This document shows positions 1-64,000 of a stretch of 64,000 bases of DNA, one piece after another. The notes under the pieces are model-generated. The model had not been told where the DNA came from, made no database searches, and saw nothing but the letters and a program-made list of their open reading frames with translations. Source of the DNA: an uncultured Alphaproteobacteria bacterium (lineage in GTDB: Bacteria; Pseudomonadota; Alphaproteobacteria; Bin65); the NCBI GenBank assembly GCA_963730305.1, contig CAVSRB010000004.1:1-64000 (forward strand). Reading direction: 5' to 3'. Within the stretch, counting starts at the first letter, position 1; every line of letters starts with the position of its first letter. The translations under genes were made by a program, and so were the position numbers.

Positions 1-47
1 GGGAGGGAGTCATCGGGCGGCGTGCGTCGATCGTATCGCGGACTGTC

Positions 48-1448
48 TCAACCCGGCGGCCGCGGCAGGGCGATCGGGTGCTCGCGCTCGTAGGCGCGGG
101 CGGCGCGCAGGACCAGGGCGTCTTCGTAATGGCGGCCGACGATCTGGAGGCCGACCGGCAGCCCGTCGGCGAAGCCGCAGGGGATCGAGCAGGCCGGGTT
201 GCGCGACAGGTTGAACGGGTAGGTGAACGGCGTCCAGTCGACCCAGGCGTGGCCGTCCTGCTTGAACGGCGAGACCTGGCCGGCGGCGAAGGCGGGCAGC
301 GGCAGCGACGGCGTCAGCAGCAGGTCGTGGTCCTGGAAGAAGCGGTTGATCGCGAAGCCGATGTCGCGCCGCTGCATCTGGGCCCAGACCACCTGCTGCA
401 CCGAATAGGCGCCGCCGCGGAAGCCGATGTCGACCAGGCCCGGGTCCATCTCGCCCTTGGCCGCGGCGTCGAAGCCGCCGACCACGGTGTTGGCGACCGA
501 GAACCAGTGGATCGCGAAGACCTCGGCGACATGGGCCGGGTCGAGCGCCGGCTCCGCCTCGACGACGGTCGCGCCCATCGCCCGAAAAGTGTCGACCGCG
601 GCGGCGACCGCCTCGGCGACGCCCGGCTCGACGTGGGAGCCGCCGAGGGTCGGGCTGAAGGCGACGCGCAGGCCGGCGACGCCGTCCTCGAGGCCGGCGG
701 TGTAGTCCTCGGCATCGTCGGCGATGGCGTACCAGTCGCGCCAGTCGGGCCGGCCGATGACGTTGAGCATCAGCGCGGCGTCGGTGACCGTGCGGGTCAT
801 CGGGCCGACGTTGGCGAGCGTGCCGAACGGGCTGATCGGCCAGGCGGCGACCCGGCCGAAGGTCGGCTTGTGGCCGAAGATGCCGGAGAAGCCGGCGGGC
901 ATGCGGATCGACCCGCCGCCGTCGGTGCCGATGTGGAGCGCGCCGGCGCCGAACGCCGCGGACACCGCGGCGCCGCCCGAGGAGCCGCCGGGCGTCCGCT
1001 CCGGGTTCCAGGGGTTGCGCGTGATGCCGGTCAGCGGGCTGTCGGTGACGCCCTTCCAGCCCATCTCCGGCGTCGTCGTCTTGCCGAGCAGAACGGCGCC
1101 GGCCTCGCGCAGGCGGGCGACGCAGGGCGCGTCGTCCTCCCACGGCTGGGCCGGGTCGATCGCCTTGCAGCCGCGCAGGGTCGGCCAGCCCTTGGTCAGG
1201 ACCAGGTCCTTGATCGTGGCCGGCACGCCGTCGACGGCGCTGAGCGGCTCGCCCTTGTGCCAGCGCGCCTCCGCCTCCTTGGCCGAGGCCAGCGCCGACT
1301 CGTCGTCGATCAGCACGAACGGGTTGTGGCTGTCCTGAATTGCGTGGGCGCGGTCGAGCGCCGCCTGGGCCGCGTCGACCGGCGAGAGGTCGCCCGCGCG
1401 GTAACCCGCGGCGAGCTCGGCGGCGGAGAGCGTGGCGAGATCGGTCAT
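48..1448 (-). CDS. Amidase (amidase-signature family), 466 aa; start taken at internal ATG (MTDLATLSAAEL...) of the 747-aa fusion ORF
   Basis: GGSSGG amidase signature (TPGGSSGGAAVSAAFG), Ser-cisSer-Lys family features; ATG overlaps upstream NUDIX stop as ATGA (1445-1448); upstream 280 aa of the long ORF is Arg/Gly/Pro-rich shadow reading. Confidence 0.85.
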   Translation of the reverse strand: MTDLATLSAAELAAGYRAGDLSPVDAAQAALDRAHAIQDSHNPFVLIDDESALASAKEAEARWHKGEPLSAVDGVPATIKDLVLTKGWPTLRGCKAIDPAQPWEDDAPCVARLREAGAVLLGKTTTPEMGWKGVTDSPLTGITRNPWNPERTPGGSSGGAAVSAAFGAGALHIGTDGGGSIRMPAGFSGIFGHKPTFGRVAAWPISPFGTLANVGPMTRTVTDAALMLNVIGRPDWRDWYAIADDAEDYTAGLEDGVAGLRVAFSPTLGGSHVEPGVAEAVAAAVDTFRAMGATVVEAEPALDPAHVAEVFAIHWFSVANTVVGGFDAAAKGEMDPGLVDIGFRGGAYSVQQVVWAQMQRRDIGFAINRFFQDHDLLLTPSLPLPAFAAGQVSPFKQDGHAWVDWTPFTYPFNLSRNPACSIPCGFADGLPVGLQIVGRHYEDALVLRAARAYEREHPIALPRPPG

Positions 1449-2291
1449 TGGCGCAGCCCCTTGACGATGGCGACGTAGTCCGCGTCGTCGGGCGCGATCA
1501 GGCCGTGGCGGACCAGGAAGTCGATGACGACCAGGTTGCAGTTGAACTTGAACCGCTGCGAGGTGGCGACGACCTCGGCGACCCGCTCGATCGACCACAA
1601 CTCGAACTCGGAGATCTCGCCGTCGCGGTTCTTGGGCTCGAAGTCGGCCGGAACCTCGAGGTCGAAGCAATACTGGATGTCGGGCTTGATCCCGCCCTCG
1701 CCCTCGCAGCAATAGGTGATCGCGCCGACCGGCACCGCCCGGGCGATCAGCTCGTCGGGGATCGAGGCCTCCTCGTGCGCCTCCTTCTTGAGGTTCTCGG
1801 CGATGGTCAGGCCGAGCGGCTGGCCGCCGGCGACCATCTGGTCGAGCATGCCGGGATAGTTCTGGCGATGCTCGGCGCGGCGGCCGATCCACATCTTGAG
1901 CCCGTCGTCGGTGCGCACGTAACCGTTCAGGTGCAGTCCGCGCGCACCGATGCCGAAATAGCTGACCGCGGCCCGGTCGATCGCGAACAGCGGCTCCTGG
2001 TCGAAGCCGGCCGCGGCGCCGTAGAGCTCGTCGCGCAGCGCCGGGATGTCGCCCTTGTCGACCAGCGCCTCGACCACGGTCGCCATCGCCGTCGGACCGC
2101 GCTTCGTAGCCGTCGAGCTCGGGCAGCAGCGCCACGTCCTCCTTGCCGACGGCGAAGACCTTGTGGAAGTCGGCGAGCCGGCCGGCGAAGGCGTGGCGGA
2201 TCCAGCCGACCCGGACGTCGCCGACCTTGAAGGGCCGGAACTTCGACAAGTCGTAGCTGTTGCACTCGCGGATGCGGTCGAGAAAGCTCAT
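1445..2291 (-). pseudogene. NUDIX hydrolase with DUF4743-like N-terminal domain, interrupted by a frameshift near 2087-2100 (N-terminal 64 aa in one frame 2291-2100, NUDIX body 2086-1445 in another)
   Basis: 213-aa ORF 1445..2086 has Nudix-box-like GGQPLGLTIAENLKKEAHEEAS; in-window the N-terminal peptide MSFLDRIRECNSYDLSKFRPFKVGDVRVGWIRHAFAGRLADFHKVFAVGKEDVALLPELDGYEA runs in a different frame and dead-ends at the NUDIX ATG; I recall this being the usual N-terminus of DUF4743-NUDIX proteins, but that is memory, not a search. Confidence 0.6.
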
Positions 2292-2318
2292 GCGGAAAGG
2301 CCGTGGGTTGTTGGGGCG

Positions 2319-2678
2319 TCAGCCGCCGACCGGGTGATAGTCATAGGGGCCGATGCCCTGGATGACCATGAAGCGCGAGGTCGTATCCGCGACGTTGCGG
2401 ACGATGTGGGCGACCTTGGGCGGCACGATATGCTCGTTGCCCGGCTCCAGCCGGGTGGTGCTGCGCGGCGCCCGGGTCTCGATCTCGATCGCGCCTTCGA
2501 GGCAGATGAAGCGGTCGTCGATCACGCTGTGCCAGTGCCAGGGCACGCACTGGCCCGGCGCCAGGGTCAGCCGCACCGCGCGCAGGTCCGGCGTCTCGGC
2601 GACGACCTCGGTATTGTCGATGGAGAACTCATCTTCCCAGGGCCGGGTGTTGGCTTCCGGCATCGCACGCTCCCCCAT
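2319..2678 (-). CDS. Cupin domain protein (small, ~115 aa)
   Basis: Two-His cupin motifs (PWHWHSV ... PPKVAHIVRN); compact ORF; good codon bias. Confidence 0.7.
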   Translation of the reverse strand: MGERAMPEANTRPWEDEFSIDNTEVVAETPDLRAVRLTLAPGQCVPWHWHSVIDDRFICLEGAIEIETRAPRSTTRLEPGNEHIVPPKVAHIVRNVADTTSRFMVIQGIGPYDYHPVGG

Positions 2679-2780
2679 GTGAGCGCCGGCGGGCGCGGCG
2701 CGTTTTCACCCGATCATGGCAGGGCGAGGGCCGCCGGGTCCAGCCCGACGTGACCCGCGGCGCGCCCCGTTTCCGAGCGG

Positions 2781-3356
2781 CTAGAACCGCTCCGACAGCC
2801 AGATCGCCAGCCGCGAGCCGGCCTTGATCGCCCCGGTCAGCACCTCGTAGCCGGGGGCGTTGCGGGCGTCGTTGTCGAGGGCGGTGTCGCGGTGCTCGAC
2901 CTCTTCGCGGCGGAATTCCTCGATGGTCTCGCGCAGGTCGGCCTCGTCGTCGCCGAGCTGCTCGCGCTGGCGGGCGTAGTGCTCGTCGATCACCTCCTCG
3001 ACCGCGACGGTGCAGGCCATCGCCGCCTCGCGGCCGATCAGCGCCGTGCCGGCGCCGAGCGCGAAGCCGGCGACGTGCCACAGCGGCGACAGGATGGTCG
3101 GCCGCACCTGGCGGTCGACGATCAGCTTGTCGAAGGCGTCGAGGTGGCGCTGTTCCTGCGCCGCCATGTGGCGCAAGGTCGGGGCGTCGTCGGACTGGCC
3201 GAGCACGGCGAGCTGGCCGGCGTAGATGCGCGCGGCGCCGAACTCGCCGGCCTGGTCGACCCGGATCATCCGCTCGACCAGGGCGTCGCGGTCGGGATCG
3301 CCGGGCAGCAGGCCCTCGCCGGTGCGCCTGCCGGTTTTCCGGGGGCTTTCGGTCAT
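2781..3356 (-). CDS. coq7: Demethoxyubiquinone hydroxylase COQ7 family (ubiquinone biosynthesis), 191 aa
   Basis: Ferritin-like di-iron repeats (EQRHLDAFDK ... EEVEHRDTA), typical MTESPRK... start; ATG overlaps dsbB stop (ATGA at 3353-3356); long Arg-rich N-terminal extension of the ORF rejected. Confidence 0.8.
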   Translation of the reverse strand: MTESPRKTGRRTGEGLLPGDPDRDALVERMIRVDQAGEFGAARIYAGQLAVLGQSDDAPTLRHMAAQEQRHLDAFDKLIVDRQVRPTILSPLWHVAGFALGAGTALIGREAAMACTVAVEEVIDEHYARQREQLGDDEADLRETIEEFRREEVEHRDTALDNDARNAPGYEVLTGAIKAGSRLAIWLSERF

Positions 3357-3832
3357 GCCGGCCGCCGCGCGCGCAGCGCCGCCCACAAGGCGAACAGGCC
3401 GAGGGCGAGCGAGATCAGGAAGTTGTAGCCGGCCATCGAGATGCCGAACAGCGACCACGCGATCTCGTCGCAGCGGGCCGGCGGATGCTCGATCATCTTG
3501 CGCATCTGTTCCGGGCTGAGCTTGGTCATGTCGACCGCGCCGGAGCAGGACGGCAGCCCGGCCCACCACTTGTGCTCCACGCCGACGTGGAAGCCGGCGA
3601 TGCCGACCCCGACCAGCAGGATCAGCCCGCACAGGGCGAGTAGCCACGGCCGCGCGCCGGCGGGCGCGACGACGAGGGCGATCGCCGCGACGATCACCAC
3701 CGCGTCGTGGGGATAGCGCTGCCACAGGCACAGCTCGCACGGCGCCAGTCCGCCGATGAACTGGAAGCCGAGCGCGCCGAGCAGGAGCGCGCCGCTGCCG
3801 AGCGAGGAGCAAGAGGGCGAATTGCCGGTCAC
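3353..3832 (-). CDS. dsbB: Disulfide bond formation protein B (DsbB family), 159 aa
   Basis: Four TM helices, conserved Cys pair CELCLWQR and second pair in periplasmic loop (LPSCSGAV ... ARCDEIAW). Confidence 0.8.
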   Translation of the reverse strand: MTGNSPSCSSLGSGALLLGALGFQFIGGLAPCELCLWQRYPHDAVVIVAAIALVVAPAGARPWLLALCGLILLVGVGIAGFHVGVEHKWWAGLPSCSGAVDMTKLSPEQMRKMIEHPPARCDEIAWSLFGISMAGYNFLISLALGLFALWAALRARRPA

Positions 3833-3925
3833 GGGTCATGGCGAGAGACTATACGGACGGTCTGCACGGCGCGCACCCGCCGATTCGCCGCAAGGACGCC
3901 GGCGCGCTCCCCAGAGGACGGTCGC

Positions 3926-5221
3926 CTAGCCCGCGGCGCTGTAGCCGAACACGCCCGGCAGCCACAGCACGAGCTCGGGCACGAAGATCAGCGCCACCAG
4001 CACCAGCAGCAGCACGCACAGGAAGGGGATGACCTCGCGGATGATCGTGCCCAGGCGGACGCCGGACAGGCTGCTGAGCACGAACAGCAGCAGGCCGTAG
4101 GGCGGGGTCACCAGCCCGATCATGATGTTGAACACGATGACCACGCCGAAATGGACCGGGTCGACCCCGAGCGCCTGCATGGTCGGCACGAGCAGCGGCA
4201 CCAGGACCAGGAGCATGACCGCGACGTCGAAGAAACAGCCCAGGATCAGGAAGGCGATGTTGGTCACGATCAGGAAGGAGATCGGCGTCAGGTGCGCCCC
4301 GGCAAGCAGCCCGGCGAGGAGCGCGGGCACCTGCTCGTTGGTGATCGCGAAGTTGAAGATGAACGCGCCGCTGACCGCGACGGCGACGATGCTGGTCGCC
4401 TTCGCCGACTCGAGCAGGACGTCGAACAGCGACGCCAAGCCGATCACCCGGTAGACGCCGATCGCCAGGATCAGCGCGTAGGCAGCGGCGACCGCGGCCG
4501 CCTCGGTCGCCGTGGTCACGCCGGTATAGATGCCGGTCAGCAGGATCACCGGCATCATCATCGGCAGGAACGCGCGCAACAGGATGCGCGGATAGGCCCG
4601 CCAGGGGATCGGCGCCTCGGTCGGGAAGCGGCGGCGGCGTGCGATCAGCCAGACCGCGGCCATCAGCGACACGGTCAGCAGCAGGCCCGGCACGACGCCG
4701 CCGAGGAACAGCGCGCCGACCGAGGTGTTGGCGACCAAGGCATAAAGCACCAACGGGATCGACGGCGGGATGATCGGGCCGATGGTCGCCGACGCCGCGG
4801 TGACCGCGACCGCGAAGCCCTCGGGATAGCGGTTCTCGCGCCGCATCATCTCGATCATCACCTTGCCCGGCCCGGCCGCGTCGGCGACCGCGCTGCCGCT
4901 CATCCCGGAGAAGACCAGGCTGGTCAGGATGTTGGCGTGGGCCAGCCCGCCCCGGACCCGGCCGACGCAGGCGACGCCGAACTCGAGCAGGCGCTCGGTG
5001 ATCGTGCCGGCGTTCATGACGTTGGCGGCGAAGATGAACAGCGGGATCGCGATCAGCACGTAGCTGGCGAACAGCCGGCTGCTGATCTGCTCGAGAACCA
5101 GGCCGACGTCCTGGCCGGAGACGAACAGGTAGGCCACGCCGGAGCCGATCAGCGACAGCCCCAGCGGGAAGCCAAGTGCCGCGCCGACGACGAAGGTCAG
5201 GAACAGGATCGCGATGGCCAT
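3926..5221 (-). CDS. dctM: TRAP transporter large permease (DctM family), 431 aa
   Basis: Polytopic membrane protein with DctM-typical N-terminus and length; downstream of dctQ/dctP. Confidence 0.85.
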   Translation of the reverse strand: MAIAILFLTFVVGAALGFPLGLSLIGSGVAYLFVSGQDVGLVLEQISSRLFASYVLIAIPLFIFAANVMNAGTITERLLEFGVACVGRVRGGLAHANILTSLVFSGMSGSAVADAAGPGKVMIEMMRRENRYPEGFAVAVTAASATIGPIIPPSIPLVLYALVANTSVGALFLGGVVPGLLLTVSLMAAVWLIARRRRFPTEAPIPWRAYPRILLRAFLPMMMPVILLTGIYTGVTTATEAAAVAAAYALILAIGVYRVIGLASLFDVLLESAKATSIVAVAVSGAFIFNFAITNEQVPALLAGLLAGAHLTPISFLIVTNIAFLILGCFFDVAVMLLVLVPLLVPTMQALGVDPVHFGVVIVFNIMIGLVTPPYGLLLFVLSSLSGVRLGTIIREVIPFLCVLLLVLVALIFVPELVLWLPGVFGYSAAG

Positions 5222-5240
5222 GGGGAGGTGCGGATCGCGC

Positions 5241-5720
5241 CTAGCCGGCGCGGGCGCCCAGCGAGCGCAGGCCGACCACGGCGTCGAACAGGCAGCGCAA
5301 GGCGATGACGACGAAGAAGATGGCGAAGCTGCTGTGGACGAAGGCCATCGATATCTCCATCAGCGACGTGTGCTGGTCGGACGCGAAGATCAGGTAGTCG
5401 ATGACGGTCGGCGCCGCGGCGACGTAGAGCAGCCCGAACGCCCCGGCGGCGACCGAATCGACGATCACTTGCCAGCGCGGGCCCAGGACGTCGCGCAACA
5501 GGGCGAAGCGGATGTGCTGGCCCATCGGCACCAGGAGCGCGCCGGTCCAGAACACGATCCAGACGAACAGGATGGCGGCGAGCTCGTCCGGCCAGCCGAG
5601 CGGGGCATCGAAGACATAGCGGGCGACGATGTTGAGCAGGAAGGCGCCGAGCATGGCAGCGAAGGCGAGCACCGCTGCCAGCTCGGCGATCTTCCTGGCG
5701 ATCCCGAATGCGAGACGCAC
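5241..5720 (-). CDS. dctQ: TRAP transporter small permease (DctQ family), 159 aa
   Basis: 4-TM small permease between dctP and dctM. Confidence 0.8.
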   Translation of the reverse strand: MRLAFGIARKIAELAAVLAFAAMLGAFLLNIVARYVFDAPLGWPDELAAILFVWIVFWTGALLVPMGQHIRFALLRDVLGPRWQVIVDSVAAGAFGLLYVAAAPTVIDYLIFASDQHTSLMEISMAFVHSSFAIFFVVIALRCLFDAVVGLRSLGARAG

Positions 5721-5756
5721 GATCCGGGCTCCCGGCTAACGGACGATGCCGTCAGC

Positions 5757-6773
5757 CTATTTGGTCGCGCGGATCGCGTCGATGACGGCCTTGGGCCAGG
5801 TCTTCAGCTTGCCGGCCCGGGCATAGGTCGCCCACATGTGCTTGCGGAAGGCGGCGATGTCCGGGTGGGTGATGACGATGCCGCGCGACTTGAAGTAGGC
5901 GATCTGCTTCTGCTCGTCGGCGAGGCGCATCTTGTCGTTCCAGGCGCAGGCCTTCGTCGACGCGTCGACGACCAGGGCCTGCTGGGCCTTGGTCATCTTC
6001 TGGAACGCCTTCTCGGCGATCGCGAAGAACACCATCTGAACCATGTGGTTGGTCAGGACCACTTCCTTGGTGACCTCGTCCATCCTGGCCGCCCGGGTGA
6101 TCGTCACCGGGTTGTCCTGGCCGTCGACGGCGCCGTTCTTGATGGCGAGATAGGCTTCGGACATCGCCATCGGGGTCGGGATGATGCCCAGGCCCCGGCC
6201 CAGCAGCAGGAAGTCGGGCGCGCCGGGCATGCGCAGCTTGATGCCCTTCAGGTCCGCGGGCGTCTTGGCGTGGCGCACCTTGCTGATGTTGACCTCGCGC
6301 GTGCCGAGGTAGCAGTTGGCGAGGATGCGGATGCCCATCTTCTTGAGCACCGTCGCCTTGTATTTCGCGCCGAGCGGGCCGGCCCAGACCTTCTGGAGAT
6401 GGGCGTAGTTACGGAACAGGTAGCCGGCATTGTAGACCGACAGTTCCTTGACGTAGGCGGAGACCTCGAAGGTCGCCAGGGTGTTCATCTCCAGGTTGCC
6501 TCGGCGCATCGCCGGGATCTCGGTGCCCTGCTTGAACAGCGAGCCGCCCGGATGGACCGACACGTCGAACTGACCCTTGGCGCGCGTTTCCAGGTCGGCC
6601 TTGAAGCGCTCCATCGCCTTGACGAGGATTTCGCCCGGCGGCGCCGGCGCGGAGAAGCGCAGCCGGACCGCGTCGGCCAGCGCGGAGTTGGACAGGCTCG
6701 CCGCGGCGACGGCGGCCAACGCCGCAGCGCCAGCCAGGCGAGCGACGGGGACCTTGTGGAAGCTACGTTTCAT
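5757..6773 (-). CDS. dctP: TRAP transporter substrate-binding protein (DctP family), 338 aa
   Basis: Signal peptide + DctP-family SBP sequence; first gene of P-Q-M triad. Confidence 0.85.
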   Translation of the reverse strand: MKRSFHKVPVARLAGAAALAAVAAASLSNSALADAVRLRFSAPAPPGEILVKAMERFKADLETRAKGQFDVSVHPGGSLFKQGTEIPAMRRGNLEMNTLATFEVSAYVKELSVYNAGYLFRNYAHLQKVWAGPLGAKYKATVLKKMGIRILANCYLGTREVNISKVRHAKTPADLKGIKLRMPGAPDFLLLGRGLGIIPTPMAMSEAYLAIKNGAVDGQDNPVTITRAARMDEVTKEVVLTNHMVQMVFFAIAEKAFQKMTKAQQALVVDASTKACAWNDKMRLADEQKQIAYFKSRGIVITHPDIAAFRKHMWATYARAGKLKTWPKAVIDAIRATK

Positions 6774-6828
6774 GACACTTCTCCCTGTTCAGTGACTGCT
6801 TTCGCCGCCTCCGGCGGCGGTTCCACGA

Positions 6829-7566
6829 CTAGATCAAGGTGCCGCCCAGCGACTTGCCGCCGTCGGCGTAGAGCACCTGACCGGTGACGAAGTCGGTGCG
6901 GGCGTCGGTGAAGAAGGCGACCGCCTGGGCGATCTGATCCGGCGCGGCCGGCTTGCCACCCGGCTCCAGCGCCGACCACTTGGCGAAGTCCTCGGCCGGC
7001 ATGGAACGGGTCATCGGCGTGTCGGTGAAGCCGGGCGACACGGCGTTGACCGCGATCTGCCGCTCGCGCAGCTCCAGCGCCATCGCCCGGGTCAGCCCGA
7101 TCACCGCCGCTTTCGACGCGACGTAGTGCGGGAAGCCGACGCCGCCGACCGCCGCGCGCGAGGCGATGAAAACGATCCGGCCGCCCGCGCCCATCCGCTT
7201 GAGCGCTTCCTGGGCGACGATGAAGGACCCGATCAGGTTGACGTCGAGGATCCGGCGGAAATCGTCTTCGGTGACCTCGTCGATCGACTTGAGCCAGCTC
7301 ACCCCCGCCGCACAGACGCAGGCGGCGACCGACGGGTGCGCGGCGAGCGCTCCGGCGATCGCGGCCCGGTCGGTCACGTCGGCGGGGACCGCCTCCGCGG
7401 ACAGGCCTTCGCCAGCGAGGTCTTCGGCGACGCCGCGGACGGCCTCTTCCTGACGGTCGATCGCGAGGACATGAAAGCCGTCTCGGGCGAGGCGCCGGAC
7501 CACGGCGCGCCCGATGCCCTGACCACCGCCGGTCACGATCGCAACGCGCGCGGCGTCGGCGGACAC
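6829..7566 (-). CDS. SDR family NAD(P)-dependent oxidoreductase, 245 aa
   Basis: TGGGQGIGRA Rossmann motif, YxxxK (YVASKAA) catalytic motif. Confidence 0.85.
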   Translation of the reverse strand: MSADAARVAIVTGGGQGIGRAVVRRLARDGFHVLAIDRQEEAVRGVAEDLAGEGLSAEAVPADVTDRAAIAGALAAHPSVAACVCAAGVSWLKSIDEVTEDDFRRILDVNLIGSFIVAQEALKRMGAGGRIVFIASRAAVGGVGFPHYVASKAAVIGLTRAMALELRERQIAVNAVSPGFTDTPMTRSMPAEDFAKWSALEPGGKPAAPDQIAQAVAFFTDARTDFVTGQVLYADGGKSLGGTLI

Positions 7567-7568
7567 GC

Positions 7569-8510
7569 CTAGATCTCCCCCGCCACGGAAACCGAAAGAG
7601 CGCCGACACGCTCGATCTCGGCGTCGACCGTGTCGCCGACCGACAGGAAGGTCCGCTTCGGGAAGCCGACCCCCGCGGGCGTGCCGGTCAGCAGCACGTC
7701 GCCCGGCTCCAGGGTCATGATCCGGGACAGGATGGCGATCTGCTCGGGGATCGAGAAGACCATGCCGGAGGTCCGGGCATCCTGCTTGGTCTCGCCGTTG
7801 ACCGAGAGCTTGAGCGCCAGATCCATCGGGTCGCCGACGAAGGCGGCCGGCACCAGTTGCGGGCCCATCGGGCAGCTCGTGTCCTGCGCCTTACCGGCCA
7901 CCCAGTCGAGCTTGTAGAAGGTGTCCGGCGCCTGGTTGAGGTCGCGGGCGGACAGGTCGATGGCGACGGTGTAGGCGGCGATCGAGTCGAGCGCGTCGGC
8001 CTCGCTGGCGTTGCGGGTGCGGCGCCCGAACACCACCGCCAGCTCGACCTCCCAGTCGAGCATCGCGGTATCCGCGGGCTTGAGGACGGTCGCGCCCGGG
8101 CCGACGATGGCGGTGCGCGGCGGCTTGAAGAAGAAGAACAGCCGCTGGGCCTCCTTGCGCAGGTCCTGCACGCCCATCTCGGCCAGGTGATCGTAGTAGT
8201 TCGCCCCCGCGCACAGCACCTTGCCGGGATAGCGCAGCGGCGCCGCGAACGTGCAGTCCGCCACCGGGCGGCCGAGGTCGGCGGCGTCCGCCGGCGCGCG
8301 CTCGGCAATGGCGCCCAGCGCGGCGCTCGCCGCCGTCCAGTCCGCGAAACAGGCGACGGTCGACGCCGGCACGTCGGCGATCCCGAGCCGCTGCGCCGTC
8401 TCGGCGAGCGGCCACCATTGCCCGTCGACGATCAGGCCGTCGGTAGCCGCGGCCTCCGGGTTCGAGCCCGGCGCGGCCGGAGCGGAGAGTACGGAAGCGA
8501 GTGAAAACAA
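7569..8510 (-). CDS. Fumarylacetoacetate hydrolase (FAH) family protein, 313 aa
   Basis: FAH-fold C-terminal domain motifs (LLTGTPAGVG, DxE metal ligands), stop adjacent to SDR start. Confidence 0.8.
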   Translation of the reverse strand: MFSLASVLSAPAAPGSNPEAAATDGLIVDGQWWPLAETAQRLGIADVPASTVACFADWTAASAALGAIAERAPADAADLGRPVADCTFAAPLRYPGKVLCAGANYYDHLAEMGVQDLRKEAQRLFFFFKPPRTAIVGPGATVLKPADTAMLDWEVELAVVFGRRTRNASEADALDSIAAYTVAIDLSARDLNQAPDTFYKLDWVAGKAQDTSCPMGPQLVPAAFVGDPMDLALKLSVNGETKQDARTSGMVFSIPEQIAILSRIMTLEPGDVLLTGTPAGVGFPKRTFLSVGDTVDAEIERVGALSVSVAGEI

Positions 8511-8711
8511 CGCCTGTCACCTGTCGCGAATGTTGTCCCGGTTCCAACGGTAGCGGCGCCTGTTCGAATGTCAACATATTTTCGAAAATATGGAAATGAG
8601 GGTAACAAATGGCAATTTGCCAAAAGATGGAGATGGTATATCTCTAGGACATGCGGCCGCGGCGGCACCGATCCGGGTGCGCGCGGCGCCGCGACGACCG
8701 ACGAGGATCGA

Positions 8712-9380
8712 ATGTCTGAGACCGCCGCGGATCGGATCTACAAGCTGCTCCACGCCGACCTGCTCCGGGGGCGCTACCAGCCCGGCGACGCGCTGCGCTT
8801 CGCGGCGCTGCGCGCGGCCTACGACTGCGGCATCAGCCCGTTGCGCGAGGCGCTGTTCCGGCTCGAGACCAAGAAGCTGGTCGTCGCCGAGGGGCATCGC
8901 GGCTTCCGCGTACCGCCGATCTCCAGCGCCGAGATCCGCGACATCACCTCGCTCCGGCAGAAGCTCGACACCGACGCGCTGCGGCGGTCGATCGCGCGCG
9001 GCGACGACGAGTGGGAAGCCCGGTGCATCGGCGCGCTCCACCGGCTCAACAAGGCGACCACGGCGGCGATAAAGGATGTCGACGGCTGGGAAGCGCGGCA
9101 CCGGGCGTTCCACAACGCCCTGATCGACGCCTGCGACTCGCCGTGGCTCCTCTATATGTGCGAGCTGCTCTACGACCAGACCGAGCGGTACCGGCGGCTG
9201 CGCTTCTCGTCGACCGTCCAGCCCAAGCTGATCCGCGACATCGCCGACGAGCACCAGGCGATCCTCGACGCCACGCTCCGCCGCGACGCGGACGGAGCGG
9301 CGAAGCTGTTGTCCGAGCATATCGACGAGACCGCCGCCTTCGTGCTCGCCAACCTCGCGTCGGTCGACGACGCGGCCTGA
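8712..9380 (+). CDS. GntR family transcriptional regulator (FadR/FCD-type C-terminal domain), 223 aa; start at MSETAADRIYK
   Basis: N-terminal wHTH (ADRIYKLLHADLLRGRYQPGDAL), FCD domain; divergent from the FAH-SDR-TRAP operon. Confidence 0.8.
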   Translation: MSETAADRIYKLLHADLLRGRYQPGDALRFAALRAAYDCGISPLREALFRLETKKLVVAEGHRGFRVPPISSAEIRDITSLRQKLDTDALRRSIARGDDEWEARCIGALHRLNKATTAAIKDVDGWEARHRAFHNALIDACDSPWLLYMCELLYDQTERYRRLRFSSTVQPKLIRDIADEHQAILDATLRRDADGAAKLLSEHIDETAAFVLANLASVDDAA

Positions 9381-9398
9381 CCCCGTCGGCGATCCCGC

Positions 9399-9980
9399 CT
9401 AGACCAAGTAGGCGAGGAGGACGAAGCCACCGATGAACAGCGCCAGCGCGAACAGCGCGGAGAGGTGCAGGTTGTTTTCGATGAAGCGCTTGACCGGCGG
9501 CCCGAACCAGTAGAGCGCGCCGCAGACGATGTAGAAGCGCACCAGCCGCGAGGCGAGCGAGACCGCGTTGAAGGCCCAGAAGTCCATCTGCGCCACGCCG
9601 CTGGTGATCGTCACCGCCTTGTAGGGGATCGGCGACAGCCCGCCGATCGCGACGATCCATTCGCCGTACTTTCGGTACAACGCCTGGACCTCGGCGAACT
9701 GCGACATGTAGCCGTAGAAGTGAAGGATCGGCCGGCCGACCTCCTCGAACAGGAAATAGCCGATGGCGTAGCCGAAGCAGCCGCCGACCGCCGACGCGAT
9801 GGTGGCGTAGAGCGCGAGCTTCCAGGCGTCGCGGCGCACCGCGAGCACCATCGGGATCAGCAGGATGTCCGCCGGCAGCGGGAAGAAGGTCGCCTCGGCG
9901 AAGGCGAAGGCGCACATCCACCAGACCGCGTAGGGGCTGGAGGCCTTGGCCATGGTCCAGTCGTAGAGGCGTTGCAGCAT
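9399..9980 (-). CDS. DedA/YqaA-family (VTT domain) inner-membrane protein, 193 aa
   Basis: MLQRLYDW... FFPLPADILLIPM VTT-domain motif; N-terminal 227 aa of the long ORF is shadow; paralogue of next gene. Confidence 0.75.
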   Translation of the reverse strand: MLQRLYDWTMAKASSPYAVWWMCAFAFAEATFFPLPADILLIPMVLAVRRDAWKLALYATIASAVGGCFGYAIGYFLFEEVGRPILHFYGYMSQFAEVQALYRKYGEWIVAIGGLSPIPYKAVTITSGVAQMDFWAFNAVSLASRLVRFYIVCGALYWFGPPVKRFIENNLHLSALFALALFIGGFVLLAYLV

Positions 9981-10021
9981 GAGGCGCGCCGGTCCCGCTC
10001 GCAGAGCTTTGGGTGGGGTGG

Positions 10022-10603
10022 CTAGATTACGTAGGCGAGGAGGACGAAGCCGCCAACCAGCAGCAGGGCGAAAACCGTCATCGCCAGCTTCAGGTTGCGG
10101 TCCATGAAGTCCTTGATCCACGGACCGAAGATATAGAGCGCGCCGGCCAGGATGAAATAGCGCGCGCCGCGGCCGACGATCGAGGCCAGGGTGAAGGAGA
10201 CGAAGTCCATGCCGGCCACGCCGCTGGCGATGGTCACCACCTTGTAGGGGATCGGCGTCAACGCCCCGATCAGGACGAAGAACACGCCGAACTTGTTGTA
10301 CTCGGCCTGGACCCTGGCGAATTGGTCCATGCTCGAGTAGAGCTCGATCAGCGGCTTGCCCACCGTCTCGAACAGGCCCCAGCCGACCAGCCAGCCGAAG
10401 CAACCGCCGAGCACCGAAGCCGCCGTGCACCACGCCGCGAGCGCCCAGGCGCGCTGGCGCATCGCGATCACCATCGGGATCAGCAGGATATCGGCCGGGA
10501 TCGGGAAGAAAGACGCCTCGGCGAAGGCGAACGCCATCAGCCACCACACGGCGTGCGGATGCGCGGCCTTGGACAGTACCCATTCGTAGAGGCGCTGGAG
10601 CAC
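10022..10603 (-). CDS. DedA/YqaA-family (VTT domain) inner-membrane protein, 193 aa, GTG start (VLQRLYEW...)
   Basis: ~65% identical paralogue of 9399..9980 (FFPIPADILLIPM); the 563-aa ORF 10022..11713 is an upstream over-extension. Confidence 0.7.
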   Translation of the reverse strand: MLQRLYEWVLSKAAHPHAVWWLMAFAFAEASFFPIPADILLIPMVIAMRQRAWALAAWCTAASVLGGCFGWLVGWGLFETVGKPLIELYSSMDQFARVQAEYNKFGVFFVLIGALTPIPYKVVTIASGVAGMDFVSFTLASIVGRGARYFILAGALYIFGPWIKDFMDRNLKLAMTVFALLLVGGFVLLAYVI

Positions 10604-10956
10604 GGGAATATCCGGGCGGGTGGCGGGCCTTCCCTGTAGCAGCGGGAGCCCGCGGGAGCAATCACGCGGGGCCTGCGGCAGCCGTTGGCCGGGCCTGGAG
10701 GCGGGGCCGGCACGGGGACGCGCGTTTCGACGGCACGCTGCAAACGGGCCTCGCTGCTTGACCGGCGACTGGTTTCGGCCGCTTATGCTTCTCGTCGGCA
10801 ACCCATCGGTCCGGCTCGCCTGGCTGCCGAGCGCAGCCACCATCAGCCGTCTGACGGATCCCGTTCCTCGAAAGACCGTCGCCAGGCCTCGGCGCGGCGT
10901 CGGTCTTCGATGGCTGCACGTCGGACGGCCCGAAAAAAATACAAGGAAAAATCGGT

Positions 10957-11196
10957 ATGATTGGACGTAGCCTGATCTTCGCCTGCGCGGCGATTGTCGT
11001 TGCCAGTCCCGCTTTCGCCGGGCCGCTGACTTGCACCTACACGCTGCAGGGCAAAAGCACCGGAGCCGATGGCGGAAACCGGTACAATGTGACGCCCGGC
11101 CAGTGGAAGAAGGTCGACCGTCAGTGGGTCTATGTGATTCCCGACGGCAAGTGGAACGACGGCAACGACTGCCCCAAGTCTCCGCCGAAGAGCTGA
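10957..11196 (+). CDS. Small secreted hypothetical protein (79 aa, signal peptide, 2 Cys)
   Basis: AGGAAAAA RBS 6 nt upstream, classical signal peptide (ASPAFA/GP), locally lower GC, sits in ~1 kb otherwise gene-poor stretch. Confidence 0.45.
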   Translation: MIGRSLIFACAAIVVASPAFAGPLTCTYTLQGKSTGADGGNRYNVTPGQWKKVDRQWVYVIPDGKWNDGNDCPKSPPKS

Positions 11197-11669
11197 TATC
11201 GAGACGCCTCCAAAGTCGGATCAGCAGGATGGGGCCGGGCCCCGTCCTGCGATCCTGCCGACGTCTCCGATGCGGTTCGGGGCTGCCCGCGCCAAGGGCG
11301 CCGCTATGGGAGAATGTCACGCGCGGTCTTTGGCCATCGTCCGATGGCGGGCCGCGCCTGGACTCCGTTGTCGCGATGCTACCGAATGGCCCGTCCCCGG
11401 CTGGCGACCGCATAGCCAAGACCGGCGATGGCCCCGGTTCCTGGCCCCGCCATCGACCTCCTCCGCATCTTGCCCTCCGGCCCAGCCGAATTTCAGGTCG
11501 AGCGCGCCAGCTCCGTCGTTCGGAGCGGGCTGCGAGTATCGTGACGACATTGCCGGGCTGAAGCAGGACCAGGCTTTCCTGACACGGCGCCTGTCCCTTA
11601 TGGTCGGGAACCTTCTGCGCGGCGGGCTTGCCCATCGCGATATCCGGCAACCCGACGAGACGGCCCCTC

Positions 11670-12752
11670 ATGAAATTCGCCCACTTCGCGCACGTATGGA
11701 CCAAGCCGGGCATGACGCCCCATGACCGCTACGAACAGCTCTGGCAGGAACTGGAACTGTGCGACGCGCTCGGCTTCGACTACGGCTTCTGCGTCGAGCA
11801 CCACTTCACGCCCTACGAGAGCTGGATGTCGTCGCCGAGCCTCTACACCGTCGGCGCCGGCGTCAGGACCAAGAACATCCGGCTCGGCCCGATGGGCTAC
11901 GTCGTCCCGCTCTACAACTCGCTGCGCCTGGCCGAAGAGATCGCGATCATCGACCAGATGCTCGGCGGGCGCATGGAGGTCGGCCTCGTCCCCGGGATCA
12001 TGAACTCCTACTTCGAGCCGTTCGGGCTGGACTACGAGGACCGCAAGGCGCCGACCATGGAATACCCGGCCTACCTGCGGGCCGCCTACGGCGACGACCA
12101 GCCGTTCTCCTTCTCGGGCAAGATCCACAAGACGAAGAACGCGCGCATCTCGGTGATGCCGCAGCAGCGGCCCCACCCGCCGCTGTGGATGATGAGCCGC
12201 GATCCGGAAACGCTGGAGTTCCTCGCCGCCAACGGCATCAACACCGGCAACTTCCTGGTCTTCCCGCGGGAGGTCGCGGCTCCGCGCTACCGCAAGTACC
12301 TGGAGGACTGGCAGGCGGCCGGCTGGGACCGCAAGCCAAACATCGCCTACGCGACGACGGTCTATATCGACGAATCCGACGACAAGGCGATCGAGATCGG
12401 GCTCGAGCGGGCGAGCCGGGCCTACGAAGGCCTGTTGCCCTCGCCCGACGCCCCGTTCGAGGACCGCCTGCAGGAGTTCAAGGACCAGTTCGCGGCGCGC
12501 GGCGAAGATCCGGCCGGGGCGCAGCTCACCAAGATCTTCGACCCGAACTACATCCTGGAGAACGATCTGGTCTTCGTCGGCTCGGCCGAGACGGTGGCCG
12601 AGAAGCTGCACCGGGCCGCCGACACCGGCGTCTTCAACACCTTCATGGGCGAGTTCAACTTCTCCGACCTGCCGGCGGACGACCTGATGCGCTCGATCCG
12701 CCTGTTCGGCGAGAAGGTGATCCCCGCGCTGCGCGACTTCGAGCCGTTCTGA
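11670..12752 (+). CDS. LLM-class flavin-dependent oxidoreductase (luciferase-like monooxygenase), ~360 aa
   Basis: MKFAHFAHVW... TIM-barrel LLM family sequence; start moved to internal ATG. Confidence 0.8.
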   Translation: MKFAHFAHVWTKPGMTPHDRYEQLWQELELCDALGFDYGFCVEHHFTPYESWMSSPSLYTVGAGVRTKNIRLGPMGYVVPLYNSLRLAEEIAIIDQMLGGRMEVGLVPGIMNSYFEPFGLDYEDRKAPTMEYPAYLRAAYGDDQPFSFSGKIHKTKNARISVMPQQRPHPPLWMMSRDPETLEFLAANGINTGNFLVFPREVAAPRYRKYLEDWQAAGWDRKPNIAYATTVYIDESDDKAIEIGLERASRAYEGLLPSPDAPFEDRLQEFKDQFAARGEDPAGAQLTKIFDPNYILENDLVFVGSAETVAEKLHRAADTGVFNTFMGEFNFSDLPADDLMRSIRLFGEKVIPALRDFEPF

Positions 12753-12818
12753 GCAGACGGCGGACCGGGCCGCCGGAGTCCAAGCCGGCAGTCGGGCAGG
12801 ATCACCCGCGGCGACGCG

Positions 12819-14451
12819 TCAGGTTTCCCAGGGCCCGGGCTTGGGTGCATCCGACCGAGGAGCACCCGACTGGGACGCACTCGCCTCGGGCGGTTCCGGA
12901 GCCGCGGCCTCGGACTTAACAGTCTCGGACTTGGCAGTCTCGGATTTGGCATTCCCAGGACTGGCGGGCTGGGACGTGGCGGCGTCGGGTGCCGCCGGCG
13001 CCGACTGCACTGGGTCGGTCCTCGCCGGCCCGGTCTTGGCGGGCGGAGGCGCGCCCTGCGGCGCCGGACCGGCCGCGCCCTGCGGCGCCGGGGCAGGAGA
13101 GCCGGCAGCCCCGTTGGTCTTGCCCGCCACCCACTCCGGCAGCGAGATGCCGTGGCTGTCGAGCACGTCCTTGAGCGGCGGCACGGCCTTGATAGAGGCT
13201 CTGGATGAAGTCGGCGGTCGAGCCGTTGCCGTTGCCCGAATCCCAGACCGTGACCTTGTCGAACTTCAGATCCTTGATCGCGCCCATCTGGGTAGCCAGC
13301 AGCTGCTCGACCTTGTCGGCGACGATGAGCTGGACTGCCTTTTCCGGATCGCCGCCGGCGGCCGCGACGATCGCCTTCAGGCCCGCCGCCGTCTGCTCGA
13401 GGATCGCATTGATGCCGCGGGCCTCGGCTTCCTTGACCGAGTAGATCGCATCGGCCTCGCCGCGGGCGTGCTCGCGCTGCCGCTCGGCGTCGGCCTGGGC
13501 GGCGACGATGGTCTGCTTCTTCTGGGCCTCGGCAGGGACCACCTGCTCGGCGTAGAGACGCGCCTCCTCGCGCGCCGCCCGCGCCTGTTCGGCCTCGCGC
13601 TCGGCGGCGTAGGATTCCTGTTGGGCCTTCGCTTCCGCGACCTGCTTGGCGGCGGTCGCGCGCCGGTCGGCTTCGGCCTGCCGCTCGCTGAAGTCGGCGT
13701 TGGACTGGGCGATCGCCGCCTTCGAGTCGTTTTCGCCCTTGATCGCTTGCGCGTTGGCCTCGGCGATCTGGATGCGCTTGTCGCGGTCGGCCGCGGCCTC
13801 GCCGGTCGCGCCGGACCGGTCGTGCTGGGCGACCTCGACCTTGGCCTCGTTGATCGCCTTGGCCGCCGCCTCCTTGCCGAGCGCGTCGATGTAGCCGGAC
13901 TCGTCGGTGATGTCGCGGACGTTGACGTTGATGAGCTTGAGGCCGACCTTGGCCAGCTCGTCGCCGACGCTCTCGGTCACGTTCTTGATGAACTTGTCGC
14001 GGTCGGCGTTGATCTCCTCGATGTCCATGGTCGCGACGACCACGCGGAGCTGGCCGAAGATGATGTCGCGGGCCAGCTCCTGGATATCGTTGTTCTTCTT
14101 GCCGAGCAGCCGTTCAGCGGCATTCTGCATCACCGCCGGCTCGGTCGAGACGCCGATGGTGAAGCTCGCCGGCACGTTGATGCGGATGTTCTGCTTCGAC
14201 AGCGCGCCCTTCAGGTCGAGCTCGATCCCCATGGGACTGAGGTCGAGCCATTCCGACGCCTGGATGACCGGCCAGACGAAGGCGGCGCCGCCATGGACGC
14301 ACTTCGAGCTCTTGTCCTCGCCGACCTTGCCGTAGATCACCAGGATCTTGTCGGACGGGCAGCGTTTGTACCGGGTCAGCGCCGCGATGAAGAGAAAGGC
14401 AAACGCGATCGCGAAGACCGCGATGATGACGAGTACGACTGCTCCGCCCAT
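12819..14451 (-). pseudogene. Flotillin-like SPFH/band-7 protein (YqiK/FloA-like), interrupted by +1 frameshift at ~13188-13200; C-terminal Pro/Ala-rich tail
   Basis: SPFH domain and coiled-coil EA-rich region in 511-aa ORF; conserved C-terminal PPLKDVLDSHGISLPEWV motif continues in another frame (ORF 12819..13184) right after ...ADFIQSLY. Confidence 0.75.
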
Positions 14452-14482
14452 GGCTTAGGCTCCCTCGTTTGCGGCCGCCGAT

Positions 14483-15124
14483 TCACCGGTCGCCGCTGTA
14501 ATGCACACGCGCCGGTGCGACGAGCAGCGTGCCGCTGCCCGAAATGTCGATGACCCGGATTTCCGTCCCGGTCGGGATCGGCTCGGTCACGGAGACGTCC
14601 TTGGTGATCGCGGGAAGCTCGCGACGCTGGCCCTGGACGGTGACCAAGACCGCGCCCCGGCCCTCGCCCGCCGGCGGAATCGGATAGTAGACCTTGCCGA
14701 TCGCGCCGACGGCGTTGCGCAGCTTCATCGTGCCGCTCGACGACAGGCCATAGAGCTTGAACCAGACCCAGGCAACGCAGACGACCAGGACCGCGGCGAC
14801 GAAGAAGCCGAGGATCGCGGCGTTCAGGTCGGTCATCCCCGACCAGAGGCCCGAAAGGGTGATCCATCCGAAGGCGGCGAAGAACAGGATGATATTGCTC
14901 GTCTCGAACACGTGCATGCCCGCGACGTCCGTGCCCCCGTCCGTGCCTCCGTCTCCGCCATGGTCGCCGGAATGGTCGACGGCGTGCGAGACGCCGTGGT
15001 CGAGGTCGTGATCGCCCAGTCCGACGACACGCAGGATGGCCTGGATCGCCCAGATCGTGGTGAAGAAGACGACCACGCCCCACAGGATCTGGTGAAAGAG
15101 CGGGAGGTTTCCGTACCAATCCAT
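14483..15124 (-). CDS. NfeD-like/YqiJ-family membrane protein (flotillin partner), 213 aa; start MDWYGNLPLF
   Basis: N-terminal TM helices + C-terminal OB-fold (TLLVAPARVH...), GGAGAG RBS, directly upstream of flotillin gene. Confidence 0.7.
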   Translation of the reverse strand: MDWYGNLPLFHQILWGVVVFFTTIWAIQAILRVVGLGDHDLDHGVSHAVDHSGDHGGDGGTDGGTDVAGMHVFETSNIILFFAAFGWITLSGLWSGMTDLNAAILGFFVAAVLVVCVAWVWFKLYGLSSSGTMKLRNAVGAIGKVYYPIPPAGEGRGAVLVTVQGQRRELPAITKDVSVTEPIPTGTEIRVIDISGSGTLLVAPARVHYSGDR

Positions 15125-15336
15125 CGGTCTCTCCAACTCGGTCGGCGGGAGCCGGACGGCTGCTACCGAAGCGAACGTCGGTGCCCGGCCGGACACGGAA
15201 AGACGACGCCCGCGGGCGGCCCTCTTGAATCTGGCGCCGAAAAGTGGCGCCGCAAGCATTTATCATCGGCCGATTACAGACCGAGGTCCACCTTGTGGCC
15301 CGGCGTCGGGACGGACGAACCAGTTTCTATACGGTC

Positions 15337-15362
15337 GAAAAGGCGGTTACGGGTTACCGCCG
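15337..15362 (-). terminator. Putative intrinsic terminator downstream of 15434..17770
   Basis: On minus strand: hairpin GGCGGUAACCCGUAACCGCC followed by UUUUCG. Confidence 0.45.
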
Positions 15363-15433
15363 GACGCCGACGATGCCGGTCGGGATCGGACCTCGGCCGC
15401 TACCGGTCGCGTCGGCGCGCAGGGGAACGCGGC

Positions 15434-17770
15434 CTACGCCGCGCGCGCCTCGCTGAGCGCCCGCCACAGCTTCTCCGGGCTCGCCGGCATGTCGATGCGG
15501 TCGATGCCGAGCGGCCACAGGGCGTCGTGGACGGCGATCATCGCGCAGGGCAGGCCGCCGACCGTGCCGGCCTCGCCCGCACCCTTGATGCCGAGCGGGT
15601 TGGTCGGCGACGGCACCGGGTTGGTCTCGACCTCGATCATCGGCATGTCGCTCGCCCGCGGCATCGCATAGTCCATGAACGAGCCGGTCAGCAGCTGGCC
15701 CGAGCCCTCTTCCCACCGGACCTCTTCCAGGGTGACCTGGCTGATGCCCTGGACCACGCCGCCCTGGATCTGGCCCTTGAGCAGCAGCGGGTTCATCACG
15801 GTGCCGACGTCGTCGACGACGCAGTAGCGCTCGACCGTCAGCGTCCCGGTGTCCGGATCGATCTCGACCTCGCAGATGTGGCAGCCGTTGGGGAAGGTCG
15901 GTGCCTTGTGGGCGAAGGTCGCGCTGGCGCTGAGCCCCGTGTCCATGCCCTGGGGCAGGTTCATGTAGGCGTAGGACTGACGCGCCAGGGCGGTCAGCGA
16001 GATCATCTTGTCGGTGCCGCCGACGGCGAAGATGCCGTCGTCGAAGACGATGTCCTCGACCGCGGTCTCGAAATGGTGGGCGGCGAGCTGCTTGCCCTTC
16101 TCGACGACCCGGTCCGCGGCGAGCGAGAGCGCGCCGCTGGCGATGCCCGACGAGCGCGAGCCGAAGGTGCCATGGCCGTGGCGGATCGCGTCGGTGTCGC
16201 CCTGGACGTAGCGGATCTGCTCCATCTCCAGGCCGAGCTTGTCGGCGAGCAACTGGCGGAACACCGTCTCGTGGCCCTGGCCGTGCGAGTGGGTGCCCAT
16301 CAGCACGGTGGCGCTGCCGTCCTGGGCGAAGCGGATCTCGGCGGCCTCGTCGAACATGCCGGCCGACTGCTCGATCGCGTTGGCGATGCCGAGCCCGCGC
16401 AGCTTGCCGCGCGCTTCCGATTCCGCCTTGCGCGCGGCGAACCCGGCGACGTCGGCCATCGCCAGCGCCTTGTCCATGTTCTCCTCGAACTTGCCCGAAT
16501 CGTAGACGAAGTTCAGGCCCGTCTTGAACGGCATCGCGTCGGGCGGGATCATGTTGCGGCGGCGGATCTCGATCCGGTCGATGCCCAGCTCGCGCGCGGC
16601 GCGCTCGACCGCCAGCTCGATCATCAGCGCCGCCTCGGGCCGGCCGGCGCCGCGGTAGGGGCCGATCGGCACGGTGTTGACGAACACGCCCTGGACCTCG
16701 GCGTAGATCGCGGGCGTGCGGTAGACGCCGGCGGTCCCGCCCATGTTGCCGAAGGTCGGCGCCGGGCCGAAGAAGCCGGCATAGGCGCCGAGCGAGGCGA
16801 CGCTGCCGATGCGCATCGCCTGGAACTCGCCCTCCTTGGTCATCGCCAGCGCCACGTGCAGCCGACAGTCGCGGCCCTGGTCGTCGGCGAGGAAATGCTC
16901 GCTGCGGTCGGCGACCCACTTGACCGGGCGGCCGACCTTCTTGGCCGCCCACAGCACCAGCGCGTGCTCGGGGAAGGTGCTGCCGCGCAGGCCGAAGCCG
17001 CCGCCCATGTCGGGGCTGACCACGCGCAGCTTGCCGATCGGCATCTTCATGACGTGCTCGGCCAGGAAGTTGCGCGTGTCGTGGGGCGACTGGGTGCCGC
17101 TGTAGAGCGTGTAGCGGTCGGTGTACCGGTCGTACTCGCCCGTCGCGGCGCGGGTCTCCATCGGGTTCTGCGCCAGCCGGGTCACCGGCACGTCGAACTC
17201 GGTGACGTGCTCGGCGGCAGCGAAGGCGGCGTCGACGGTGGCCTTGTCGCCCATCTTCTGGACGAAGCAGACGTTGTCGCCGCAATCGTCCCACAGCACC
17301 GGCGCGTCGGCCTTGACCGCCTCCCCGGCGTCGGTGACCGAGGGCAGCTCCTCGTATTCGACCATGATCGCCTCGGCGGCGTCCTTGGCCTGGTTGAGCG
17401 TCTCGGCGACGACGAAGGCGACGTAGTCGCCGACGAAGCGGACCCGGTCGGTGACCAGCGGCGGCCGCTTGGGCACGTAGATCGGCTCGCCGTTGGCGCG
17501 CTTGAGCGGGATCAGGATCGCGGCCATGCACGGCATCTCGCCCAGCTCGTCGGCGGCCCAGTCGGCGCCGGTATAGATCGCGATCACGCCGGGCATTTCC
17601 AGCGCCTCCGAGGTGTCGATCGAGACGATGCGGGCGTGGGCGTGGGGCGAGCGCAGCACGTAGCCGCGCGCCTGGCCGGGCAGGTTGATGTCGTCCGTGT
17701 AGCGCCCGCCGCCGCGCAGCAGCCGCGGATCCTCGAACCGGGGCACCGCCTGTCCCATGCCGAATTTCAT
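15434..17770 (-). CDS. Xanthine dehydrogenase/CO-dehydrogenase family molybdopterin-binding large subunit, 778 aa (orphan, no adjacent small/medium subunits)
   Basis: N-terminal a/b-hammerhead and MoCo-binding domains (MKFGMGQAVPRFEDPRLLRG..., GGGFG), full length; no CODH-specific VAYRCSFR motif seen. Confidence 0.85.
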   Translation of the reverse strand: MKFGMGQAVPRFEDPRLLRGGGRYTDDINLPGQARGYVLRSPHAHARIVSIDTSEALEMPGVIAIYTGADWAADELGEMPCMAAILIPLKRANGEPIYVPKRPPLVTDRVRFVGDYVAFVVAETLNQAKDAAEAIMVEYEELPSVTDAGEAVKADAPVLWDDCGDNVCFVQKMGDKATVDAAFAAAEHVTEFDVPVTRLAQNPMETRAATGEYDRYTDRYTLYSGTQSPHDTRNFLAEHVMKMPIGKLRVVSPDMGGGFGLRGSTFPEHALVLWAAKKVGRPVKWVADRSEHFLADDQGRDCRLHVALAMTKEGEFQAMRIGSVASLGAYAGFFGPAPTFGNMGGTAGVYRTPAIYAEVQGVFVNTVPIGPYRGAGRPEAALMIELAVERAARELGIDRIEIRRRNMIPPDAMPFKTGLNFVYDSGKFEENMDKALAMADVAGFAARKAESEARGKLRGLGIANAIEQSAGMFDEAAEIRFAQDGSATVLMGTHSHGQGHETVFRQLLADKLGLEMEQIRYVQGDTDAIRHGHGTFGSRSSGIASGALSLAADRVVEKGKQLAAHHFETAVEDIVFDDGIFAVGGTDKMISLTALARQSYAYMNLPQGMDTGLSASATFAHKAPTFPNGCHICEVEIDPDTGTLTVERYCVVDDVGTVMNPLLLKGQIQGGVVQGISQVTLEEVRWEEGSGQLLTGSFMDYAMPRASDMPMIEVETNPVPSPTNPLGIKGAGEAGTVGGLPCAMIAVHDALWPLGIDRIDMPASPEKLWRALSEARAA

Positions 17771-17864
17771 GCCGTCTCTCCCTTTCCCGGTCGTCTCTTG
17801 GCTATCGCGCGCGGATTGTTACATAAGACGTCACCTCGTCCAGTGACAATTCCGGAGACCCCGC

Positions 17865-19961
17865 ATGACAGCCGGGACGACCGCAGACCGCGCCGCCCCG
17901 CCGGTGGCCAAGCGCGTGCCCGTCGAAGACGTCCGCCACGGCGACCGCCGGGTCGACGACTATCACTGGCTGCGCGACCCCGGCTATCCGCAGGTCGAGG
18001 ATCCGGAGATCATCGCCTACCTGGAGGCCGAGAACGCCTATCGCGAACAGGTGATGGCGCCGGTCCGCCCGCTCCAGGACGAGCTGTTCGAGGAGCTCAA
18101 GGGCCGGCTCAAGGAGGACGATGCGGGCGTGCCGGTCAAGAAGGGCGACTGGTACGCGACCTGGCGGTTCCAGCCCGACCACCAGTATCCGGTCCACTAC
18201 CTGATCCCGGCAGCCGACGGTCCCGACGCCGAGGGCCGGGTGCTGCTCGACGAGAACGCGCTGGCCGAGGGGCACGACTACCTGTCGGTGCGCATGGTCG
18301 AGCCGTGCCCCGGCTACCGCCGCTTCGCCTATTCGGTCGACGTCGACGGCTCGGAGAAGTTCGAAATCAAGGTGCGGCCGATCGACGGCGGCGAGGACCT
18401 GCCCGACCGGGTGCCCAACACCAACGGCACCTTCGCCTGGGCCAGCGACGGCGAGAGCTTCCTCTATCTCCGGCTCGACGACTCGCTGCGGCCGTCGAGC
18501 GTGTGGCGCCACCGGCTCGGCACGCCGGCCGAGGACGATGCGCTCGTCTACGAGGAGGCCGACCCGGGCTTCATGGTCTCGCTCGACGTGCCGCTCGACG
18601 AGACGCTGATCTTCATCGAGGCCGGCGACCACGAGACCAGCGAGGTCCGCTTCGTCCCCGCCGATACGCCCGATGCGGCGCCGACCCTGATCGCACCGCG
18701 CCGGAAGGGCCAGCAGTACAGCGCCGACCACCGCGACGGCACGCTCTACATCCTGACCGACGACCGCCACGAGAACCGGCGGCTGGTCACCGCGCCGGTG
18801 GCGACGCCGGGAACCGAGCACTGGCAGGAGATGATCGCACCGTCGGACGCGGTCTACCTGTCCGGCCACCTGGTGTTCCGCGACTTTCTGGTGGTGGTCG
18901 AGCGGGAGGCCGGCGTCCAGCACGTCCGCGTCCGCCGCTTCGCCGACGGCGAGAGCCACCGCATCGAATTCGACGAGCCGGCCTATTCGGTCCACCCGCG
19001 CGGCAACGCCGAGGCCGGGCAGACGCACCTGCGGCTCGGCTACCAGTCGCTGGTCACGCCGCCGACCGTGCTCGACTACGACATGGAGAGCCGCGAGCGC
19101 ACCGTCCGCAAGGTCCAGGAGATCCCCTCGGGCTACGACGCCTCGGCCTACGTCTCGGAGCGCGAATGGGCAACCGCGCCGGACGGCGAGAAGGTGCCGG
19201 TGACCATCGTCCGCCGCCGCGACACGCCGAAGGACGGCTCGGCGCCGCTCTACCTGTACGCGTATGGCAGCTACGGCGCGACCATCGACCCCTATTTCAG
19301 CCCGAACCGGCTGTCGCTGCTCGACCGCGGCTGGGTCTGGGCGCTGGCCCACCCGCGCGGCGGCTCGGACCTGGGCCGGCGCTGGTACCTGCAGGGCAAG
19401 CTCGAGCACAAGGTCAACACCTTCACCGACGTGATCGCGGTCGGCCGGCACCTTGCCGCCCAGGGCTACACCGCCGAGGGCCGGCTGACCGTCGCGGGCG
19501 GCAGCGCCGGCGGGCTGATGGTCGGCGCCTGCATCAACATGGCGCCCGACCTGTTCCACGCCGCCGCCGCCCACGTGCCCTTCGTCGACGTGCTCAACAC
19601 CATGCTCGACGACACGTTATGGCTGACGCCGAGCGAGTTCGTCGAATGGGGCAACCCGATCGCCGACGCGGACGCCTATTTCCGGATCAAGGGCTACAGC
19701 CCCTACGACAACGTCGAGGCCAAGCGCTATCCGCACCTGTTCGTCACCGGCGGGATCAGCGACCCGCGCGTGACCTATTGGGAGCCGGCCAAGTGGGTCG
19801 CCAAGCTGCGCGCGACCAAGACCGACGACAACCTGCTGGTCCTGCGCATGAACATGGGCGCGGGCCACGGCGGCGCATCGGGCCGCTACGAATCGCTGAA
19901 GGAGCTGGCCGAGGAATATGCCTTCCTGCTGCTGGTCTACGGCATGGCGGAAGGCGGGTAG
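17865..19961 (+). CDS. ptrB: S9A prolyl oligopeptidase family protein, oligopeptidase B-like, 698 aa
   Basis: N-terminal beta-propeller + C-terminal a/b-hydrolase with GGSAGG nucleophile elbow, Asp/His downstream. Confidence 0.85.
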   Translation: MTAGTTADRAAPPVAKRVPVEDVRHGDRRVDDYHWLRDPGYPQVEDPEIIAYLEAENAYREQVMAPVRPLQDELFEELKGRLKEDDAGVPVKKGDWYATWRFQPDHQYPVHYLIPAADGPDAEGRVLLDENALAEGHDYLSVRMVEPCPGYRRFAYSVDVDGSEKFEIKVRPIDGGEDLPDRVPNTNGTFAWASDGESFLYLRLDDSLRPSSVWRHRLGTPAEDDALVYEEADPGFMVSLDVPLDETLIFIEAGDHETSEVRFVPADTPDAAPTLIAPRRKGQQYSADHRDGTLYILTDDRHENRRLVTAPVATPGTEHWQEMIAPSDAVYLSGHLVFRDFLVVVEREAGVQHVRVRRFADGESHRIEFDEPAYSVHPRGNAEAGQTHLRLGYQSLVTPPTVLDYDMESRERTVRKVQEIPSGYDASAYVSEREWATAPDGEKVPVTIVRRRDTPKDGSAPLYLYAYGSYGATIDPYFSPNRLSLLDRGWVWALAHPRGGSDLGRRWYLQGKLEHKVNTFTDVIAVGRHLAAQGYTAEGRLTVAGGSAGGLMVGACINMAPDLFHAAAAHVPFVDVLNTMLDDTLWLTPSEFVEWGNPIADADAYFRIKGYSPYDNVEAKRYPHLFVTGGISDPRVTYWEPAKWVAKLRATKTDDNLLVLRMNMGAGHGGASGRYESLKELAEEYAFLLLVYGMAEGG

Positions 19962-19988
19962 ACGGGGCCGAGCGCGGGCAGGCGGACG

Positions 19989-20291
19989 CTAGTTCCCGAC
20001 CGCCAGTGTGCAGGTGACCTGGCGGCCATCGAGCTTGAGCCGCGCGGAAGCGCCCTTGGTCCAGAACAGCGTGTCGCCCTTCTGGTACTTGTCACCCGAG
20101 GCCGCCTTGACCGACGGCAGGACGACCGTGTCGAACCGGCTCAGGCTCAAAACGACGCTGCCGGGCCGTTTGATATAGTTCGCCGTGACCGTCGATCCGT
20201 CGTTGCAGCGATACACGATCGGCTTCATCCGAGCGGTCGCGGAACCGGCGAAGAGACAGGTGGCGATCAGGGGAATGAGTGCGAAGCGCAT
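19989..20291 (-). CDS. mliC: MliC-family periplasmic C-type lysozyme inhibitor, 100 aa
   Basis: Signal peptide, conserved Cys pair (YRCNDG ... QVTC) and FWTKG motif of MliC fold. Confidence 0.65.
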   Translation of the reverse strand: MRFALIPLIATCLFAGSATARMKPIVYRCNDGSTVTANYIKRPGSVVLSLSRFDTVVLPSVKAASGDKYQKGDTLFWTKGASARLKLDGRQVTCTLAVGN

Positions 20292-20425
20292 GGTCGATCT
20301 CCTGTTCGGCGTCGCTCTCCGGCCGTTCGATAGCCGGAGATTATGGCGCGGTCATGGAGGTCTAAGGAAAGATCACGGAGCCGGCCGCGAACGCAAGCCC
20401 CGAGGTATCGCTGCCGACGGCCGCC

Positions 20426-21151
20426 CTACACCCCGTCCAGGTCGGCGCGGTTGCACCAGTAGTCCCAGGTGCGGACCACGGCGGTGGGCATGCCGGTCAT
20501 CTCCGCGGTGAGCGCGACCTCGCCCTCGGACATGAAGGTGATGTCGCCGCCGATCCGGATCGCGTCCATCAACAGCCGGGCGTTGGTCTCGAGATAGATC
20601 GCGATGTGGACCGCCCGCTTGAGCGACTCCGCCGCGATCGCGCAGCCGTGGCCGCGCATCAGCGCCACCGTCCGGTCGCCCATCGTCTGGGCGAGGTCGC
20701 GACCCTGCTCCTGGGTGGTCACCAGGTGGTTGGTGTCGCCGAACTTGGTCCGGATGTCCCAGACCGGCACCGGGCTCGGCATGCCGCCGGAAGTATGAGT
20801 GATCTGGCGCAGCGGCACGCTGGTCACGCCGAACGGGATCACCGCCGGCGAATGGTTATGGATCACCGACATGACGTCGGGCCGAGCCTCGTAGAGCGCG
20901 CCGTGGATCGGCCGCTCGGAGTAGATCGGCCGGCCGCGCTGGTCGATCGGCTCGTTGTCGAGCGTGAATTCCATCAGGTCGTCGCGGCTGACGATGCCGG
21001 GGCTGCGCGAGCAGGACAGGAAGTACCGCTCGGGGTTGAGCGGATGGCGGATCGAGACGTGGCCATAGGCGTCGACCACCCCCTCGCGCTCGAGGATGCG
21101 GTTGGCCACCGCCAGGTCCCATAGCTGCTTGTCCAGATCGTCGTCGCTCAT
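20426..21151 (-). CDS. Class II aldolase/adducin family protein, 241 aa
   Basis: Zn-binding His triad context (VIHNHSPAV ... RGHGC), class II aldolase fold length. Confidence 0.8.
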   Translation of the reverse strand: MSDDDLDKQLWDLAVANRILEREGVVDAYGHVSIRHPLNPERYFLSCSRSPGIVSRDDLMEFTLDNEPIDQRGRPIYSERPIHGALYEARPDVMSVIHNHSPAVIPFGVTSVPLRQITHTSGGMPSPVPVWDIRTKFGDTNHLVTTQEQGRDLAQTMGDRTVALMRGHGCAIAAESLKRAVHIAIYLETNARLLMDAIRIGGDITFMSEGEVALTAEMTGMPTAVVRTWDYWCNRADLDGV

Positions 21152-21352
21152 CGGCGCAAACCCTCCCCGTCGTGTCGTTTCGTTGTGCCCGGCATGCTAG
21201 GGAGGCGGCGGCCCGCGCGCAATGCTGCGCGGACGGAGGCATCGATGCACGCGGCGAATGGCGCGGTGCGGGCCCGGCATGCTATGGACCGGGGTCGCTA
21301 TTGACCCGAATGCTGGGGGCGCCGCCTATCATTCGCGCCCTGTTCGCCCGGT

Positions 21353-21441
21353 GCCCCTGTGGCGGAATTGGTAGACGCGGCAGACTCAAAATCTGTTGTC
21401 CGGCAACGGACGTGGGAGTTCGAGTCTCCCCGGGGGCACCA
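21353..21441 (+). tRNA. tRNA-Leu (anticodon CAA), 89 nt incl. CCA
   Basis: 7-bp acceptor stem GCCCCUG/CGGGGGC, anticodon loop CUCAAAA, long variable arm, T-loop GGGAGUUCGAGUCUCCC, encoded CCA. Confidence 0.9.
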
Positions 21442-21560
21442 ATCATTCCCGAGGGAATGCGTGAAGCGCGAGTCCTCTGCGGTTCGTGCCAAGAAATGGC
21501 CGACCGCCGGGAAAGCGCGACAGCAAGAACCGTCGGCCGGGAACCGGAGGAAACCACCCC

Positions 21561-22103
21561 ATGAAATGGGTCACCAGAGACCATGTGCATATGGACCGGG
21601 TCGCCTGCCCGTGGCTGATCAAGCGGTTCGTCGATCCCGAGGCGGAGTTCGGTTTCGTCCCGTTCGGGTCCGACGTTCCGGCGCCGGAAGGCACGATCGC
21701 CTTCGCCTTGCCGGGGGCTGAGCTCGGTCCGCACGACGCCGACGGCTCCACCTTCCGGAAGATCCTGCGCAAGTACGAAATCGACGATCCGGCTTTGGAC
21801 ATGCTCGCCGCCATCATCGAATCCGGGATCACGCACGTCTTCAGCCAGATCAAGCACGGCAAGACGGACGTCGCCGCCCTCCCCCGCCCCGAGGGCGTGG
21901 GCCTCGACGCGCTCTCCCAGGGGATGATGTATCTCTGCGACGGCGACCTCGACGACATCGAGCGGAGCCTCGTCCTGTACGACGCGCTCTATGCCTATTG
22001 CCGCGGCAAGCTGCTCGAAGCCACCAGCCCCGAGCTGCGCGACCTGCCATTCCCGCAGCGCTGGGACGCCATCAAGGCCGAGCTCAACCGCGACGGCGGC
22101 TGA
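21561..22103 (+). CDS. Chromate-resistance ChrB-domain-like protein (Chrome_Resist family), 180 aa
   Basis: MKWVTRDHVHMDRVACPWLIKRFVDPEAEF matches remembered ChrB C-domain N-terminus; 25-codon N-terminal extension rejected. Confidence 0.5.
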   Translation: MKWVTRDHVHMDRVACPWLIKRFVDPEAEFGFVPFGSDVPAPEGTIAFALPGAELGPHDADGSTFRKILRKYEIDDPALDMLAAIIESGITHVFSQIKHGKTDVAALPRPEGVGLDALSQGMMYLCDGDLDDIERSLVLYDALYAYCRGKLLEATSPELRDLPFPQRWDAIKAELNRDGG

Positions 22104-22268
22104 CCCGGGCGCCGCTGTCTTCGACGACAGGCGCGGCGAGCGTGTGTCTGAGCTTGAGGCGGGTGTGGCGGTGCGGCTACACTCCGGCCCTCCTGACATC
22201 AGTTCGGACCTCCCGATGACATTACCTGCCACCGACCGCCCTCGCGGCGTTGCCCGGGCGCCGCTGGT

Positions 22269-23081
22269 TTGACCGACGCCAAAGCCACCGCCTCGGACGG
22301 CTGCCGCCTGGTCTATTCCCTGCTGGCCGACGCCGGGCCGGAGGCGCCGCGGCTGGCGCTGGTCCACTCGCTGGCGATGGACCGCCATTTCTGGGCGGGG
22401 GTCGCCGACGCGCTCGGCGGCGCGGCCTCGGTGCTGGCGCTCGACTGCCGCGGTCACGGCGAGTCGGGCAAGCCGGTCGGTCCCTATTCGGCGGACCTGT
22501 TCGCCGACGACCTCGCCGCCGTGCTCGACGCCGCGGACTGGGACGACGCCGTCGTCGCCGGCGCGTCGATGGGCGGCTGCGTCGCGCTCGCTTTCGCCGC
22601 CAACCATGCCGGCCGCACCCGCGGCCTCGGCCTGATCGACACCACCGCCTGGTACGGCGACGGTGCGCCCGACGCCTGGGCGGGACGGGCATTGAAGGCG
22701 CAGTCGGGCGGCATGGCCGCGCTGATCGACTTCCAGGTCAGCCGCTGGTTCAGCGACGGCTTCCGCGAGGCGCGCCGCGACGTGGTCGAGGCGGCGATCT
22801 CGACCTTCCTGCGCAACGACGTCGAGGCCTATGCCGCGACCTGCCACATGCTCGGCGCCTGCGACCTGCGCGCGGCCCTGCCCGGCATCGGCGCGCCGAC
22901 CCGGGTGGTCGTCGGCGAAGAGGACTATGCGACCCCGGTGGCGATGGCGACGGCGTTGCGCGACGGCATTCCGGGCGCGACGATGACCGTGCTCGACGGC
23001 GTCCGCCACTTCACCCCGCTCGAATGCCCCGAGCGGATCGCCGCCGAGCTCGAGACCCTGATCGAGGCAAGCCAGGCATGA
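22269..23081 (+). CDS. Alpha/beta hydrolase (3-oxoadipate enol-lactonase-like), 270 aa
   Basis: GASMGG nucleophile elbow, a/b-hydrolase fold; stop overlaps next start (ATGA). Confidence 0.8.
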   Translation: MTDAKATASDGCRLVYSLLADAGPEAPRLALVHSLAMDRHFWAGVADALGGAASVLALDCRGHGESGKPVGPYSADLFADDLAAVLDAADWDDAVVAGASMGGCVALAFAANHAGRTRGLGLIDTTAWYGDGAPDAWAGRALKAQSGGMAALIDFQVSRWFSDGFREARRDVVEAAISTFLRNDVEAYAATCHMLGACDLRAALPGIGAPTRVVVGEEDYATPVAMATALRDGIPGATMTVLDGVRHFTPLECPERIAAELETLIEASQA

Positions 23082-23953
23082 CCCCTTTCGAATTGATGGA
23101 GCCGACCTCCCTAAAGGAGGCGCTGGCGCTGCTCGACCCCGACGACCCCGACGTGCGGCCGTGCGGCGGCGGCACCGCGCTGATGCTGATGATGAAGGCG
23201 GGCGCGCTGAAACCGACCCGGCTGGTCAGCCTGAGGCGGGTCGACGGCGGCCTGCACGATATCGAGGCCGGTGCGGACGGTAGCCTACGCATGGGCGCAC
23301 TGACCCCGCTGGCGGCGGTCGAGCGGTCCGCCGCCGTCCGCGACCACGCGCCGGTGATCGCCCGCACCCTGCGGACCCTGTCCAACATCCGCGTGCGCAA
23401 CGTCGCCACCCTGGGCGGCCACCTCGCCCACGGCGACCCGCACATGGACCTGCCGCCGGTGATGATCGCCCTCGACGCGACGGTGACGCTGACCGGGCCG
23501 AGCGGATCGCGCGAGCTGCCGGCGGCCGACCTGTACACCGGCTTCTTCGAGACCGCGCTGGCCGGCGACGAGCTGATCACCGGCGTGAGCGTGCCGGCCC
23601 AGCCGAGGACCGCCGGCTACGTCAAGTGCACCACCCGCTCGGCCGACGACTGGCCGGCGCTGGGGGTTGCCGTGGCGCTCGACATGGACGGCGACACCGT
23701 GCGCGGCGCCCGGGTCGCGGTCAGCGCGGCGACCGAGCAGCCGGCGCGGCTGACCGAAGCCGAAGCGGCGCTGACCGGCGCGGCGATCGACGACGCCAGC
23801 CTGAAGCGGGCGGGCGACGCGGCGGCGGACGAAGCCGCCATCGTCGGCGACGCCCAGGGCTCGGCCGACTACAAGAAGCAGCTGCTGCGCGTGTCGCTCG
23901 GCCGCGCGGTCAGACAGGCGCTCGCCGCCGGACAGGAAGGAGCGGGCCGATGA
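23078..23953 (+). CDS. FAD-binding molybdopterin dehydrogenase medium subunit (CoxM/XdhB-like), 291 aa
   Basis: FAD-binding PCMH domain (VRPCGGGTALMLMMK...), CO-dehydrogenase flavoprotein C-domain; ATGA coupling on both sides. Confidence 0.85.
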   Translation: MTPFELMEPTSLKEALALLDPDDPDVRPCGGGTALMLMMKAGALKPTRLVSLRRVDGGLHDIEAGADGSLRMGALTPLAAVERSAAVRDHAPVIARTLRTLSNIRVRNVATLGGHLAHGDPHMDLPPVMIALDATVTLTGPSGSRELPAADLYTGFFETALAGDELITGVSVPAQPRTAGYVKCTTRSADDWPALGVAVALDMDGDTVRGARVAVSAATEQPARLTEAEAALTGAAIDDASLKRAGDAAADEAAIVGDAQGSADYKKQLLRVSLGRAVRQALAAGQEGAGR

Positions 23954-26220
23954 GCACGACCGCCAAGACCCGACAGGTCGGCCGCTCGCTGCCCCGGCTG
24001 GAAGCGCGCGAGAAGGTCACCGGCCGCGCCGAGTACATCCACAACCTGCGCCTGCCGGGCATGCTGCACGCCAAGATCTTCCGCAGCGACATCCCCCACG
24101 GACGGATCGTCAAGATCGACACCAGCGCCGCCGCGGCGGTCGAGGGTGTGTTCGCCGTCTACACCGGTGAGGACGTCAAGCGGGTGATCCCCGACCCCTA
24201 TTTCGGCCCCGCCTTCCACGACCAGCCGATCCTGGCGCTCGACAAGGTTCGCTACGTCGGCGAGGCGGTCGCGGTGGTGCTGGCCAGCGACCCGCACGTC
24301 GCCCAGGCGGCCGCCGACCTGATCGAGGCCGAGTACGAGGAGCTGCCGGCGGTGTTCGACGAGGTCGAGGCGATGAACTCGCAAGCCATCGTCCACGAGG
24401 AGCTCAAGCCCGCCGGCACCTTCCCGGACCTCAAGCACCTCCAAGGCAAGCGCGACACCAACGTCGCACTCGACTTCCACCTGCGCAGGGGCGACACCGA
24501 CAAGGCCTTTGCCGAGGCCGACCACGTGTTCGAGCACACCTTCAACACCCAGCGGGTGCTGCACCTGGCGATGGAGCCGCTGGTCTCGCTCGCCGAGACC
24601 ACCAGCGACCACACGGTGACGATCCACACCGCGTCGCAGAGTCCGTCCTTCGTCCGCATCGAGATCGCCCGGCTGCTCGGCTGGGCCGAGAACCAGGTGC
24701 GGGTGCGGACCGCCTATCTCGGCGGCGGCTACGGCGCCAAGCTCTACATCAAGCTGGAGGCGCTGGCGGTGGCGCTGGCCCTGCTCGCGCGCAAGCCGGT
24801 GCGGGTCGCGCTCGGGATGGACGAGGTCTTCCTACCATCAACAAGCACCCGACCACCTTCAAGATCCGCAGCGCGGTCACCAAGGACGGCAAGGTCACCG
24901 GCCGCGCCTGCGAGGTCTGGTGGAACGGCGGCGCCTATGCCGACATCGGCCCGCGGGTGACCCAGAAGTCGGGCTTCACCGCGGCGGGGCCCTACGACAT
25001 CGACAACGTCACCATCAATTCCTACGCGGCCTACACCAACCTGCCGCCGGCCGGCGCGCTGCGCGGCTTCGGCATCCCGCAGCTGGTCTGGGCCTACGAG
25101 AGCCACACCGACCTGATCGCCCGCGAGATGGGCATCGACCCGGTCGCGTTCCGGCGGAAGAACATCCTGCGCGACGGACGGCCCCAGGCGACCGGGACGG
25201 AGATGAAGGACGCCGCCTTCGACGCGGTGCTCGACCGCATCGCCGCAGCGGATGGACTGGGACAAGCCGTTCGACAAGGGCGCCGGCACGAAGCTGCGCG
25301 GCCGCGGGGTCGGCCTCGGCTTCAAGGCCTGCATCGCGCCGACCACCTCGGTCGCGATCGTCAACATGGGCGCCGACGGCAGCTGCACGCTCTATTGCGG
25401 CACCGTCGACATGGGCCAGGGCTGCGGCACGGCGATGGCCCAGATGGTCGCCGAGGTGCTCGACCTGGAGGCCGAGGACGTGCGGGTGGTCCAGCCCGAC
25501 ACCGACATCACCCCCTACGACATGGGCACGCTCGGCTCGCGCTCGCTGTTCCACATGGGTCACGCGGTCCGGCTCGCCGCCGAGGACGTCAAGGCCAAGC
25601 TGGCGGCGCTGGCCGACGAGCTCGGCCTGCCGCCCGGCTCCAACATCCCGATCCCGGAGATGTTCGTGAAGCGCTACGGCATGCGGGCCGGCAACATCAT
25701 CGGCACCGGCACCTTCGTGCCCAGCTACACCTCGCCGGACGCCGACGGGCTGACGCCGGACGCCACGCCCTTCTGGATGGTCGGCGGCGCCGGGGTCGAG
25801 ATCGAGGTCGACACCGAGACCGGCCACATCAAGATCGAGCGGCTGGTCAACGTCTGCGACGTCGGCACCCCGATCAACCCGGCCATCGTCGAGACCCAGA
25901 TCTCCGGCGGCGCGGTGATGCAGCTCGGCTTCACCATGTTCGAGGAGATGGCCTTCGACGAGGGCCAGCTCACCAACGGCACGCTCGCCGACTACCGCAT
26001 CCCCGGCTTCCACGACCTGCCGGCGACGATGGAGAACGAGGCGGTCGACGCGGTCCAGAGCTCGGGACCGTTCGGCGCCAAGGGCGTCGGCGAATCGGCG
26101 ACCTTCGGCGTCTCGCCGGCCATCGCCAACGCGATCCACGACGCCGTCGGGGTCCGGCTGACGCGCCTGCCGCTGACGCCCGAGGCCGTGTTCACGGCCC
26201 TACAGAATAAGGAGGGCTGA
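23950..26220 (+). pseudogene. Molybdopterin-binding large subunit (CoxL/XdhA-like, ~757 aa) split over three frames by two single-base frameshifts (~24835 and ~25250)
   Basis: Three consecutive ORFs (23950.., 24957.., 25252..26220) together give a colinear full-length large subunit: ...RVALGMDEVFL|TINKHPTTFKIRSAVTKDGKVTG... and ...DRIAAA|DWDKPFDKGAGTKLRGRGVGLG... Confidence 0.8.
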
Positions 26221-26224
26221 CGAT

Positions 26225-26713
26225 ATGGGGCCGCAATTCAAATCGATCCGCTTCACCCTCAACGGCGCGCCGGCGACCGCGACGGTCGCCACCCACCACA
26301 CCGTCGTCGAGATGCTGCAGGAGCAGTTCGGCCTGTTCGGCGCGCGCGAGAGCTGCGCCCAGGGCCTGTGCGGCTGCTGCACGGTCGAGGTCGACGGCAC
26401 CGCGATGACGGGCTGTCTGACCTTGGCCGCCTTCCTCGACGGCGCCGACGTGGTGACCATCGAGGGGCTCGACGCCGGCGGCGACCTCGACCCGGTCCAG
26501 GAGGCCTTCATCGAGACCGGCGCCTTCCAGTGCGGCTTCTGCACCTCGGGCATGATCCTGATGGCGCGCCAGCTGCTCGACGCCGATCCGGACCCGGACG
26601 ACGACACGATCCGCCACTACCTCTCCGGCAATCTCTGCCGCTGCGCCGCCTATCCCGAGATCATGAAGGCGGTGAAGCTGGCGGCGAAGAAACGGGCCGG
26701 CGCCGCGGCCTGA
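26225..26713 (+). CDS. (2Fe-2S)-binding small subunit (CoxS-like), 162 aa
   Basis: Plant-ferredoxin-like CAQGLCGCC and second cluster motif QCGFCTSG ... CRCAAY. Confidence 0.9.
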   Translation: MGPQFKSIRFTLNGAPATATVATHHTVVEMLQEQFGLFGARESCAQGLCGCCTVEVDGTAMTGCLTLAAFLDGADVVTIEGLDAGGDLDPVQEAFIETGAFQCGFCTSGMILMARQLLDADPDPDDDTIRHYLSGNLCRCAAYPEIMKAVKLAAKKRAGAAA

Positions 26714-26771
26714 CCGGCCCGGGCGCCGGCCTGCCCCACCCATCGAACCAGGCACATTCCAGGAGTTCAGC

Positions 26772-27149
26772 ATGCAGGCAATCTCGACGGACAACGCGCC
26801 CCCGGCCGGCGGCCACTACAGCCAGGCGATCGTCTCCAACGGCTTCGTCTTCGTCGCCGGCCAGCTGCCGATCAAGCCGGGCGGCGGGCGCGAGATCCCC
26901 GAGGGCATCGAGGCGCAGACCCGCCAGGCGCTGGAGAACCTGAAGGCGATCCTGGAGGCCGCCGGGTCGAGCATGGACAAGCTGGTCAGCGTCAATGTCT
27001 TCGTCACCGACGTCGCCCACTGGCCCGCGGTCAACGGCGTCTACGCCGAGGTGCTGGGCGACCACAAGCCGGCCCGCGCCATCTCGATCTCGCCCCAGCT
27101 CCACTTCGGCGCGCTGGTCGAGATCCAGGCGACCGCCGAAGCGGGCTGA
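26772..27149 (+). CDS. ridA: RidA/YjgF family reactive-intermediate deaminase, 125 aa
   Basis: Typical RidA length and motifs (GQLP ... VNVFVTD ... PARAISISPQL). Confidence 0.85.
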   Translation: MQAISTDNAPPAGGHYSQAIVSNGFVFVAGQLPIKPGGGREIPEGIEAQTRQALENLKAILEAAGSSMDKLVSVNVFVTDVAHWPAVNGVYAEVLGDHKPARAISISPQLHFGALVEIQATAEAG

Positions 27150-27180
27150 GCCGCAATCGCGCCGGCGGACGAACGGTCGC

Positions 27181-27924
27181 TCAGGTCTCCATCCCGCCGT
27201 TCGAGCCGATCATCTGGGCGGTGATGAAACCGCCCTCTTCCGAGCACAGGAAGCCGGCGAGCGCGGCGATGTCCGCCGGCTCGCCCAGCCGCCCCACCGG
27301 GACCTGGGGGAGCTGGACGACGTTGTGCTGCGCCATCGCCGGGTCGTCGTAGTCGCCGCGGATCGGCCCTGGCGAGATCGCGTTGGCGGTGATGCCGTGG
27401 GGCGCGAACTCCTTGCCGAGCGACTTGGTCAGGCCCCACAGCCCGTGCTTGGCGGCGCTGACCGGCGCGCGGCCGGAATAGCCCCGGATCGAATGCATGC
27501 CGGTGACGTTGACGATCCGGCCCCACTTGCGCGCGACCATGCCGGGCAGGAAGGCGCGGGCGGTATGGAAGGCGGCGTTCAGGTCGACGTCGAGCACGCG
27601 GTGCCAGTCCGCCTCGTCCATCTCCAGGAATGGCGTCGCCGGCCGGATCGCGGCGTTGTTGACCACGACGTCGACCGCGCCGAACCGGCCCAGCGCGTCG
27701 TCGGCGAGCGCTCGGATCGCGTCGCGGTCGCCCATGTCGGCCATCATCACCACGGCCTCGACCCCGTGGGCGCGGGCCAGCTCGGCGGTCTCCTCGCAGG
27801 CCGCGCGGTCGCGCGACCCGTTGACGATCACGGCGAAGCCGCGCCGCGCCAGCTCGAGCGCGATGGCGCGGCCGATGTTGCGCCCGGCGCCGGAGACAAA
27901 GGCGGTTCTGCTGGTGTCGGTCAT
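27181..27924 (-). CDS. SDR family oxidoreductase, 247 aa
   Basis: SGAGRNIGRA cofactor motif, NNAA, YxxxK (YSGRAPVSAAK). Confidence 0.85.
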   Translation of the reverse strand: MTDTSRTAFVSGAGRNIGRAIALELARRGFAVIVNGSRDRAACEETAELARAHGVEAVVMMADMGDRDAIRALADDALGRFGAVDVVVNNAAIRPATPFLEMDEADWHRVLDVDLNAAFHTARAFLPGMVARKWGRIVNVTGMHSIRGYSGRAPVSAAKHGLWGLTKSLGKEFAPHGITANAISPGPIRGDYDDPAMAQHNVVQLPQVPVGRLGEPADIAALAGFLCSEEGGFITAQMIGSNGGMET

Positions 27925-27940
27925 GCGGCTCTCCTCTCGC

Positions 27941-28676
27941 TCATCCCCAGATCAGCACGCTCACCCCGATCACCAGCAGGAACACCAGCCCGAAGCGGCG
28001 GTAGCCCGCGTCGGGTACGTGCTTGAAGGTCTGCACGCCCAGCCAGACGCCGACGAAGTTGGCCGGGATGACGGAGGCCACCAGCCACAAGAGGTGGCGG
28101 TCCAGGATGCCGGTGATCGACAAAGGCCACGATGCCGAACACGCCGATGATCGCGGTCAGCGAATAGGCGCTGGCCCGGGTCACCGCGGCCGCGGTGTTC
28201 TGGGCGAAGTAATAGAACACGAAGGGGATGCCGCCCATGCTGGTCGCCCCGCCGATCAGGCCCGAGGCCGCGCCGCAGGCGATGTCGCGCGGCGTGGTGT
28301 GCTCGCCCCGGAAGCGCCAGCCGCTCAGCAGCAGCATCGCGCCGACCACCAAGGTGCCGGCGATGACCCGGCGCATCACGTCCTTGTCGGCGATCACCAG
28401 CACGTAGAGGCCGAGCGGGAAGGTCACGACCGAGGCCCCGGCGATCCACAGGATCGAGCTCCAGCGCGTGTGCCGGAACGCGCCGGGCACCAGCGGCGCG
28501 CCGGCGATGGTGTCCTGCAGCCACGCCGCCGCGACCGCCTGGGCGGGGTCGATGAACAGGCTGTAGAGCGGCGTCATCACCATGTTGGCGCCGAAGCCGG
28601 TGAAGCCGCGGATGAAGCCGCCCGCGAAGACGACCAGCGCCGCCTGCCAGAAATGATCGGGAAGCCAGTCAGGCAT
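27941..28676 (-). pseudogene. TauE/SafE-family sulfite/anion exporter, frameshifted near 28120-28130 (C-terminal 60 aa in separate ORF 27941..28123)
   Basis: Internal repeat of 4-TM units with glycine-rich motifs; C-terminal helix ...HLLWLVASVIPANFVGVWLGV... continues in different frame. Confidence 0.65.
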
Positions 28677-28694
28677 GGACGGCGGCGCGACGGC

Positions 28695-29750
28695 TCATCC
28701 GGTCGGGCCCAACGGAGCGGGCACCGCCACGCCCAGGTCGCGGCCGAGCGCGACGAGCTGGCTCCAGACCCCGGCATCGACCGGCACGCCGTCGCGCAGC
28801 CGCGTCACCCGCTCGCGGTCGCCGCGCTCGCCGGGGGTCAGGATCTCGTCGAAGCCCTCGGCGCGGGGCAGCGCCCGGATCGAGGCGGCCAGCGCCGCGG
28901 TGTCGGCGGCGTAGGTCTCCAAGTCGGTGAAGGCCGAGACGTCGAGCGCCGCGACCAGCCCGTGCTGCCACGCGGGCCGGGCGAAGCCGGCATGGCCGGC
29001 GGCGAGCAACGGTATGCCGACCAGCACGCTCGACAGGCATTCGAGCATCAGCGCGAGCCCCGAGCCCTTGGCCCCGGCGATCGGCAGCGGCAGCGCGGCC
29101 TCGTTCGGGTCGGTGGTCGGCCGGCCGTGCGCGTCGAGCGCCGCGCCCTCGGGCAGGGCGATGCCCTCCGCCCGGGCGCGGGCGAGCTTGCCCCACGGGA
29201 TCGCCGCGGTGGACATGTCGAGCGCGATCGGCTCGGCCTCGGCGCAGGGCACGGCGATGGCGAGCGGCGTGGTCGAGACGCCGGGCGCGCGGCTGCCGTG
29301 ATAGGCCATGATCGGCTGCGAGCCGCCGCTGGCCAGCCCGATCATGCCCTCGGCCGCGGCCTCGCGCACGTAGAAGCCGATCGGCCCGGTATGGGTGGTG
29401 TCGCGCAGCAGCACCCAGCCGACGCCGAACTCGCGCGCGCGCGCAATTGCTTCGGCCATCGCCTGGCGCATCGCCCACGGGCCCGGCGCGCGGTCGCCCT
29501 CGAACACGCAGGTCGCGCCGCGCTCGGTGGCGATGGTCATGTTGGACTGGGCGTTCATCCGGCCGGCAGCGAGCGCGTTGAGATAGTTGGGCACGCGGAA
29601 GACGCCGTGGGAATCCTGGCCGCGGGTCTCGGCCCAGACCAGCACCTCGGCGACCGAGGCGGCCTCCTCGTGGCGCAGGCCTGCCGCCTGGAACAGGCCG
29701 GTGACGAAATGCTCCAGCGCCGCGGCGTCGGTGAGGACGGTATCGGTCAT
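28695..29750 (-). CDS. Ldh2-family malate/L-lactate/sulfolactate-type dehydrogenase, 351 aa; start MTDTVLTD
   Basis: Ldh_2 family hallmarks (DSHGVFRVPNYL ... HTGPIGFY ... GSRAPGVSTTPLAIAVP); GGGGAA RBS; 69-codon N-terminal extension rejected. Confidence 0.75.
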   Translation of the reverse strand: MTDTVLTDAAALEHFVTGLFQAAGLRHEEAASVAEVLVWAETRGQDSHGVFRVPNYLNALAAGRMNAQSNMTIATERGATCVFEGDRAPGPWAMRQAMAEAIARAREFGVGWVLLRDTTHTGPIGFYVREAAAEGMIGLASGGSQPIMAYHGSRAPGVSTTPLAIAVPCAEAEPIALDMSTAAIPWGKLARARAEGIALPEGAALDAHGRPTTDPNEAALPLPIAGAKGSGLALMLECLSSVLVGIPLLAAGHAGFARPAWQHGLVAALDVSAFTDLETYAADTAALAASIRALPRAEGFDEILTPGERGDRERVTRLRDGVPVDAGVWSQLVALGRDLGVAVPAPLGPTG

Positions 29751-29827
29751 CGAATTCCCCTGCCGCGCGGCGCCCGCGCCGCGATAGACTGGCCGCCGCG
29801 CACGCCCAGCCGACTGCGGAGGATACC

Positions 29828-30247
29828 GTGAAGAAACTGACGATCCTGGCCCTGCTCGCCGCCTGCCAGCTTCCCGCCATGGCGCCAGCCGCGCGGGCAG
29901 AGCTGTCGCCCAGGGTCTACGAACAAATGCGGAGCAAGGCGATATTCGAGGTGACACTCGCCGTCGAGTCCGTCGAGCGTTCGACGGCGTTGGCGAACGC
30001 GGAGATGCGGATCGATCGGGTGACCGTACGGGCGCGGATCCTGTCGATAATCCGCGGCGCCGGGCTCAAGAAAGACGCTACGGTGACCATCCGCTACACC
30101 CACACCGAGCACCTTAGACGCGGCTGGGTCGGACCGTCGCCGGTGCCGATCCTCGAAAAGGGCGAGCGCGTCCGAGCCTGGCTCAATCCGGCCAACGGCT
30201 ACCTTGTCCCGGCCGCGCGCGGCTGGAGCTTCGAGACGCTGCGCTAG
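29828..30247 (+). CDS. Secreted hypothetical protein (139 aa, signal peptide, GTG start)
   Basis: GGAGG RBS 6 nt before GTG; signal peptide LAACQLPAMAPAARA; no recognisable domain. Confidence 0.4.
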   Translation: MKKLTILALLAACQLPAMAPAARAELSPRVYEQMRSKAIFEVTLAVESVERSTALANAEMRIDRVTVRARILSIIRGAGLKKDATVTIRYTHTEHLRRGWVGPSPVPILEKGERVRAWLNPANGYLVPAARGWSFETLR

Positions 30248-30274
30248 GGCGCAGACCGCTGGCCCGGCCATTCG

Positions 30275-31873
30275 CTAGGCCCCGACCGGCCGCCAGGCCG
30301 GGTCGCCCGCCGCCCGCGCCTGGGTCGCGGCGTCGCGCAGCAGGCGGCGCAGGATGTTGCCGTTGCCCGGATTGCGCGGGATCTCCGTGGCGACGAAGTA
30401 GCCCTTGGGCCGCTTGAAGCCGGCGAGCGGCGAGGCCTTGAAATGGGCGTCGAGCACGGCCGGATCGACCGCGCGCTCGCCCTCCGCCGGAACGACGCAG
30501 CCGACCACGATCTGGCCCCAGTGATCGTCGGCCAGGCCGATCACGGCGCAGTCGGCCACGCCGGGCGCGGTGCGCAGCACGTCCTCGATCTCGCCGGGGT
30601 GGATGTTCTCGCCGCCCGACTTGATCATGTCGTCGGCCCGGCCGCACAGGGTGAAGTAGCCGCGCTCGTCCACGGTGATGACGTCGCCGGTGTAGTACCA
30701 GCCGTCGCGGATCTTCTCGGCGGTGGCGTCGGGCCGGTTGAGGTACTCGGTGAACATGGTGTCCGAGTCGGCAGCGATGATCAGCTCGCCCTCGTCGCCC
30801 GGGCCGATCAGGTCGTCCGGCCCGCCGCCCAGCCGGATGAAGCGCGTGCGGGTGTAATAGCCGGGCCGCAGCGCGTGCGGATCGCCGACCGGGTCGGGGT
30901 TGTAGCCCGAGCACATCGTCTCGGTGGTGCCGTAGATGTGGCGGATGGTGGCGTTCTCCCACTGGGTCGCCATGTGGTCGATCAGGTCCTCGGGGATGAT
31001 CGAGCCGCCATAGAGGACGAGCTCGAGCGAGCGCATCTTCTCCGGCGCGTAGGTGGGCGCGTTGACCATGGCGTAGTAGAGGGTCGGCGCGGCGAAGGTG
31101 TAGGTGATCGCGTTCCGCTCGATCGCGTCGACCGCCGCCGCCGGGTCGAAGCTCGACATCATGTAATAGGTGCCGCCGAAGCCAAGCGTGACCAGGAACA
31201 CGCCGTAGAAGCCGATGCAGTGGGCCAGCGGCATGAAGCCGAACGCGCGGGTATGCGGGCCGTGACGCAGGCCGCCCTGGGTCGCCAGCCAGACGATGCG
31301 GTGCTCCGACGAGCGGTGGGGCAGCACGGCGGCCTTGGGCAGCCCGGTCGTGCCCGAGGTGTAGAAGATCATGCACGGGTCTTCCGGGTCGGGCCGCGGC
31401 ACCGGCGGCAGGGTCGCCGGGTCGCCGACGCACTCGGAAAAGTCCGCCCCCGGCAGGGACGCCTCGCCGGGCGGCCCGAGCGCGACGGTGAACAGCGCGT
31501 CCGTGTTGGGCAGCGCGCCGGCGACGGCCTCGGCGACCTCGGGCTGGGCCATCACCACCGCGCCCTTCATGCCGGCCAGCTCGACCAGCTTGGCGACCTC
31601 GGCCGGCTTGAGCCGGGCGTTGATCAGCGCCGGGATCGCGCCGATGCGCTGCAGCGCGAGGATCGCCAGGGCATGCTCCCACACGCTCGGCAGGCAGGTC
31701 GCCACCCGGTCGCCCGCGCCGATCCCGCGCGCCGCGAAGCCGGCGGCGACCCGGTCCATTTCGGCGATCAGTTCGCGGTAGGTCAGGCGCCGGTCGGTGC
31801 GGTCGTCGACCAGCGCCGGATGGTCCGGCGTCCGCTCGGCCTGGTTCCAGACGAGGTCGTACATGGTCTGCAT
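30275..31873 (-). CDS. AMP-dependent synthetase/ligase (acyl-/aryl-CoA ligase class I adenylate-forming enzyme), 532 aa
   Basis: AMP-binding motif YTSGTTGLPKAA, GYGTTE-like IYGTTET, C-terminal ...KSGGENIHPGEIE. Confidence 0.9.
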   Translation of the reverse strand: MQTMYDLVWNQAERTPDHPALVDDRTDRRLTYRELIAEMDRVAAGFAARGIGAGDRVATCLPSVWEHALAILALQRIGAIPALINARLKPAEVAKLVELAGMKGAVVMAQPEVAEAVAGALPNTDALFTVALGPPGEASLPGADFSECVGDPATLPPVPRPDPEDPCMIFYTSGTTGLPKAAVLPHRSSEHRIVWLATQGGLRHGPHTRAFGFMPLAHCIGFYGVFLVTLGFGGTYYMMSSFDPAAAVDAIERNAITYTFAAPTLYYAMVNAPTYAPEKMRSLELVLYGGSIIPEDLIDHMATQWENATIRHIYGTTETMCSGYNPDPVGDPHALRPGYYTRTRFIRLGGGPDDLIGPGDEGELIIAADSDTMFTEYLNRPDATAEKIRDGWYYTGDVITVDERGYFTLCGRADDMIKSGGENIHPGEIEDVLRTAPGVADCAVIGLADDHWGQIVVGCVVPAEGERAVDPAVLDAHFKASPLAGFKRPKGYFVATEIPRNPGNGNILRRLLRDAATQARAAGDPAWRPVGA

Positions 31874-32416
31874 GGTCAGGCGCCTCCCCCCAGCGTGCGC
31901 GATGCTGGCTATCCTAACGGCGCGACAACGGTCGGCGCTATCCCGTTACCGGCAACCGCGCAGCCCGCCGGTGGCATGGCGTTTTCGCGGGCGCCCGATT
32001 CCTTGAGCGTCATGCCCGCGCAGGCGGGCATCCAGGCCGGTGGCGAAACTGGACCCCCGCCTGCGCGAGGGTGACGGGACAAGGAGTGCTGCCAAGCCGG
32101 CAGCGTCGGAAAACGCGCGAAGGTTATCATCGGTTATCTTTGGTTATCTTCTGGCAGTGGTCCCCGGCTCTCCGCCGCGCTTCGGCCAGGGTGGCGGAGA
32201 TTTTGAATGATCCAAAAAAGACTATTCCGCCCCGGCCGTCGAGCCGGGGCCTACCGAGGCCGGCAACCGCATATGGGAATTAATTCAGAAGCTGCAAGAA
32301 AGATCATCGGCTATCAGCACCCGGCCGCGCGCCCCGTCCGGCGCGAGAGCGGCTGGTCGTCGGCACACGGGGCTCGGGGCGCGCGGGGCTCGGCGCGCGG
32401 GGCGCGCCGTTTCCGG

Positions 32417-33781
32417 TCACCACCCGGGCCGGTCCCGCCACCACCAATCCGGCTTGAACCGCTTGCCGTAGCCCAACGCATTGTCCAGCCACAGCGCGAC
32501 CCGGCGCAGCGGACCGCCGGCCAGCTTCTTCCAGGCTCTGAAGTAGACCCGCCCCAGCCAGGTCTCCGGCAGCTTGTTGTAGGGGCACACCCGGATGCAG
32601 ATGCCGCACTCGGTGCCCTGGTTGGCCCAGAAGCCGAAGCATTTCTCGCCGTCGACGTTCCACTTCCGGATGCCGACGAAGTTCGAATCGTTGTGGAAGG
32701 CGCCGTCGGGCGCACCGTGGGGGATCGCCTTGGGCGGGCAGGCGTCGGCGCACTTGCGGCAGAGGTCGCAGAATTCCTTGACGCCGAATTTCTTCGGCTC
32801 GTCGTGGGCGAGCGGCAGGTCGGTGAAGATCTTGCCGAAGCGCAGGCGCGGCCCGTACTCGGGCGTGATGACCAGGCCGTGGCGGCCGTATTCGCCCAGC
32901 CCCGCCTGGATCGCGTAGGGCACGCACTGGGCGGTGTCGTTGAGCGAGGCGACCGCGCGGTAGCCCAGGTTGCGGATGAACTGGGCGATCGACATGAGAC
33001 AGAGGCCATCCTTCGAGTAGCCGAAGCCGGCGGCCACCCCGCCCAGCGCCGAGGGCATGGTCTGGATCACCTTGCCGGGCATCTCGGTGCCGATGACGAT
33101 GCAGTGGGGCAGGTCTTCGCAGTCGGCGTTGTCCTTCTCGGTCATCGTCTTGGCGTTGAACCGCCTGGTGTAGTGCCAGCGCAGGTCCGTGGACGTGATG
33201 CCGATCAGGTCGGCGCCGAAGATCTTGGCCGCCTGCTTGAGCTGGGCCGCCATCTCGGCCGGGTCGTCGACCGGCTCCTTCTCCGGCGCGGGCGGGGCGT
33301 AGGCGGTGAGGTCGTCGAGGAAGCCCTCGTGCCGCTCCTCGTGCAGGCTGCGCTCGATCAGCAGGTTGGCGCCGACCCAGGCGGCGTTGCGGATGGCGAA
33401 GTCGCGCCGGCGGTAACCCTCGGTGTTGCGCACGCCGATGCCGTGCATGAACATCGACTTGAACCAGGCGATCGCCTTGTCCGAGCGCACCCGTTCGTCC
33501 CACTGGGCGCGGGCGAAGGTGTCGTTGCACGCGTTGAAGCGCCGGAAGCCGTCCTCGATCTCGAAGCCGCAGGCCGCGTCGTAGGGCTGGTGCTTGGGCC
33601 CGTGATAGACCTCCTCCGGGGTCGGCGGGTTGTCGACCGAGAGCGGCGTCGGCCGGTTCGGCCGCGTTGTCGCCTGCGCGGCCGCCGGCGCGCCCTTCGG
33701 CGGCCTGGTCTTGCCCGGCCGCGTTGGCGGCGTGCCGACTGCCTGCCGGCCGGATGCTTGTTTGCCGGTACCCTGTGCCAT
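32417..33781 (-). CDS. Reductive-dehalogenase-like (RdhA family) corrinoid/iron-sulfur protein, cytoplasmic type, 454 aa
   Basis: C-terminal CDLCRKCADACP (Cx2Cx2Cx3CP) followed by CFGFWANQGTECGICIRVCP (Cx10Cx2Cx3CP), the RdhA arrangement rather than QueG; no twin-arginine signal; AGGAA RBS. Confidence 0.55.
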   Translation of the reverse strand: MAQGTGKQASGRQAVGTPPTRPGKTRPPKGAPAAAQATTRPNRPTPLSVDNPPTPEEVYHGPKHQPYDAACGFEIEDGFRRFNACNDTFARAQWDERVRSDKAIAWFKSMFMHGIGVRNTEGYRRRDFAIRNAAWVGANLLIERSLHEERHEGFLDDLTAYAPPAPEKEPVDDPAEMAAQLKQAAKIFGADLIGITSTDLRWHYTRRFNAKTMTEKDNADCEDLPHCIVIGTEMPGKVIQTMPSALGGVAAGFGYSKDGLCLMSIAQFIRNLGYRAVASLNDTAQCVPYAIQAGLGEYGRHGLVITPEYGPRLRFGKIFTDLPLAHDEPKKFGVKEFCDLCRKCADACPPKAIPHGAPDGAFHNDSNFVGIRKWNVDGEKCFGFWANQGTECGICIRVCPYNKLPETWLGRVYFRAWKKLAGGPLRRVALWLDNALGYGKRFKPDWWWRDRPGW

Positions 33782-33806
33782 GGCGTTCCTCCCCGAACGC
33801 GGGCCG

Positions 33807-34640
33807 CTACAGGAAGGCGCGGATCTCCCGGATCAGACCGGCCTCGTCCTCGCCGGCGACGTTGTGGCCGGTGTCGAGCTCGACCAGCGTGAGGTTGGCG
33901 TTCTCCGCCTTCATGCGCACGGCGTTCTCTTCGGAGAACATGTCCGACTTCCGGCCGCGGACGACCAGCACCGGGCAGGATATCGAGGCCAGCGTCTCCC
34001 ACAGGTCGACCGGCTGCTTGGGCGCCTCGCCGGTCTCCAGCACCTTCTTGAAGCGGTCGCGGAAGACCGTGTCGCGCTTGATCGCGAAGCCGCCGTCGAC
34101 CGGCCTGAGATAGGCCTCCATCCGGGCGCGCACCGCCGGGTTCGCCTTGTCGTGGCCGTAATAGTCGAGCGCCGCGTCGACCGAGGCGAAGGCGTCCGGC
34201 ACGCCCGCGACCGATCTGGTCACCCGGTCCGAGCCGGCCTTGGCGTTCTTGGGACTCCAGTCGACCAGGATCAGCTTCTCGACCTTGTCGCCGTGGCCGC
34301 TGGTGTAGAAGGTCGTGTTTCGCCCGCCCATCGAGTGGCCGATCAGGATCGCCCGGTCCCAGCCGAAATGGTCGAGCAGCGTGTCGATGTCCCCGGCGAA
34401 GGCCTTGAGCGAATAGTCCTTGTCCGGGCTCCAGGTCGAATCGCCGAAGCCGCGCATGTCCTGCGCCACCACCTCGCGGTCGGTCGCCAGCGCCGACGCC
34501 ACCCCGGCCCAGTCGTAGGAGAAGTAGGACAGGCCGTGGACGATCAGGATCGGCGTCGCCCCCGGCCGGCCGAACTTCCGGTAGTGCAGGGTGACGTCGC
34601 CCGACGGGCAGGTTCCGGTCTCGTGCGCAGGCAGGGTCAT
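33807..34640 (-). CDS. Alpha/beta hydrolase, 277 aa; start MTLPAHETG
   Basis: HGLSYFS oxyanion region, GHSMGG nucleophile elbow; 25 nt upstream of rdhA-like gene; 60-codon N-terminal extension rejected. Confidence 0.8.
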   Translation of the reverse strand: MTLPAHETGTCPSGDVTLHYRKFGRPGATPILIVHGLSYFSYDWAGVASALATDREVVAQDMRGFGDSTWSPDKDYSLKAFAGDIDTLLDHFGWDRAILIGHSMGGRNTTFYTSGHGDKVEKLILVDWSPKNAKAGSDRVTRSVAGVPDAFASVDAALDYYGHDKANPAVRARMEAYLRPVDGGFAIKRDTVFRDRFKKVLETGEAPKQPVDLWETLASISCPVLVVRGRKSDMFSEENAVRMKAENANLTLVELDTGHNVAGEDEAGLIREIRAFL

Positions 34641-34861
34641 CTCGCTTGGTCTCCTTCCCCGGTGGACTGGCGCGGCATCGTCCGTCGCGGGCCGGCGCGC
34701 CGTTTCCCGCCAACCTAGAGCGAAACAGACGGAAAGGGAATCGGTGCGGCCGACGTGACCGCCGTCACTGCGCGCATGGCGGGCCGGTGGCATGGTCCGG
34801 GCATGAAGGGGCCGCACCACGACGGCCCCGCCCAGGACAGGAACAGGAAAGACCCCGAGCC

Positions 34862-35152
34862 ATGAAGAAGACCGCGCTCTCGCTGATTGCCCCCAAGCTG
34901 GCCGCCGGCCTTTTGGTCGCCGGCGCGCTGACTGCCGGGACGGCCGCCACCGCCGCCGCCAGCCCGGCGATGAACCTGACGATTCCGCGCGTCGACCAGC
35001 AGCAGACCCGCGACGCCCGGCTCAGCAACGTCGGCTACTTCCAGTACCGCCGGGTCTGCCGGCCGGTGATCGCCTACCGGTACGGCCTGTACGGGTGGCG
35101 CCCGTACGTCGCCGGCTACCGCTGCTTCTACCGCTACCACTACGGCTACTAG
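34862..35152 (+). CDS. Small secreted Tyr/Arg/Gly-rich protein (96 aa, 2 Cys)
   Basis: AGGAAAG RBS, signal peptide, C-terminal YFQYRRVCRPVIAYRYGLYGWRPYVAGYRCFYRYHYGY; loosely reminiscent of BA14K-type small periplasmic proteins. Confidence 0.5.
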   Translation: MKKTALSLIAPKLAAGLLVAGALTAGTAATAAASPAMNLTIPRVDQQQTRDARLSNVGYFQYRRVCRPVIAYRYGLYGWRPYVAGYRCFYRYHYGY

Positions 35153-35448
35153 GCCGGTCGCGGCACCGAATGCGTGGCGGCGACGGGCCGGCGGGGTAAT
35201 CGCACTCTCCCAGGCTTCGCCAGCTATGTCCCGCACGCAGGGCGGTCGGCTCACCCGAGCCGGCCGCCCATCTTTTGCCGCCGAATGCGAGCGTTTCGGT
35301 GCCTTTCGACAACTGTTGCATTTTAGCAACGACCAGTCAGATTCGGCGGAACGGGCGCAAACCCGGGCCTTTGCGGCCCGAAGCCGTGCTATAAGCGAGT
35401 CGGTCATGCCATAATCCCATTTGTATGGGCATGCCGGGAGGGGAAAAA

Positions 35449-35748
35449 ATGGGCGTTCGCCTCGAGGTCTACGACCTCGGTGATTGTATCGTAACGGATG
35501 TTGCGGGACGAACACACTGGTTGCGCGAAGGTGTGGCCTTCGCGACACAAATCTTCGAAGACGGTATCGTCCATTTCGGCTACCGGTCGAGCTTGGCATC
35601 GGACGACCGGCTGGACCTACGCGTCGAGCGCACGGAAGTCAGCCGCCTGAAGCTCGCCGGCCTGGCCCGGCGGCGGCGCCTGCGCCTCGACGAGACGCGT
35701 GACCGCCGCGACCCACAGGTGCCCCGGGTCAGCCGCGACCGCCTCTAA
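35449..35748 (+). CDS. Hypothetical protein (~99 aa)
   Basis: Strong RBS GGGAGGGGAAAAAATG, AT-richer start; no domain recognised. Confidence 0.35.
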   Translation: MGVRLEVYDLGDCIVTDVAGRTHWLREGVAFATQIFEDGIVHFGYRSSLASDDRLDLRVERTEVSRLKLAGLARRRRLRLDETRDRRDPQVPRVSRDRL

Positions 35749-35864
35749 GCCGCGCGCGCCCCACCGCCTTTCGGCCTCCGGCGGCAAGAACCGGAGTGCC
35801 TTGATTCCCCCGACCGACGATTGTCCGATCCGCGTGGACCAGTAACGGCAGCGGAGGACGGCGC

Positions 35865-36590
35865 ATGAACGCGACGCAGGCGTCGGCGGACGACATCACC
35901 GATCGGATCCCCGAAGAGGCGCCGATCGGCGCGGCGCTGGACGCGGACGGCTATGCCGTCATCCCCCGCCTGCTGCGCGCGGCGGAATGCCGGGCACTGG
36001 CGGCGCTGTACGATGACGACGGACTGTTCCGCAGCCGCGTGGTGATGAGCCGCCACGGCTTCGGCCGGGGCGAGTACAAGTATTTCGACGAGCCGCTGCC
36101 GGCCCTCGTCGCGGCGCTGCGCACGGCGCTCTATCCGCCGCTCGCCGGCATCGCCAACCGCTGGAGCGCCGCGCTCGGCGACCCGGCGCGCTATCCGGCG
36201 GACCACGCCGCCTTCCGGACCCGCTGCCACCGGGCCGGCCAGACCCGGCCGACGCCGCTGCTGCTGCGCTACGGCGAGGGCGACTACAACTGCCTGCACC
36301 AGGACCTGTACGGCGAGCACGTCTTCCCGCTGCAGGCGGCGATCCTGCTCGCCGAGCCGGGCCGGGACTTCACGGGCGGGGAGTTCGTGCTGACCGAGCA
36401 ACGGCCGCGGATGCAGTCGCGGGCGGCGGTGGTGCCGCTCCGGCGCGGCGACGCGGTCGTGTTCCCGGTGCGCCATCGGCCGGTGCAAGGCTCGCGCGGC
36501 TTCTACCGGGTCACGATGCGCCACGGCGTCAGCCGGGTGCTCGGCGGCCGCCGGCACATGCTGGGCGTCATCTTCCACGATGCCCGGTAG
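35865..36590 (+). CDS. 2OG-Fe(II) oxygenase superfamily protein (prolyl-hydroxylase-like), 241 aa
   Basis: HxD...H facial triad context ([10 protein letters not shown] ... TMRHGVS), DSBH fold length. Confidence 0.7.
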
Positions 36591-36646
36591 CGGGCGTCGG
36601 CCGGCGGCGCGGGGAAAGGTGGTCGGGGAAAGGTGGTGCGCGGAGG

Positions 36647-38542
36647 CTAGTGGCGGAACAGGCGGCCGCCGTTGCCGCCGGGCTCCTCGAGCCGGCGGCG
36701 CACGGCCTGGCGGCGGACCGGCCGGAACGCCGACAGCTCCTCTTCGCTTTGCACGGCGGGATGCTCGTGCGGCGGAGCGGGTTCGCGCTGGTCGCCATAC
36801 GGATCGGCGGCCTGGTGCCGGTCGGCGGGTTGCGCGTGTTCGGCAGCCGGCGGCTGATGATAGTCCTCGTGGACCGGCGCCGGCTCCAGCGGCCCCTCCA
36901 CCGGCAGCGCCTCGTCGGGGCTGTCGAAGGCGGTGTCGCGATAGCGCCAGCGGTGGACGACCTGGTCGAGGAAGCGCTGGTCGAGGGTATCGGTCATCCA
37001 CATCGTCGAGACCGCGGCGGTGCCGCTGTGCGGCCGCTCGTGCTCGTCGAGCACCCGGAAATGCAGCCGGAAGGGGAAGGAGACGCCCTGGCCGATGACG
37101 ATGCCTTCGCCGTTGCGCAGCGCCGGCAGCACCGACAGCAGGCCCTGGAGCGAGTCGACGATCGACGCGCGGACGTATTCCTGGTCCTCGAAGCTGCTCA
37201 TGCGCAGCGCGATGATCGTGTTGCACTGGGACAAGAGGTCGCTCGACAGCTTGGTCGGGCGCTGGCTGACCACGCATAGGGAGACGCCGTACTTGCGGCC
37301 TTCCTTGGCGATCCGCGACAGCACGCGGCGCGACAGCTCGACCCCGGGCTCGTCTTCCGACGGCGAATAGCGGTGCGCCTCTTCGCAGACCAGCAGGATC
37401 GGGGTCGCCCGGTTGCTCCACAAGGCGAAGTCGAAGGTCAGCCGGCCGATCACCGCGACCACGACCGAGACGACTTCCGACGGCACGCCCGACAGGTCGA
37501 CGATCGACATCGGCTTGCCGTCGACCGGCACCCGGAACAGGCGGGCGAGCAGCAGCGCCATGCGGTCGCGGATGTCGAAGCTGCCGAACATGAAGCCGAA
37601 GCGCGCGTCTTCCTGGAGCGCCTTGATCCGCGCCCGGATGCGGCGATAGGGGCGGCGGTCCTCGGCATCGGAGGTCCGGCCCATCTCGTTCTCGAGGCGG
37701 CGGATCAGGTCCGACAGCCGGTAGGGGAAGGGCGTGTCGACGGTGATCGCCGAATCGGCCTCGCGGTCGCCCAGGTAGTCGCGGCGCGCGAGCGGGATCA
37801 GCTCGCCGAGGATCTCGGCCTCGGCGCTGCCGACGTCGTAGCGGCCGCCGAACAGGACCTGGAGCAGCTCCTCGAAGTTGAGCAGCCAGTAGGGCAGCTC
37901 GAGGTTGCGCGGCGACAGGATCTCGGCCTGGTCGGCGAAGGCGCGGCCATATTCGTTGTGGGGGTCGAGCAGGATGATGTGGGCGTTGGGGTGCTGCTCG
38001 ACCAGGCCGCGCAGGATCACCGTCGTCGCCGACGACTTGCCCGCGCCGGTGGTGCCGAGGATGGCGAAATGCTTGTTGACCAGCTCGTCGGTCAGGATGT
38101 GGGCGCCGATGCTGGAATCCTGGTGCAGGGTGCCGATCCGGATGTTCGACACTTCCGGCGGCGCATAGACCAGGGCCAGGTCCTGGTTGGTCGCGGCATA
38201 GATGGTGGTGCCGAGCGAGGGCATCATCGAGATGCCGCGGCGGAACTGGTGGCCCTCGCCGTCGCGGGTCGAGGCTTCGCCGAGCAGGGCGAGCTCGAAG
38301 ATCTTGAACTCGCGGTCCGACGCGGACTCGCGCGGCAGCGGGATCGAGAGCGCGGTGATCAGGCCGAAGACCGTGCCCTGCGCCGTGCGCATCTTCACCA
38401 GCGAGCCCATCTGCAGATAGTCGTGGACGGTCTCCTCGTTCTGGCCCTCGGCCGCCTCGACCATGCAGATCACGCTCGAGCCGGAGACCGAGACCACTCG
38501 GCCGATGGTCAGTTCGGGGGTCGTCGGGTGGGTGCCGTCCAT
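36647..38542 (-). CDS. HerA/FtsK-superfamily ATPase with N-terminal HAS-barrel and DUF87 core, 631 aa, acidic His/Pro-rich C-terminal tail
   Basis: HAS-barrel (GRVVSVSGSSVICMV...), Walker A ILGTTGAGKSSAT, ILLDPHNEY, Walker B ILLVCEEAHRY, HerA-typical AKEGRKYGVSLCVVSQRP...SQCNTIIALRMS. Confidence 0.8.
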   Translation of the reverse strand: MDGTHPTTPELTIGRVVSVSGSSVICMVEAAEGQNEETVHDYLQMGSLVKMRTAQGTVFGLITALSIPLPRESASDREFKIFELALLGEASTRDGEGHQFRRGISMMPSLGTTIYAATNQDLALVYAPPEVSNIRIGTLHQDSSIGAHILTDELVNKHFAILGTTGAGKSSATTVILRGLVEQHPNAHIILLDPHNEYGRAFADQAEILSPRNLELPYWLLNFEELLQVLFGGRYDVGSAEAEILGELIPLARRDYLGDREADSAITVDTPFPYRLSDLIRRLENEMGRTSDAEDRRPYRRIRARIKALQEDARFGFMFGSFDIRDRMALLLARLFRVPVDGKPMSIVDLSGVPSEVVSVVVAVIGRLTFDFALWSNRATPILLVCEEAHRYSPSEDEPGVELSRRVLSRIAKEGRKYGVSLCVVSQRPTKLSSDLLSQCNTIIALRMSSFEDQEYVRASIVDSLQGLLSVLPALRNGEGIVIGQGVSFPFRLHFRVLDEHERPHSGTAAVSTMWMTDTLDQRFLDQVVHRWRYRDTAFDSPDEALPVEGPLEPAPVHEDYHQPPAAEHAQPADRHQAADPYGDQREPAPPHEHPAVQSEEELSAFRPVRRQAVRRRLEEPGGNGGRLFRH

Positions 38543-38558
38543 ACAATTCTCTTCCGGT

Positions 38559-39428
38559 TCAGGCGACGCCGCGGGGCGCGGCCGTCATGTCTTGCGTTTC
38601 CGTGCCGGTGACGACCCGGATGGCGGGGAATGCCAGGGTGGCGACGCGGCGGCCGTCCTCGGCCGTCTTGAAGCCCAGCGTCGCGTCGTGGATGCTGGCC
38701 AGGAAGTTGGCGCGCATCTCGTCGAAGTCGGAGCGGCCCGAGGCTTCCGACGTCATGGTGGCGGCGGGGTCGGTGGCCTCGGTGCTGACGATCTGGAAGA
38801 CCATCTTGCCGTTGTCGACGCAGCGCACGACGACCTCGACCGCCGAACCGGCGGGCGACAGGCGGATCGCCTCGCCGAGCACGTCGATCAGCATCTGCTG
38901 GACGCATTCCTCGTCGGCATAGAGCGGCGGCAGGGCGCGGCCGAGCCGGGCCTGGACCTTGACGTCCTTGCCCTGGGCGAGCTCGCGCACCGACTGGTAG
39001 GCGGTGCGGATGACCGCGCCGACGTCGACCCGGATCTCGTGCAGCGCCCGGGCGGGCGGCAGCAGCATCGCGTGTTCCTGGTTGAAGGACTCGATCAGGC
39101 CCATCAGGTCCTGGCCGCTCGAATGGATGTCGTTGGCGTATTCGCGATAGCGCTCGGGCATCGGACCCCGCGCCTCCTCGCGCATCAGCGCCGAGAAGCC
39201 GATGATCGCGTTGAGCAGCGTGCGCAGCTCGTGGCTCATGTTGACGAGGTAGTCGGATTCCGCCCGGGTCTGCTCCAGCACCCGGCGCAGCGAGGTCGCC
39301 AAGGCTTCGGCGCGCTGCTGGGTGTCGCGCAGCGCCGTTTCGGCCTTGCGCTGGCGCACCAGGTGGCCGAGCTGTGCCGAATAGGTCGCCAGAAACGACG
39401 AGCCGCTCGTCTGATTACCAAACATCAA
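38559..39428 (-). CDS. Soluble histidine-kinase-like protein with intact HisKA H-box but degenerate HATPase_c (pseudo-kinase), 289 aa
   Basis: H-box NMSHELRTLLNAIIGFSALM; N-box Asn residues replaced (LIDVLGEAIRLS), G1 (VDNGKMVF) and G2 (ATLGFKTA) non-canonical; no TM segments; 16 nt upstream of herA-like gene. Confidence 0.6.
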   Translation of the reverse strand: MMFGNQTSGSSFLATYSAQLGHLVRQRKAETALRDTQQRAEALATSLRRVLEQTRAESDYLVNMSHELRTLLNAIIGFSALMREEARGPMPERYREYANDIHSSGQDLMGLIESFNQEHAMLLPPARALHEIRVDVGAVIRTAYQSVRELAQGKDVKVQARLGRALPPLYADEECVQQMLIDVLGEAIRLSPAGSAVEVVVRCVDNGKMVFQIVSTEATDPAATMTSEASGRSDFDEMRANFLASIHDATLGFKTAEDGRRVATLAFPAIRVVTGTETQDMTAAPRGVA

Positions 39429-39531
39429 AGGGCGATTCCCCCCGACTTCCCCGGATTCGAGGGTCGACCCTAGATCAATGTCGTTAACTACAAGTAAATT
39501 CGGCGTGCCCGTCAGGCACCTTTTGCCACCG

Positions 39532-40269
39532 TCAGTCGAGGCGCCGCGCGAGATAGTCGAACGTCGCGGCGACGATCTCGGGCTTCAACAGGAAGTCGTG
39601 CGCCTGGCGGCCGAATTCGGGGTCGACCGGCTTGATCGGCCCGACCGCCTCGGCGTCGAGCTGGAGCCGGGCCGCCCGCTCCATGAAATAGGCGAGATAG
39701 GTGGCCTCCTCGATGCCCGTCGCCGCGGTGAGCAACCCGTGGTGGGCGAGCAGGATCGCCCGCTTGCCGCCGAGCGCCTCGGCGATGATCCGGCCTTCCT
39801 CGTCGGCGATCGGCACACCCGGCCATTCGGGCAGCCAGGCGCAGTCGTCGTAGAGCATCATCGCGTCCATGTGGGCGGTGGCCAGCGGCCGGCCGGTCAT
39901 CGACAGCGCCGACGCCGCCGGCGGGTGGGTGTGGACGATGCAGGCGACGTCGGGCCGCGCCCGGTAGATCCAGGCATGGAAGCGCACCGCCGGGTTGGCG
40001 ATGCCGTCGCCCTCGACGGTGCGGATGTCGTCGTCGACCCGCAGCATCGTCTCGACGGTCGCCTCCTCGAAGCCCTGGCCGAGCGGCAGGGTCCAGTAGC
40101 CGCCGGCCGCGGCCCGCGCGGTGACCTGGCCGGCCAGCCCCGAGGCGTGGCCGTCGGCGGCGAGGATGCGCGCGGCCAGCGCCAGCGCCTCGCGCTGGTC
40201 GAGCGCCGGACGGCCGAGCCGGGCGGCGATCTCGTTCGACGCCCGGGTCCGGATGTCGTCGTCAGGCAT
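39532..40269 (-). CDS. Class II aldolase/adducin family protein, 245 aa
   Basis: CIVHTHPPAASALS ... LLAHHGLLT Zn-site context of class II aldolase fold. Confidence 0.8.
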   Translation of the reverse strand: MPDDDIRTRASNEIAARLGRPALDQREALALAARILAADGHASGLAGQVTARAAAGGYWTLPLGQGFEEATVETMLRVDDDIRTVEGDGIANPAVRFHAWIYRARPDVACIVHTHPPAASALSMTGRPLATAHMDAMMLYDDCAWLPEWPGVPIADEEGRIIAEALGGKRAILLAHHGLLTAATGIEEATYLAYFMERAARLQLDAEAVGPIKPVDPEFGRQAHDFLLKPEIVAATFDYLARRLD

Positions 40270-40419
40270 CGCGTTTCCCCCGGTCTCGCGCGGCGACGCG
40301 CCGCCTGTTGCATGGCGCGCCTTCGCCGGCCTTTGGCAACTTTACCTCCCGCCGATCCGCCTCTAAGGTTCGGCGAGACAGGCAGGTTTTACCAGATTGA
40401 CCATTCGGGAGGAATTACC

Positions 40420-41442
40420 ATGAAAATTCGTATGCTCGCCGCCGGTGCGGCGGTGGCTGCCGCGCTCGGCGCGACCCCCGCGAACGCGGTGACGACGCTG
40501 ACCTACGCGTCGTGGGTTCCGTGGACGCACCCGATCAACGTCAATCTCTACATCCCGTGGATGAACGCCATCGAGAAGGCGTCCAAGGGCGAGGTCAAGT
40601 TCCGCCGGCTGCCCAAGAGCATCGGTCATCCGCGCGCCTATCTCGACGCGGTGCGGACCGACCAGATCGACGCCGGCTTCAGCGTCCACGGCTATTCGCC
40701 CAAGCGCTTCGCCGTCTACCTGTTCGCCGAGCTGCCGTTCGCCGGCGACCGGGCGGTCGCCTCGTCGGTCGCGCTCCAGCGCACCCACGAGAAGTTCTTC
40801 GCCGACAAGAACTACTACCCGGGCACCAAGCTGATCGGCATGAACACCCATGGCCCGGGCCTGTTCCACCACCATTCCAAGTTCATCAAGTCGCCGGCCG
40901 ACATGAAGGGCCAGAAGATCCGCACCGGCGGGCCGATCCCGCGCCGGATCATCGAGTCCTGGGGCGGCGTCTCGATCCGGGCACCCGCGCCCAAGTCCTA
41001 CGAGATCCTGTCGGCCGGAATCGCCGACGGCATCACCTTCCCCTGGGAATCGCTGGTCAGCTTCAAGATCCTGAAGCTGGTCACCTACTCGACCTACATT
41101 CCGGGCGGCCTCTACAGCTCGAGCCATTACCTGGTCATGAACAAGAAGAAGTACGACTCGCTGTCGCCGGCCGGCAAGAAGGCGGTCGACATGTATTCGG
41201 GCCAGAACTTCGCGCGCATGGCGGGCAAGGCCTGGGACAAGATCAACGACGCCGGCAAGGCCGCCGCGATCAAGAACGGCAACCACATCATGACCGCGCC
41301 GAAGTCGCTGGTCGATGCGGTCAAGAAGCTGAACGTCAAGTTCGAGGCCGAGTATATCGCCGGCGCCAAGGCCAAGGGCGTCGACGGCGCCGTGGTGCTC
41401 AAGTACTACCGCGGCGAGGTCGCCAAGTTGCAGGCGAAGTAG
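40420..41442 (+). CDS. TRAP transporter substrate-binding protein, 340 aa
   Basis: Signal peptide (ANA/VT), TRAP SBP fold sequence; GGGAGGAA RBS; paralogue of next gene. Confidence 0.8.
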   Translation: MKIRMLAAGAAVAAALGATPANAVTTLTYASWVPWTHPINVNLYIPWMNAIEKASKGEVKFRRLPKSIGHPRAYLDAVRTDQIDAGFSVHGYSPKRFAVYLFAELPFAGDRAVASSVALQRTHEKFFADKNYYPGTKLIGMNTHGPGLFHHHSKFIKSPADMKGQKIRTGGPIPRRIIESWGGVSIRAPAPKSYEILSAGIADGITFPWESLVSFKILKLVTYSTYIPGGLYSSSHYLVMNKKKYDSLSPAGKKAVDMYSGQNFARMAGKAWDKINDAGKAAAIKNGNHIMTAPKSLVDAVKKLNVKFEAEYIAGAKAKGVDGAVVLKYYRGEVAKLQAK

Positions 41443-41641
41443 CCTGTCTCCATTCTGGGTTGAGAGGGCCGGCAGCCACCGCTGCCGGCCCTTTTTCTCG
41501 TCCGGCGCGCGCCCCGCCTGCGACCGAATGTCGGCCCCGGCGGATCCCCTGCGGTGCAACTTTACCGACCGTAAATATTTCTCTAAGGTCTTGCGCTTCC
41601 GCGCTGCGTGGACGCGCGTGGAAGACATAGGGAGGATAATC

Positions 41642-42664
41642 ATGAGAAAAGTACTCGTAGCAGCCGGCGCCTTTGCCGTGCTGTCGGCCGGCGCCATGCC
41701 GGCCACCGCAGCAACCACTTTCACCTACGCGTCGTGGGTGCCGCTGACGCACCCGATCAACATCTATCTCTACAAGCCTTGGATGAAGGCTGTGGAGAAG
41801 GCGTCGAAGGGCGAGATCAAGTTCCGCATCCTGCCCAAGAGCATCGGCCATCCGCGCGCCTACCTCGACGCGGTGCGCACCGGCCAGATCGACGCGGGCT
41901 TCGGCGTGTTCGGCTACTCGCCGAAACGCTTCGCGTCCTACCATTTCGCCGACCTTCCGGGCGCCGGCGACAATGCGGTGGCGGGGTCGGTCGCGCTTCA
42001 GCGGACCCAGGACAAGTTCCTCGCCAAGAAGAACTTCTTCGCGGGCACCAAGCTGGTCGGGCTCAACACGCACGGTCCGGGCCTGATCTTCACCCGCAAG
42101 GGCTTCATCAAGAAGCCGTCCGACATGAAGGGTCTGAAGATTCGCACCGGCGGGCCGATCCCGCGGCGGATCGTCGAGGCCTGGGGCGGCGTCTCGATCC
42201 GGGCGCCCGCGCCGAAGTCCTACGAGATCCTGTCGACCGGCATCGCCGACGGCATCACCTTCCCGTGGGAGTCGCTGGTCAGCTTCAAGATCACCAACCT
42301 CGTCACCTACGCGACCTACATCCCCGGCGGCCTGTACAGCTCGGGCTTCTTCTTCGTGATCTCCAAGAAGAAGTATGACGGCCTGTCGCCGGCGGCCAAG
42401 AAGGCGGTCGACAAGTATTCGGACGAGGCCTACGCGCGCATGGCCGGCAAGGCGTGGGACTATGACAACCACCTCGGCATCACCGCGGCCAAGAAGAACC
42501 ACAACCACATCATGACCGCGCCCAAGGCGGTGATCGATGCGGTCGCCAAGATCAACAAGACGTTCGAGGCGGAGTACGTCGCCGCCGCCAAGAAGCAGGG
42601 GGTCGACGGCGCCGCGGTGCTCAAGTATTTCCGCGCCGAAGTCGCCAAGCTGCAAGGCAAGTAA
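41642..42664 (+). CDS. TRAP transporter substrate-binding protein (paralogue, ~70% identical), 340 aa
   Basis: Colinear with 40420..41442 (TFTYASWVPLTHPINIYLYKPWMKAVEKASKGEIKFR...). Confidence 0.8.
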   Translation: MRKVLVAAGAFAVLSAGAMPATAATTFTYASWVPLTHPINIYLYKPWMKAVEKASKGEIKFRILPKSIGHPRAYLDAVRTGQIDAGFGVFGYSPKRFASYHFADLPGAGDNAVAGSVALQRTQDKFLAKKNFFAGTKLVGLNTHGPGLIFTRKGFIKKPSDMKGLKIRTGGPIPRRIVEAWGGVSIRAPAPKSYEILSTGIADGITFPWESLVSFKITNLVTYATYIPGGLYSSGFFFVISKKKYDGLSPAAKKAVDKYSDEAYARMAGKAWDYDNHLGITAAKKNHNHIMTAPKAVIDAVAKINKTFEAEYVAAAKKQGVDGAAVLKYFRAEVAKLQGK

Positions 42665-42667
42665 GGC

Positions 42668-43225
42668 GTGGCCGCCGACACAGACGCCGTGGCAGGCGGC
42701 CATCGTAAAGCGTTAGCGTTCTGGCTCGGCACGGTTCCGAGCCGGGCGCTGGCGCTGATTTCCTGTCTGATTCTGTTCTTGATGATGGCGTTGACCTTCG
42801 TGGACGTCGGGGGGCGCTACCTGTTCACCAGTCCGCTGCCGGCGCTCGCGGAGATCATCTCGTTCATGATGGCGGGTCTGGTCTTCGGCGCGCTGCCGAT
42901 GGTGTGCTTCTACGAAGGCCACGTGACCATCGACCTGTTCGACAGCTTCGTGCCGAAGCGGCTGAAGCGGTGGCAGGGGGTGGCGGTCAACGTGGTCTCG
43001 GCGGCCGCCATGGTGTTCATCGCCTGGCGCTTGTGGGACAAGTCGATGGACCATCTGACCTATGGCCAGGCCACCGACGAGCTGCTGCTGCCGCTGTGGC
43101 CGTTCAGCATGGGCATGGCGATCCTGTCCGTGGTCGCCGCGATCGCCCAGTTCGCCGCCGCCGGGGCCTATTTGATCGGCGTCCGTGACGATCCGGCCGT
43201 CGCCGCTGCCGGGAGAGCTACGTGA
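42668..43225 (+). CDS. dctQ: TRAP transporter small permease (DctQ family), 185 aa, GTG start
   Basis: 4-TM DctQ-like; GTGA overlap with dctM start. Confidence 0.7.
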   Translation: MAADTDAVAGGHRKALAFWLGTVPSRALALISCLILFLMMALTFVDVGGRYLFTSPLPALAEIISFMMAGLVFGALPMVCFYEGHVTIDLFDSFVPKRLKRWQGVAVNVVSAAAMVFIAWRLWDKSMDHLTYGQATDELLLPLWPFSMGMAILSVVAAIAQFAAAGAYLIGVRDDPAVAAAGRAT

Positions 43226-44991
43226 CCGACGCGCTTGTGGGCTTCGCGGCCCTCCTGTTCCTCTCCTTCCTGCGCGTGCCGATCGCCTTCTCGATGATCA
43301 TCGTCGGGTTCGCGGGCATGTGGGTCGCCAACAACCTGGGCGGCGCGCTGGCCAACGTCGGCCAGACCGCGTTCGACGCCGCGATCAGCTACGAGCTGTC
43401 GGTGGTGCCGCTGTTCGTGCTGATGGGCAACTTCGTGACCCGGGCGCGGCTGTCGGAGGAGCTCTACGCCGCATCCAACGCCTTCCTCGGCCACCGCAAG
43501 GGCGGGCTGGCGATGGCGACCATCGTCGCGTGCGGCGGCTTCGCCGCGGTGTGCGGCTCGTCGCTGGCGACGGCGGCGACCATGTCCAAGGTGGCGATGC
43601 CGTCGATGCGCCGCTACGGCTACGACGACGGCCTGGCCGCGGGCGCGATCGCCGCGGGCGGCACGCTCGGCATCCTGATCCCGCCCAGCGTGCTGCTGGT
43701 GATCTACGGCATCCTGACCCAGACCAACATCGGCAAGCTGTTCATGGCCGGCATCCTTCCCGGCATGGTCGGCGTGTTCTTCTACATGCTGGCGGTGCAG
43801 GTGGTGATCACGCTGTGGCCGGACCTGGGGCCGCGCGGCGAGAAGACCGACTGGGCCGGCCGGCTCAAGGCGCTGCGCGGCGTGTGGGGCGTGCTGCTGT
43901 TGTTCGCCATCGTCATGGGCGGCATCTACGGCGGCGTGTTCACCGCGACCGAGGCGGCGGGCATCGGCGCGGTCGGCTCGTTCCTGTTCTTCCTCGCCCG
44001 CCAGGAGACCGGCCGCCGGCTGGTCGACCATGTCGCCGTGGCGTCGACCGCCGGCACGATCGTGCTCGCGGCGCTGCTGGTGTTCCAGTGGGTGACCGGC
44101 GTCCTCGACACCCTGTTCGTGATCCGCCTCGCGGTCACCGCCGTGATCGTCACGGCGGCGCCGGTGGTGCTCTACCTCTACGTCGCCGGTCGCCCGGCGG
44201 CGGACGCGGCGGCCGACGCGTCGGGGCGCGTGACCCGGACGCTGGCCGCGTGGCGCGGGCGGATCGCCGCCCCCGGCGTCAGGCTCGGTTTGATCCTGAT
44301 CGCCGCCGCGCTCTTGCTGTCCTGGGGCGGCAGTGCGATGGGCGCCGCGATGGGCGCCCCGGGCGCGGCCGGGCTGGCGCCGTTCCTGCGCAGCAGCGGG
44401 GTCTATATCGCGGCGATCGTGATCATCGCCGGGCTGGTCGGCCGGCTGCTGATCGTGACCAAGACCTGGGGCACGCTCTACGACACGCTGTTCGAGAGCG
44501 CGACCACGACGGCGATGCTGTTCACGGTGCTGATCGGCGCCTTGCTGTTCGCCAACTTCGTCAACTTCACGACCTTCCCCCAGTCGCTGCTCGGCATCGC
44601 CGAGACCTTCAAGGAGAGCCCCTGGCTGGTCCTGATCGCGATCCTGGTCATCTACATCCTGCTCGGCTGCGTGTTCGAGAGCCTGTCGATGATCCTGCTG
44701 ACCGTGCCGATCTTCTTCCCGCTGATCAAGCAGCTCGGCCCGGGCTTCGGCCTCGGCCCGGAGGAGGTCTCGATCTGGTTCGGCATCGTCGTCGTGGTGA
44801 TCACCGAGATCAGCCTGATCACGCCACCGGTAGGGCTGAACGTGTTCGTCCTCCGCGGCGTCCTCCCGGACGTCCGAACCTCCACCATCTTCCGCGGAGT
44901 CACCGCATACTGGATCGCCGACCTGTTCCGGTTGTCGGTCATCGTCGCCTTCCCGATCCTGTCGCTGTTCCTGCCGCAGTTCGTCAAGTGA
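43222..44991 (+). CDS. dctM: TRAP transporter large permease (DctM family), unusually long (589 aa) with Ala/Arg-rich central insertion
   Basis: DctM N- and C-terminal halves conserved; ~150-aa insert (…VAGRPAADAAADASGRVTRTLAAWRGRIAAPGVRLG…) between them. Confidence 0.8.
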   Translation: MTDALVGFAALLFLSFLRVPIAFSMIIVGFAGMWVANNLGGALANVGQTAFDAAISYELSVVPLFVLMGNFVTRARLSEELYAASNAFLGHRKGGLAMATIVACGGFAAVCGSSLATAATMSKVAMPSMRRYGYDDGLAAGAIAAGGTLGILIPPSVLLVIYGILTQTNIGKLFMAGILPGMVGVFFYMLAVQVVITLWPDLGPRGEKTDWAGRLKALRGVWGVLLLFAIVMGGIYGGVFTATEAAGIGAVGSFLFFLARQETGRRLVDHVAVASTAGTIVLAALLVFQWVTGVLDTLFVIRLAVTAVIVTAAPVVLYLYVAGRPAADAAADASGRVTRTLAAWRGRIAAPGVRLGLILIAAALLLSWGGSAMGAAMGAPGAAGLAPFLRSSGVYIAAIVIIAGLVGRLLIVTKTWGTLYDTLFESATTTAMLFTVLIGALLFANFVNFTTFPQSLLGIAETFKESPWLVLIAILVIYILLGCVFESLSMILLTVPIFFPLIKQLGPGFGLGPEEVSIWFGIVVVVITEISLITPPVGLNVFVLRGVLPDVRTSTIFRGVTAYWIADLFRLSVIVAFPILSLFLPQFVK

Positions 44992-45148
44992 CGGGTCGAT
45001 AGATTGCGCCGGGCGGCAGCCCGGCGCGCAACGCAAGAGGCGGGCCCGGGTCCGCCTCTTGTCATTCGGGGCCGGCTGCGGGCACCATGCCGCCGACTTC
45101 CGGCCCTAACCCAGCCCCGGCCGCGGCCGACCGCAACAGGAGGATCCC

Positions 45149-46876
45149 ATGCCCGACGACAGCCGCGCGCGCACCAACCGGCCCAAATACCGCTCGCGCA
45201 TCACCACCGACGGCATGGACCGGGTCGCGCACCGGGCCTTCATGCGCGCCATGGGGCTCGACGACGAGGCGATCGCCCGGCCGATGATCGGCGTGGTCAC
45301 CACCGACGGCGAGACCACGCCCTGCAACATGGGCCTGTCGGACCAGGCCGCCCACGCCTACCGCGGCATCGCCGAGGCCGGCGGCACGCCGCGGGAATTC
45401 ACGACGGTGTCCGTGTCCGACGGCATCTCGATGCAGCACCAGGGCATGAAGTTCTCGCTGGTGACCCGCGAGATCATCGCCGACAGCGTCGAGGCGGTCG
45501 TCCGCGGCCACGTCTACGACGCGCTGATCGGCTTCGCCGGCTGCGACAAGACCCTGCCCGGCCTGATGATGGCGATGGTGCGGCTGAACGTGCCCGCGGT
45601 CTTCGTCTACGGCGGCGCGATGCTGCCGGGCAATCGGGACGGCAAGGACGTCACGGTGCTGACCGCCTACGAGGGCATCGGCAGCGTCATGGCCGGCACG
45701 ATGGACCAGGACGAGGTCGACGCCCTGGAGCTGGTCTGCGCGCCGACCATCGGCGCCTGCCCGGGCCAGTTCACCGCCAACACGATGGGCATGGTCTCCG
45801 AGGCGCTGGGCCTGGCCCCGCTCGGCTCGTCGATGATCCCGGCGGTCTATTCGGAGCGCGTCGGGGTCGCGCGCAAGGCCGGCCAGACCCTGATGGCGGC
45901 GCTGGAGAATGGCGGGCCGCTGCCGCGCGACCTGGTCACGCCGGTGAGCCTCGCCAACGCCGCCGCCGTGGTCGCGGCGACCGGCGGATCGACCAACGCG
46001 GCGATGCACCTGCCCGCGATCGCGCACGAGGCCGGCATCGACTTCGACATGGCCGCGGTCGCCGAGGTCTTCGACCGCACCCCGCTGGTCGCCGACCTGC
46101 AGCCGGGCGGCCGCTTCCTGGCCCGGGACGTCCACGCCATCGGCGGCGCGCCGGTGATCTTCAAGCTGCTGATGGAGCTCGGCTGCTTCGACGGCGCGGC
46201 GCTGACCGTCACCGGCGAGACCATGGCCGACGCGCTGAAGGCCTTCCCCGATCCCGACGGCGAGGTGGTGCGCAAGAAGGACAACGTGATCTCGCCCGAC
46301 GGCGGCGTGGTCGTGTTGAAGGGCAACCTGTGCCCCGACGGCGCGCTGCTCAAGGTCGCCGGCCTCAAGTCGCTCACCTTCAAGGGCCCGGCCCGGGTGT
46401 TCGACAACGAGGAGGACTGCAACAGGGTCGTCCAGGCCCAGGACTACCAGGCCGGCGAGGTCATCGTCATCCGCTACGAGGGCCCGCAGGGCGGCCCGGG
46501 CATGCGCGAGATGCTGGGCACGACGGCGCTGATCTACGGCCAGGGCATGGGCGAGCAGGTCGCGCTGCTGACCGACGGCCGCTTCTCGGGCGCGACCCGC
46601 GGCATGATGATCGGCTACGCCAGCCCCGAGGCCGCCACCGGCGGCCCGCTCGCGCTGATCGAGAACGGCGACGTCATCGAGATCGACGCCAAGGCGCGCA
46701 AGATCTCGGTCGAGCTGTCGGACGAAGAGCTGGCGGCGCCGGCGCGCGGCCTGGAAGGCGCCCGACCCGCGCCACCTCGGCGGCGCGCTGGAGAAGTATG
46801 CCCGGCTGGTCGGCCCGGCGAACAAGGGCGCGGTGACGCATTCGGGCAATGTGGAGTGGGAGGTGGAGGAGCACTA
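45149..46876 (+). pseudogene. IlvD/EDD-family dehydratase (sugar-acid/dihydroxy-acid dehydratase), ~575 aa, -1 frameshift at ~46745 truncating the conserved C-terminus
   Basis: [11 protein letters not shown]-terminus, Fe-S ligands (CDK...CPG...), AGGAGG RBS; conserved tail [41 protein letters not shown] is readable in another frame ending TAG at 46874-46876. Confidence 0.8.
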
Positions 46877-46947
46877 GGCTCCCGCTTCCCGACGGGCATA
46901 GCGACGGTTGCCGCCCGCCACCAGCCGGCGAGACTCTTGAGGAAGAC

Positions 46948-47640
46948 ATGACGAGTGCCGAAGGCGCCCTGGTGCTGTTCTCCGGGGGCCAGGATTCGAC
47001 GACCTGCCTCGCCTGGGCGCTCGACCGGTTCGAGCGAGTGGAGACCGTGGGCTTCGCCTATGGCCAGCGCCACCTGGTCGAGATGGACTGCCGGCCGCCG
47101 CTGCTGGAACGCCTCGCCGCGCTGCGGCCCGACTGGCGCGCGCGGCTCGGGCCGGACGAGGTGATCGACCTGTCGGCCCTGGGCGCGGTGTCGGAGACGG
47201 CGCTGACCCGCGAGGTCGCGATCGAGATGGGCGCGGAGGGGCTGCCCAACACGTTCGTGCCGGGGCGCAACCTGGTCTTCCTGACCTTCGCCGCGGCGCT
47301 CGCCTACCGGCGCGGGCTGCGCCACCTCGTCGCCGGCATGTGCGAAACCGACTATTCCGGCTATCCGGATTGCCGCGACGACACGATCAAGGCGCTGCAG
47401 GTCGCGCTCAACCTCGGCATGGAGCGGCGCTTCGTCGTCCACACCCCGCTGATGTGGATCGACAAGGCCGAGACGTGGCGGCTGGCCGCGGCGCTGGGCG
47501 GCGACCGGCTGGTCCGGCTGATCGTCGAGGATACCCATAGCTGCTATCTCGGCGACCGCGGCACGCGGCACGACTGGGGCTTCGGCTGCGGCGACTGCCC
47601 CGCCTGCGCGCTTCGCGCCGAGGGCTACCGACGCTTCATA
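46948..47640 (+). CDS. queC: 7-cyano-7-deazaguanine synthase QueC (~231 aa); C-terminal end uncertain (annotated to out-of-frame TAG at 47638-47640, i.e. assumes a terminal frameshift; called ORF has no stop until 47844)
   Basis: PP-loop [18 protein letters not shown], Zn-binding [10 protein letters not shown]; frame stays open through shadow of the convergent cupin gene, suggesting terminal frameshift or lost stop. Confidence 0.75.
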
Positions 47641-48197
47641 GCGGATCCGGCAGCGCCCGGCGGCCAGCTCACGCCCCCCCTCCGCGCCCCGTCGACCAGG
47701 ATGAAGGCGATCCGGCACACCTGCGTCCCGCGGTTCGACCAGGCGTGGTTGGTGCCGCGCTGGACGACCGTGTCGCCGGCCTTCAGGAGATACTCCTCCT
47801 CGTCGAGCAGCAGCCAGATCTCGCCGTCGAGGATCACCGCGTAGTCGACCGTCTCGGTCCGGTGCATCATCGGGTGGCGGGCGTTTTCGACGATGGCGTC
47901 GGCGGCGCCCATGTGCTCGAAGGCGGCGCGGCCGTCGACGGCGTCGAGCTGCGCCGGGTCCTCGGGCGCGAACTCGACGATGCGGAAGACGGTGCCGTTC
48001 GCGGGCGGCTGGAGCGGCATCGGGCCGTCGACCGTTTCTTCGGGCCCGTCGATCGGGGCGGGGGTCGCATGCGTCCGCCACAGGTTGGTGACCGCGGCGT
48101 CGGGGCCTTCGTTGACCCGTGCAGTGCCGTCGGACACGCAGACCGCCTTGCCGTTCGCGTCGTGCCCGGTGACCAGGCGGCGGACGGGCTTCGCCAT
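47625..48197 (-). CDS. Cupin domain protein, 190 aa (copy 1 of tandem pair)
   Basis: [19 protein letters not shown]... cupin barrel; ~75% identical to 48432..48965. Confidence 0.75.
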
Positions 48198-48259
48198 GAT
48201 CTTCTCCCCTCGTGCTGTCTCGGGCGGATGATAGCAGCGCTCGGAGGGAGCGTGTCACC

Positions 48260-48396
48260 CGTCATCGCATCCTTCGAGGCCGCCTTGCGGCGGCACCTCA
48301 GGATGAGCCTGAGTGTAACGGCGGTGGAGACCGAGACGTCGTCCTCGAGCTCATCCTGAGGCGCTCGCGACGCGAGCCTCGAAGGATGCGATGACG
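48260..48396. repeat. 137-nt palindromic intergenic element (21-bp perfect terminal inverted repeats CGTCATCGCATCCTTCGAGGC / GCCTCGAAGGATGCGATGACG plus inner IR CCTCAGGATGAGC / GCTCATCCTGAGG)
   Basis: Directly read; diverged second copy at ~49021..49131 upstream of the paralogous cupin gene. Confidence 0.7.
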
Positions 48397-48431
48397 GGCG
48401 GGGTGACCGCGGCCGAGAAGGCGCGGCGCGC

Positions 48432-48965
48432 CTACCCCCGTTCCCCGTCGACCAGGATGAAGGCGATCCGGCACAGCGCGGTCCCGCGGTTGGACCAGGC
48501 GTGGTTGGTGCCGCGCTGGACCACGGTGTCTCCCGCCTTCATCAGGTATTCGGTGTCGTCGAGCAGCAGGTAGATCTCGCCTTCGAGGATGACCGCGTAG
48601 TCCACCGTCTCGGTCTTGTGCATGAACGGGTGGCGGGCGTTCTCGTCGATGGCGTCGGCGGCGCCCATGTCGGCGAAGGCCGCGCGGCCGTCGAGCGTCT
48701 CGAGCTGCTCGGGGTCCTCGGGCGCGAACTCGACGATGCGGAAGATCGTGCCGTTCTTCGGCGGGTGCAGGATCAGCGGACCGTCGACCGTCTCCGTCGG
48801 CCCGTCGATCGGCGCGGGGGTGACCTCGGTCTGCCACAGGTTGGTCAGGGCGACGCCGGGCCGCGCCGGGCGTTCGAGGATGTTGGTCGCGACCCCGTCG
48901 GAGACGCAGATCGCCTTGCCGTTCGCGTCGTGCCCGGTGACGAGGCGGCGGATCGGTTTCGCCAT
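48432..48965 (-). CDS. Cupin domain protein, 177 aa (copy 2 of tandem pair)
   Basis: [19 protein letters not shown]...; 60-codon N-terminal extension of ORF is read-through of the palindromic element and rejected. Confidence 0.75.
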   Translation of the reverse strand: MAKPIRRLVTGHDANGKAICVSDGVATNILERPARPGVALTNLWQTEVTPAPIDGPTETVDGPLILHPPKNGTIFRIVEFAPEDPEQLETLDGRAAFADMGAADAIDENARHPFMHKTETVDYAVILEGEIYLLLDDTEYLMKAGDTVVQRGTNHAWSNRGTALCRIAFILVDGERG

Positions 48966-49020
48966 GGTGGTCCTCCCCCAGCTGGTTGTCGTCGGGATGA
49001 TAGCGGGGGGTGCGCGGCGT

Positions 49021-49131
49021 CGCATCCTTCGAGACGGCCGCGTTGCGGCCTCCTCGGGATGGAGACCAGGCCCGACTTCACGCACGGACTTCATCCTGAG
49101 GAGCGCCGAGAGGCGCGTCTCGAAGGATGGG
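49021..49131. repeat. Diverged second copy of palindromic intergenic element (IR CATCCTTCGAGACG / CGTCTCGAAGGATG)
   Basis: Same core as 48260..48396; both preceded by GGATGATAGC. Confidence 0.6.
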
Positions 49132-49216
49132 AGGACGGGCTCCACGGTAGCGTCCGCGCGGACCGGCGGCTAAACAAGAGCCACACCATCCGCGCATCAT
49201 CCGAGGAGACCGCCGC

Positions 49217-50110
49217 ATGACCGAGACCAAACCGCGCCTGGGCTATATCGGGGTCGGGCTGATGGGCGGGCCGATGACGGCGCGGCTGCTCGACGCCGGC
49301 TACCCGGTCACGATCTGGAACCGCACGGCGGAGAAGATGGCGCCGCTGGTCGCCAAGGGCGCGGTCGCCGCGGACGGTCCGGCCGGGGTCGCGGCCGAAG
49401 CCGACATCGTGATGATGTGCCTGACCGCCGCGCCCGCCGTCGAGGCGGTGGTGTTCGGCCCGGGCGGCGTCGCCGAGGCGGCGGACGACACCAAGATCCT
49501 GGTCGACTTCTCGTCGATGCGGCCGGACCTGACCCGCGACTGGGCGGCGAAGCTGCGCGACGCGACCGGCATGGGCTGGATCGACGCGCCCGTCTCCGGC
49601 GGCGTGCCGGGGGCCGAGGCGGGCACGCTGGCGATCATGGCCGGCGGGGCCCAGGCCGACTTCGACCGGGCCGCGCCGGTGGTCGCACACCTGGCCAGCC
49701 GCTTCACCCTGATGGGCCCGAACGGCGCCGGGCAGACCACCAAGCTCGCCAACCAGATCATCGCCGGCGGGACCATGATGCTGGTCGCCGAGTGCATCGG
49801 CTTCGCCCAGCGCGCAGGCGTCGACGCCTCGCGCATCCCCGAGGCGCTCAAGGGCGGCTTCGCCAATTCGATCCCGCTGCAGCTGTTCGGCCCGCGCTTC
49901 GCCGCCGGCACCTACGAGCCCAAGCTCGGCGCGCTGGAGACCATGATCAAGGACCTCGACACGGTCTGGGACGTCGCCCGTGACGCCACGCTGCCGATCC
50001 CGATGACCACCCAGGTGCTGGAGATGTTCCGGCTGCTCGCCAGCAAGGGCCTGGGCGACGAGGATGTGACCGCGCTGACCAAGCTCTACAGCGAGACGCC
50101 GTTCGGCTAG
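49217..50110 (+). CDS. NAD(P)-dependent 3-hydroxyisobutyrate/2-hydroxy-3-oxopropionate-reductase family dehydrogenase, 297 aa
   Basis: GYIGVGLMGGPM Rossmann motif, conserved catalytic Lys region (TTKLANQI). Confidence 0.85.
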   Translation: MTETKPRLGYIGVGLMGGPMTARLLDAGYPVTIWNRTAEKMAPLVAKGAVAADGPAGVAAEADIVMMCLTAAPAVEAVVFGPGGVAEAADDTKILVDFSSMRPDLTRDWAAKLRDATGMGWIDAPVSGGVPGAEAGTLAIMAGGAQADFDRAAPVVAHLASRFTLMGPNGAGQTTKLANQIIAGGTMMLVAECIGFAQRAGVDASRIPEALKGGFANSIPLQLFGPRFAAGTYEPKLGALETMIKDLDTVWDVARDATLPIPMTTQVLEMFRLLASKGLGDEDVTALTKLYSETPFG

Positions 50111-50269
50111 CGCCGGCTAATATTGCAGTGCGTCACGGCCAATTCAGCCTACAAAGCGGTCAAATTAAGGATTTTTAATAATCTTGATTGCATCGCAATA
50201 AGGACCCATGTCCTGATTCCTCCCTCGGCGACAGCCTCGCCGCCGCCTCACCCGGCATCCGTGACGGAC

Positions 50270-51466
50270 ATGGCCAACCGCAAGACCCAGAACCGATCCT
50301 ACGAATCGATTGCCCTCGTCCTCCAGGGCGGCGGCGCCCTCGGCGCGTACCAGGCCGGCGCCTATTGCCGGCTGATCAGCTCCGGCCACCCGCCCGACTG
50401 GGTCGCCGGCGTCTCGATCGGCGGCATCAACGCCGCGATCATCGCGGGCAACCCGCCCGAATTGCAGCAGCAGCGGCTGCGGGCGTTCTGGGAGACGGTG
50501 ACCCCCGACATCCCCTTCGCCGGCCGCAGCCTCAATGGCGACACCCATCGCGCCTTCGGCCAGTTCAGCGCGATGACCTCGATCGTCGCCGGCGTGCCCG
50601 GCTTCTTCGAACCGCGGATGCCCCCGGCTTGGCTACAGATGCCGGGCATCCCCCCGGCGCTGAGCTTCTACGACACCACGCCATTGCGCGGGACGCTGGA
50701 GAAGCTGATCGACTTCGACCGGCTCAACTGCGGCGACATCCGCCTGAGCCTGGGCGCGGTCGACGTGGCGACCGGCAACTCGATCTATTTCGACACACAG
50801 AAGCAGCGGGTGACCGTCGACCATATCCTGGCCAGCGGCGCGCTGCCGCCCGGCTTCGCGCCGGTCGAGATCGACGGCCGCTGCTACTGGGACGGCGGCA
50901 TCGTCTCCAACACGCCGCTGCAATACGTGCTCGACGAGCACCGCGAGCGGACCCAGCTCGTCCTCCAGGTCGACCTGTTCAGCGCGCGCGGCCCGGTGCC
51001 GGCGACGATGATGGACGTGATCGAGCGGCGGAAGGACATCGTCTATTCCAGCCGGACGCGGCTCAACACCGATGCGTATGGGGAGATCCAGAAGCTGCGC
51101 CACAGCGTCCGCCGCCTGCTCGACAAGCTGCCGCCCGAACTGGCCGAGGACGAGGATGCGCTGGCGGCGCGCCAGCTCGCGACCCGCGGCGACATGACCA
51201 TCGTCCACCTGATCTACCGCACCCGCGAGCACGAGCTCGCCTCGAAGGACTACGAATTCTCACGGGCGTCGATGGACGACCATTGGCACGCCGGGGAGCT
51301 CGACGCCGACCGGGCGCTGGCGCACCAGGAATGGTTCACGCCGCCGGCCGACGGCACCGGCGTCCGGGTCTACGACTTCGGCCGGCACAGCCACCCGGGC
51401 GGCGAGATGCCGGTCCCGGCGCAGCGCGACCGCACGCCCAAACGAAAGCAAAGGAGAGCCTCATGA
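50270..51466 (+). CDS. Patatin-like phospholipase with DUF3734-type C-terminal region, 399 aa
   Basis: [11 protein letters not shown] oxyanion motif, GVSIGG nucleophile, DGG Asp; start moved to MANRKTQ. Confidence 0.8.
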
Positions 51467-52239
51467 AACTCGACGGCAAGGTCGCCCTGATCACGGGCGC
51501 GGCCAGCGGCATCGGCCACGGCATCGCCAAGCGCTTCGCCGCCGCCGGCGCCAGGATCGCGATCGCGGACATCAACGGCGACGCCGCGGCCAAGGCGGCG
51601 CAGGAGCTGGGCGGGGCCGAGAAGGCGATGGGCGTGACCATGGACGTGACCGACGAGGACATGGTCAACGCGGGCGTCGCCGCGGTGGTCGACGCCTACG
51701 GCGCGGTCGACGTGCTGGTCTCCAACGCCGGCGTCCAGATCGTCCACCCGCTCGAAGACTTCCCCTTCGCCGAGTGGAAGAAGCTCTTGTCGATCCACCT
51801 CGACGGCGCCTTCCTGACCACCAAGGCCTGTCTGCCGCACATGTACGAGCAGGGCTCGGGCTCGGTGATCTACATGGGTTCGGTCCATTCCAAGGAGGCG
51901 TCGGCGCTCAAGTCGGCCTACGTCACCGCCAAGCACGGTCTGTTGGGCCTGGCCCGGGTGGTCTCCAAGGAGGGCGCCGAGCACGGCGTCCGCGCCAACG
52001 TGATCTGCCCGGGCTTCGTCAAGACGCCGCTGGTCGAGAAGCAGATCCCCGAGCAGGCCCACGATCTCGGCATCTCGGAGAAGGAGGTGGTCGAGCAGGT
52101 CATGCTCGGCGGCACCGTCGACAAGGAGTTCACCACGATCGAGGACGTCGCCGAGGTGGCGTTGCTGTTCGCCGCCTTCCCGACCAACGCGTTAACCGGC
52201 CAGTCACTGGTGGTCAGCCACGGTTGGTACATGAACTGA
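51463..52239 (+). CDS. bdhA: 3-hydroxybutyrate dehydrogenase (SDR), 258 aa
   Basis: [22 protein letters not shown]; ATGA overlap with patatin stop. Confidence 0.85.
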
Positions 52240-52376
52240 GCGTTGCGCCGGGCGCCACGGGGGCGCCCGGCGCGCGGACTTGTGCGCGCGGGGAATTGGC
52301 CGCACACTCCGCCGCGCTAATCCGGCCACCCTCGGCAACCGCAGGGTGGGCCACGGCCTGGGGGCATTAACGGGGC

Positions 52377-53507
52377 ATGATCAAGCGTTTCGTTATCGTC
52401 GGCATCCTGCTGGCCGTCGTGTTCGGCGGGCTGGCCGTCTTCCAGTACGTGCTGAAGCCGATGTTTATCGCCCAGTTCGTCGCCAACCTGAAGCCGCCGC
52501 CGGTGACCATCTCCGCAACCAAGGCCAAGCTGACGCCGTGGCAGCCGACCCTGACCACGATCGGCACCCTGCAAGCGACCCGGGGCGTCTCGGTGTCGCC
52601 ACTGGTCGGCGGCAGGGTCAAGTCGATCAACTTCAAGTCGGGCCAGCAGGTGACCGTGGGTACGCTACTGGTCACGTTGGACGATTCGATCGAGCAGGCC
52701 CAGCTCAAGGAGGCGCAGTCGGCGCTCAAGCTGTCCGAGCTCGACCTCCAGCGCGGCCTCGAGCTCTATCAGAAGAACAACTACCCCAAGGCGAGCCTGG
52801 ACAAGGCGCGGGCGCAGCGCGACCAGAACGAGGCCAAGGTCGAGTCGCTGCGCGCGACCATCAAACAGAAGAAGATCCACGCGCCCTTCACCGGGCGGCT
52901 CGGCATCCGCCAGATCAACCTGGGCCAGTATCTCTCGCCCGGCACGGCGATCGTGCCGCTGCAGGCGCTCGACCCGATCTTCGTCAACTTCTCGCTGCCG
53001 GAGACCGACCTCCCCAAGCTCGAAGTCGGGCAGACGGTGACACTGACCGTCGACGGCTATCCAGGCGACGACTTCCAGGGCCAGATCACCTCGATCGACG
53101 CCGAGGTCAACCAGAGCACGCGCAACATCCTGGTCCAGGCCACCTTGCGCAATCCCGGCTCGAAGCTGCTGCCCGGCATGTTCGCCAATGTGGATGTGCT
53201 CTACGCCGCCGAGATCAAGCGGGTGACGGTGCCGCAGACCGCGATCTCCTACAGCCTCTATGGCGACACCGTGTTCGTGATTACCAGCGGCAAGCCGGAG
53301 AAGCCGGGCGGCAAGGCGGTGATGACCGTCCAGCGCCGCAGCGTCAAGGTGGGGCCGCGGCGCGGCGACGTCGTCGCCATCCTGTCGGGGCTCAAGGCCG
53401 GTGATACGGTGGCGACCTCCGGGCAGATCAAGCTGCGCAACGGTGCGCGGGTGACGATCAACAACTCGGTCGAGTTATCGCCGCCGAAGGTACGGCCGAA
53501 GCCTTGA
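52377..53507 (+). CDS. RND efflux periplasmic adaptor (membrane fusion protein), 376 aa
   Basis: N-terminal TM anchor, coiled-coil hairpin, biotin-lipoyl and beta-barrel segments; overlaps pump start. Confidence 0.85.
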   Translation: MIKRFVIVGILLAVVFGGLAVFQYVLKPMFIAQFVANLKPPPVTISATKAKLTPWQPTLTTIGTLQATRGVSVSPLVGGRVKSINFKSGQQVTVGTLLVTLDDSIEQAQLKEAQSALKLSELDLQRGLELYQKNNYPKASLDKARAQRDQNEAKVESLRATIKQKKIHAPFTGRLGIRQINLGQYLSPGTAIVPLQALDPIFVNFSLPETDLPKLEVGQTVTLTVDGYPGDDFQGQITSIDAEVNQSTRNILVQATLRNPGSKLLPGMFANVDVLYAAEIKRVTVPQTAISYSLYGDTVFVITSGKPEKPGGKAVMTVQRRSVKVGPRRGDVVAILSGLKAGDTVATSGQIKLRNGARVTINNSVELSPPKVRPKP

Positions 53508-56500
53508 GCGCTCCGCCCTCCAACCGCGCGCCGCACGGCAACGGCGGCGAACGCGGCTTCACCGACACGTTCATCGAGCGCCCGGTGCTGGCGACGGTGA
53601 TCAGCCTGCTGGTCCTGCTCCTCGGCGTGCAAGCCTTCTACAGCCTGCCGGTCCGCCAGTATCCGAAGCTGACCAACACCCAGATCACGATTACCACGGC
53701 CTATCCGGGCGCCAACGCGGACCTGATCCAGGGCTTCATCACGACCCCGATCCAGCAGGCCGTCGCGAGCACCGAGGGTATCGACTACATGACGTCGTCG
53801 AGCACCCAGAACGTGAGCGTGATTACGTTGAACCTGCGGCTCGACGCCGACGGCGACAAGGCGCTGACCGAGGTGTTGTCGAAGGTCAACCAGGTCCGCA
53901 ACACGATTCCGTCGGAGGCCAACGAGCCGGTCGTGGTCAAGAAGACCGGCGATTCGACCGCGCTGATGTATATCGGCTTCAACAGCGCCAATATGACGCC
54001 GTCGCAGATCACCGACTATCTGACCCGGGTGATCCAGCCCAAGCTGCAGACGGTCAACGGCGTCGCCGACGCGAAGATCCTGGGCGGCCAGACCTTCGCC
54101 ATGCGCATCTGGATGAACCCCAAGCGGATGGCCGCGCTGGGCGTGACGCCGACCGACATCCAGAACGCGCTCAGAACCAACAACTACGTCTCCGCGCCGG
54201 GCCAGATCAAAGGCGACTACGTCCAGACCAACATCACCGCCGCGACCAGCCCGGAAACCGCCCGCGCCTTCGCCAACCTCGTCGTGGCGGCGCGCAACGA
54301 CACCCTGATCCGATTGCGCGACGTGGCAACGGTCGAGCTCGGACCGCAGTCCGTCGATTCGTCGTCGGTGTTCAGCGGGCTCAAGGCGGTCTTCGTCGGC
54401 GTCTACGCGACGCCGTCGGCCAATCCGCTGACCGTGATCAGCGACGTGCGCAAGGCATTGCCCGAAATTCGCCAGCAGCTTCCCGACGGGCTCAAGGCGA
54501 CGGTCGCCTACGACGCCACCGTCTTCATCCAGGCGTCGATCGACGAGGTCATCTCGACCATCGTCGAGGCGGCGGTGATCGTGATCGTGGTGATCTTCCT
54601 GTTCCTCGGCACCATCCGCTCGACCCTGATCCCGATCGTGACCATCCCGCTGTCGTTGATCGGCGTGTTGTTCCTGATGCTGGCGATGGGCTTTTCGGTC
54701 AACCTGTTGACCTTGCTCGCCATGGTGTTGGCGATCGGCCTGGTGGTCGACGACGCGATCGTCGTGGTCGAGAACATCCACCGCCACATCGAGGAGGGAA
54801 TGTCGCCGCACCAGGCGGCGCTGAAAGGTGCGCGCGACATCGCCGTGCCGGTCATCTCGATGACCATCACGCTCGCCGCGGTCTATGCCCCGATCGGCTT
54901 CCTCGGCGGACTGACCGGCGGCCTGTTCAAGGAGTTTGCCTTCACCCTGGCGGGATCGGTGATCCTGTCGGGGGTCATCGCGCTCACCCTGTCGCCGATG
55001 ATGTGTTCGAAGCTGTTGAGAGCCGACGCCAGCGCAGGCCGGTTCAGCCACTTCCTCGACCGGCGCTTCGAGGGGCTGAAGAACTGGTACGGACGGCGGC
55101 TCGGCCGGGTGCTGTTGTTCCGGCCGGTGGTGCTGATGGTCGCGGTCGTCGTGCTCGGCAGTTGCGTCTTCCTCTACACCGGTACGCGCAAGGAACTGGC
55201 GCCGACCGAGGACCAGGGCGCGGTCTTCATGCTGATCAAGTCGCCGCAATACGCCAACCTGGACTATCTCGAGAAATTCTCGAACCAGCTCGGCAAGATC
55301 TTCGAGAAGGTGCCCGAATACGCCAACTTCTTCCTGATCAACGGCAGCCCGACGGTGAACCAGGGCATCGCCGGCCTGCTGCTGAAGCCGTGGGGCGACC
55401 GCGATCGCAGCCAGGCCCAGGTGCTGGCGTCGCTGAAGCCCAAGCTGAACACCGTCGCCGGCCTTCAGGTCCTGGCCTTCCCGCTGCCGTCGCTGCCGGG
55501 CAGTACGGGCGGCCCGCCGCTCCAGTTCGTGATCAAGACCACCGCGGACTACAGGACGCTCTACGGCATTCTCGAGAAGTTGCAGTCGGCGGCCATGCAA
55601 AGCGGCCTGTTCGTCTTCCTCGATTCCGACCTGAGGTTCAACAACCCGCAGCTACAGGTCGAGATCGACCGCGCCAAGGCGAACGAGCTCGGCATCTCCA
55701 TGCAGGACATCGGCATCGCGCTGTCGACCATGTATGGCGGCAACTACACCAACCGCTTCTCCCTGCTTGGCCGCAGCTACCAAGTGATCCCACAGGTGCC
55801 GCGGAAATTCCGACTCAACCCGGATACCCTCAAGGGGATCTACGTGCGCACCAAGGGCGGCAAGCTGGTCTCGCTGGCGACGGTTACCCACTCGTCCCGC
55901 TCGGTCCAGCCCAACGCGCTGACCACCTTCCAGCAGCTCAATTCGGCGACGATCCAGGGCGTGATGTATCCAGGCCGGTCGCTGGGCGAGGGGCTGGACT
56001 TCCTGCAGAAGAAGGCGAAGGAGCTGTTCCCGGAGGGCTTCACGTACGACTTCCAGGGAGAGAGCCGCCAGCTCGTCCAGGAGGGCGACACGCTCGCGAT
56101 CGCCTTTGCGTTCGCCCTGATCGTGATCTTCCTGGTGCTGGCCGCGCAGTTCGAGAGCTTCCGCGACCCGCTGATCATCCTGATCGCGGTGCCGATGTCG
56201 ATCGCCGGCGCCTTGATCCCGATGAACCTGGGACTGGCTACGGTCAACATCTACACCCAGGTCGGCCTGGTCACGCTGATCGGCCTGATCAGCAAGCACG
56301 GCATCCTGATGGTCGAGTTCGCCAACCAGCTCCAGGCCGAGGAGAATATCGACAAGCACGCGGCGATCCAGAAGGCGGCCTCGATTCGGCTGAGACCGAT
56401 CCTGATGACCACGGCGGCGATGGTGGTCGCCATGGTGCCGCTGCTGATCGCCTCGGGCGCCGGCGCCAAGAGCCGCTTCGACATCGGCCTGGTGATCGCC

Positions 56501-56611
56501 GCCGGCATGACCATCGGCACGATGTTCACCCTGTTCGTGGTGCCGACCATCTACACCTACCTGGCCGGCGACCATCGCCCGACCGAGGCCGAGACGGCGC
56601 CCGCGGCCTGA
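53504..56611 (+). CDS. RND efflux transporter permease (AcrB/MexB hydrophobe/amphiphile efflux-1 family), 1035 aa
   Basis: 12-TM RND architecture, two large periplasmic loops, conserved TM4 D-D region (LAIGLVVDDAIVVVENI). Confidence 0.9.
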   Translation: MSAPPSNRAPHGNGGERGFTDTFIERPVLATVISLLVLLLGVQAFYSLPVRQYPKLTNTQITITTAYPGANADLIQGFITTPIQQAVASTEGIDYMTSSSTQNVSVITLNLRLDADGDKALTEVLSKVNQVRNTIPSEANEPVVVKKTGDSTALMYIGFNSANMTPSQITDYLTRVIQPKLQTVNGVADAKILGGQTFAMRIWMNPKRMAALGVTPTDIQNALRTNNYVSAPGQIKGDYVQTNITAATSPETARAFANLVVAARNDTLIRLRDVATVELGPQSVDSSSVFSGLKAVFVGVYATPSANPLTVISDVRKALPEIRQQLPDGLKATVAYDATVFIQASIDEVISTIVEAAVIVIVVIFLFLGTIRSTLIPIVTIPLSLIGVLFLMLAMGFSVNLLTLLAMVLAIGLVVDDAIVVVENIHRHIEEGMSPHQAALKGARDIAVPVISMTITLAAVYAPIGFLGGLTGGLFKEFAFTLAGSVILSGVIALTLSPMMCSKLLRADASAGRFSHFLDRRFEGLKNWYGRRLGRVLLFRPVVLMVAVVVLGSCVFLYTGTRKELAPTEDQGAVFMLIKSPQYANLDYLEKFSNQLGKIFEKVPEYANFFLINGSPTVNQGIAGLLLKPWGDRDRSQAQVLASLKPKLNTVAGLQVLAFPLPSLPGSTGGPPLQFVIKTTADYRTLYGILEKLQSAAMQSGLFVFLDSDLRFNNPQLQVEIDRAKANELGISMQDIGIALSTMYGGNYTNRFSLLGRSYQVIPQVPRKFRLNPDTLKGIYVRTKGGKLVSLATVTHSSRSVQPNALTTFQQLNSATIQGVMYPGRSLGEGLDFLQKKAKELFPEGFTYDFQGESRQLVQEGDTLAIAFAFALIVIFLVLAAQFESFRDPLIILIAVPMSIAGALIPMNLGLATVNIYTQVGLVTLIGLISKHGILMVEFANQLQAEENIDKHAAIQKAASIRLRPILMTTAAMVVAMVPLLIASGAGAKSRFDIGLVIAAGMTIGTMFTLFVVPTIYTYLAGDHRPTEAETAPAA

Positions 56612-56683
56612 GCCGGAGCCGAGCCTGGGCGATGGTATTCCACCGGCGCCGACGATAGGATCGCCGCCGGGAGGAACGCCTCG

Positions 56684-58429
56684 GTGGAACGCCGTCTCGC
56701 AGCCATTCTCGCCGCCGACGTGGTCGGCTACTCGCGGCTCGTCCGGGCCGACGAGGAAGGCACGCTCCAGGCGCTGCAGACGCTCAGGGCGGAGCTGATC
56801 GACCCGACCATCGCCGCGCACAACGGCCGCATCGTCAAGCTGATGGGCGACGGCATCCTGGTCGAGTTCGCCAGCGTCGTCGACGCGGTGCGCACCGCCG
56901 CCTCGGTCCAGCAGGCGATCGCCGCGCGCAACGGCGACGTGCCGGAGGACCGGCGCCTCGTGCTGCGCATCGGCGTCAACCTGGGCGACGTGGTCATCGA
57001 CGGCGCCGACATCCAGGGCGACGGCGTCAACGTCGCCGCGCGCCTGGAAGGCCTGGCCGAGCCCGGCGGCATCTGCATTTCCGACGGCGTCCACGAGCAG
57101 GTCCGCGACCGGCTCGACCACGCCTTCGAGGACATGGGGGCGCAGACGGTCAAGAACATCGACCGGCCGGTGCGCGCGTGGCGATGGACCGCGGAAGGTT
57201 CGGCGGCCGCCCCGGAACCGGGCGCCAGCGCCGACGCCGGCGTGTCGGACAAGCCGTCGATCGCCGTGCTGCCGTTCGACAACATGTCGGGCGACGCCGA
57301 GCAGGGCTATTTCGCCGACGGCATCTCCGAGGACATCATCACCGACCTGTCCAAGGTCTCGGGCCTGTTCGTCATCGCCCGCAACTCGTCCTTCGCCTAC
57401 CGGGGCAAGAGCCCGGACATCCGCAACGTCTGCCGCGAGCTGGGCGTGCGCTACGTGCTCGAAGGCAGCGTCCGCCGCGCCGGCGACCGGGTCCGGATCA
57501 ACGCCCAGCTCATCGAGGGAACCGGCGGCGGCCACGTCTGGGCTGACCGGTTCGACCGCGACCTCGCCGATATCTTCGCGGTCCAGGACGAGGTCACCCG
57601 CGAGATCGTCGGCGCGCTCAAGGTCGCGTTGACCGCTGGCGAGGAGACCCAGCGGGAGGGCCGGCGCAAGGTCGACCCCGAGGCCTACGACCTCTACGTC
57701 CGGGCGCGGGCGCACCTGTTCCGGTTCACCCCCGAAGCGAATCTCGAATGCCGCGCGTCGCTCGAAAAGGCGCTCGCACGCGACCCGACCCTGGCGGCGG
57801 CGCAAGCCATGATCGCGCTGTCGCTCGCTACCGACTATTTCAACGGCTGGAACGGCAGCAGCCTGGAGACGATGACGACGGCGCGACGGATCGCCGAAGA
57901 CGCCGTGCGGAGCGACCCGACCGAGGTCCAGGCCTATCACGCCATCGCGCTCACCAGGATGTGGAGCGGCAATCTCGACAAGGCCCTGGAAGCGGCCGAA
58001 AAGGCGCTCGAGCTCAATCCGAACTTCGCAGGCGGCGTGGTAGCGCTGGGCCAAGCGCGGGACTTCGCCGGCGACCACCGGGGCGCGATCGAGGCCGCCG
58101 AGAAGGCGCTCGCACTCGATCCGCATTACGATATCGGCATGCAGTTGCTGGGTCGCGCCCAGTTCGGCCTGGAGCAGGACGACGACGCCCTCAAGAGCTT
58201 CGAGCAGCGGCTGGCGCTCAACCCCAATTCCGATATGTCGCGCGCCTTCCTGACCGCCATCCACGGCCTCGCCGGCCGGCAGGACGAGGCGCGCCAGAAC
58301 CTGGAGAAACTGCGCGCGGTCAATCCGTCCTTCTCGGTCGAGGCGCTCCGCAAGATCTATCCCTACAAGTCGCCCGCCGTGATGGACCGCCTCGCCGACG
58401 GCCTGGCCAAGGCGGGCTTCACCGAATGA
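56684..58429 (+). CDS. Class III adenylate/guanylate cyclase catalytic domain fused to TPR repeats, 581 aa
   Basis: CHD motifs (LAAILAADVVGYSRL ... KLMGDGILVEF ... RIGVNLGDVV), C-terminal TPR array. Confidence 0.8.
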   Translation: MERRLAAILAADVVGYSRLVRADEEGTLQALQTLRAELIDPTIAAHNGRIVKLMGDGILVEFASVVDAVRTAASVQQAIAARNGDVPEDRRLVLRIGVNLGDVVIDGADIQGDGVNVAARLEGLAEPGGICISDGVHEQVRDRLDHAFEDMGAQTVKNIDRPVRAWRWTAEGSAAAPEPGASADAGVSDKPSIAVLPFDNMSGDAEQGYFADGISEDIITDLSKVSGLFVIARNSSFAYRGKSPDIRNVCRELGVRYVLEGSVRRAGDRVRINAQLIEGTGGGHVWADRFDRDLADIFAVQDEVTREIVGALKVALTAGEETQREGRRKVDPEAYDLYVRARAHLFRFTPEANLECRASLEKALARDPTLAAAQAMIALSLATDYFNGWNGSSLETMTTARRIAEDAVRSDPTEVQAYHAIALTRMWSGNLDKALEAAEKALELNPNFAGGVVALGQARDFAGDHRGAIEAAEKALALDPHYDIGMQLLGRAQFGLEQDDDALKSFEQRLALNPNSDMSRAFLTAIHGLAGRQDEARQNLEKLRAVNPSFSVEALRKIYPYKSPAVMDRLADGLAKAGFTE

Positions 58430-58914
58430 CCGCCGCCGCCAGCATCCCGCCGCTCGAAGGCGGCTGCACCTGCGGCGGCGTGCGCTATCGGCTGACCGCG
58501 CCGCCGTTGTTCGTCCACTGCTGCCACTGCACCTGGTGCCAGCGCGAGACCGGCTCGGCCTTCGCCGTCAACGCCCTGATCGAGTCCAGCGAGGTCGTCC
58601 TGCTCGACGGCGACGTGGTCCGCACGCCCGTGCCCTCGGCCAGCGGCAAGGGGCAGGTCTTCGCCCGCTGCACGCGCTGCGGCGTGACCTTGTGGAGCCA
58701 CTATTCCGGCATGGGCGACGCGATCGCCTTCGTCCGCACCGGCACGCTCGACGACACCGCGACGGTGGCGCCGGACATCCACATCTACACGTCGACCCGG
58801 CGGCCCTGGGTGATCCTGCCGGACGGCGTGCCGGCGGTGGCGGAATACTATCGCCGCGCCGATCACTGGCCCGCCGACAGCCTCGCCCGGTTCGAGGCCG
58901 CGGTCGCGGGCTAG
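58426..58914 (+). CDS. GFA (glutathione-dependent formaldehyde-activating / CENP-V) family Zn-binding protein, 162 aa
   Basis: CxC ... CHC ... C ... CxxC pattern (GGCTCGGVRY, HCCHCTWCQ, CTRCG); ATGA overlap with cyclase stop. Confidence 0.75.
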   Translation: MTAAASIPPLEGGCTCGGVRYRLTAPPLFVHCCHCTWCQRETGSAFAVNALIESSEVVLLDGDVVRTPVPSASGKGQVFARCTRCGVTLWSHYSGMGDAIAFVRTGTLDDTATVAPDIHIYTSTRRPWVILPDGVPAVAEYYRRADHWPADSLARFEAAVAG

Positions 58915-59050
58915 GTCAAATCGGCGCGATCTGGCCGCTGGACTCGCGTCATCGGTTCGGTTTTCTTATGATGCTGCAAGCGCGAAGGGATGATCCTCCG
59001 GTGCGCGACCATAGAATCATCGGGGGCACGATGAGAGGCGACTTCGCATC

Positions 59051-60424
59051 ATGGCGGAATTCCGTCGGCCCCGTTTCCCGAACGGGCCGTATCACTGTCG
59101 CACCGGTTACCGCGGGCCGCTGCTCGGCCTGACGCTCGCCGCGAGTTTGCTCGCCCTCGTCGGCGGCGCTGCGGATGCGCGCGCAGAAGGGAAGCCGCCG
59201 GCGAAGATCACCTACGCCGATATCCTGCGCGACCCCGACAATTTCGCGCTGAACCTCGCCTTCGCCCGTGCCGAGATCCGGCGCGGCCAGTTCCAGAGCG
59301 CGTCGACCGTCCTGAACCGGCTGGTCCTGCTCCGGCCGAACAGCCTCGCCGCCCGCGTGCTCTACGCGGTCGTGCTCTACCGGCTCGACAGCTTCAACGA
59401 GGCCAAGCGGCAGCTCGACCTGCTGCTGGCCCAGCCGCGCCTGCCCAAGCAATTGCGCAAGGAGTTGAGCATCTACCGCGCCGAGATCGGCCGGCGGCTG
59501 CGCAGCACCAACGTCCAGCTCATGACCTCGACCGGCGTGGCCGTCGACACCAACCCGAGCCGGCTGCCCAACGGCGACACCTTCGGCAGCCTGAACCTAT
59601 CGACCGCGGACAAGCGCAAGACCGACGTCGCGCTGGTCAACTATGCGCGCCTGTCGGTGGAGCACGACCTCGGCCTGCCCCAGCGGCAGGTGCTGTTCGG
59701 GTCGCTCGCCTACTACCACATGGAATACAAGGACACGCCGCGCGCCTCGCACCTGATCCTGTTCGGCAAGGCGGGGGCGCGCCTCCACTTCGGCGATTGG
59801 CAGGTGACGCCGAGGCTGGACGGCCAGTGGGCCTTCCTCTCCCACGAGCAGTTCATGCGCAGCCTGCAGGCGCGGCTGACGGTCGGCCGCGACCTCGGCC
59901 ACCGCACCCGCCTGTCCGGCTTCGTCGCCGCCGGGCCGCGGCTGTTCGACGGCCTGTCGGAATCGCCCGACCAGCGCCAGCGCACCGGCGCCGAATACCG
60001 AGGCGGCCTGACGCTGCGGCGGACGATCGGCGACAACATGGTGCTGAGGCTGGACGCCGAGTTCATCCGCCAGTCGGCGGCCGCCGACTATTACAGCCTC
60101 TCCGGCTACCGCCTGGCGCTCCATCACCGGTGGCGGTTCCACAACGGCATGTTCCTGCTCAGCCGCTTCGCCTGGCAGCTGGACCAGTATGACGGCCGCA
60201 ATTCAGCCGACGGGGTGGGCGACGCCCGGCGCGATTCGCGCTTCAACGTCGGCACGCTGCTGGGCGTGCCGCTGTTGACCATCGACCGCCGCCTGCCCGC
60301 CTTCTTCAACCGGTCCGCGGTGACGCTGGACGTGGACTACTGGACCAACGATTCGAACATCGGCCGCTACACCAACGACGCGTGGCGGTTCGTCGTCAGC
60401 TTCACCAAGCGGTTCGACCTGTGA
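59051..60424 (+). CDS. Outer-membrane beta-barrel protein with N-terminal TPR-like domain (DUF560/Slam-like), 457 aa
   Basis: Signal peptide, TPR-like helices (ALNLAFARAEIRRGQFQSA...), C-terminal ~300 aa of alternating amphipathic strands ending ...WRFVVSFTKRFDL. Confidence 0.5.
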   Translation: MAEFRRPRFPNGPYHCRTGYRGPLLGLTLAASLLALVGGAADARAEGKPPAKITYADILRDPDNFALNLAFARAEIRRGQFQSASTVLNRLVLLRPNSLAARVLYAVVLYRLDSFNEAKRQLDLLLAQPRLPKQLRKELSIYRAEIGRRLRSTNVQLMTSTGVAVDTNPSRLPNGDTFGSLNLSTADKRKTDVALVNYARLSVEHDLGLPQRQVLFGSLAYYHMEYKDTPRASHLILFGKAGARLHFGDWQVTPRLDGQWAFLSHEQFMRSLQARLTVGRDLGHRTRLSGFVAAGPRLFDGLSESPDQRQRTGAEYRGGLTLRRTIGDNMVLRLDAEFIRQSAAADYYSLSGYRLALHHRWRFHNGMFLLSRFAWQLDQYDGRNSADGVGDARRDSRFNVGTLLGVPLLTIDRRLPAFFNRSAVTLDVDYWTNDSNIGRYTNDAWRFVVSFTKRFDL

Positions 60425-60435
60425 GGAGCGAGACC

Positions 60436-61335
60436 GTGCGCCGCAAACCGATCACCCGCGCGACCGCCGCGCTCGCGATCATCGCCCTCGGCCCGATCAG
60501 CCTGGCGGGCCCGGCGTTCGCCCAGACCGGCAAGGAGGTGCGCGCCGGCGTCGCCGCCGCCATCACCGGCGACGTGCGCCGCGTGTCGTTCCGCACGCCG
60601 CACGCCAAGATCGGCCATGTCATCGCCAGCGGCGATCCGATCTATCTCGGCGACAAGATCACGACCGGGAGCAAGGGCCGGCTGCAGATCCTGCTGCAGG
60701 ACCGCACCACCTTCACCATCGGCTCGAACGCCGCGATCGTCATCGACGAGTTCGTCTATGACCCCAAGACGTCGAAGGGCAAGCTGTCCGCGCGCATCCT
60801 GAAGGGCGCGTTCCGCTTCGTCTCGGGTCGGATCGCGGCGCAGAACCCGGGCAACGTGAAGGTGAAGCTGCCAACGGCCGTGATCGGCATCCGCGGGACC
60901 ATCGTCCTCGGCATCGCCGACGGCACCCGGTCGGTCGTCGTGCTCGAGGGCGTCGGCCCCGAGAACAACATCGGCCAGGCGAAGAGCACCATCACGGTGA
61001 CCGCGGGCGGCCAGACCATCACGATCTACCGGACCGGCTGGGGCATCGTCATCCAGGGACCGGACACGCCCCCCGGTACGCCGATCCGCTTCGACGCCGC
61101 CGCGATCAACGCGATCCTGAAGTTCCTCGGCGACAATCTCGACGCGCTGGGGATCAACCCCGGCACGGTGCCGCCCTTCACCGTCGAGCCGCCGCGCGGC
61201 CCGATCTCGGGGCTGACCGAGCTGCTCCAGTTGATTCAGGACATTCAGAATGAGCTCAACCGGACGCCGGAGGTAACGCCGCCCCCACCACCGCCGCCGC
61301 CCCCGCCACCGTGCTGCTACTACGAAGAAGGCTGA
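60436..61335 (+). CDS. Secreted FecR-domain protein with C-terminal poly-proline and Cys-Cys tail (GTG start; ORF track start 60382)
   Basis: Signal peptide (AFA/QT), FecR-like beta-sandwich motifs (GDKITTGSKGRLQILLQDRTTFTIGSNAAIVIDEF), tail TPPPPPPPPPPPCCYYEEG. Confidence 0.6.
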   Translation: MRRKPITRATAALAIIALGPISLAGPAFAQTGKEVRAGVAAAITGDVRRVSFRTPHAKIGHVIASGDPIYLGDKITTGSKGRLQILLQDRTTFTIGSNAAIVIDEFVYDPKTSKGKLSARILKGAFRFVSGRIAAQNPGNVKVKLPTAVIGIRGTIVLGIADGTRSVVVLEGVGPENNIGQAKSTITVTAGGQTITIYRTGWGIVIQGPDTPPGTPIRFDAAAINAILKFLGDNLDALGINPGTVPPFTVEPPRGPISGLTELLQLIQDIQNELNRTPEVTPPPPPPPPPPPCCYYEEG

Positions 61336-61373
61336 TTCCGGCGCCGGTTGCGCGAGACCGCCACGGCCCCGCT

Positions 61374-61577
61374 CTAGACCTGCCAGAACCACTTGGCGCA
61401 TTCCTGGCGCCGGTCGGCCTCGGTGATGCCGATGTCGTGCAGTTGCCGGGCGTCGAGCACGAACAGCTGCCGGCGCGTCCGTGAGCGACGGCGCCAGGTG
61501 CGCGTCCGGGTGATCGCGATCCGGATCGGCCAGGCAAGCCGGGAACATCCGAACGTCCATATCCGCTCGGTCGTCAT
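61374..61577 (-). CDS. DUF1127 small protein, 67 aa
   Basis: C-terminal RRRSRTRRQLFVLDARQLHDIGITEADRRQECAKWFWQV matches DUF1127 hallmark (Arg-rich, DIGLtR, K.FW); GGAGG RBS; called from inside a longer spurious ORF. Confidence 0.65.
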   Translation of the reverse strand: MTTERIWTFGCSRLAWPIRIAITRTRTWRRRSRTRRQLFVLDARQLHDIGITEADRRQECAKWFWQV

Positions 61578-61723
61578 GGTCACAGCCTCCGCCGTCGTGC
61601 CGTCGTCATGGCCGCACCCTGACCCGAGAGGCCCGAAGGATGTTACGGTCGTTTCCGAAGCATCCGACCGGCCGTCGCGGGCATCCTTGCCGGAGCCGCC
61701 AGGGAGACGCCCCATGACCAGCA

Positions 61724-62421
61724 TGACCCGTTTCGCCGAGATCGCCGCCCAGGCCGGGAACCCGGCGCGCGCCACGATGCTGCACGCCCTCCTGGAGGGC
61801 CGCGCGCTGACCGCCAACGAGCTGTCCCAGGTCGCCGGCGTGGCCCCGCAGACCGGCAGCGGCCACCTGGCAAGCCTGGTCGCGGCGGGGCTGGTGTGCG
61901 TCCAGAAGCAAGGCCGGCACCGCTATCATCGGCTGGCGTCGCCCGCCGTCGCGCAGATGCTCGAAAGCATCATGCAGGTCGCCGCCGAGGGCGCGCCGAC
62001 ACCCTCACGGCTGGCCACGGGTCCGCGCGACGCCGCGCTGCGGGCGGGGCGGACCTGCTACGACCATTTGGCCGGCCGGCTCGGCGTCGCCCTGGCCGAT
62101 GGCCTCGCCGCCCGCGGCCATATCGAGCTCGACTGGGACGCGGGCCTGCTGACCGACAGCGGCAGCGCCCTGCTCGCGTCGATCGGCGTCGACATGGCGG
62201 CGCTGACGGGCCCGGGGCGCAAGTCGCACCGGGTCTTCTGCCGGCCGTGCCTCGACTGGAGCGAGCGCCGCCCCCACATCGCCGGCGCGGTCGGCGCCGC
62301 GCTGTGTTCGGTCAGCTTGGACAAGGGCTGGATCCGGCGGGTCGAGGGCAGCCGGGCGGTGGCGACGACCCCGGCCGGGCAACGAGCCTTGCGCGACTAT
62401 TTCGGGGTGACGGTCGGCTGA
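61724..62421 (+). CDS. ArsR/SmtB-family winged-helix transcriptional regulator with extended C-terminal domain, 232 aa
   Basis: HTH region LHALLEGRALTANELSQVAGVAPQTGSGHLASLVAAGLV; divergent from DUF1127 gene. Confidence 0.7.
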
Positions 62422-62508
62422 AACGCCGCCGGCCGGGCTTGACTGCCCCGCCCTGTCGTGCCGACATCAGGAGGTGTGACCAACTGATGACGGACCAGGC
62501 TCCCGCCG

Positions 62509-63288
62509 ATGCCCCGCTTTTCTGCCAACATCTCGATGATGTTCACCGAGCGTCCGCCGCTCGATCGGCCCAAGGCCGCGGCCGACGCCGGGTTCGCCGC
62601 CGTCGAGATCCAGTTCCCCTACGACACGCCCGCCGATGCCTGGGCGCGGGCGATCGAGGACGCCAAGGTCGGCGTGTCCGTGATCAACTTCCCGGTCGGC
62701 GACATGCACGACGGCGGACCGGGCCTGGCGGCGATGCCGGGACGCGAGGCCGCGTTCCGGGCGGCGGTCGCCGAGGCGGTGCCCTACGCCACCGCGCTCA
62801 AGCCGCGCAACTGCAACGTCCTGCCCGGCTTCCCGCCGGTCGACACGCTCGGGCGCGACACCTGCCTCGACGCGCTGGCCGGAAACCTGAGCCATGCCGC
62901 CGAGACCCTGTCGCCGCTCGGCGTCCGGGTGGTGACCGAGGCGGTCAACACGCAGGACCGGCCCGGCTTCTTCCTCAAGTCCAGCTCACAGGCGATCGAG
63001 GCGATCGACCGGGCGGGCCATCCCAACCTCGCGATCGAGCACGACCTCTATCACATGCATATCATGGAGGGCCGGCTGATCGAGCGGCTGGGCGAGATCT
63101 TCGGCCGGATCGGCCACATCCAGTTCGCCGATGCGCCGGGCCGGCACGAGCCGGGCACCGGGGAGATCGAGTTCGAACCGATCTTCCATGCGATCGACGA
63201 ACTCGGCTACGACGGCTGGGTCGCCGCCGAATACGTGCCCAGCAAGCGCACCGAGGAGACGCTGGACTGGCTGCAGCCCTGGCGGTGA
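62509..63288 (+). CDS. hyi: Hydroxypyruvate isomerase family (xylose-isomerase-like TIM barrel), 259 aa
   Basis: MPRFSANISMMFTE N-terminus and EHD/E metal-ligand pattern typical of Hyi/OtnI family. Confidence 0.8.
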   Translation: MPRFSANISMMFTERPPLDRPKAAADAGFAAVEIQFPYDTPADAWARAIEDAKVGVSVINFPVGDMHDGGPGLAAMPGREAAFRAAVAEAVPYATALKPRNCNVLPGFPPVDTLGRDTCLDALAGNLSHAAETLSPLGVRVVTEAVNTQDRPGFFLKSSSQAIEAIDRAGHPNLAIEHDLYHMHIMEGRLIERLGEIFGRIGHIQFADAPGRHEPGTGEIEFEPIFHAIDELGYDGWVAAEYVPSKRTEETLDWLQPWR

Positions 63289-63292
63289 CCGG

Positions 63293-64000
63293 CTAGGGCC
63301 GTTCCAGCGGAACGGTCAACGGGTTGTAGGAATAGAGCCAGTCGGACCGCTCGCGGTCCATGTCGCGCTTGGCGAACGCGTCGCGGAGCTGCTCGACGGT
63401 GTCGAGGTGGAAGAGCCAGCGGTTGTGCTGGGATTCGTCGACGATCCGGCGGGTGCGGGCCTTCCGGTTGTGCTCATACAGCCGGATCGCCTCCGGCACC
63501 GAGGCGCTGGCGTCCAGCGCCCGGGTCAGGACCGCGCCGTCCTCGACCGCCATCGCCGCGCCCTGCGCCATGTAGGGCAGGGTCGGATGGGCGGCGTCGC
63601 CGAGCAGCGTGGCGCGCTCGGTCGACCAGGTCTCCAGGTGGGGGCGGACGTTCAGCGCCCACTGATAGCATTCGGTCTTGTCGACGGTGTCGACGATGGT
63701 CTGGATGTCCGGGTGCCAGCCGACGAAGTCTTTCTTCAGCTCCTCCCACGGCCGCTTGAGGGTCCAGGACTCCTCGATCCATTCGTCCTGCTCGACGATG
63801 CCAACGAAGTTCAGCAGCTTGCCGCCGCGCAGGAAATAGATGACGGCGTGCTTGCCCGGCCCGACCCAGATCGACGACTTGCCCTCCAGGAAGTTGTCCG
63901 GCAGCCGCTCGGTCGGCACAGTCAGGCGCCAGGCGGAATCGCCGGTATAGGACGGCTTGTCCTCGCCGGCGATCTGACGGCGGACCGCCGACTTGATGCC
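63293..64000 (-). CDS. FAD-dependent aromatic monooxygenase (salicylate/3-hydroxybenzoate hydroxylase-like), C-terminal portion; gene continues beyond window end
   Basis: GDAAHPTLPYMAQGAAMAVEDG flavin-monooxygenase motif; reading frame open to position 64000. Confidence 0.75.
   Translation of the reverse strand, partial: GIKSAVRRQIAGEDKPSYTGDSAWRLTVPTERLPDNFLEGKSSIWVGPGKHAVIYFLRGGKLLNFVGIVEQDEWIEESWTLKRPWEELKKDFVGWHPDIQTIVDTVDKTECYQWALNVRPHLETWSTERATLLGDAAHPTLPYMAQGAAMAVEDGAVLTRALDASASVPEAIRLYEHNRKARTRRIVDESQHNRWLFHLDTVEQLRDAFAKRDMDRERSDWLYSYNPLTVPLERP

Follow-up and report, generated by a model that had tools for sequence, protein, structure and literature searches.

What is a barrel-forming outer-membrane protein doing next to a secreted FecR-fold protein that ends in a run of prolines and two adjacent cysteines? 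Two neighboring genes in a 64-kb stretch of DNA from an uncultured alphaproteobacterium (the window, 64,000 nucleotides in full) raise this question. An earlier note on the same DNA had taken the first gene for a DUF560/Slam surface-lipoprotein translocator and the second for an atypical Slam cargo or the bearer of a novel surface-display signal. In our reading, the barrel is of the Slam family, the FecR-fold protein is its dedicated adaptor, and the two together are a pared-down relative of an envelope signaling module linked to a cyclase. Both open reading frames, of 457 aa and 299 aa, are present. The features of the first, the outer-membrane protein (OMP), are as follows.

59051-60424, plus strand: OMP gene, 457 aa, encoding a divergent Slam/DUF560 (type 11 secretion) superfamily member
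59051-59185, plus strand: probable Sec signal peptide of the OMP, residues 1 to ~43-45, by inspection, with cleavage near ADA/RA or ARA/E
59213-59500, plus strand: periplasmic TPR-like helical domain of the OMP, residues ~55-150 (Pfam, AlphaFold2 helices)
59507-60421, plus strand: 14-stranded β-barrel of the OMP, residues 153-457, ending ...FTKRFDL

The OMP starts with a hydrophobic, signal-like segment (LLGLTLAASLLALVGGAADA, by inspection of the translation), which has a pLDDT below 50 in the AlphaFold2 model. Residues 60-128 match TPR_19 (E = 5.7e-8) and also TPR_9, ANAPC3, and TPR_14 in Pfam, and the model places helices at residues 55-60, 65-77, 81-94, 99-111, 115-126, and 133-150. Exactly 14 β-strands follow between residues 153 and 456 (mean pLDDT of the model is 76, with the barrel region mostly above 80). 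The succession of signal peptide, TPR-like region, and C-terminal β-domain that the earlier note had claimed is thus found, with a TPR domain of ~100 aa.

The DUF560 architecture has been described as an N-terminal TPR domain of ~140 aa followed by a 14-strand barrel (PMC8406197), and the window OMP shows this combination of TPR domain and 14-strand barrel. Its own sequence matches neither PF04575 (SlipAM/DUF560) nor PF24575 in Pfam at E ≤ 0.1 or E ≤ 1. Among 42 members of the OMP family, PF24575 (TPR_Slam) is matched by 31 and PF04575 by 14, and three relatives exceed the PF04575 gathering score of 22 bits (L025, 36.2 bits; L064, 38.3 bits; L062, 26.6 bits). The L025 OMP and the window OMP are homologous along their entire length (BLASTP E = 3e-43, 30% identity over 412 aa), and the TPR region of the latter corresponds to the stretch that matches TPR_Slam in the relatives. 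By homology to relatives that pass PF04575, the window OMP is a distant relative of the Slam/T11SS barrel. The DUF560/Slam identity assigned previously therefore stands on architecture and on these relatives, but not on a DUF560 match of the protein's own.

The second gene encodes the FecR-fold partner.

60436-61335, plus strand: gene for the FecR-fold protein, 299 aa, short form, GTG start
60436-60522, plus strand: Sec-type signal peptide, residues 1-29, ending ...GPAFA/Q, by inspection, without lipobox
60538-61080, plus strand: FecR-fold β-sandwich domain, residues ~35-215, including residues 61-110, which resemble the LapA/MpIBP retention module
61081-61278, plus strand: linker, residues 216-281 (IRFDAAAINAILKFLG ... 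LTELLQLIQDIQNELNRTPEVT), probably helical, partly from the alignment to the homologue P0028 and partly by inspection
61279-61311, plus strand: run of 11 consecutive prolines, residues 282-292, read from DNA and translation, in mixed CCG/CCC/CCA codons
61312-61335, plus strand: C-terminal tip CC-YY-EEG and stop codon, read from the DNA

Translation most likely starts at the GTG at 60436, which lies 11 nt past the OMP stop codon, is preceded by GAGGAG, and is the start used in the database form (299 aa); the mechanically called reading frame (60382-61335) offers an alternative upstream start at 60382, which would give 317 aa. The signal sequence (...LAGPAFA/QTG, by inspection) has no lipobox cysteine, and a lipobox-like motif is found in none of the 28 short-form homologues listed. 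The protein matches Pfam PF04773 above the gathering score (E = 7.1e-12, 46.1 bits versus a cutoff of 24), in agreement with the earlier description of a secreted non-lipoprotein with a FecR-like domain. The resemblance of this domain to the LapA/MpIBP retention module (PDB ID 5ix9) is real but partial, and the corresponding model NF033682 scores 21.6 bits against a curated cutoff of 50. Across phyla, the N-domain of the FecR protein shows 44-50% identity versus 25-30% for the OMP. The linker aligns up to residue 231 with P0028, where a helix spans residues 221-231 in the model; beyond residue 231, where there is no alignment to P0028, we judge it helical by inspection of the sequence.

Is the pairing of the two genes more than accidental? 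An alignment of six OMP members was used to find related loci, and a FecR-family gene lies directly downstream of the OMP gene on the same strand in 53 of 57 evaluable species-representative loci (L001, L003, and L004 have the same arrangement). Genomes with the pair belong to Omnitrophota, Elusimicrobiota, Alpha- and Deltaproteobacteria, Spirochaetales, and Planctomycetia. Because the adjacency is kept in 53/57 loci across phyla, chance can be ruled out, and the co-occurrence analysis that the earlier note had called for comes out in its favor. That note had named as grounds against itself an OMP outside DUF560 or of another TPR-barrel type and a pair that is not co-conserved; given the conservation of the pair, neither applies in spirit. 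The two genes form an operon-like unit, with the FecR-fold protein as a dedicated, Sec-exported, non-lipidated partner of the OMP. An exhaustive profile search returned 3729 matches to the OMP family, and the large sister family to which the window pair leads comprises 514 clusters (50% identity) at E ≤ 1e-30. A word-indexed search had found 6 matches, and its suggestion of a rare orphan is a sensitivity artifact. A literature search of limited coverage returned no experiments on any family member.

The same conservation bears on the proposal that the OMP is an exopolysaccharide exporter of the BcsC/PgaA/PelB kind, or a generic porin, and that the FecR gene is an unrelated neighbor. The TPR region has weak NCBIfam similarity to PgaA/PrsT (E ~1e-3, far below the cutoffs), and in a few alphaproteobacterial loci, the downstream genes include glycosyltransferases. 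However, the barrel has 14 strands rather than 16, the TPR domain is short at ~100 aa, polysaccharide synthase genes are neither conserved with the OMP nor present near the window pair, and an unrelated neighbor would not be expected directly downstream in nearly all evaluable loci. We consider this explanation very improbable and, on strand count and co-occurrence, in effect refuted. A BcsC/PgaA-type exporter was rejected on its scores as well (14.5 bits for the PgaA NCBIfam model versus 366).

The C terminus of the FecR-fold protein is its most unusual part. It had been described as 12 consecutive prolines followed by vicinal cysteines; the DNA encodes 11 prolines, directly followed by the two cysteines and then by YYEEG. 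At least 6 prolines in the last 30 residues are found in 19 of the 28 short-form homologues listed versus 0 of 88 long forms, and at least 2 cysteines in the last 15 residues in 16/28 versus 0/88. The Pro-rich tail is thus a hallmark of the short-form subfamily and not a chance oddity. Related short forms end in PPCCSD, SYCYPYCN, SYCYSCY, TCFPSCF, or KCIYCLGD, and cysteine-free variants in GDYFGVEG, VYDFSEF, YGD, FYY, or GYF. The cysteines are not strictly conserved: P0008, which is 90% identical to the window protein, ends in PPPPPPPPPPPGDYFGVEG, and P0009 ends in PPPVYDFSEF. The closest homologues do without the tail cysteines, which therefore cannot be essential. A role of the proline run and CC tail as a surface-display signal, as suggested in the earlier note, is pure conjecture.

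In typical family members, the FecR-fold protein ends instead in an 8-strand barrel of the type recognized by Slam translocons. The AlphaFold2 model of the long form P0028 (pLDDT 83) shows an 8-strand C-terminal domain, the C terminus of a Shinella FecR protein matches the NCBIfam entry NF041636 "Slam-dependent surface lipoprotein" (E = 1.2e-8), and a Paracoccus FecR homologue matches TbpB_B_D (E = 2.3e-4). The window protein is a short form, in which the helical linker, the 11 prolines, and CCYYEEG take the place of the cargo barrel. Of the features that mark T11SS cargo, it has the Sec signal and the gene adjacency but not the C-terminal barrel. A C-terminal-barrel HMM detected no 8-strand cargo barrel in any open reading frame of the 64-kb window, and so the only known Slam recognition element is missing there. 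Short and long forms occur in common operons with the same OMP.

A full-length CHASE2 adenylate/guanylate cyclase, confirmed by Pfam, is encoded in 41 of the 53 OMP-FecR loci, and short-form alphaproteobacterial loci have the gene order CHASE2-cyclase, OMP, FecR, FecR. The typical family is an undescribed, widespread three-gene module consisting of a CHASE2 adenylate/guanylate cyclase, a Slam-like OMP, and at least one FecR-fold protein. Because the pair normally adjoins such a cyclase, its neighborhood points to envelope signaling rather than to simple secretion. The CHASE2 neighborhood is the strongest contextual clue to the pair, and it was missed in the earlier note.

The window pair is an orphan, short-form member of this module. 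There is no CHASE2 gene in the 64-kb window and none at the locus of the closest relative (L005); the genes flanking the pair encode GFA, DUF1127, an ArsR/MarR regulator, and an RND pump. The only cyclase gene in the window, an upstream class III cyclase-TolB_N-TPR gene (56684-58429), was rejected as a signaling partner: it has no CHASE2 domain, its match to the family cyclase is weak (E = 1e-6), and L005 has no such gene between RND and GFA.

How could a Slam-type barrel, a FecR-fold protein, and a periplasmic sensor domain work together? Our preferred reading, which we put forward tentatively and at somewhat less than even confidence, is that the OMP and the FecR-fold protein form an outer-membrane complex of split topology, with the FecR domain in the periplasm and the C-terminal extension in or across the outer membrane. 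We infer the split itself only by analogy. Support for a periplasmic FecR domain comes from Sinorhizobium meliloti NsrA, a FecR-TPR-barrel protein of which only the barrel loops are placed at the cell surface, and from FecR-CHASE2 operons for which no outer-membrane protein is listed. The FecR-fold domain would remain periplasmic and dock on the TPR domain of the OMP, and where a cyclase is present, it would couple to CHASE2, likewise periplasmic. Of the whole protein, the Slam-like barrel would insert the C-terminal extension alone into the outer membrane or pass it across. This extension would, in long forms, be a surface-displayed, ligand-binding 8-strand barrel, and the complex would be an outer-membrane-crossing receptor feeding cAMP/cGMP synthesis. 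In the window protein, the extension would be reduced to a stiff rod of 11 prolines, ~3 nm long as a polyproline-II helix, with CC-YY-EEG at its tip, and the rod could fill the lumen of the barrel or extend as far as the surface. As no cyclase gene adjoins it, the window pair may partner a cyclase encoded elsewhere, or it may be a remnant with reduced function. Against this reading stand the lack of a direct Pfam match for the window OMP, the missing cargo barrel and CHASE2 gene, the retention-module score below its cutoff, and the loss of the tail cysteines in close homologues. All characterized T11SS cargo cross the outer membrane completely, which speaks against a split topology.

This precedent leads to a conventional type 11 secretion pair, in which the OMP would translocate the whole FecR-fold protein, to be released or loosely associated with the surface, and the helical/P11/CC C terminus would be an alternative targeting signal replacing the 8-strand barrel. 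It is the "atypical Slam cargo" of the earlier note, and the data allow it. The OMP falls within the Slam superfamily, long-form homologues carry the canonical targeting barrel, and the short-form tail is conserved as a type. All T11SS studied by experiment carry the product of the neighboring gene right through the outer membrane, and their cargo can be soluble and non-lipidated (PMC8406197, PMC12282271); for Cluster 3 T11SS loci, cargo without the barrel has already been proposed (DUF1194; PMC12282271). Yet the one targeting domain that has been validated is missing from the window protein, and both the FecR fold and CHASE2, its partner in the genome, act in the periplasm. Direct signaling to a periplasmic CHASE2 domain would be impossible for a released protein, and in NsrA the FecR domain is placed on the periplasmic side of the barrel by its authors. 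The much higher conservation of the FecR N-domain than of the OMP also fits a conserved contact on the inner side better than a variable surface effector. We regard full secretion as unlikely, though a serious contender.

A purely periplasmic FecR-fold partner is also conceivable. It would bind the TPR domain of the OMP or another periplasmic target with nothing being translocated; the Pro-rich tail would serve as a flexible or rigid spacer, the cysteines would form a DsbA-made disulfide or bind metal, and the OMP would be an NsrA-like signal-entry or relay barrel rather than a secretin. NsrA provides the precedent, having FecR, TPR, and barrel in one chain required for CyaK signaling, FecR-CHASE2 operons exist for which no outer-membrane protein is listed, and the window protein has no cargo barrel. 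Such a partner would leave unexplained why long-form partners carry a Slam-cargo barrel and why the OMP is of the Slam type and not another barrel, and the sharing of operons and OMP by short and long forms suggests that both are handled in the same way. We find this explanation quite improbable.

The split-topology complex can be extended to the family as a whole. Type 11 secretion parts would then have been built into an outer-membrane-crossing signaling device, in which a Slam-type barrel holds a threaded protein, the FecR/retention-module domain acts as periplasmic plug and as transmitter to the CHASE2 cyclase, and the signal is received outside by the C-terminal part (in long forms a TbpB-like, ligand-binding barrel of 8 strands, in the window a polyproline rod tipped with Cys/aromatic residues). 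In this general form, the proposal is doubtful. If true, it would provide the first defined upstream input for CHASE2 domains, for which no ligand or input was known as of 2016 (PMC5192318), and a type 11 secretion system would have been turned to signal transduction in at least five phyla. The only functional lead on CHASE2 input is S. meliloti NsrA/CyaK, and NsrA combines the same FecR, TPR, and barrel parts in fused form. The window copy is a reduced, orphan version of limited value for direct tests, but it leads to a large sister family in several phyla with a cargo-like FecR-fold partner and, usually, a neighboring CHASE2 cyclase. Together with the NsrA lead, this makes the family a source of two- and three-gene systems that can be tested in cultured strains (Paracoccus aminophilus pAMI5, Shinella sp. 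H4-D48 p1), to learn how an outer-membrane barrel informs a cyclic-nucleotide cyclase and whether a protein can be held across the membrane by a Slam-type barrel instead of being released.

Like the Slam/T11SS proteins (Neisseria Slam1/2, Xenorhabdus NilB/HrpB), the window OMP has a signal peptide, a TPR domain in the ~100-140 aa range, a 14-strand barrel, and a partner encoded next door; some relatives in the family score above the PF04575 gathering threshold, and the 8-strand cargo barrel is found in long-form partners. Unlike these systems, the window OMP has no match to the Pfam model, and its partner has no cargo barrel. The functional domain of the partner is a FecR fold and not a TbpB or hemophilin handle, and what accompanies the family locus is a CHASE2 cyclase, not TonB/metal-uptake genes. 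Type 11 secretion is described in Proteobacteria only, with cargo roles in metal/heme capture, adhesion, and immune evasion (PMC8406197, PMC12282271), whereas the OMP family extends well beyond, to Omnitrophota, Elusimicrobiota, Spirochaetales, and Planctomycetia.

The FecR/PupR anti-sigma regulators (FecA-FecR-FecI) differ from the window FecR protein, which has only a cleavable signal peptide and neither a cytoplasmic anti-sigma domain nor a transmembrane helix. No ECF sigma factor or TonB-dependent transducer is found among the genes flanking the pair, and the output of the family is a nucleotide cyclase, not a sigma factor. The giant RTX adhesins LapA and MpIBP share the retention module, to which the window match is below the curated cutoff, but RTX repeats, type 1 secretion genes, and LapG/LapD are missing from the window, and their channel is TolC-like whereas that of the window is a Slam-type barrel.

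Secreted FecR-domain proteins have been linked to CHASE2-type signaling before, in an operon in Burkholderia and in a regulon in S. meliloti. The Burkholderia operon combines a LysM-FecR protein (COG4254) with a CHASE2 histidine kinase, and no outer-membrane protein is among its listed components (PMC5192318); it thus differs in having LysM in place of a cargo barrel or Pro-rich tail, a kinase output, and no listed Slam-like OMP. In S. meliloti, the FecR-domain protein SMc02177 is encoded by a Clr target gene in the cAMP/Clr regulon, which is controlled by the CHASE2 cyclases CyaD1/D2/K (PMC5498481).

NsrA (SMb20775) is a single chain of 1197 aa with the order FecR, TPR, barrel, encoded immediately upstream of cyaK (pSymB record), whereas the TPR-barrel and the FecR protein of the window are separate. 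The barrel region of NsrA is far bigger (~600 aa) and gave no match to the OMP family profile, there is no Slam-cargo barrel, and the window, unlike the nsrA-cyaK locus, has no CHASE2 cyclase within 64 kb. Experiments show that the CHASE2 cyclase CyaK needs NsrA to perceive an external protein signal (PMC7529298, PMC13001267), and the authors place the barrel loops of NsrA alone at the cell surface (PMC7529298). As in the family described here, a FecR domain, TPRs, and an outer-membrane barrel stand beside a CHASE2 cyclase, and NsrA is the closest studied analogue of the window pair.

The OMP gene and the FecR gene close a series of five plus-strand genes in the window:

53504–56611, plus strand, RND efflux pump
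56684–58429, plus strand, class III cyclase with TolB_N and TPR domains
58495–58914, plus strand, GFA-family gene
59051–60424, plus strand, 457-amino acid ORF (OMP)
60436 (likeliest start, GTG)–61335, plus strand, FecR-domain ORF

The GTG codon at 60436, the most likely start of the FecR gene, lies 11 nt past the OMP stop codon, is preceded by GAGGAG and yields the public, 299-residue form of the protein. With this short gap and start context, the two genes look like a single transcription unit; a promoter and terminator scan around them gave nothing informative. The gene pair described in the earlier note is real, with minor corrections. The FecR gene is followed by an unrelated, convergent ORF (61374–61817, minus strand, 147 amino acids) and, overlapping it on the opposite strand, an ORF for an ArsR/MarR-type regulator. 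The convergent ORF matches DUF1127 (E = 2.6e-8) over its last 34 residues, and the true gene is probably much shorter.

The Slam-like (DUF560) reading of the OMP is right at the superfamily level. The window protein has TPR motifs at residues 60–128 as its sole Pfam and NCBIfam matches and gave no DUF560/SlipAM match even at E ≤ 1, but its relatives do match. A word-indexed search found six relatives only; an exhaustive profile search returned 3729 matches, with 514 cluster representatives at E ≤ 1e-30. When 42 relatives from the latter were scanned individually for Pfam domains, TPR_19 was present in all 42, TPR_Slam (PF24575) in 31 and SlipAM (PF04575) in 14 (best E = 1.6e-8). Three OMPs from related loci exceed the SlipAM gathering score of 22 bits (L025, 36.2; L064, 38.3; L062, 26.6 bits). 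The window OMP shares 30% identity over 412 residues with the L025 protein (E = 3e-43), in an alignment spanning TPR and barrel, and DUF560 proteins have been described as an N-terminal TPR domain of ∼140 amino acids followed by a 14-strand barrel (PMC8406197). From transitive homology through such above-threshold relatives and from the shared architecture, we conclude that the OMP is a divergent member of the Slam/type 11 secretion system (T11SS) superfamily, although the curated model itself is not matched.

A locus scan limited to a single genome for each GTDB species yielded 66 loci. After ORF calling, we searched these with local HMMs of the OMP, of the FecR N-domain and of the C-terminal domain found in long forms. 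A same-strand FecR-family gene is found directly 3' of the OMP gene in 53 of the 57 loci with enough downstream sequence (L026, one of the 53, was scored by hand), bearing out the co-occurrence of the pair. Gene order is identical on the metagenomic contigs L001, L003, and L004; the FecR gene is absent despite sufficient room in two loci, L058 (same contig as L002) and L067 from Desertibaculum. Going by their record titles, the loci come from Omnitrophota, Elusimicrobiota, Alphaproteobacteria, Deltaproteobacteria/Myxococcota, Spirochaetales, Planctomycetia, and a single Gammaproteobacterium. We regard a chance adjacency of the FecR gene, or a polysaccharide exporter function of the OMP, as essentially excluded. 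Many loci contain tandem FecR paralogues, in which one to three short forms come after a long one. In an alphaproteobacterial MAG (L061, 6022–10567) the module itself is duplicated in tandem, OMP-FecR-OMP-FecR, and in the second FecR protein a P9 run is followed by CDELRC and ∼35 further residues.

The downstream protein contains a FecR domain (PF04773, E = 7e-12) and has a Sec-type signal and no lipobox, consistent with the secreted non-lipoprotein the earlier note had proposed. Its sequence resembles a retention module (5ix9_A, E = 0.0067; NCBIfam retention_LapA, E = 1.9e-4, under the curated cutoff). Residues 3–231 share 44% identity with P0028, a 449-residue homologue whose gene adjoins a family OMP in L062. 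In long forms, the FecR fold is followed by a C-terminal eight-strand barrel of cargo type. The FecR protein of Shinella plasmid p1 (849 amino acids) matches NF041636, “Slam-dependent surface lipoprotein” (E = 1.2e-8, profile positions 20–154 of 154), and the homologue on Paracoccus aminophilus pAMI5 matches TbpB_B_D (E = 2.3e-4) and FHBP_C (E = 2.3e-3), both under gathering scores. The Slam-like OMP thus adjoins proteins with a Slam targeting barrel, which is strong circumstantial evidence that it handles the long-form FecR proteins. The pAMI5 protein (L079) also has collagen-like repeats (Pfam Collagen, E = 3.7e-4). Giant FecR-family proteins of ∼1670–1690 amino acids are encoded directly 3' of the OMP gene in Elusimicrobia (L037, 7247–12307; L040, 7247–12325; L043, 7220–12232); their very strong cargo-barrel HMM matches (E around 1e-85) suggest several tandem eight-strand barrels, comparable with multi-lobed TbpB-like cargo.

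The window FecR protein is a short form: no window ORF encodes a C-terminal cargo barrel, and the FecR fold is followed by a probably helical linker and the terminus NRTPEVT-P11-CC-YY-EEG. The reported proline run and CC are present, but the run comprises 11 prolines rather than 12, encoded by mixed codons at 61279–61311. We compared 28 short forms (270–335 amino acids) with 88 long forms. At least six prolines among the last 30 residues occur in 19/28 short forms, at least two cysteines among the last 15 in 16/28, and both features in 13/28; the corresponding counts in long forms are 0/88 throughout. On these counts, the Pro/Cys tail is a subfamily trait of the short forms, with typical endings RPG..PPPPPPPPCCSD, PPPAPPSYCYPYCN, PPKAPSYCYSCY, and PPPPPSNDDNYYKCIYCLGD. 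Where an alphaproteobacterial locus encodes two short forms in tandem, the first protein ends with two cysteines and the second has a proline-rich, aromatic end without cysteine (PPPPPPPYGD, PPPPFYY, P12-GYF); Omnitrophota short forms have acidic or Ser-rich low-complexity tails instead. In the nearest relatives of the window protein, P0008 (90% identity) and P0009 (78%), the tail cysteines are absent; what is conserved is therefore a rod rich in proline that ends in a short aromatic or Cys tip, rather than CC itself.

A third partner emerged from contigs with Pro/Cys-tailed short forms, which encode, in this order, a CHASE2 cyclase (732 amino acids), a TPR-OMP (about 482 amino acids) and two FecR proteins. 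In 41 of the 53 OMP-FecR genome loci, a full-length homologue of this cyclase is encoded no more than 6 kb away; its gene is divergent and upstream in 17 loci, convergent and downstream in 16 and on the same strand in 8. Pfam confirmed the CHASE2 and Guanylate_cyc domains. The pair is part of a broad, previously undescribed module in which a Slam-like OMP and a dedicated FecR-fold partner are joined, in most loci, by a linked CHASE2 cyclase; this module, beyond the frame of the earlier note, is the more interesting result. Cultured strains carrying it are Shinella sp. H4-D48 (plasmid p1) and P. aminophilus (pAMI5), with OMP genes annotated merely as “hypothetical” or “tetratricopeptide repeat protein.” On either side of the three-gene Shinella module (L077, 5515–11685) lie genes for NHLP-type bacteriocin export, which encode C39 peptidase ABC transporters and a secretion protein. 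On pAMI5, the OMP-FecR-CHASE2-cyclase operon has a divergent neighbor gene (L079, 194–2020) encoding a patatin-like phospholipase that binds cyclic nucleotides and could be an effector reading the cyclase product. In L001 (13474–16364, Elusimicrobiota), the pair is followed closely by two caspase-like (Peptidase_C14) genes in tandem and one for a large TPR protein; fusions of CHASE2 domains to metacaspases are also known from cyanobacteria.

The window copy is a reduced orphan, with no CHASE2 gene across the 64 kb. The cyclase at 56684–58429 (581 amino acids; N-terminal class III cyclase, TolB_N-like domain, C-terminal TPRs) lacks both a CHASE2 domain and any obvious transmembrane segment, and we rejected it as a module partner. 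It is missing from L005, the syntenic locus in the closest relative (RND, GFA, OMP, FecR), and so appears to be an insertion specific to the lineage and unconnected with the pair.

We tentatively favor a split arrangement, which we rate as quite possible. The FecR-fold domain would stay in the periplasm, dock on the OMP TPR domain and couple to CHASE2, and the C-terminal extension would enter or cross the outer membrane via the Slam-like barrel. Long forms would become membrane-crossing receptors; in the window short form only the 11-proline rod with its Cys/Tyr tip would reach into or through the barrel. By our estimate, an 11-proline polyproline-II helix would measure ∼3 nm, about as much as the outer membrane is thick. 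The strongest competing explanation, conventional T11SS export of the entire FecR protein in which the tail would serve as a substitute signal, we consider rather unlikely; the idea of an atypical Slam cargo is plausible for the family but unproven for the window short form. A purely periplasmic partner that is not translocated seems to us improbable.

In a limited full-text set, no paper joins DUF560/T11SS/Slam with FecR-domain cargo, CHASE2 or retention modules; one T11SS preprint names FecR solely as a co-occurring regulator gene, and a 2025 cargo survey lists about ten architectures, none with a FecR fold. Periplasmic FecR-domain proteins are known neighbors of CHASE2 sensors (PMC5192318), and the Sinorhizobium meliloti FecR-domain protein SMc02177 is a target of the cAMP-dependent regulator Clr (PMC5498481). 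In the same organism, the OMP NsrA is needed for perception of an external protein signal by the CHASE2 cyclase CyaK (PMC7529298, PMC13001267). nsrA sits on pSymB directly upstream of cyaK (L078, 3225–6818) and is annotated just as “FecR domain-containing protein”; the 1197-residue product has a signal peptide, a FecR domain (E = 1.5e-15), TPRs at ∼415–530 and a C-terminal barrel region of ∼600 amino acids. Its authors place the barrel loops alone at the cell surface (PMC7529298), and the FecR domain of NsrA is therefore in the periplasm. The OMP family profile did not detect the NsrA barrel, and this region has no Pfam match; the parts, FecR, TPR and barrel, are those of the window pair, fused in NsrA into one protein.
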